From an uncultured Clostridia bacterium (lineage in GTDB: Bacteria > Bacillota > Clostridia > Oscillospirales > Acutalibacteraceae): a DNA stretch of 25,312 nt. The position numbers and the translations under genes are program-made. The stretch spans positions 1-25,312 of the forward strand of contig CAMHOI010000001.1 of assembly GCA_946186725.1 (NCBI GenBank), read 5' to 3'. Below are positions 1-25,312 of this stretch, piece by piece (the stretch's first letter is position 1; every line of letters starts with the position of its first letter). The notes beneath the pieces are model-generated. The model was not told the DNA's origin and made no database searches. It saw nothing but the letters and a program-made list of their open reading frames with translations.

Positions 1-4
1 TTGC

Positions 5-2233
5 TTAAGCGATGGGGTAGTCGTCGGGGAAGAAGGTGTACATCAGCAGCCAGATGGCGTCCTCGTCGGTGATCTCGCCGTCGCCGTCGTAGTCAACGGG
101 CTGCTCAACGGGGTAATCGTCGGGGAAGAAGGTGTACATCAGCAAATAGATCGCGTCCTCGTCCGTGACGGCGTCGTCGCCGTCAAGGTCGCCGGAGACG
201 TAGCTGCGCACGGTTAGGATCCCGGCCACGACCGGCAAGGCCGCGTTGCCGCCGCCGTCGTTGACGGACACGCTCAGACCGACGGCGTAGTCGCCCTCGG
301 CGGCGTCCTCCCCGACCGCGAAGGTCAGCGTCAGCAGGGCGCCGTTGGCGTCGGCAACGCTGCCGAAGGTCATGGCGCCTTGTCCCTTGTTCGCGTCCCA
401 GGTTTTCATCAGGGCGTTATCGACGACCCACTCCACTCCCGTCAGCGTCAGCGCGGACGCGTCGTAGGCGACGGCGGCGGCTCCGATGGAGCGGACGGGA
501 TCGGCGTTCTTGAGGACAGCCGTGAGCGTCACGGTTTCGCCGGGTCGGGCGGATCGGCTTTCCACGACGGCCTGCGGATCGTTTTCACCCACAGCGGGAA
601 CCGGATCCGCATTTTTGTGGAAACGAAGGCGGATGGCGGTCTCTTCGCTGATGGTTCCCGTCAGACTGCCGGAAGCGACGCCGTCGTAGGTGTAGCCCTC
701 TTTGGCAACGATGTTTTTGATTTCATACGTCGCGCCGACGGGCAGTTCCTTCCAGCAGTCGCTCTCGCACGTGGAGTCCAGCACGCCGTTGATATACACG
801 TCGGCATAGCCCGGGAAGTAATCGGAGTTTTCCCCGTCGACCTCACCGTTCAGGTCGAGGTGATACGTCGGCGTCCATTTGGCATAGAGCGTTGCGTCGC
901 GGGTAATGTCGTCCGGCAAATCCCAGGCAAAAGTCCCGGCCGTGATTGTCGGCGTATCAGCGCCGTAAATATACCGCTCATTTGCTTCCCCGCCGCCGGT
1001 GCCGTCGCCGTAATAATGGTCAAACCGATACCCCTCGCGGGTGGGCGGGGTGATGACGGTGATCTCGTTGGTACAAGCCGAATCGGAATAGAACTTGTGT
1101 GTTCCGGCCTTATAGTAGAAATCCCGCGTTCCCGGCGTCCCGCCGTTGGCGTTCAAGGTGATGTGGACGACAGTGGAAAGGGGAACAAGCTCCCAGATCT
1201 GATCGGAAGCGCCGGTGTTGGTCTCCAGGCGCACGTTGGTGCCGTCCAGACCGAGCACAAGGTTGGCGTAGGTGGCGTTGTGGATGATATAGCCGCCGCT
1301 TACCGACTCGAATTTCCAGTGCATATCGCTGCGAAGTTCTCCGCTGCCGGGGTAAACGTTTATGTTGGTGCCGTTGGACGGGTTGTCGCTGGCGGGATTG
1401 ATCCATAGCGAAGAGTCAAAAGAGGTTTGCAGCGCATAGGATTTGTTCGTCCCGCTTACCACGAACCGTTGCTGCGCGTTGGAAGCCAACGCGGCCACGG
1501 ACACGTTGGCCTTGCTCGCCGTTCCGGTCACATTCAAATAGGTAGACGTGGATTTGTTGCGGAGGTAATATGTAGCCGAAGCGATATCGGAATAGGTGAC
1601 AGAGGTAGGAGAAGTTCCTCCAAAGTGAATGATTCCATCAAATGTGTAATTGCTACTTCTGTATGAGTAGGAAAAATTCGCTATGCTTTGAACGATTGGC
1701 GTTCCTTCGCTTATTCGTTCGCCGCCTATAGTCCACGCAGAACTTTCAGAGTAGTACACGTTTCCATTAAGAATCGCGTGAATAAAGCAAGTATGTCCGT
1801 AAATAGCTCCAGCATCACCAACGCCTTTTTCAAAACCAACGAGAATATTGTAAGCATCCTTCGTCCCGTTGTTCGTAATGGCGTTTAATGCGGATTCCAC
1901 AGTATAATTCGATGCAGAATAAGCGGCAACGCTGTATCCTCCTGTGCTCTGCGCCTTGTTTTTATAATTGTCAAACTCATCGTTGCCGTTTCCGCTGACG
2001 TACGATGTGTTAATGCCTAATATGACCAGTTGCCAGTTGACATAGGTTGCACAGTATCCATCAAACGAACTGCGGCCGCTTCTTGACAGCGCGGTGTTAT
2101 AGGTGGATTTGATTTGTGCTTTGACTTGGTCTCCGCTCGCCGCTCCGGCCGTGACCATGCCCATTGGCACGATCGCCGCGACCAGCAGAAGCGAGAGCAG
2201 CAGGGACAAGAATTTGCTGGAAAACTTTTTCAT
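5..2233 (-). CDS. Secreted multidomain protein: signal peptide, CHAP-like cysteine peptidase/amidase, ricin-B lectin, InlB B-repeat, Ig-like domain, cohesin, dockerin (742 aa)
   Basis: Signal peptide MKKF...VTAGA; RBS GAAAGGAA 7 nt upstream. CHAP-like triad GYC61, YGH147, YSE163. Ricin-type Q-x-W/F motifs (QQRF, MHWKF, DQIW) at aa ~219-351. InlB B-repeat marks (ITLNANGG, PTREGYRF, TLYAKWT) at aa ~356-455. Cohesin-like segment (SARPGETVTL...VAYDASALTL...LLTLTFAVGEDAAEGDYAV) at aa ~553-676. Duplicated Ca-binding dockerin at aa 677-742. Confidence 0.85.
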   Translation of the reverse strand: MKKFSSKFLSLLLSLLLVAAIVPMGMVTAGAASGDQVKAQIKSTYNTALSRSGRSSFDGYCATYVNWQLVILGINTSYVSGNGNDEFDNYKNKAQSTGGYSVAAYSASNYTVESALNAITNNGTKDAYNILVGFEKGVGDAGAIYGHTCFIHAILNGNVYYSESSAWTIGGERISEGTPIVQSIANFSYSYRSSNYTFDGIIHFGGTSPTSVTYSDIASATYYLRNKSTSTYLNVTGTASKANVSVAALASNAQQRFVVSGTNKSYALQTSFDSSLWINPASDNPSNGTNINVYPGSGELRSDMHWKFESVSGGYIIHNATYANLVLGLDGTNVRLETNTGASDQIWELVPLSTVVHITLNANGGTPGTRDFYYKAGTHKFYSDSACTNEITVITPPTREGYRFDHYYGDGTGGGEANERYIYGADTPTITAGTFAWDLPDDITRDATLYAKWTPTYHLDLNGEVDGENSDYFPGYADVYINGVLDSTCESDCWKELPVGATYEIKNIVAKEGYTYDGVASGSLTGTISEETAIRLRFHKNADPVPAVGENDPQAVVESRSARPGETVTLTAVLKNADPVRSIGAAAVAYDASALTLTGVEWVVDNALMKTWDANKGQGAMTFGSVADANGALLTLTFAVGEDAAEGDYAVGLSVSVNDGGGNAALPVVAGILTVRSYVSGDLDGDDAVTDEDAIYLLMYTFFPDDYPVEQPVDYDGDGEITDEDAIWLLMYTFFPDDYPIA
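15..190 (-). repeat. Duplicated dockerin Ca-binding repeat (96-bp / 32-aa period)
   Basis: Near-identical segments start at 15 and 111. They encode DLDGDDAVTDEDAIYLLMYTFFPDDYP and DYDGDGEITDEDAIWLLMYTFFPDDYP. Confidence 0.92.
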
Positions 2234-2288
2234 ATCATCATTCCTTTCTTTTCCGATCCTACGGGGCGAATCGGGGATAATATGCTAC

Positions 2289-2317
2289 ATTATATCTGTA
2301 TTACAGATATTTGTCAA
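2289..2317 (-). promoter_or_regulatory. Perfect-consensus sigmaA promoter for the 742-aa secreted protein
   Basis: Minus strand TTGACA (2317-2312), 17-nt spacer, TATAAT (2294-2289), about 55 nt upstream of the ATG at 2233. Confidence 0.9.
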
Positions 2318-2335
2318 TATCTGTGTTGCAGATAG
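2292..2335. promoter_or_regulatory. Tandem palindromic operators TATCTG-N5-CAGATA (probable XRE binding sites)
   Basis: O1 ATATCTGTA-T-TACAGATAT (2292-2310) is a perfect inverted repeat. O2 ATATCTGTGTTGCAGATAG is at 2317-2335. The period is 25 bp, and the pair flanks the -35 and overlaps the -10. Confidence 0.8.
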
Positions 2336-2360
2336 TACATAATAACCGCAAAAGGAGGGG

Positions 2361-2591
2361 ATGACGGTGATCTTTCGGAATCTGCGAAGCATCAGGGAGG
2401 ACCGCGACCTGCGGCAAAAGGACGTTGCCGCCATTCTCAACGTATCCCAAAACACCTACTCCCAATATGAAACGGGCGTGATCGCTCTGACCGCGGAGGT
2501 GCTGATCCGCCTGGCCGACTACTATGACGTCAGCGTCGATTATCTCCTCGACCGCACCGCCTGCCCCGCCGTCAACCGTGACGCCTGCTGA
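2361..2591 (+). CDS. XRE-family helix-turn-helix transcriptional regulator (76 aa)
   Basis: LRSIREDRDLRQKDVAAILNVSQNTYSQYETG...LIRLADYYDVSVDYLL is the HTH_3 pattern. RBS AAGGAGGGG lies immediately upstream. Confidence 0.93.
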   Translation: MTVIFRNLRSIREDRDLRQKDVAAILNVSQNTYSQYETGVIALTAEVLIRLADYYDVSVDYLLDRTACPAVNRDAC

Positions 2592-2624
2592 ACCGAGCCG
2601 TTTTTCTTGCGACTCGGTTTTTTG
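2591..2624 (+). terminator. Intrinsic terminator of the XRE gene
   Basis: Stem AACCGAGCCG / CGACTCGGTT (one mismatch) followed by a T run, directly at the stop codon. Confidence 0.7.
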
Positions 2625-2639
2625 ATCGGCGTCAACGGC

Positions 2640-2664
2640 GGGCGGGCACAAGATCCGCCCCTAC
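2640..2664 (-). repeat. Single GTAG-type REP-like element
   Basis: Minus strand GTAG-GGGCGG-ATCTTGTGC-CCGCCC: a GTAG tetranucleotide directly followed by a GC-rich hairpin, the architecture of RAYT-associated REPs. Only one intergenic copy was seen in the window. Confidence 0.55.
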
Positions 2665-2694
2665 GAGCCCGATCGGGCGCCGTCCATTCATCCG

Positions 2695-2724
2695 CGAAGC
2701 CCCCGACGGTCGTCGGGGGCTTCG
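2695..2724. terminator. Strong perfect hairpin at the 3' end of the rplU...mrnC operon
   Basis: CGAAGCCCCCGAC-GGTC-GTCGGGGGCTTCG, a 13-bp stem 5 nt past the mrnC stop. There is no clear U tract on either strand. Confidence 0.55.
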
Positions 2725-2729
2725 TGCGG

Positions 2730-3152
2730 TTAAAGCTTCAGCTCGGCCAGGATCCGGTCGGCGGCGGCGTCGAGGACGGCGTAGTCCAGGGCGGCGAAGA
2801 GGGCCTCGGCGCGGGCGGCCTGACCCGTCAGGTCGAGCCAGCCGAAGAGGGCCTCCAGCCCGGTGGCGGCGTGGTATTCGGCGTCGGTCGCACCCTTGGG
2901 GGTGTGGCCGATCTTGGCGTTGCGCCCGCGGCGGTAGACGGCGGCCTCCTCCTCGCTCAGCAGAGGGAGCAGGCGGGCGGCCCCTTTGGCCTGGGCCGGC
3001 GCGCAGACCAGCGCGACGGCGCGGCGGTGCAGCTCTCCGGCGGGGCGGTTGGCCTCCTCCGTCAGACGCCGGCGCACCAGCCGCTCAAAGACGGCGTCGC
3101 CGTAGAAGGCCAGCGCGGCGGGCGAATATTTGCGCGTGACGTCCGTTTCCAT
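2730..3152 (-). CDS. mrnC: Mini-ribonuclease III (23S rRNA maturation)
   Basis: SPAALAFYGDAVFE, RRGRNAK and YHAATGLEALFGWL are Mini-III signatures. 140 aa, with RBS TAAGGAGG overlapping the obg stop. Confidence 0.92.
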   Translation of the reverse strand: METDVTRKYSPAALAFYGDAVFERLVRRRLTEEANRPAGELHRRAVALVCAPAQAKGAARLLPLLSEEEAAVYRRGRNAKIGHTPKGATDAEYHAATGLEALFGWLDLTGQAARAEALFAALDYAVLDAAADRILAELKL

Positions 3153-3164
3153 TCCCTCGCCTCC

Positions 3165-4514
<1,350 letters not shown>

Positions 4515-4799
4515 TTACTGCTCGACGGCGTAGACGCTGACCTGCTTGCGGTCGCGGCCCAGGCGCTCGAACTTGACCTTTCCGTCGACGAGGGCGAAGA
4601 GGGTGTCGTCCGAACCCTTGCCGACGTTCGTGCCGGGATGGATGTGGGTGCCGCGCTGACGGACGAGGATGTTGCCGGCCAGGACGAACTGACCGTCGGC
4701 GCGCTTGACGCCGAGACGCTTGGCCTCGGAATCACGGCCGTTCTTGGTCGAGCCCATACCTTTTTTATGAGCGAAAAGCTGAATGTCAATGCGAAGCAT
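4515..4799 (-). CDS. rpmA: 50S ribosomal protein L27 with Prp-cleavable N-terminal extension
   Basis: MLRIDIQLF|[15 protein letters not shown].... Start reassigned to the ATG at 4799, which has RBS GGAGGTG upstream. Confidence 0.98.
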
Positions 4800-5118
4800 C
4801 GTGCTGCACCTCCGTTTTGATGGCAAGATAGGTGGGATACTGTTCTTCCAGTTGGGCGAAATGGGCCTCGAGCCCCTCCAGCAGCGCCTCGGCGCCCGCG
4901 TGCGGCGCGTTCAGCCGCAGGGTCATCCGCCCGTCGTCGACGGAGACGGCCGCGTCGGCCTTCATCACGTCGGTCAGGGTGTTGGCCGTCAGATAGACGG
5001 CGCTGGAGACGGCCGCGCAGACCAGCTTGGCCTGCTGCGTGCCGGCGAGGTCGGTGTGGCCGCTGACGGTGAAGCCGCAGGGGCGGCCCGCCCGCCGGAA
5101 GAAGGTGGCCTCGGTCAC
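4786..5118 (-). CDS. prp: Ribosomal-processing cysteine protease Prp (YsxB family)
   Basis: Lies between rplU and rpmA. Catalytic His/Cys in SGH...[11 protein letters not shown] start. Confidence 0.92.
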
Positions 5119-5123
5119 GGCGA

Positions 5124-5435
5124 TCAGCCCTCGATGGCGCTGATCTGGACCTTGGTGTAGGGCTGTCTGTGACCCAGGCAGCGCTTGGAGCCCTTCTTGG
5201 GGCGATAGGTGAAGACGCGGATCTTCTTGGCCTTGCCCTGCTTGAGGACCTGCGCGGTGACCTTGGCGCCCTCAACGTAGGGCGTACCGGCCTTCAGACC
5301 GTCCTCGCCGCCCAGGGCGATGACCTTGTCGAAGGTGACGGTGGCTTCCGCCTCGGCGTCCAGCTTTTCCACGTAGATCACGTCGCCGTTCTCCACCTTA
5401 TACTGCTTTCCGCCGGTCTCAATAATAGCGTACAT
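5124..5435 (-). CDS. rplU: 50S ribosomal protein L21
   Basis: [14 protein letters not shown]...[11 protein letters not shown]. Confidence 0.99.
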
Positions 5436-5515
5436 TCGGTTGGCACCTGCCTTGTTATAGACTCGCTACGCTCGGGCGGGAGAAACTCCGCTTGCGACAG
5501 CCCGGAATAAGCGGC
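5436..5515 (-). ncRNA. Probable L21 leader (cis-regulatory 5' UTR)
   Basis: An ~80-nt leader between the sigmaA promoter and the rplU start, ending GCGAGTCT...AAGGCAGGTG as I recall for firmicute L21 leaders. No covariance model was run. Confidence 0.5.
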
Positions 5516-5521
5516 TTTAGC

Positions 5522-5550
5522 ATTGTAGCACAACGCCTCCCCTTTGTCAA
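5522..5550 (-). promoter_or_regulatory. sigmaA promoter of the rplU operon
   Basis: TTGACA (5550-5545), 17 nt, extended -10 TGcTACAAT (hexamer 5527-5522). Confidence 0.88.
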
Positions 5551-5572
5551 GAAATTTCTTTTCGGGCGAAAA

Positions 5573-5604
5573 GTTCACAAATCGTTCACGAAATGTGGTA
5601 TGAT
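5573..5604 (+). promoter_or_regulatory. Response-regulator promoter with an OmpR/PhoB-type direct-repeat box
   Basis: GTTCACA-AATC-GTTCACG, an 11-bp-period direct repeat (5573-5590) in place of a -35, followed by extended -10 TGgTATGAT (5596-5604). Confidence 0.72.
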
Positions 5605-5652
5605 AGAGCAAACGAAACTGCCACAATAGGAGCGGAAAGAGGGGTGACCCCC

Positions 5653-6327
5653 ATGGAAGAAAAACGGCCCGCGATCCTGATCGCGGACGACGAGGCCCGC
5701 CTGCGGGAGCTTGTGCGCGACCTGCTGGAGCGGGAGGGGTACACGGTCGAGGAGGCCGCCGACGGCGCCGCCGCGGTGGAAGCCGTGCGCCGTGCGCCCG
5801 AGCTCGCTCTGGTGCTGATGGACGTGATGATGCCGGAAATGGACGGCTGGGCGGCCTGCAAGGCCATCCGCGCCTTTTCGGACGTGCCGGTGCTGATGCT
5901 GACCGCCCGCGCCGAGGAGTTCGACGAGCTGATGGGCTTTGAGTCGGGCGCCGACGACTACGTGACCAAGCCCTTCTCCAACCGCGTCCTGCTCAAGCGG
6001 GTGGAGGCCCTGCTCAAGCGCAGCGGCGCCGCGGGCGGCGTCAAGCGGGCGGGGCTGACCGTGGACGCGGCCGCCTACGTGGCCTATCTGGACGGACAGC
6101 CGCTGGACCTGACCGTCAAGGAGTTTGAGATCCTGCGCATCCTCGCGTCGGGCGCCGGCCGGGTGTTCACCCGGGGCCAGCTCCTTGACGCGGTCTGGAA
6201 TTACGATTACGAAGGAGACACCCGTACCGTCGACTCCCACGTCGCCCGTCTGCGCACCAAGATGGGCGCCTACGGTGCCGAGCACCTCAAGACGGTCTAC
6301 GGCGTCGGGTACAAGCTGGAGCCATGA
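5653..6327 (+). CDS. OmpR/PhoB-family response regulator
   Basis: Receiver motifs IADDE, LMDVMMPEMDG, MLTAR, ADDYVTKPF, and winged-helix RTVDSHVARLRTK...LKTVYGVGY. Start reassigned to the ATG at 5653 (RBS GAGGGGTG). Confidence 0.96.
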   Translation: MEEKRPAILIADDEARLRELVRDLLEREGYTVEEAADGAAAVEAVRRAPELALVLMDVMMPEMDGWAACKAIRAFSDVPVLMLTARAEEFDELMGFESGADDYVTKPFSNRVLLKRVEALLKRSGAAGGVKRAGLTVDAAAYVAYLDGQPLDLTVKEFEILRILASGAGRVFTRGQLLDAVWNYDYEGDTRTVDSHVARLRTKMGAYGAEHLKTVYGVGYKLEP

Positions 6328-7796
6328 AAACGAAACGCTTTACGGCAAGCTGGCGCCGCCTCTTCCTGACCATGGCCGCCATCAGCGTCCTTTTCGCCGC
6401 CATGATGCTGGTGGCCAACGGCGGCCTCTTTACCGCCGCCTTCACCGCGCACGAGAAGGGGGTGCTGCGCCGCTGTGCCGAGCGGGCGGGCGCCGTCGAC
6501 GTGAGCGACCGCGACGCCGCCGCCGAGACGCTGCAATCCCTCGAGGAGGGGGACAACGTCCGCTTTAACCTCTACGAGGACGGGGTGCTGATCTATTCCA
6601 GCATCAGCCAGTCCCGCACCCGCCCCGGCTTCAGCGGCTTTGACCTTTTGGTGCGCGGTGAGGAGGAGAGGCAGACGGAATCGCTCGGCGAGGACGGCGC
6701 GGGCGGACGCTATCAGCGGTTGACCGATTCCGCCGGTATGACCTATCTGGCTTATGCCCGATCCTTCGGTGCGCGCACCGTCGAGGTCATCCTGCCCGAG
6801 CGGATCATCGAGGCGGGCGCGGGCTTCGCCACCCGCTTCACGCTGGTGAGCATGACGATCGCTCTGCTGGTGGTGCTGATCGTCAACGTCTGGCTCGCCC
6901 TGCGCTTCACCCGCCCCATCGCCGAGATGAACGACGTCGCCCGGCAGATGACCCGGCTGGACTTCAGCCGCAAGGCCGCCGTCAAGGGCAAGGACGAGCT
7001 GGCCGAGCTGGCCGGCTCCCTCAACGCCCTGTCCGATTCGCTGGACGCCGCCCTGCGCGAGCTGAAGGAGAAGAACGCCCGCCTGGAGAACGAGATCGAG
7101 GATCGGCGCCGGCTGGACGAGATGCGCACGGGCTTTGTCGCCAACGTCTCCCACGAGCTGAAAACGCCGCTGGCCATCCTGCAGGGGTATGCCGAGGCGC
7201 TGGAGGAGGACGGCGTGGTGGACGACCCCGCCAAGCGGGCGCACTACTGCCGCGTCATCCGTGAGGAGACCGGGCGGATGCACGCGCTGGTGCTCCGTCT
7301 GCTCGCGCTGTCCCGCTACGAAAGGGGCGCCGCCGTGACCCCCGAGCCCTTTGACTTGACCGCCTGCGCGGTCAACGTCGTCGATCGCCTCTCCCCCCGC
7401 CTGGAGGAGAAGGAGGTCGCGCTCACCCTCGACCTGCCCGAGCGGCTGGCCGCCGAGGGTGATCCCGTCATGCTGGAGCAGGCGGTGGAAAACTATCTCA
7501 GCAACGCCGTCAGCCACGTCCCACCGGGGGGCGGGATCCGGCTTTATACCGAGCCCTACGGGCAGGGAGAGCGACTGTGCGTCTACAACGCCGGCTCCCA
7601 CGTCCCGCCCGAGGATCTGGAGAACGTGTGGCAGAGCTTCTATCGCGCCGACCGCTCCCACAACCGTGCCGAGGGGCGCTTCGGCCTGGGGCTGTCCATC
7701 GTGCGGGCGATCATGATCGCCCACCGCGCCGATTTCGGCGTCTTCAACACCGAGGACGGTGTCGTCTTCTGGCTGGAGGTCCCCCACCTGCGGTAG
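6324..7796 (+). CDS. Membrane HAMP-domain sensor histidine kinase
   Basis: Two TM segments, a HAMP domain, H-box FVANVSHELKTPL, N-box ENYLSNAV, and G-boxes FYRAD...GLGLSIV. ATGA overlap with the regulator. Confidence 0.96.
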   Translation: MKTKRFTASWRRLFLTMAAISVLFAAMMLVANGGLFTAAFTAHEKGVLRRCAERAGAVDVSDRDAAAETLQSLEEGDNVRFNLYEDGVLIYSSISQSRTRPGFSGFDLLVRGEEERQTESLGEDGAGGRYQRLTDSAGMTYLAYARSFGARTVEVILPERIIEAGAGFATRFTLVSMTIALLVVLIVNVWLALRFTRPIAEMNDVARQMTRLDFSRKAAVKGKDELAELAGSLNALSDSLDAALRELKEKNARLENEIEDRRRLDEMRTGFVANVSHELKTPLAILQGYAEALEEDGVVDDPAKRAHYCRVIREETGRMHALVLRLLALSRYERGAAVTPEPFDLTACAVNVVDRLSPRLEEKEVALTLDLPERLAAEGDPVMLEQAVENYLSNAVSHVPPGGGIRLYTEPYGQGERLCVYNAGSHVPPEDLENVWQSFYRADRSHNRAEGRFGLGLSIVRAIMIAHRADFGVFNTEDGVVFWLEVPHLR

Positions 7797-7843
7797 ATGC
7801 GCGCAGGCCATTTATAATAGGTAAAAGGAAAGGAGGCGCCGCC

Positions 7844-8707
7844 GTGGAGGGGTGTGCGCTTTGTCCCCGCCGGTGCGGCGCTCGCCGCGACCTGGGCGAG
7901 CGGGGCTGTTGCGGTGCCGACGCCGCCGTGCGCGTGGCCCGTGCGGCGCCCCATTTCTGGGAGGAGCCCTGCCTGTCGGGCGACAAGGGAGCGGGCGCCG
8001 TTTTCTTCGCGGGCTGTTCGCTGGGGTGCGTGTTCTGTCAGAACGCCGCCATCCGTGCCCCCTCGGCGGGGCGCCCCGTCAGCGTGGAGGAGCTGGCCGC
8101 CCTCTTCGGCGAGCTGGAGGCACAGGGCGTGCACACCCTTGACCTCGTCACCCCCACCCATTACGCCGACGCGGTCGCGGCCGCCCTGCGGCTGGCAAAG
8201 CCGGGGATCCCCGTGGTGTGGAACAGCGGGGGCTATGAACGGTCCGAGACCCTGGCGCGGCTTTCGGGGCTGGTGGACGTTTACCTGCCCGACTACAAAT
8301 TTCACGATCCCGCCACCGCCGCCATGTACGCCAACGCCCCCGACTATCCCGAGGTCGCCCTGGCCGCCATTGCCGCCATGCTCGCCCAGGTGGGGGAGCC
8401 CGTCTTTGACGACGACGGGATCCTGAAGAGGGGCGTTCTGGTGCGGCACCTGGTTCTGCCCGGCCACGCCGACGAGTCCATGAAGGCGCTCAAGGCCCTG
8501 CGCCGCGCCTTCGGGGACAGGATCCTCGTGAGCGTCATGAGTCAGTACACCCCCATGCCGGGCATGGCGCCCCCGCTCGACCGTCCCGTGACCGCGGATG
8601 AGTACGAGTTGGTGCTCGATTATGCCGACCACCTCGGGATCGTCAACGGGTTTCGCCAGGAGCCCGGCGCCGCGAGCGCACAATTCATTCCCGATTTCGA
8701 CGTGTGA
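7844..8707 (+). CDS. Radical SAM protein, PflX-like (COG1313 type)
   Basis: CALCPRRC N-terminal cluster, HFWEEPCLSG, CSLGCVFC (CxxxCxxC), VWNSGGYE, VYLPDYKF, VRHLVLPG. GTG start at 7844 with RBS AAGGAGG. Confidence 0.9.
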   Translation: MEGCALCPRRCGARRDLGERGCCGADAAVRVARAAPHFWEEPCLSGDKGAGAVFFAGCSLGCVFCQNAAIRAPSAGRPVSVEELAALFGELEAQGVHTLDLVTPTHYADAVAAALRLAKPGIPVVWNSGGYERSETLARLSGLVDVYLPDYKFHDPATAAMYANAPDYPEVALAAIAAMLAQVGEPVFDDDGILKRGVLVRHLVLPGHADESMKALKALRRAFGDRILVSVMSQYTPMPGMAPPLDRPVTADEYELVLDYADHLGIVNGFRQEPGAASAQFIPDFDV

Positions 8708-8734
8708 GAACCCCCGGCGGAGCGCCGGGGGTTC
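8708..8734. terminator. Hairpin terminator between convergent genes
   Basis: GAACCCCCGGCG-GAG-CGCCGGGGGTTC, a 12-bp perfect stem between the stops at 8707 and 8739. Confidence 0.75.
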
Positions 8735-8738
8735 CCTT

Positions 8739-9014
8739 TCATCCACGCGCGAAATACAGGATCCCCCACGCGGCGGAGGCGGCGAGGGAGAGCCACACCA
8801 TGAGCCAGAGCGCCCGGCGGCTGATCCGCCGCTTGCGCTTGCGCGCCCGCACGGGCGGAGTGGAGGCGGCTGAAAGCCAGTCCGCCGCCTTGGCGCGGAG
8901 CTGTTTTTCACTCGCCTCCCCGCACTCCGGCTTGACAAAAAGGATGGCCCGCTCGAAAAACGGGCTTTCGACGTCGTTGACTTCGATGATTCGGCGGTTG
9001 ACGCCTCGCAGCAT
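8739..9014 (-). CDS. Small hypothetical protein with basic linker and C-terminal TM helix (91 aa)
   Basis: RBS AAGGAGGA. N-terminus MLRGVNRRIIEV...FFERAILFVK resembles a recurrent clostridial hypothetical family. RARKRKRR is followed by a hydrophobic helix. Confidence 0.8.
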   Translation of the reverse strand: MLRGVNRRIIEVNDVESPFFERAILFVKPECGEASEKQLRAKAADWLSAASTPPVRARKRKRRISRRALWLMVWLSLAASAAWGILYFARG

Positions 9015-9044
9015 GGGAATTCCTCCTTATTCGGGTCTCGAGGG

Positions 9045-9075
9045 ATAGTATGGGCGGGATTTCCAATCTCTATTC
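9045..9075 (-). promoter_or_regulatory. Sporulation sigma-factor promoter (sigmaG-like; also fits sigmaE)
   Basis: Minus strand GAATA (9075-9071), 18 nt, CATACTAT (9052-9045). This matches the B. subtilis sigmaG pattern GHATR-N17/18-CATWHTA and the sigmaE pattern ATa-N16-18-cATAcanT. Confidence 0.65.
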
Positions 9076-9134
9076 GGGTTGCATAATATCGGAAAATATT
9101 ACGGCGTGTTATACTTTAATGTTGACATAACAAA

Positions 9135-9271
9135 TGTTGAAAACTCGGTGGAAAATGTGAAAAATCCGTGCCGTTTGGGGGTTTGCTGCCCCCGATTTTC
9201 GACAAAAGAGGATGTTTTTCGGGTTTATGTTGCCTTACGGAGAGTTGAAAAATAAAAGGAATTGTGAAAAA
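9135..9271 (+). promoter_or_regulatory. Cluster of co-oriented DnaA-box-like / TTTTCACA motifs
   Basis: TGTTGAAAA 9135, GGTGGAAAA 9147, TGTGAAAAA 9156, AGTTGAAAA 9243 and TGTGAAAAA 9263. Each has 2-3 mismatches to TGTGGATAA. Confidence 0.4.
9196..9206 (-). promoter_or_regulatory. Spo0A box
   Basis: Minus strand TTTGTCGAAAA contains the perfect 0A heptamer TGTCGAA (9204-9198). A weaker TATCGAA is at 9280-9274. Confidence 0.62.
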
Positions 9272-9345
9272 ATTTCGATAACAAACGGTTGTTTTAAGGC
9301 GAAAATCCGTTCTTTCCGGTCCTGCGGGGAGGGCAAAAAACGCTC

Positions 9346-9374
9346 TTGCATTTTGCCCTCGTATGTTGCATAAT
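9346..9374 (+). promoter_or_regulatory. Putative sigmaA promoter of the SDR-alr-lacZ-vanZ operon
   Basis: TTGCAT, 17 nt, CATAAT, ending 38 nt before the ATG at 9413. Confidence 0.55.
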
Positions 9375-9412
9375 TTAGGTAAGTATATTCTGCGCGCGAA
9401 AGCGGTGAGGGA

Positions 9413-10122
9413 ATGAAACAGGCGCTGATCACGGGCGGCTCGAGAGGGATCGGGCGGGCCTGCGTGGAAGAGCTTTGCCGTCTGGGCTGGAGCGTGACCT
9501 TCTGCTTCCTCAACCATGAGGAGGAGGCGCGCGCCCTGGCCGCCCGCACGGGCGCGACGGCGGTTCGCTGCGACGTCGGCGACTGGGACGCCGCGTCCGC
9601 TCTGGTGGAGGCGGTCGCCGCCGGGGGCGGGCTCGACCTGCTGGTCAACAACGCCGCCGTTTCTCTGGTCGGGTTGACGCAGGACGTCACCCGCGCCGAG
9701 TGGGAGCGTCTGCTGGCGGTCAATCTGACCGGCCCCTTCGCCTGCGCGCGGGCGGCGCTGCCCCACATGATCCGCAGGGGCGGCGGCCGCATCGTCAACG
9801 TTTCCTCGGTGTGGGGCGTCAAGGGCGCCTCCTGCGAGGCGGCCTACTCCGCGACCAAGGCGGCGCTCATCGGGCTGACGCGCGCGCTGGCGCAGGAGGT
9901 TGGCCCGGCCGGGATCACGGTCAACGCCGTGGCGCCCGGCGTCATTGATACGGATATGAACGCCAACCTGACCGGGGAGGATCGCGCCGAGCTGGCCGAG
10001 CGTACTCCTCTCGGCCGCCTCGGGACCCCCGAGGACGTGGCCAGGGCGGTGGCGTATCTGGCGTCTGAAGACGCCGGGTTCGTGACCGGTCAGGTATTGG
10101 GTGTGGACGGAGGATTCGGACT

Positions 10123-10126
<4 letters not shown>
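9413..10126 (+). CDS. Short-chain dehydrogenase/reductase, FabG-like with YmfI-type signature
   Basis: TGGSRGIG, LVNNAA, catalytic YSATK, VAPGVIDTDM. The segment SSVWGVKGASCEAAYS resembles B. subtilis YmfI (EF-P 5-aminopentanone reductase). Confidence 0.9.
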
Positions 10127-14374
<4,248 letters not shown>

Positions 14375-14397
14375 GACGGGAGAAAGGAGGGACGGCC

Positions 14398-15084
14398 ATG
14401 CGCCGCAAGACCCTGCTGATCGTGCTGTTTGTGATGAATCTGCTGGTGATCTGGACCAATTCGGCCCTGCCCGGACGGCTGTCCCATACCCTCAGCGACT
14501 GGGTGATCTACGGCGTGGAGACCGCCTTTGAGCCGGCTTCGTCAAGCGCCGCTCCCTCTTCGGCGGCGACCGCGTCAAGCGCGGCGTCTTCCGAGGCGGC
14601 ACCCGCTCCGTCCTCCCAGGCGACCTCCTCCGAGGCGGCCTCCGCTCCGTCCTCCCAGGCGATCTCTTCCGAGGCGGCCTCCGCTCCGTCCTCCCAGGCG
14701 ACCTCCTCCGAGGCGCCCGGTCACGTGCGGGGCTACATCAGCGATGAGGCCGGCGACACGCTCATCCACAGCGATTGGACGGAGGGGCTGCGCACCCTCG
14801 TGCGCAAGCTCGCGCACGTGATGGAGTATCTCACCCTTGGCTTCCTTGCGCTGCTGCTGGCGCAGGGCGATCTGCGGCGCTGGAAGACGCTGGTCAACGT
14901 CGGACTGAGCGTTTCTCTGATCGACGAGACCATTCAGATCTTCACCAAACGCACCAGCATCGTCATGGACGTCTGGATTGATATGTTCGGCTTTGCGGCC
15001 GGCGTTCTGCTGGCCGCGGGATGCGTGCGGCTGATCCGCCGCCTTCGCGAGCGCGGGAAGGAGCACGTCCCGCCCGCTCCGTGA
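14398..15084 (+). CDS. VanZ-family membrane protein with a Ser/Ala-rich repeat insertion
   Basis: IWTNS...SHTLSDWV, RKLAHVMEY, DETIQIF, RTSIVMDVWIDMFG. RBS AAGGAGGG. Confidence 0.88.
   Translation: MRRKTLLIVLFVMNLLVIWTNSALPGRLSHTLSDWVIYGVETAFEPASSSAAPSSAATASSAASSEAAPAPSSQATSSEAASAPSSQAISSEAASAPSSQATSSEAPGHVRGYISDEAGDTLIHSDWTEGLRTLVRKLAHVMEYLTLGFLALLLAQGDLRRWKTLVNVGLSVSLIDETIQIFTKRTSIVMDVWIDMFGFAAGVLLAAGCVRLIRRLRERGKEHVPPAP
14587..14715 (+). repeat. In-frame 39-bp tandem repeat (3 full copies + 12 bp) encoding SSEAA(P/S)APSSQA(T/I)
   Basis: Units start at 14587, 14626, 14665 and 14704 (partial) and are codon-aligned with vanZ. Confidence 0.95.
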
Positions 15085-15101
15085 TCCTATATAACGGGAA
15101 A

Positions 15102-15129
15102 GCGCCCCTTGGACTGCTCCAAGGGGCGC
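15102..15129. terminator. Bidirectional hairpin terminator between vanZ and the lexA operon
   Basis: GCGCCCCTTGGA-CTGC-TCCAAGGGGCGC, a 12-bp perfect stem between convergent stops. Confidence 0.78.
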
Positions 15130-15133
15130 CGCT

Positions 15134-15430
15134 TTATTCTTCCGGCTCTTTCCGCTCCGGGACGGGGTCGAAGGCGCGCAGATCCGTCCGCTCGCCGGGC
15201 GGCTTGGGATTGCCCTCACGGTCGAAGCCGTTGTCGTCGTAGCGGGTCCCGTTTCGGTGAAAGCCGAGCGCCGACCAGCCGTTCTTGTCAAAGCCGTCGG
15301 CGTCGTACTTTTTGTTCTTTTTCCACTTGCGGCGGCCCCGCCCCTCATTGGGATAGCGAGTGCGCACGGCTACGTAGGCGACAAGGAAGAGCGCCCACAG
15401 CCCCAGCATGACGATGGCGCCGATCTCCAA
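15134..15430 (-). CDS. Small single-TM protein with aromatic-D-x-x-G pentapeptide repeats (98 aa), downstream of lexA
   Basis: TTG start with AAGGAGG 9 nt upstream, 19 nt after the lexA stop. A hydrophobic N-terminal helix is followed by a basic stretch and the units YDADG FDKNG WSALG FHRNG YDDNG FDREG. Confidence 0.75.
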   Translation of the reverse strand: MEIGAIVMLGLWALFLVAYVAVRTRYPNEGRGRRKWKKNKKYDADGFDKNGWSALGFHRNGTRYDDNGFDREGNPKPPGERTDLRAFDPVPERKEPEE

Positions 15431-15449
15431 CTCGGTTCGCCTCCTTCGG

Positions 15450-16037
15450 TCAGTAGCGGCGGAAGCTGGCGACCAGCTTTCCGAGGATGGTCAACTGTTC
15501 CGGTTCGATGGGAGAAAAGTCCTCGTTCTCGGGCATCAGGACGGCGCGGCCGTCCTCCCGGAAATGGAGACGCTTAACGGTGGCCTCCTCCCCGATGAGG
15601 GCGACCACGATGTCGCCTTCCTCGGCGGCGGCGGTGGATTCGGCATAGACGACGTCGCCGTCCAGGATGCCGGCGTTCTTCATGGACATGCCCTGCACCC
15701 GCAGAGCGAAGACCTCGCGCCCGCGGGCGATCTCAGCGGGCAGGGAAAGATAGCTCTCGACGTTCTCCTGTGCCAGGATGGGCACGCCGGCGGCGACGGC
15801 GCCCACCAGCGGCACGCTGACGCTGCGCGAGCGCCCCGCGATGCGCACGGCGCGGGACGCACCGCCCTCCCGCTCGATGAGCCCGAGGCGCTCCAGCGCT
15901 CCCAGGACGGCGAACACGGTGGAGGTGGAGCGGATCCCGGTGGCGGCGCAGATCTCCCTCACCGTGGGAGGAAGTCCGTCGCTCTCCCGGGACAGTAGAT
16001 AGTCAAAGACCTTTTGCTGGTTGGGCTTGAGTTCCAT
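15450..16037 (-). CDS. lexA: SOS repressor LexA
   Basis: PPTVREICAATGIRSTSTV HTH, autocleavage VAAG, catalytic Ser (GMSM) and Lys (ATVKR). Confidence 0.97.
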   Translation of the reverse strand: MELKPNQQKVFDYLLSRESDGLPPTVREICAATGIRSTSTVFAVLGALERLGLIEREGGASRAVRIAGRSRSVSVPLVGAVAAGVPILAQENVESYLSLPAEIARGREVFALRVQGMSMKNAGILDGDVVYAESTAAAEEGDIVVALIGEEATVKRLHFREDGRAVLMPENEDFSPIEPEQLTILGKLVASFRRY

Positions 16038-16054
16038 ACCGCCGCCTCCCGTCA

Positions 16055-16066
16055 GAACTGATGTTT
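16055..16066. promoter_or_regulatory. SOS (LexA) box
   Basis: GAAC-TGAT-GTTT fits the firmicute GAAC-N4-GTTC/T box. It sits between the lexA -10 and its RBS. Confidence 0.85.
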
Positions 16067-16071
16067 ACTCT

Positions 16072-16080
16072 ATCATAACA
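16072..16080 (-). promoter_or_regulatory. Extended -10 promoter of lexA
   Basis: Minus strand TGtTATGAT. The -35 position is weak (TTCCCT). Confidence 0.65.
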
Positions 16081-16108
16081 CAGTTTCCGGAGAAAGGGAA
16101 GTGGAGAA

Positions 16109-16137
16109 TTGACAAAAGTTTTCGGGTTTGTTATCAT
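16109..16137 (+). promoter_or_regulatory. sigmaA promoter of the DUF5050-like gene
   Basis: TTGACA, 17 nt, extended -10 TGtTATCAT. Confidence 0.82.
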
Positions 16138-16175
16138 GATAGTACCTTTATTATTGCGCGAGAGGGCGTGATCAT

Positions 16176-17087
16176 GTGTCGGATGAGAAAAACAACAAGC
16201 TGCTCGGTTTTCTGCCTGTCGCGGCGTTGGCACTGCTGACCGCCGTCCTGCTGGGGATCATCCTGATCGCTCCCTACGATCTGCCCGGCACCACCCCGCC
16301 CAACACCTATATGAATCTGGCCAACGGCGGCTTTGTCGCCGAGGACGGCAGTATGCTCTACTACGTCAGCGGCAAGGGGACGCTCTACTGCCAGAGCGGG
16401 CCCAACTGCTACCGCGTGGACGAGGGGGCCGACTCCCTCTGCCCCTACGGCAGCGGGATCGTCTACCGCCTGGCGGACGGCAGGGTGCTCTACAGCAACT
16501 ACCGCGGAGAAGAGAAAACCGTCCTTCTGACGGATGTCGAGAAGATGGTCGTGGGCGGCAACTGGGTCTTCTTTACCCGAGCGGACGGCGTGCTGCATAA
16601 GCGCTCCCTGCTGACCGGGGAGGAAAAGACCCTGGGGCTCAAGGTCAGGGACTACCTGATCGCCGCCACCTCGGTGCTGTATTCCGACGACCGCGGCCGG
16701 CTCTTCACCGCCCGCACCGACGGCACGGGGAGCGAGCCCTTTCTGGCGCAGCCTGTCGACGCCTTCGCCCGTTTCGACAGCTACGTGTTCTACACCGTGG
16801 ACGGGACGCTGTACTCCGTGGCCTCCGGCAACGTGGCCGGCAAGCAGACGTATTTCCCCGTGACCGCCTTCAACGTCACCGCCGACGGGATCCTCTTCTT
16901 CACCGACGACAAGGGACTGCACACCTATGACCTGACCGACGAGAAGGCCAAGATCCGCGACGTCGAGACGCCGCAGGGCGTGCGGGGCGGGCTCTGCACC
17001 TGGGGAGAACGACTCTGCTTCTACAACGGCGAGGGGACCCTCGTGACCATGCTCAAGGACGGCTCGGAGAGCGCGTTTTTGCAGTAA
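16176..17087 (+). CDS. Membrane-anchored DUF5050-like beta-propeller protein (303 aa)
   Basis: N-terminal TM helix. PNTYMNLANGGFVAEDGSMLYYV resembles the DUF5050 N-terminal motif, followed by repeated blades (G..IVY, G.WVFF, D.YVFY). GTG start. Confidence 0.75.
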   Translation: MSDEKNNKLLGFLPVAALALLTAVLLGIILIAPYDLPGTTPPNTYMNLANGGFVAEDGSMLYYVSGKGTLYCQSGPNCYRVDEGADSLCPYGSGIVYRLADGRVLYSNYRGEEKTVLLTDVEKMVVGGNWVFFTRADGVLHKRSLLTGEEKTLGLKVRDYLIAATSVLYSDDRGRLFTARTDGTGSEPFLAQPVDAFARFDSYVFYTVDGTLYSVASGNVAGKQTYFPVTAFNVTADGILFFTDDKGLHTYDLTDEKAKIRDVETPQGVRGGLCTWGERLCFYNGEGTLVTMLKDGSESAFLQ

Positions 17088-17120
17088 AACGGGGCCGGAA
17101 AAAATATTTTGGATTTATAC

Positions 17121-17149
17121 TTGCTTTTTTCAAATGGATATGCTATACT
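17121..17149 (+). promoter_or_regulatory. sigmaA promoter of the sortase-substrate gene
   Basis: TTGCTT, 17 nt, extended -10 TGcTATACT, with an AT-rich UP-like tract at 17099-17120. Confidence 0.78.
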
Positions 17150-17181
17150 GACGAAGAACCTATATGAGGAGGAGTATCATT

Positions 17182-17718
17182 ATGAAAAAGTTTATCGCTT
17201 TGGCTCTTGCCGCTTTGATCGTTTGTGCGCTGCCCGTGATGGCGCTTGCCGCCGATAGCCCGGCCGCTGAGGAAACGATCAAGGTCACCATCCAGAAGGC
17301 CACCGCCGACGGTGCCAGCAACAAGACCGTTGAGGTTGTTCGCGGCCAGGGCACCATCACCGTCGTCGCCGACCCCACCCAGGGCACCTTCAGAGAGTGG
17401 ACCATCTTCAAGGTGGAGACCACCAACGCCCAGAGCGGCGCCATCGGCACGCTGACCGCTGAGACCAAGTATTCCGTCGCCAAGGAAGGCACCGATTACA
17501 CCATCGTCAACGGCACCCTGAAGACCTCTCCGCTGACCGTCAAGCCCCTGACCGACATCGTCATCTGCGGCAACTACGACAGCAAGATCACCGATCCTCA
17601 GACCGGTGAGGCCAAGGAGAACGCCCCCAAGACCGGCGCCAACACCGTGGCTATGGTTGTCATCGCCGTTCTTGCTCTGGCCGGCGCCGGCGTCGCCACC
17701 AAGAAGGTCCTTGCCTGA
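17182..17718 (+). CDS. Small Thr-rich cell-wall-anchored protein with a class B sortase sorting signal (178 aa)
   Basis: Signal peptide MKKFIA...ALA. C-terminal APKTG followed by a hydrophobic helix and KK. RBS AGGAGGAG supports the ATG at 17182. Confidence 0.88.
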   Translation: MKKFIALALAALIVCALPVMALAADSPAAEETIKVTIQKATADGASNKTVEVVRGQGTITVVADPTQGTFREWTIFKVETTNAQSGAIGTLTAETKYSVAKEGTDYTIVNGTLKTSPLTVKPLTDIVICGNYDSKITDPQTGEAKENAPKTGANTVAMVVIAVLALAGAGVATKKVLA

Positions 17719-17751
17719 TCGCGGCTTTGATCGGACACTAACGGATTGACC

Positions 17752-17795
17752 GGATCCCATCCATAGGCCGTTCGGCTATGGATGGGATCCTTTTT
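17752..17795 (+). terminator. Strong intrinsic terminator between the substrate gene and srtB
   Basis: 15-bp perfect stem GGATCCCATCCATAG / CTATGGATGGGATCC followed by TTTTT. Confidence 0.85.
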
Positions 17796-17822
17796 ATCCT
17801 GCTTTCCCGGGAGGTGAGTGAG

Positions 17823-18602
17823 ATGGAACACGTCCGGCAGAAGCCCCGGCGCGTCCTGCTTTGGATCCTGATCGTCGCGCTGGTGCTGGTTGCCGCGGGC
17901 GCGGGCGTCTTTTTGCTGCGGGAATGGCTCCCCAACGGCTTCGACGCCGACCCGTACAAGAATCCTTCCTCCGGCTCGGCGGCGTCGCCTTCCTCGCAGG
18001 AGGCGACTCTGCGCGACAATCCCATCGACTTCGCCGCCATCCGCGCGGATAACGAGGACGTGTGCGGCTGGATCACCGTGCCCGACACCCAAATCGACTA
18101 CCCCATCCTCCAGAGCTCGCGAGACAACGACGATTTCTACCTGGACCACAACCTCAAAGGCAACTACGACATCAACGGTTCCATCTACATCCAGCGCATC
18201 AACAGCTATGACTTTTCCGACCCCAACACGGTCATTTACGGCCACAACATGCGCAACGGCTCCATGTTCCAGAACCTCCATCACTTCCGCGATCACGAGT
18301 TTTTCCTGTCGCACGATACCTTTTATATTTACACGCCGCATCATATCCTGACCTACCGCATCTTCGCCGCCTACCGGTATGACAACCGGCTGATCCTCAA
18401 TTCCTTCGATTTTTCCGACAAGGAGGAGTATCAGCGGTACCTCGACGCCTGCCTCAACCCCGCCAGCATGATCCGCGATGTCCGCGAGGGGGTCTCGGTC
18501 ACCACCGACGACCGGATCGTCACCCTCTCCACCTGCATCAACGACGCCCGCTACCGCTATCTCGTGCAAGGAGTGCTGATCGACGATGAAGAGACCAACT
18601 GA
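17823..18602 (+). CDS. srtB: Class B sortase
   Basis: N-terminal TM, GWITVPDTQIDYPILQ, NTVIYGHNMRNGSMF, catalytic TLSTC...R. Start reassigned to the ATG at 17823 (RBS GGAGGTGA). Confidence 0.93.
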   Translation: MEHVRQKPRRVLLWILIVALVLVAAGAGVFLLREWLPNGFDADPYKNPSSGSAASPSSQEATLRDNPIDFAAIRADNEDVCGWITVPDTQIDYPILQSSRDNDDFYLDHNLKGNYDINGSIYIQRINSYDFSDPNTVIYGHNMRNGSMFQNLHHFRDHEFFLSHDTFYIYTPHHILTYRIFAAYRYDNRLILNSFDFSDKEEYQRYLDACLNPASMIRDVREGVSVTTDDRIVTLSTCINDARYRYLVQGVLIDDEETN

Positions 18603-19599
18603 CGGCCTCAAGCACGCGCGGGGCCTGGCCGGCTGGCAGAAGGGGCTTATCGCCGCGGCGTGCGCGATCGTTTGTCTGGCCGTCGCGCTGAGCGGCGCCT
18701 ACTTTATCATGAAGGAGATCGGGCGCAGTAAGCTGCAAAGTCAGCGCCCCACCGAAATCGACGAGGATGCGATCGTCTACAACGGCGAGACTTACGTCTA
18801 CAACGACAAGCTGACCTCCGTCCTCTTCATCGGCACCGACCGCCTCTCCGCCAAGGCGCTCAATGAGAAGGAGCCGGGCGCCAACGGACAGGCGGACGCC
18901 CTCTATCTGGCCGTCATCGATACCGAAACGGGCAAGATCAACGTGCTGGGCATCGCCCGCGACATCATGACCGACGTGAGGGTCTTTTCGGTCGGCGGGC
19001 AGTACCTCGGCACCGAGAAAAAGCAGGTCTGCCTGGCGTTTGCCTACGGCGACGGCAGAGAGAAAAGCTGTGAGAACACCGTCAACGCCGTCTCCAATCT
19101 CCTGTACGGCATCGACATCGGCACCTATTTCTGCCTGGATTGGGCCAACATCGGCCAGCTCAACGATCTCGTCGGCGGCGTTGAGGTGCCCGAGTACGAC
19201 GAGAATTGGAAGAAGACCGGCCGCACCGTTTCCCTTACGGGCGACGACGTCAGGCCCTACCTGCGCGGGCGGGACAAGACGATACTCGACAGCAGCGTCA
19301 ACCGCATGAACCGGCAGATCGACTATCTCAACGCCTTCGCCGCCAAGACTACGAAGGCGGCCCGCGCCGACATCACCGCCCCTTTGCGCTTGTATAACGA
19401 GCTGAACAGCGTTTCCGTCAACAACCTCGACGCCACCAAGATCACCTACCTGACCACCCTTTTCCTCAACGGCGGCGCCAGGATCGAGTTTTCCACCCTG
19501 ACCGGCAAAATGGTGCAGGGCGAGCAGTACGCCGAAATGTACCTCGATGACAAAACCACCTACGAGACCCTGCTGAAGATCTTCTATAAGAAAAAGTAA
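18586..19599 (+). CDS. LCP (LytR-CpsA-Psr) family phosphotransferase, variant motif set
   Basis: N-terminal TM, LFIGTD, QADALYL, GIARDIMTDV, AFAYG, NDLVGGVEV, YLRGR, RMNRQ. Overlaps srtB by 17 nt. Confidence 0.9.
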   Translation: MKRPTDGLKHARGLAGWQKGLIAAACAIVCLAVALSGAYFIMKEIGRSKLQSQRPTEIDEDAIVYNGETYVYNDKLTSVLFIGTDRLSAKALNEKEPGANGQADALYLAVIDTETGKINVLGIARDIMTDVRVFSVGGQYLGTEKKQVCLAFAYGDGREKSCENTVNAVSNLLYGIDIGTYFCLDWANIGQLNDLVGGVEVPEYDENWKKTGRTVSLTGDDVRPYLRGRDKTILDSSVNRMNRQIDYLNAFAAKTTKAARADITAPLRLYNELNSVSVNNLDATKITYLTTLFLNGGARIEFSTLTGKMVQGEQYAEMYLDDKTTYETLLKIFYKKK

Positions 19600-19617
19600 A
19601 ACCCCGTGAGATCCCTG

Positions 19618-19648
19618 CCCGTGCGCTTCGGCGCACGGGTATTTTTTT
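19618..19648 (+). terminator. Intrinsic terminator after the LCP gene
   Basis: CCCGTGCGC-TTCG-GCGCACGGG (cUUCGg tetraloop) followed by TATTTTTTT. Confidence 0.9.
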
Positions 19649-19697
19649 GTTTTCCGGTCAATATAATGAGGAAAGAAAAACGAAAAAAGGTGATCGC

Positions 19698-20375
19698 ATG
19701 GACGACAGTATGCAGAAATTGATCGAGCAGTACAGCCGCGACCTGATGCGCTTCCACGGTGCTCACGGCGGCGCGCCCGCCGCGCCCCGCGAGCCGGGAC
19801 GGCCCGATCCGCCCGACAAGCCGGAGCCGGCGGTGCGGCCCGACTTTCCGCCCGAGATCCCCGGCGCGCCCGCACCGGCGCCCGAGATCCCCGTGCGGCC
19901 TCCTGCCGTGCCGGAAATGCCCGACGTGCCCGCACCGGCGCCCGAGATGCCTTCGCCTCCCGTTCCCACGCCTGAGATCCGGGCGAGCGAGCCCGACCGC
20001 AGACAGAACGATCTGGGCTTTCTGCAGGTGCGTACCTACACCGCGCGGGAAGCCACCCCGGTGCCCGACGCGCTGGTGCTGGTGCTCCAGGAGGGGCAAC
20101 TGGTGCGGCAGACCCTGACCGATGAGGACGGCCTGACCGAGCTCATTGGGCTGGACACCGTGGGGCGGGACCTCTCCATGACCGAGGGGACGGCCGAGCC
20201 CTTCACGACGTACACCGTGCAGATCTCCGCTGAAGGGTATCTGCCCGTCGTCAGCCGCAACGTGCCCGTCTTTGGCGGGGTGACCGCCATTCAGAACGTG
20301 GGGCTGATTCCCCTTCCCGAATTTGACGCGGACGGCCCCGACGAGGTGGTCGAGAACACCGAGCCCGATCTGTGA
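19698..20375 (+). CDS. Pro-rich protein with a carboxypeptidase-regulatory-like domain, resembling the SleC pre/pro region
   Basis: GFLQVRTYTA...PVPDALV...TLTDEDGLTELIGL...YTVQISAEGY...VPVFGGVTAIQNV resembles the N-terminal region of clostridial SleC precursors. A 21-bp repeat at 19868 and 19928 encodes PAPAPE. Start reassigned to the ATG at 19698. Confidence 0.72.
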   Translation: MDDSMQKLIEQYSRDLMRFHGAHGGAPAAPREPGRPDPPDKPEPAVRPDFPPEIPGAPAPAPEIPVRPPAVPEMPDVPAPAPEMPSPPVPTPEIRASEPDRRQNDLGFLQVRTYTAREATPVPDALVLVLQEGQLVRQTLTDEDGLTELIGLDTVGRDLSMTEGTAEPFTTYTVQISAEGYLPVVSRNVPVFGGVTAIQNVGLIPLPEFDADGPDEVVENTEPDL

Positions 20376-20384
20376 GGTGAGACA

Positions 20385-21728
20385 ATGCCAAACGAGCCCT
20401 TTATCCCCGCCACCATCACCGTCCACCTCGGTCGCCCGGATCAGCCGGCGGAAAACGTCACCGTCCCCTTTCCCGAATACATAAAGAACGTCGCCTCGAG
20501 CGAGATCTACCCGACCTGGCCCGAGAGCGCCATCCTGGCCAACATCTACGCCCAGATCTCCTTTGCGCTCAACCGTATCTATACCGAGTGGTACCCCAGT
20601 CAGGGCTACGACTTCGACATCACCAATTCGACCGCCTTTGACCAGTCGTTCATCAAGGGCCGCAACATCTATGAAAACATTTCCCAACTGGTGGACGGCG
20701 TTTTCAACAGCTACGTCCGGCGGCGGGGAAATCTGGAGCCCCTTTTCACCGCCTATTGCAGCGGACGGGGGGTGACCTGTCAGGGACTCAAGCAGTGGGA
20801 CACCGTCGCTCTGGCCAAAGCGGGCTACACGCCCCTGCAGATCCTGCAGACCTTCTACGGGGACGACGTGGAGATCGTCCAGGGCGCCCCCGTGCGGATC
20901 AACAGCCCCTCCTATCCCGGCGTCCCCCTGCGCATGGGCGACTTCGGCAACGCCGTCCAGGAGATCCAGATCCGTCTCAACCGCATCGCGCGCAACTACC
21001 CTTCCATTCCCATGGTGACCGAGAACTTCGGCATCTTCGACAAGGCCACCGAAACGGCGGTCAAGAAGTTCCAGCAGATCTTCGGGCTGACGGTGGACGG
21101 GATCGTGGGCAACGCCACCTGGTACCGCATCGGCTACATTTATACGTCCATCAAGCGGCTGGCCGAGCTCAACTCCGAAGGACTGACCTACAGCGACGTG
21201 CCGTGGCGCTTCCCCGAGATCCTGCGGCAGGGAGACACCGGCATGGACGTGCGCATCGTTCAGTACTTTCTCGCGGTGATGGGCCGGTACTATGAATCCC
21301 TGCCCGTCATCTCGGTCGACGGCGATTTCGGGCCCGAGACCGAGCGGGCGGTGACGGCCTTCCAGCGCCTCTTCGGGCTGCAGGAGGACGGCGTCGTGGG
21401 CCCCGTCACCTGGAACGAGATCTACCGCGCCTACCGCGGCATCGTGGCCGATCAGAACGTCGATCCTTCCCGCGGGTCGATCTTCCCCGGCACCGTGCTG
21501 CTGCGGGGCTCAACGGGGCAGGCCGTCCTGGCGCTGCAAAGCTACCTCTCCGCCATTGCCGACGACTTCCCCCAGATCCCCAAGATCACCCCCGACGGCA
21601 TCTTCGGCCCGGCTACCGACGCAGCGGTGCGTGCCTTTCAGGAGGAATTCGGCCTGACGCCCAACGGGATCGTGGGCGCCATCACCTGGGACGCCATCAG
21701 CTCACTCTACGACGATTTGAGGGATTAG
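20385..21728 (+). CDS. sleC: SleC-type spore cortex-lytic enzyme: catalytic domain + 3 peptidoglycan-binding domains, no propeptide
   Basis: ITVHLGRP...YIKNVASSEIYPTWP...ALNRIYTEWY...FDITNSTAFDQ...GLKQW is the SleC catalytic signature, followed by three PG_binding_1 units (LR.G..G..V..Q...DG.FG..T..AV..FQ..FGL..DG.VG..TW). Confidence 0.9.
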   Translation: MPNEPFIPATITVHLGRPDQPAENVTVPFPEYIKNVASSEIYPTWPESAILANIYAQISFALNRIYTEWYPSQGYDFDITNSTAFDQSFIKGRNIYENISQLVDGVFNSYVRRRGNLEPLFTAYCSGRGVTCQGLKQWDTVALAKAGYTPLQILQTFYGDDVEIVQGAPVRINSPSYPGVPLRMGDFGNAVQEIQIRLNRIARNYPSIPMVTENFGIFDKATETAVKKFQQIFGLTVDGIVGNATWYRIGYIYTSIKRLAELNSEGLTYSDVPWRFPEILRQGDTGMDVRIVQYFLAVMGRYYESLPVISVDGDFGPETERAVTAFQRLFGLQEDGVVGPVTWNEIYRAYRGIVADQNVDPSRGSIFPGTVLLRGSTGQAVLALQSYLSAIADDFPQIPKITPDGIFGPATDAAVRAFQEEFGLTPNGIVGAITWDAISSLYDDLRD

Positions 21729-22241
21729 ATGAGAAAAGAATCGGTCAAGCGACTGCAGGAGGAACTGCGCACCGTCGCTCACTACAGCGGGCAGATGCCC
21801 GAGGTGGCCGTCGACGGCGTCCTCGACGAGCCGACGGTCAACGCCATCCGCGATTTTCAGAAGCTCTCCGGGCTCAAGGAGACGGGTCAGCCCGACTTCG
21901 ACACCTGCCGACGGCTGGATGAGGTCTATGCCCTCGTGAGGGAGAACACCGCTCCGCCTCTGACGCTGGCCCCCTTCGGCAACTGCCCCGTCGCCATGGC
22001 ACCCGGCGAAGAGGCGCCCGCCGTCTATATGGTGGAGGCGGTGCTCAACGCCCTGGCCGACCACTACGGCAATCTGCCCCACGTAGAGGTGAACGGCGTT
22101 TTTGACGAGGCGGCGCAGACCGCTGTCAGGGCGCTGCAGGCCCACTGCGGGATGGAGGAAACGGGCCGCATGGACAAACGAACCTGGAACGCGATGGCCC
22201 GGCTCTACAACGGTACGCAAAAGCGGGCCTGCCGACCGTGA
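21729..22241 (+). CDS. Peptidoglycan-binding-domain protein (2 degenerate PG_binding_1 units)
   Basis: VKRLQEELR...VDGVLDEPTVNAIRDFQKLSGLKETG and VNGVFDEAAQTAVRALQAHCGMEETGRMDKRTW. RBS GAGGGA overlaps the sleC end. Confidence 0.85.
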   Translation: MRKESVKRLQEELRTVAHYSGQMPEVAVDGVLDEPTVNAIRDFQKLSGLKETGQPDFDTCRRLDEVYALVRENTAPPLTLAPFGNCPVAMAPGEEAPAVYMVEAVLNALADHYGNLPHVEVNGVFDEAAQTAVRALQAHCGMEETGRMDKRTWNAMARLYNGTQKRACRP

Positions 22242-23788
22242 AAAAGGCCCGCTTTGTCAAAAACGCCGCGCTGATGACCGGCTCCACCCTCCTGCTGCGC
22301 TCGATCGGGATGCTCTTTCGCGTTTGGCTGGCGGGCCGGATCGGCTCGGAGGGGATGGGCCTGTTTCAGCTGGTGACGTCGGTGTATATGCTGACCGCCA
22401 CCTTTGCGACGGGCGGCATCGCCACCACGGTCACCCGGCTGATCGCCGAGGAGCTGGAGAAAGGCACGCCCCGCTCGGTCAGCCGCATCCTGCGCCGCGC
22501 CGTCGGTCTGACCCTCGGCGTGGGGCTGGTCAGCATGGCGGCCGTGCTGCTGTTGGCCGACCCCATCGCCCGCCTGGGCGTGGGGGACGCGAGAGCGGCG
22601 GCGGGACTGCGCCTGTCGGCGATCAGTCTGCCCTTTATGGGCGTGACGTATTGCCTACGCGGCTATTTTATCGCGCGGCGGCGGTTGACTCCCTCTCTGA
22701 CGGGCCAGTTGTTCGAACAGGGGGTGCGCATGGCGGTGATCTGGCTGCTGCTGGACGCCGTGACGGGCAAGGGGCTGGGCGCGGTGTGCGCGGTGCTGAT
22801 GTTGGGCGACGCCGTGGCCGAGGCCGCGGCATGCCTTTACTTATGGATCGGCTACCGGCTGGATCGCCGACGCGCAGAGGCCGCGATCGGCGCGCGCAAC
22901 GCGCCGCCGTACCGTGTGGTGCGGCGGCTGACGGCGCTGACCCTCCCCCTGGTGGGAGGGAAGTATCTGACCTCCGTTCTGCGCACGGCGGAGAGCTTGC
23001 TTGTGCCGACCTGCCTGGCGGCCTTCGGCGGCTCCCGCGGGGAGGCCGTGTCCCAGTACGGCCGTTTCCGCGGGATGGCGATGCCGGTCCTCTTTTTTCT
23101 GTCCTCCTTTCTGACGGCGCTCTCTACCCTGCTGGTGCCGGAGCTCTCCACCGCTCTCGGCGCGGAGGATAAACGCGCCGTGTCCGGCCCCGTCGCACGG
23201 GTGGTGGGGCTGACCGCGGCCGCCTCCGCTTTGATCGGCGGGGTCTTCTTCCTCTTCGGGGAGGAGGTGGGCGTGGTCTTTTACGGCTCGGTCGAGGTGG
23301 GCGGGCTCATCCGGCGGCTGGCGCCCCTCGTGCCCCTGATGTATCTGGAGAGCGTGGTCACGGGGATGCTGTGCGGCCTCGATCAGCAGAAGTACGTTTT
23401 CCGGTACGGCGTCGCCGACTCCGTCATGCGGCTGTGCGCCATTCCGCTGGTCGTTCCGCGGTGGGGGATGAGCGGCTTTCTGGCCGTTACCTACGCCAGC
23501 AATCTGTTGACCTCCCTGCTCTGTCTGGCTCGCCTGCTCAAGGTGGCGGGGGTCTCCTTCCGTGTTTGGGCGTGGGCGGGACGGCCTCTGCTGGCCACGG
23601 CGGGTGCGCTGACGGCGGGTGCGGCGGCCGGGCGTCTGTTCGTCGGCACGGCGCCCCTGCCTCTTCTGCTCGTCGAGAGCGGAGCCGCGGCGGCGGTCTA
23701 CCTCCCCTTGCTTTGGGTGATGGGCGGGGGCCGGGATCTGACCCGTCTGATCGCGGCCCGTCGGCGCAAAAAAGCCCTTCGCGCATGA
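22238..23788 (+). CDS. SpoVB/MurJ-like MOP-family flippase (516 aa)
   Basis: FVKNAALMTGSTLLLRSIGMLFRVWLAGRIGSEGMGLFQL, multiple TM helices, GMAMPVLFF...LSTLLVPELS. GTG start overlaps the upstream stop. Confidence 0.88.
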   Translation: MKKARFVKNAALMTGSTLLLRSIGMLFRVWLAGRIGSEGMGLFQLVTSVYMLTATFATGGIATTVTRLIAEELEKGTPRSVSRILRRAVGLTLGVGLVSMAAVLLLADPIARLGVGDARAAAGLRLSAISLPFMGVTYCLRGYFIARRRLTPSLTGQLFEQGVRMAVIWLLLDAVTGKGLGAVCAVLMLGDAVAEAAACLYLWIGYRLDRRRAEAAIGARNAPPYRVVRRLTALTLPLVGGKYLTSVLRTAESLLVPTCLAAFGGSRGEAVSQYGRFRGMAMPVLFFLSSFLTALSTLLVPELSTALGAEDKRAVSGPVARVVGLTAAASALIGGVFFLFGEEVGVVFYGSVEVGGLIRRLAPLVPLMYLESVVTGMLCGLDQQKYVFRYGVADSVMRLCAIPLVVPRWGMSGFLAVTYASNLLTSLLCLARLLKVAGVSFRVWAWAGRPLLATAGALTAGAAAGRLFVGTAPLPLLLVESGAAAAVYLPLLWVMGGGRDLTRLIAARRRKKALRA

Positions 23789-23802
23789 GCGCGAAGGGCT
23801 TT
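23768..23802. terminator. Bidirectional terminator overlapping the last codons of the flippase gene
   Basis: 14-bp stem AAAGCCCTTCGCGC / GCGCGAAGGGCTTT. The loop ATGA holds the flippase stop codon, and the A run at 23768-23773 supplies the minus-strand U tract. Confidence 0.85.
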
Positions 23803-23818
23803 CGCTATGGGGTGATCC

Positions 23819-24817
23819 TTACTTGAAGCTCTCCTCGACGGCGACGGCGCAGGCCACGGTCATGCCGACCATGGGGTTGTTGCCGGCGCCGATGAGGCCC
23901 ATCATCTCGACGTGGGCGGGCACCGAGGAGGAGCCGGCGAACTGGGCGTCGGAGTGCATCCGGCCCATGGTGTCGGTCATGCCGTAAGAGGACGGGCCGG
24001 CGGCCATGTTGTCGGGGTGCAGGGTGCGCCCGGTGCCGCCGCCCGAGGCGACGGAGAAGTAGCTGACGCCGTTCTCGACGCACCATTTCTTATAGGTGCC
24101 GGCGACGGGATGCTGGAAGCGGGTGGGGTTGGTGGAGTTGCCGGTGATGGACACGCCGACCTTCTCCAGCCGCATGATGGCCACGCCCTCGGGGACGTTG
24201 TCGGCGCCGTAGCAGCGCACGTCGGCGCGGGGACCCTTGGAGAAGGGGATCTCCTTTACGATCTCGACCTGCTCGGTGAAGGGATCGAACCGGGTCTCGA
24301 CGTAGGTGAAGCCGTTGATGCGGGAGATGATGTAGGCGGCGTCCTTGCCCAGGCCGTTGAGGATGACGCGCAGGGGCTTGGTGCGGACCTTGTTGGCGTT
24401 GAGGGCGATCTTGATGGCGCCCTCGGCGGCGGCGAAGGACTCGTGGCCGGCGAGGAAGCAGAAGCACTCCGTCTCATCGGACAGGAGCATCTTGCCCAGG
24501 TTGCCGTGGCCGAGGCCGACCTTGCGGTTCTCGGCGACGGAGCCGGGGATGCAGAACGATTGCAGGCCGATGCCGATGGCGGCGGCGGCGTCTGCGGCCT
24601 TGCGGCAGCCCTTCTTGATGGCGATGGCGGAGCCGACGGTGTAGGCCCACTTGGCGTTTTCAAAGCAGATGGGCTGGGTCTCCTGCACGATGGTGTAGGG
24701 GTCGATGCCCTGCTTGTCGCAGATGGCCTTGCACTCGTCGATCGAGGAGATGCCGTATTCCTTCAGGACGCCGAGGATCTTGGCCTCGCGCCGCTCGTAA
24801 CCTTCAAACTGTGCCAT
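23819..24817 (-). CDS. GGGtGRT protein (conserved anaerobe protein of unknown function)
   Basis: Diagnostic SVASGGGTGRTLHPDNMAAGP, AFESYERR-like start (AQFEGYERRE), FLAGHESFAAAEG. Confidence 0.93.
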   Translation of the reverse strand: MAQFEGYERREAKILGVLKEYGISSIDECKAICDKQGIDPYTIVQETQPICFENAKWAYTVGSAIAIKKGCRKAADAAAAIGIGLQSFCIPGSVAENRKVGLGHGNLGKMLLSDETECFCFLAGHESFAAAEGAIKIALNANKVRTKPLRVILNGLGKDAAYIISRINGFTYVETRFDPFTEQVEIVKEIPFSKGPRADVRCYGADNVPEGVAIMRLEKVGVSITGNSTNPTRFQHPVAGTYKKWCVENGVSYFSVASGGGTGRTLHPDNMAAGPSSYGMTDTMGRMHSDAQFAGSSSVPAHVEMMGLIGAGNNPMVGMTVACAVAVEESFK

Positions 24818-24832
24818 TGTCTCTTCCCCTCC

Positions 24833-25312
24833 TTATTCTTTTCTGGGATCGATGTACTTGGCGGCCTCGGCGAAACGGCCGTAGGTGCCCTTGGACTTTT
24901 CGTAGGCCTCGTTGGGCTCCATGCCCTTCTTGATGAAGTCGGTCATCTTGCCGAGCGAAACGAACTCGTAGCCGATGACCTCGTTGTTCTCGTCGAGCGC
25001 CATGCGGGTGCAGTAGCCCTCGGTCATCTCGAGGTAGCGCACGCCCTTGGCCTTGGTGCCGTACATGGTGCCGACCATGGAGCGCTGCCCCTTGCCCAGG
25101 TCCTCCATGCCGGCGCCGATGACCAGGCCGCCCTCGGAGAAGGCGGACTGGGTGCGGCCGTAGACGATCTGGAGGAAGAGCTCGCGCATGGCGGTGTTGA
25201 TGGCGTCGCAGACCAGGTCGGTGTTGAGCGCCTCAAGCAGGGTCTTGCCGGGCAGGATCTCGGCGGCCATGGCGGCGGAGTGGGTCATGCCCGAGCAGCC
25301 GATGGTCTCGAC
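24833..25312 (-). CDS. NifU/IscU-like N-terminal-domain protein, partner of GGGtGRT (5' end outside the window)
   Basis: The frame is open to the window edge: VETIGCSGMTHSAAMAAEILPGKTLLEALNTDLVCDAINTAMRELF...YGRF. Confidence 0.85.
   Translation of the reverse strand, partial: VETIGCSGMTHSAAMAAEILPGKTLLEALNTDLVCDAINTAMRELFLQIVYGRTQSAFSEGGLVIGAGMEDLGKGQRSMVGTMYGTKAKGVRYLEMTEGYCTRMALDENNEVIGYEFVSLGKMTDFIKKGMEPNEAYEKSKGTYGRFAEAAKYIDPRKE

Follow-up and report, generated by a model that had tools for sequence, protein, structure and literature searches.

The window, a stretch of 25,312 nucleotides from an uncultured Clostridia bacterium, carries near its start a single open reading frame (5..2233, minus strand) with an ATG start and no internal stops, encoding a 742-aa protein (P0001). 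An identical protein (742/742 identities) is encoded on an independent 115.8-kb metagenome contig. All domains of P0001 are encoded on the minus strand. The sequence begins with a Sec-type signal peptide without a lipobox Cys (aa 1-32, MKKFSSKF...TAGAAS; 2138..2233), whose GC3 of 0.81 is host-like. This is followed by a CHAP-like, papain-fold cysteine amidase/peptidase domain with proposed catalytic residues Cys61, His147 and Glu163 (aa 33-210; 1604..2137), a ricin-B type beta-trefoil lectin (aa 211-352; 1178..1603), an InlB-type B-repeat (Flg_new / List_Bact_rpt; aa 353-455; 869..1177), an all-beta spacer domain (aa 456-545; 599..868), a cohesin module of a clade that we term cassette-type (aa 546-677; 203..598), and a two-repeat dockerin of a divergent DAIYLLMYTFFPxDYP subtype (aa 678-742; 8..202), with the stop codon at 5-7. 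An earlier note, made from the sequence, had described a CHAP-like Cys61/His147/Glu163 module, a ricin lectin, an InlB repeat and a cohesin-like domain directly followed by a complete two-repeat dockerin; each of these assignments was upheld by the evidence given below.

The lectin matches Pfam RicinB_lectin_2 at 34.9 bits (cut-off 25.6) and PDB 8bad_A with an E-value of 1.2e-5. Direct matches of the B-repeat are weak (Pfam, E 0.13; PDB 2y5p, E 0.23), and the segment is 41-62% identical to Flg_new-annotated repeats of two other proteins (P0011 and P0014). The spacer, a beta-sandwich, matches no Pfam family; AF2 predicts nine strands (pLDDT 83-94), and the domain recurs in P0003, P0009, P0015, P0020, P0026 and P0028. 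A search of NCBIfam with the full protein returned zero matches. We consider the identities and folds of the domains to be shown; the lectin and the B-repeat probably serve to target the enzyme to a glycopolymer of a wall or surface.

Upstream of the gene, about 55 nt from the ATG, lies a consensus sigma-70 promoter (TTGACA-N17-TATAAT, 12/12 matches; 2289..2335, minus strand), which is overlapped and flanked by two TATCTG-N5-CAGATA inverted repeats. A divergently oriented open reading frame (2361..2591, plus strand) encodes a 76-aa XRE-family HTH regulator; the same gene on L090 and L091 matches HTH_3, HTH_19 and HTH_31. This regulator likely represses the hydrolase gene. We took the true neighbourhood from the 115.8-kb contig, where the product of the downstream gene comprises a signal peptide, a linker rich in Ser/Ala/Pro and a TM helix, and lacks a cohesin. 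The downstream neighbours on contig L090 (a 196-aa open reading frame and a MATE gene) were set aside as an assembly chimera, being 100% identical to the region downstream of the dockerin gene on contig C100. We also rejected a phage endolysin origin: phage genes are absent nearby, and the flanks consist of obg, the mini-RNase III gene, ribosomal protein genes and rny.

Fold, substrate and origin of the catalytic head

The catalytic domain scores 18.1 bits (E 0.004) against Pfam CHAP (PF05257), short of the cut-off of 26, and over 100 homologues share 45-65% identity with it. Among 59 homologous domains that we aligned, Cys61 and His147 are invariant and Glu163 is at least 90% conserved. The AF2 model of the domain (pLDDT 94.6) places Cys61 at the N-terminus of a helix (the helix with model residues 32-42 begins at this residue) and His147 at the start of a strand; a papain-like alpha+beta fold with an invariant Cys/His pair and the Cys at a helix N-terminus is the arrangement expected of a CHAP-type enzyme. 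The best structural neighbours are all amidases of the NlpC/P60-CHAP type (Tse1, Z 8.2; Gsp amidase, 7.9; CHAP endolysins, about 7.5); Z-scores of 7-8 are, according to the search tool, in a range common for unrelated models, though the match list is uniformly papain-fold. CHAP is the sole recurrent Pfam match in the family, being found at E<=0.1 in 14 of the 59 members (best 1.1e-4), and the feature neighbours of the domain in the Atlas are mostly CHAP, NlpC/P60 and Amidase_5. We detected no match of the family profile to PDB sequences and only noise when the model was compared with Swiss-Prot models by Foldseek; hhalign gave no significant match of the family to one CHAP-bearing protein, though the YGH motif aligned. 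Homologues of the domain are fused to choline-binding repeats, SLH, SH3_3, CW_binding_2 and dockerins. We infer that the catalytic head represents a distinct family of the CHAP/NlpC-P60 superfamily, CHAP-like rather than a member of Pfam CHAP, and its fold and fusion partners suggest that an amide or peptide bond of peptidoglycan is its most likely target. The domain defines a widespread CHAP-like family outside Pfam coverage.

The composition of the gene is mosaic. GC3 is 0.44 in the catalytic domain, 0.72-0.76 in the middle domains and 0.86-0.91 in the cohesin-dockerin segment, the housekeeping genes lying at 0.86-0.94; the catalytic module is a recent foreign insert into, or replacement within, a native scaffold. 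Searches of 13 same-genus genomes detected, at the thresholds applied, neither the catalytic family nor the dockerin subtype; the wider set of 40 relatives that includes these 13 likewise gave no member of the catalytic family. A sister species with an Obg of 92% identity lacks the islet at the matching place.

These observations bear on the strongest of the competing explanations, to which we give a real but clearly minor chance: that the enzyme is a housekeeping autolysin that remodels the producer's own wall during cell separation or sporulation-related turnover, its cohesin-dockerin tail merely retaining it at the surface and no antagonism being involved. Homologous catalytic domains do occur on classic self-wall-binding modules, and the window and genome hold other wall-remodelling functions, including PG_binding_1 proteins, sortase/LCP and an SH3-dockerin protein on contig C85. 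Against it, the gene is accessory, its catalytic family not having been found in the 40 relatives searched, its catalytic segment is foreign in composition, and it lies within an islet that has its own likely repressor. Since the head is foreign and the gene is paired with a probable XRE repressor, we lean, by a little, towards an accessory and conditionally used lytic or antagonistic role over that of a housekeeping autolysin.

The cohesin-dockerin tail and its relatives

Assembly through cohesins and dockerins is usually discussed in the context of polysaccharide degradation. The cohesin of P0001 matches Pfam Cohesin (PF00963) above the cut-off of 24.1, with 29.5 bits for the protein and 33.6 bits in the genome scan. 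For aa 551-677, AF2 predicts a beta jelly-roll of nine strands. Superposed on solved cohesins, the model aligns over 125 residues with an rmsd of 2.2 A (Z 15.5), and its top 41 structural matches are all cohesins, in agreement with the fold expected for this segment. In a phylogenetic tree, the module groups with cohesins that directly precede a dockerin (clade support 85/88). The dockerin consists of two near-identical repeats of about 22 residues, each with an EF-hand-like calcium loop of the form D-x-D/N-x-D-G...D (DLDGDDAVTDED and DYDGDGEITDED; D-x-D-x-D-G...D in this protein) and a following helix (aa 691-702 and 723-734). Against Dockerin_1 (PF00404), aa 677-742 score 12.6 bits, below the cut-off of 22.9, and against the model of their own subtype 130 bits. 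A profile of 32 modules of the subtype matches solved dockerins (E 3e-7), and 30 of the 32 match Dockerin_1 (best E 3e-7). Because this family-level match is significant despite the sub-cut-off Pfam score, we refer to the module as a divergent dockerin subtype.

We compared this tail with the other cohesins and dockerins of the genome, which is 65% complete. Dockerins were found on contigs C1, C100, C61 and C156 and in P0131, just past the window, and at least five dockerin proteins are of the subtype; the count of further genes that the earlier note had proposed yielded at least four more proteins with this subtype, with possible cohesin partners on contigs C8 and C85. The dockerin open reading frames recovered from the genome encode, as cargo, a CHAP-like hydrolase, a BspA-type LRR domain, B-repeats or an SH3_3/cadherin-like protein; in others, no cargo domain was recognised. 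Three cohesins were found, on contigs C1, C8 and C85. The open reading frame on C8 encodes a signal peptide and a cohesin of the anchor-type clade, and is interrupted by the contig end. An aldolase gene neighbours this cohesin gene. On C85, the gene for a dockerin protein is followed by that for a membrane-anchored cohesin protein whose cohesin is distant (17-19 bits). A complete membrane-anchored cohesin of the matching type was not among the genes recovered from the 65%-complete genome, nor was a multi-cohesin scaffoldin, and none of the recovered dockerin open reading frames carries a fibre-degrading GH domain. The hallmark of a cellulosome, plant-fibre glycoside hydrolases that dock through dockerins on a multi-cohesin scaffoldin, was therefore not seen among the recovered genes, as had been anticipated when a complex of other than fibre-degrading function was proposed. 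We conclude that the genome holds a small non-cellulosomal cohesin-dockerin network.

At E<=1e-30, a profile of the joined cohesin-dockerin cassette matched 1045 protein clusters. In most of the 150 best-scoring ones, the cohesin and the dockerin align in one contiguous stretch, usually C-terminal. Among 76 cassette proteins, the cargo includes Flg_new (8), Big_2 (5), Big_3 (5), LRR_5 (4), CHAP (3), Peptidase_C39_2 (3) and M23 (1), that is, LRR adhesins, Ig-like, B-repeat, CHAP, C39-like and M23 domains; GH families are absent from the 25 families listed for these 76 proteins. The rarity of the architecture that the earlier note had implied is thus not borne out, since the tail already occurs on CHAP, C39-like and M23 cargo. 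The cassette is common in gut and rumen Clostridia, and the gene is a further member of a recurring, putative display system. The family also includes bare proteins of about 208-270 aa that consist of a signal peptide, a cohesin and a dockerin, making an adaptor or relay role in trans, as first suggested from the sequence, plausible.

We gathered related loci with an alignment of the dockerin. At 79 loci with a DAIYLLMYTFFPxDYP-subtype dockerin, we identified 28 cohesin-only open reading frames, 26 of which start directly after the dockerin gene. A C-terminal TM helix was scored in 22 of the 25 complete cohesin-only proteins, mostly followed by a basic KK/KR tail. This arrangement, with a dockerin gene followed by a gene for a membrane-anchored cohesin, points to cell-surface display. 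The cohesins of the cassettes and those of the anchors form separate clades, suggesting that the real binding partner may differ from the assumed one.

The linker between the cohesin and the dockerin of P0001 is at most five residues. In the AF2 model of the C-terminal 288 residues (pTM 0.67), pLDDT is unbroken at 93-95 across this junction and drops to 78 between the beta-domain and the cohesin; the values are equally compatible with a trans connector and with a rigid unit packed in cis. We considered a cis-locked cassette, in which the cohesin packs on its own dockerin to form either a fixed unit, comparable to an X-module-dockerin dyad, or an auto-inhibited pair, with neither polymer nor relay, so that the whole cassette would serve as a single anchoring tag for a membrane-tethered cohesin. 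Such a unit would account for the short linker without a dip in pLDDT and for the pTM, which fits a rigid cohesin-dockerin unit making up about 195 of the 288 residues in the model. It would also account for cassette cohesins forming their own clade, always with a dockerin, for the covariation of their indels with the dockerin subtype, and for a partner being already supplied by the anchor-type cohesins encoded beside dockerin genes. However, the bare signal peptide-cohesin-dockerin proteins would be purposeless if the pair were self-closed, cassette cohesins score strongly as ordinary cohesins with Z-scores of 15 to dockerin-binding cohesins, and Ruminococcus bromii Amy4 demonstrates self-recognition in trans (PMC4611034). 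On balance, we think a self-closed cassette rather unlikely. Mean-field DCA of 141 cassette sequences (Meff 123) gave no signal of cohesin-dockerin contacts. The top inter-domain couplings all fall in indel columns (A586, V603-D605) and the FFPxDYP tail, and we rejected them as contacts: they mirror the split between FFP-type cassettes and those with classic dockerins.

Proposed assembly and role

We propose, as the best explanation and one that we hold to be somewhat better than evenly likely, that P0001 is a Sec-secreted surface enzyme that joins an assembly through its cohesin and dockerin; its substrate, binding partners and any polymerisation are read from homology and gene context. Judging from the gene neighbourhoods of relatives, the calcium-loaded dockerin would plug into the cohesin of a membrane-tethered anchor or of another cassette protein, so that docking on an anchor would keep the enzyme at the producer's surface. 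Its own cohesin would then be open to another protein that bears this dockerin subtype, for example a BspA-type LRR or B-repeat protein, and could also be occupied by another copy of the enzyme. Adhesins and lytic enzymes would in this way be stacked non-covalently into short assemblies. Counting against the proposal are the sub-cut-off CHAP score of the catalytic domain, the downstream gene without a cohesin, the absence of a complete anchor cohesin of matching type among the recovered genes, and the separate clades of cassette and anchor cohesins.

An enzyme that instead cuts a non-peptidoglycan substrate such as a host or bacterial surface glycoprotein, with a lectin bound to Gal/GalNAc glycans, would be an adhesin-protease and no lysin. 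In favour of this reading, C39 leader peptidases, deubiquitinase-like effectors, IdeS and staphopain are also among the papain-fold neighbours, P0001 lacks a Pfam peptidoglycan-binding module, adhesin-like domains dominate the cassette cargo and galactosides are common ligands of ricin-type lectins. We consider it improbable, given that the nearest structural neighbours (Tse1, Gsp amidase and CHAP endolysins) are amidases of the peptidoglycan or gamma-glutamyl kind, that CHAP alone recurs among Pfam matches, and that the domain in its homologues is fused to choline-binding repeats, SLH, SH3_3 and CW_binding_2, modules that usually accompany wall hydrolases.

The proposed surface assembly allows a broader reading, offered tentatively and probably going too far, in which the linker-less cassette is a general non-covalent daisy-chain module: cassette proteins of non-cellulolytic gut and rumen Clostridia would join to each other and to membrane-tethered cohesins and so build mixed surface fibres of adhesins and lytic enzymes. 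P0001 would then supply an antibacterial head that acts on contact; its catalytic domain would have been exchanged recently through recombination, and a dedicated repressor would control it. For the single gene, the gain is modest: it adds one example, made more useful by an evident compositional swap of a domain and by the simplicity of its regulatory region. The gene set to which it belongs is very large and apparently uncharacterised, and brings together, in gut and rumen Clostridia, a tail with adhesin-like and wall-cutting cargo. If the tail is a connector, many commensals would build modular and possibly antibacterial surface structures from cellulosome parts, with a bearing on gut colonisation and competition, and the cassettes would offer ready-made orthogonal plug-and-socket pairs for protein display.

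Comparison with known systems

The closest precedent is Amy4 (Sca1) of the R. bromii amylosome, whose cohesin binds its own dockerin and other dockerin proteins (PMC4611034). Both are secreted single polypeptides in which a catalytic module is joined to one cohesin and to a dockerin at the C-terminus, and both belong to non-cellulolytic cohesin-dockerin systems of gut Clostridia; Amy4 can serve as an adaptor and may multimerise. The cargo of Amy4 is a GH13 amylase, whereas that of P0001 is a predicted papain-fold wall hydrolase, and the dockerin subtypes differ. Moreover, the cohesin and dockerin of P0001 are fused without a linker in a conserved cassette.

A papain-like cysteine peptidase module with a C-terminal dockerin is also found in Ruminococcus flavefaciens RflaF_05439, which has two NlpC/P60-like modules and an X-dockerin (PMC3573020), and for both proteins function is deduced from structure only. 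RflaF_05439 differs in its X-module-dockerin dyad, in lacking a cohesin, in belonging to a true cellulosome and in its catalytic family. The ScaC/ScaH-type adaptors of R. flavefaciens have one cohesin and one dockerin, and type-switching, spacing or fibre-like extension has been proposed for them (PMC13463774, PMC12484212); monovalent adaptor scaffoldins may build fibre-like structures (PMC13463774). The bare signal peptide-cohesin-dockerin proteins resemble these adaptors, which differ from P0001 in having no catalytic domain and in having linkers between their modules. Unlike ScaC/ScaH, the cassette is C-terminal on many unrelated cargo proteins, in apparently non-cellulolytic bacteria.

The catalytic head resembles in structure the CHAP endolysins PlyGRCS, Ly7917 and LysGH15, the Escherichia coli Gsp amidase and the T6SS amidase Tse1 (Z 7.5-8.2): all have a papain-like alpha+beta fold in which a helix starts at the nucleophilic Cys and a strand carries the His. 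In contrast to the CHAP amidases and Tse1, it falls below the Pfam CHAP cut-off, shows about 12-15% identity to them in structural alignments and belongs to a separate, widespread sequence family; unlike phage endolysins and Tse1, it is encoded outside any phage or T6SS context.

The gene and its modules

The window is the entire contig C1 of a metagenome-assembled genome (1.05 Mb, 170 contigs, 65% complete, 63% G+C), and the protein P0001 is encoded there by a single ORF of 742 codons (5..2233, minus strand). A second, independent metagenome contig of 115.8 kb encodes P0001 with 742/742 identity and the same neighbours; hence, the gene is real and intact. Its stop codon lies 4 nt from the end of C1. 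In the same assembly, contigs C61, C107 and C156 break within or right behind dockerin-coding repeats, and in a third assembly (locus L090) the P0001 gene is joined, with 100% identity, to the stretch 3′ of another dockerin gene, that of contig C100. We conclude that the gene sits at a contig edge because repeated dockerin DNA disrupted the assembly. The downstream part of L090 was rejected as a neighbourhood of the P0001 gene, being a chimera at the dockerin repeat (L090:2600-3646 matches C100:2007-3052), and in this chimeric copy the final protein residue is changed from A to D.

The earlier note had proposed a CHAP-like module with a Cys61/His147/Glu163 triad. Pfam CHAP matches P0001 below threshold (aa 59-164, 18.1 bits versus a cut-off of 26). 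A word-indexed search identified 111 proteins that share the N-terminal domain at ~40-65% identity, and an alignment of 59 of these agrees with the proposed triad: neither C61 nor H147 varies, and conservation of E163 is 90% or higher. The AF2 model of the domain (pLDDT 94.6) has a helix beginning at C61 and a strand beginning at H147. Foldseek against the PDB gave CHAP endolysins as top matches, with weak E-values. In an exhaustive VIA search, papain-fold enzymes made up almost the whole top 50, with the peptidoglycan amidase Tse1 (Z 8.2) at the head, followed by Gsp amidase (7.9) and CHAP endolysins (~7.5); Z values of 7-8 are common in this search, and it is the uniform list together with the conserved residues that makes the case for a papain fold. 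CHAP is the sole recurrent Pfam family among members of the catalytic family (14/59), and among Atlas feature neighbours CHAP, NlpC/P60 and Amidase_5 predominate, all at <0.9 and thus a lead only. Fusion partners in homologues include choline-binding repeats, SLH, SH3_3 and CW_binding_2, with dockerins in seven. We conclude that the domain represents a distinct CHAP-like family, outside the Pfam CHAP criterion, most likely of wall hydrolases.

In the middle of the protein, RicinB_lectin_2 exceeds its Pfam cut-off; the B-repeat is weak in direct tests, yet clearly homologous to Flg_new/TIGR02543 repeats of other proteins; and residues 456-545 form a confidently predicted beta-sandwich (AF2) of no named family that is present again in several relatives. 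Pfam Cohesin is over its cut-off, and in the AF2 model of aa 455-742 (pLDDT 92.2) the segment aa 551-677 folds as a cohesin, as claimed for aa 553-676 (Z 15.5 and rmsd 2.2 Å against solved type I/III cohesins, with cohesins filling the first 41 places of the match list). The final 65 residues comprise two near-identical repeats with canonical calcium-loop positions and a helix after each, bearing out the reading of a two-repeat dockerin. This module is a divergent dockerin subtype, FFPxDYP (consensus GDLDGDGxVTDxDAIYLLMYTFFPEDYP). The single P0001 dockerin falls short of the Dockerin_1 cut-off; 30 of 32 subtype members match Dockerin_1, and the subtype profile covers both repeats of solved dockerins (E 3e-7).

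A recurrent cohesin-dockerin cassette

We searched a profile of the cohesin and dockerin segment against 1.84 billion cluster representatives; 39,071 proteins passed E<=0.001, and 1045 reached E<=1e-30. The best 150 matches, 208 to 5033 aa long, mostly carry cohesin and dockerin in one contiguous stretch, usually C-terminal. Pfam cargo of 76 cassette proteins included Flg_new (8), Big_2 (5), Big_3 (5), LRR_5 (4), CHAP (3), Peptidase_C39_2 (3), M23 (1) and SH3_3 (1), with no fibre-degrading GH family among the 25 families listed; one protein, P0006, combines the P0001-type catalytic family and Flg_new with a classic Coh-Doc pair. The seemingly special architecture of P0001 is therefore a recurrent cassette. 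The domain reading of the earlier note stands, and its proposal of a wall-directed complex built through the enzyme's own adaptor pair is supported in part.

The cohesin and dockerin of P0001 could form a rigid unit, which would fit the absence of a linker and the unbroken confidence across the junction in the AF2 model (pTM 0.67). Action in trans, as the alternative, would be favoured by the published self-recognition of Amy4 and by the existence of bare proteins: seven of the best 150 hardly extend beyond signal peptide, cohesin and dockerin, and one such gene lies within a four-gene cluster at locus L024. DCA on the cassette for a cohesin-dockerin signal returned subfamily signal only. The L024 run (2-8198, plus strand) encodes a 1175-aa cargo-Coh-Doc protein, the 225-aa bare protein, a 214-aa protein of signal peptide and dockerin, and a cohesin-first protein of >1055 aa, a compact, operon-like connector set.

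Partners and surface display

The 79 genome loci that we collected for the FFPxDYP subtype come from MAGs of the rumen and gut that carry the labels Oscillospiraceae, Acutalibacteraceae, Lachnospiraceae or unclassified Clostridia. A cohesin is also present on 15 dockerin ORFs. Of 28 cohesin-only ORFs, 26 start directly 3′ of a dockerin gene, each product having a signal peptide and an N-terminal cohesin; 22 of 25 complete cohesin proteins have a scored C-terminal transmembrane helix, followed mostly by a basic KK/KR tail. In many of these MAGs (loci L012-L083, for example L049:4262-6979, L042:4256-5512 and L044:2485-3969) the two genes are only a few bases apart, and the neighbouring anchor proteins run from signal peptide through cohesin and linker to transmembrane helix and KKK. 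Contig C85 of the P0001 genome repeats this layout with a classic dockerin: a protein with SH3_3, an unassigned region, a cadherin-like domain and the dockerin (L098:1265-3217, plus strand) directly precedes one with signal peptide, cohesin, cadherin-like domain and C-terminal transmembrane helix (L098:3233-4759, plus strand). There is thus good circumstantial evidence for putative display of the dockerin-subtype family at the cell surface on membrane-tethered cohesins.

The cohesins of this genome are those of P0001, C8 and C85. In a cohesin tree, cohesins located immediately ahead of a dockerin, including that of P0001, form a clade (support 85/88) apart from N-terminal anchor cohesins, with which the C8 cohesin groups. 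The C8 protein (2-778, minus strand), cut by the contig end, has a signal peptide, a cohesin and Cys-rich repeats. Subtype dockerins occur on a BspA-type LRR protein (C100, 1-2010, plus strand; dockerin near-identical to that of P0001), on P0134 of C61, which has no Pfam domain, N-terminally on a C156 protein, and on P0131, a 1114-aa B-repeat protein (L094:5001-8345; 79% identical over aa 666-741) whose gene the long contig places ~1.3 kb past the window's right edge. With the P0001 gene at the other end, the window is flanked by dockerin genes on both sides. The P0131 gene adjoins the rpmG-secE-nusG cluster, and a GH20 (hexosaminidase-type) gene (L095:249-2078, plus strand) lies directly upstream of that for P0134. 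The C8 and C100 proteins have in common Cys-rich repeats of ~45 residues (HSFTNYVSDGNATCLEDGTKTAKCDxCDATDT...), located after the cohesin or LRR part and ahead of the C-terminus. These repeats could be spacers stabilised by metal or disulfides; comparable Cys-rich stretches follow cohesins at L053 and L059. A search of 13 same-genus genomes, with the thresholds applied, found neither the P0001 catalytic family nor the dockerin subtype; two other genera of the family have strong matches to the subtype.

Origin, control and relation to known systems

A separate note from the first reading had proposed that the catalytic head of P0001 was imported, and GC3 by segment bears this out. GC3 is 0.81 in the signal peptide, 0.44 in the catalytic domain (1604-2137, minus strand), 0.72-0.76 in the ricin, B-repeat and beta domains, and 0.86 and 0.91 in cohesin and dockerin; housekeeping genes in the window have 0.86-0.94, and the genome ~0.9. 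The breakpoints fall on the signal-peptide/domain and domain/lectin boundaries. The GC3 of 0.44 against 0.72-0.91 in the rest of the gene therefore points to recent import of the head between native signal peptide and native scaffold, replacing a prior occupant.

Gene order on the long contig is obg, mini-RNase III, a divergent XRE gene, the P0001 gene, a gene for a 169-aa protein, and rny. Since a sister species (Obg 92% identical) has other genes behind mini-RNase III, the XRE-hydrolase pair is an accessory islet. The 169-aa protein (L091:14853-15362, plus strand) comprises a signal peptide, a Ser/Ala/Pro-rich low-complexity linker, a C-terminal transmembrane helix and a KKKK tail, resembling the stalk and anchor of anchor-cohesin proteins without the cohesin. 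The P0001 promoter (2289-2335, minus strand; TTGACA-N17-TATAAT, 12/12 matches) lies ~55 nt upstream of the ATG, two TATCTG-N5-CAGATA inverted repeats lie over and beside it, and it is faced by the divergent gene for a 76-aa XRE-family HTH protein (2361-2591, plus strand). This arrangement looks like a simple repressor switch.

In the literature searched, of which coverage was partial, we found no description of the FFPxDYP subtype or of wall-hydrolase or adhesin cargo that ends in a linker-less cassette. We regard the significance as moderate for the cassette class overall and modest for the P0001 gene alone. Membrane-helix-anchored cohesins have already been described, and a role in extending or building fibre-like structures has been suggested for monovalent Coh-Doc adaptors (PMC13463774). 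P0001 resembles Amy4, a self-recognising enzyme with both cohesin and dockerin (PMC4611034), in its enzyme-borne pair, and resembles R. flavefaciens RflaF_05439, a dockerin protein with papain-like, wall-peptidase-type modules (PMC3573020), in combining a papain-like module with a dockerin.
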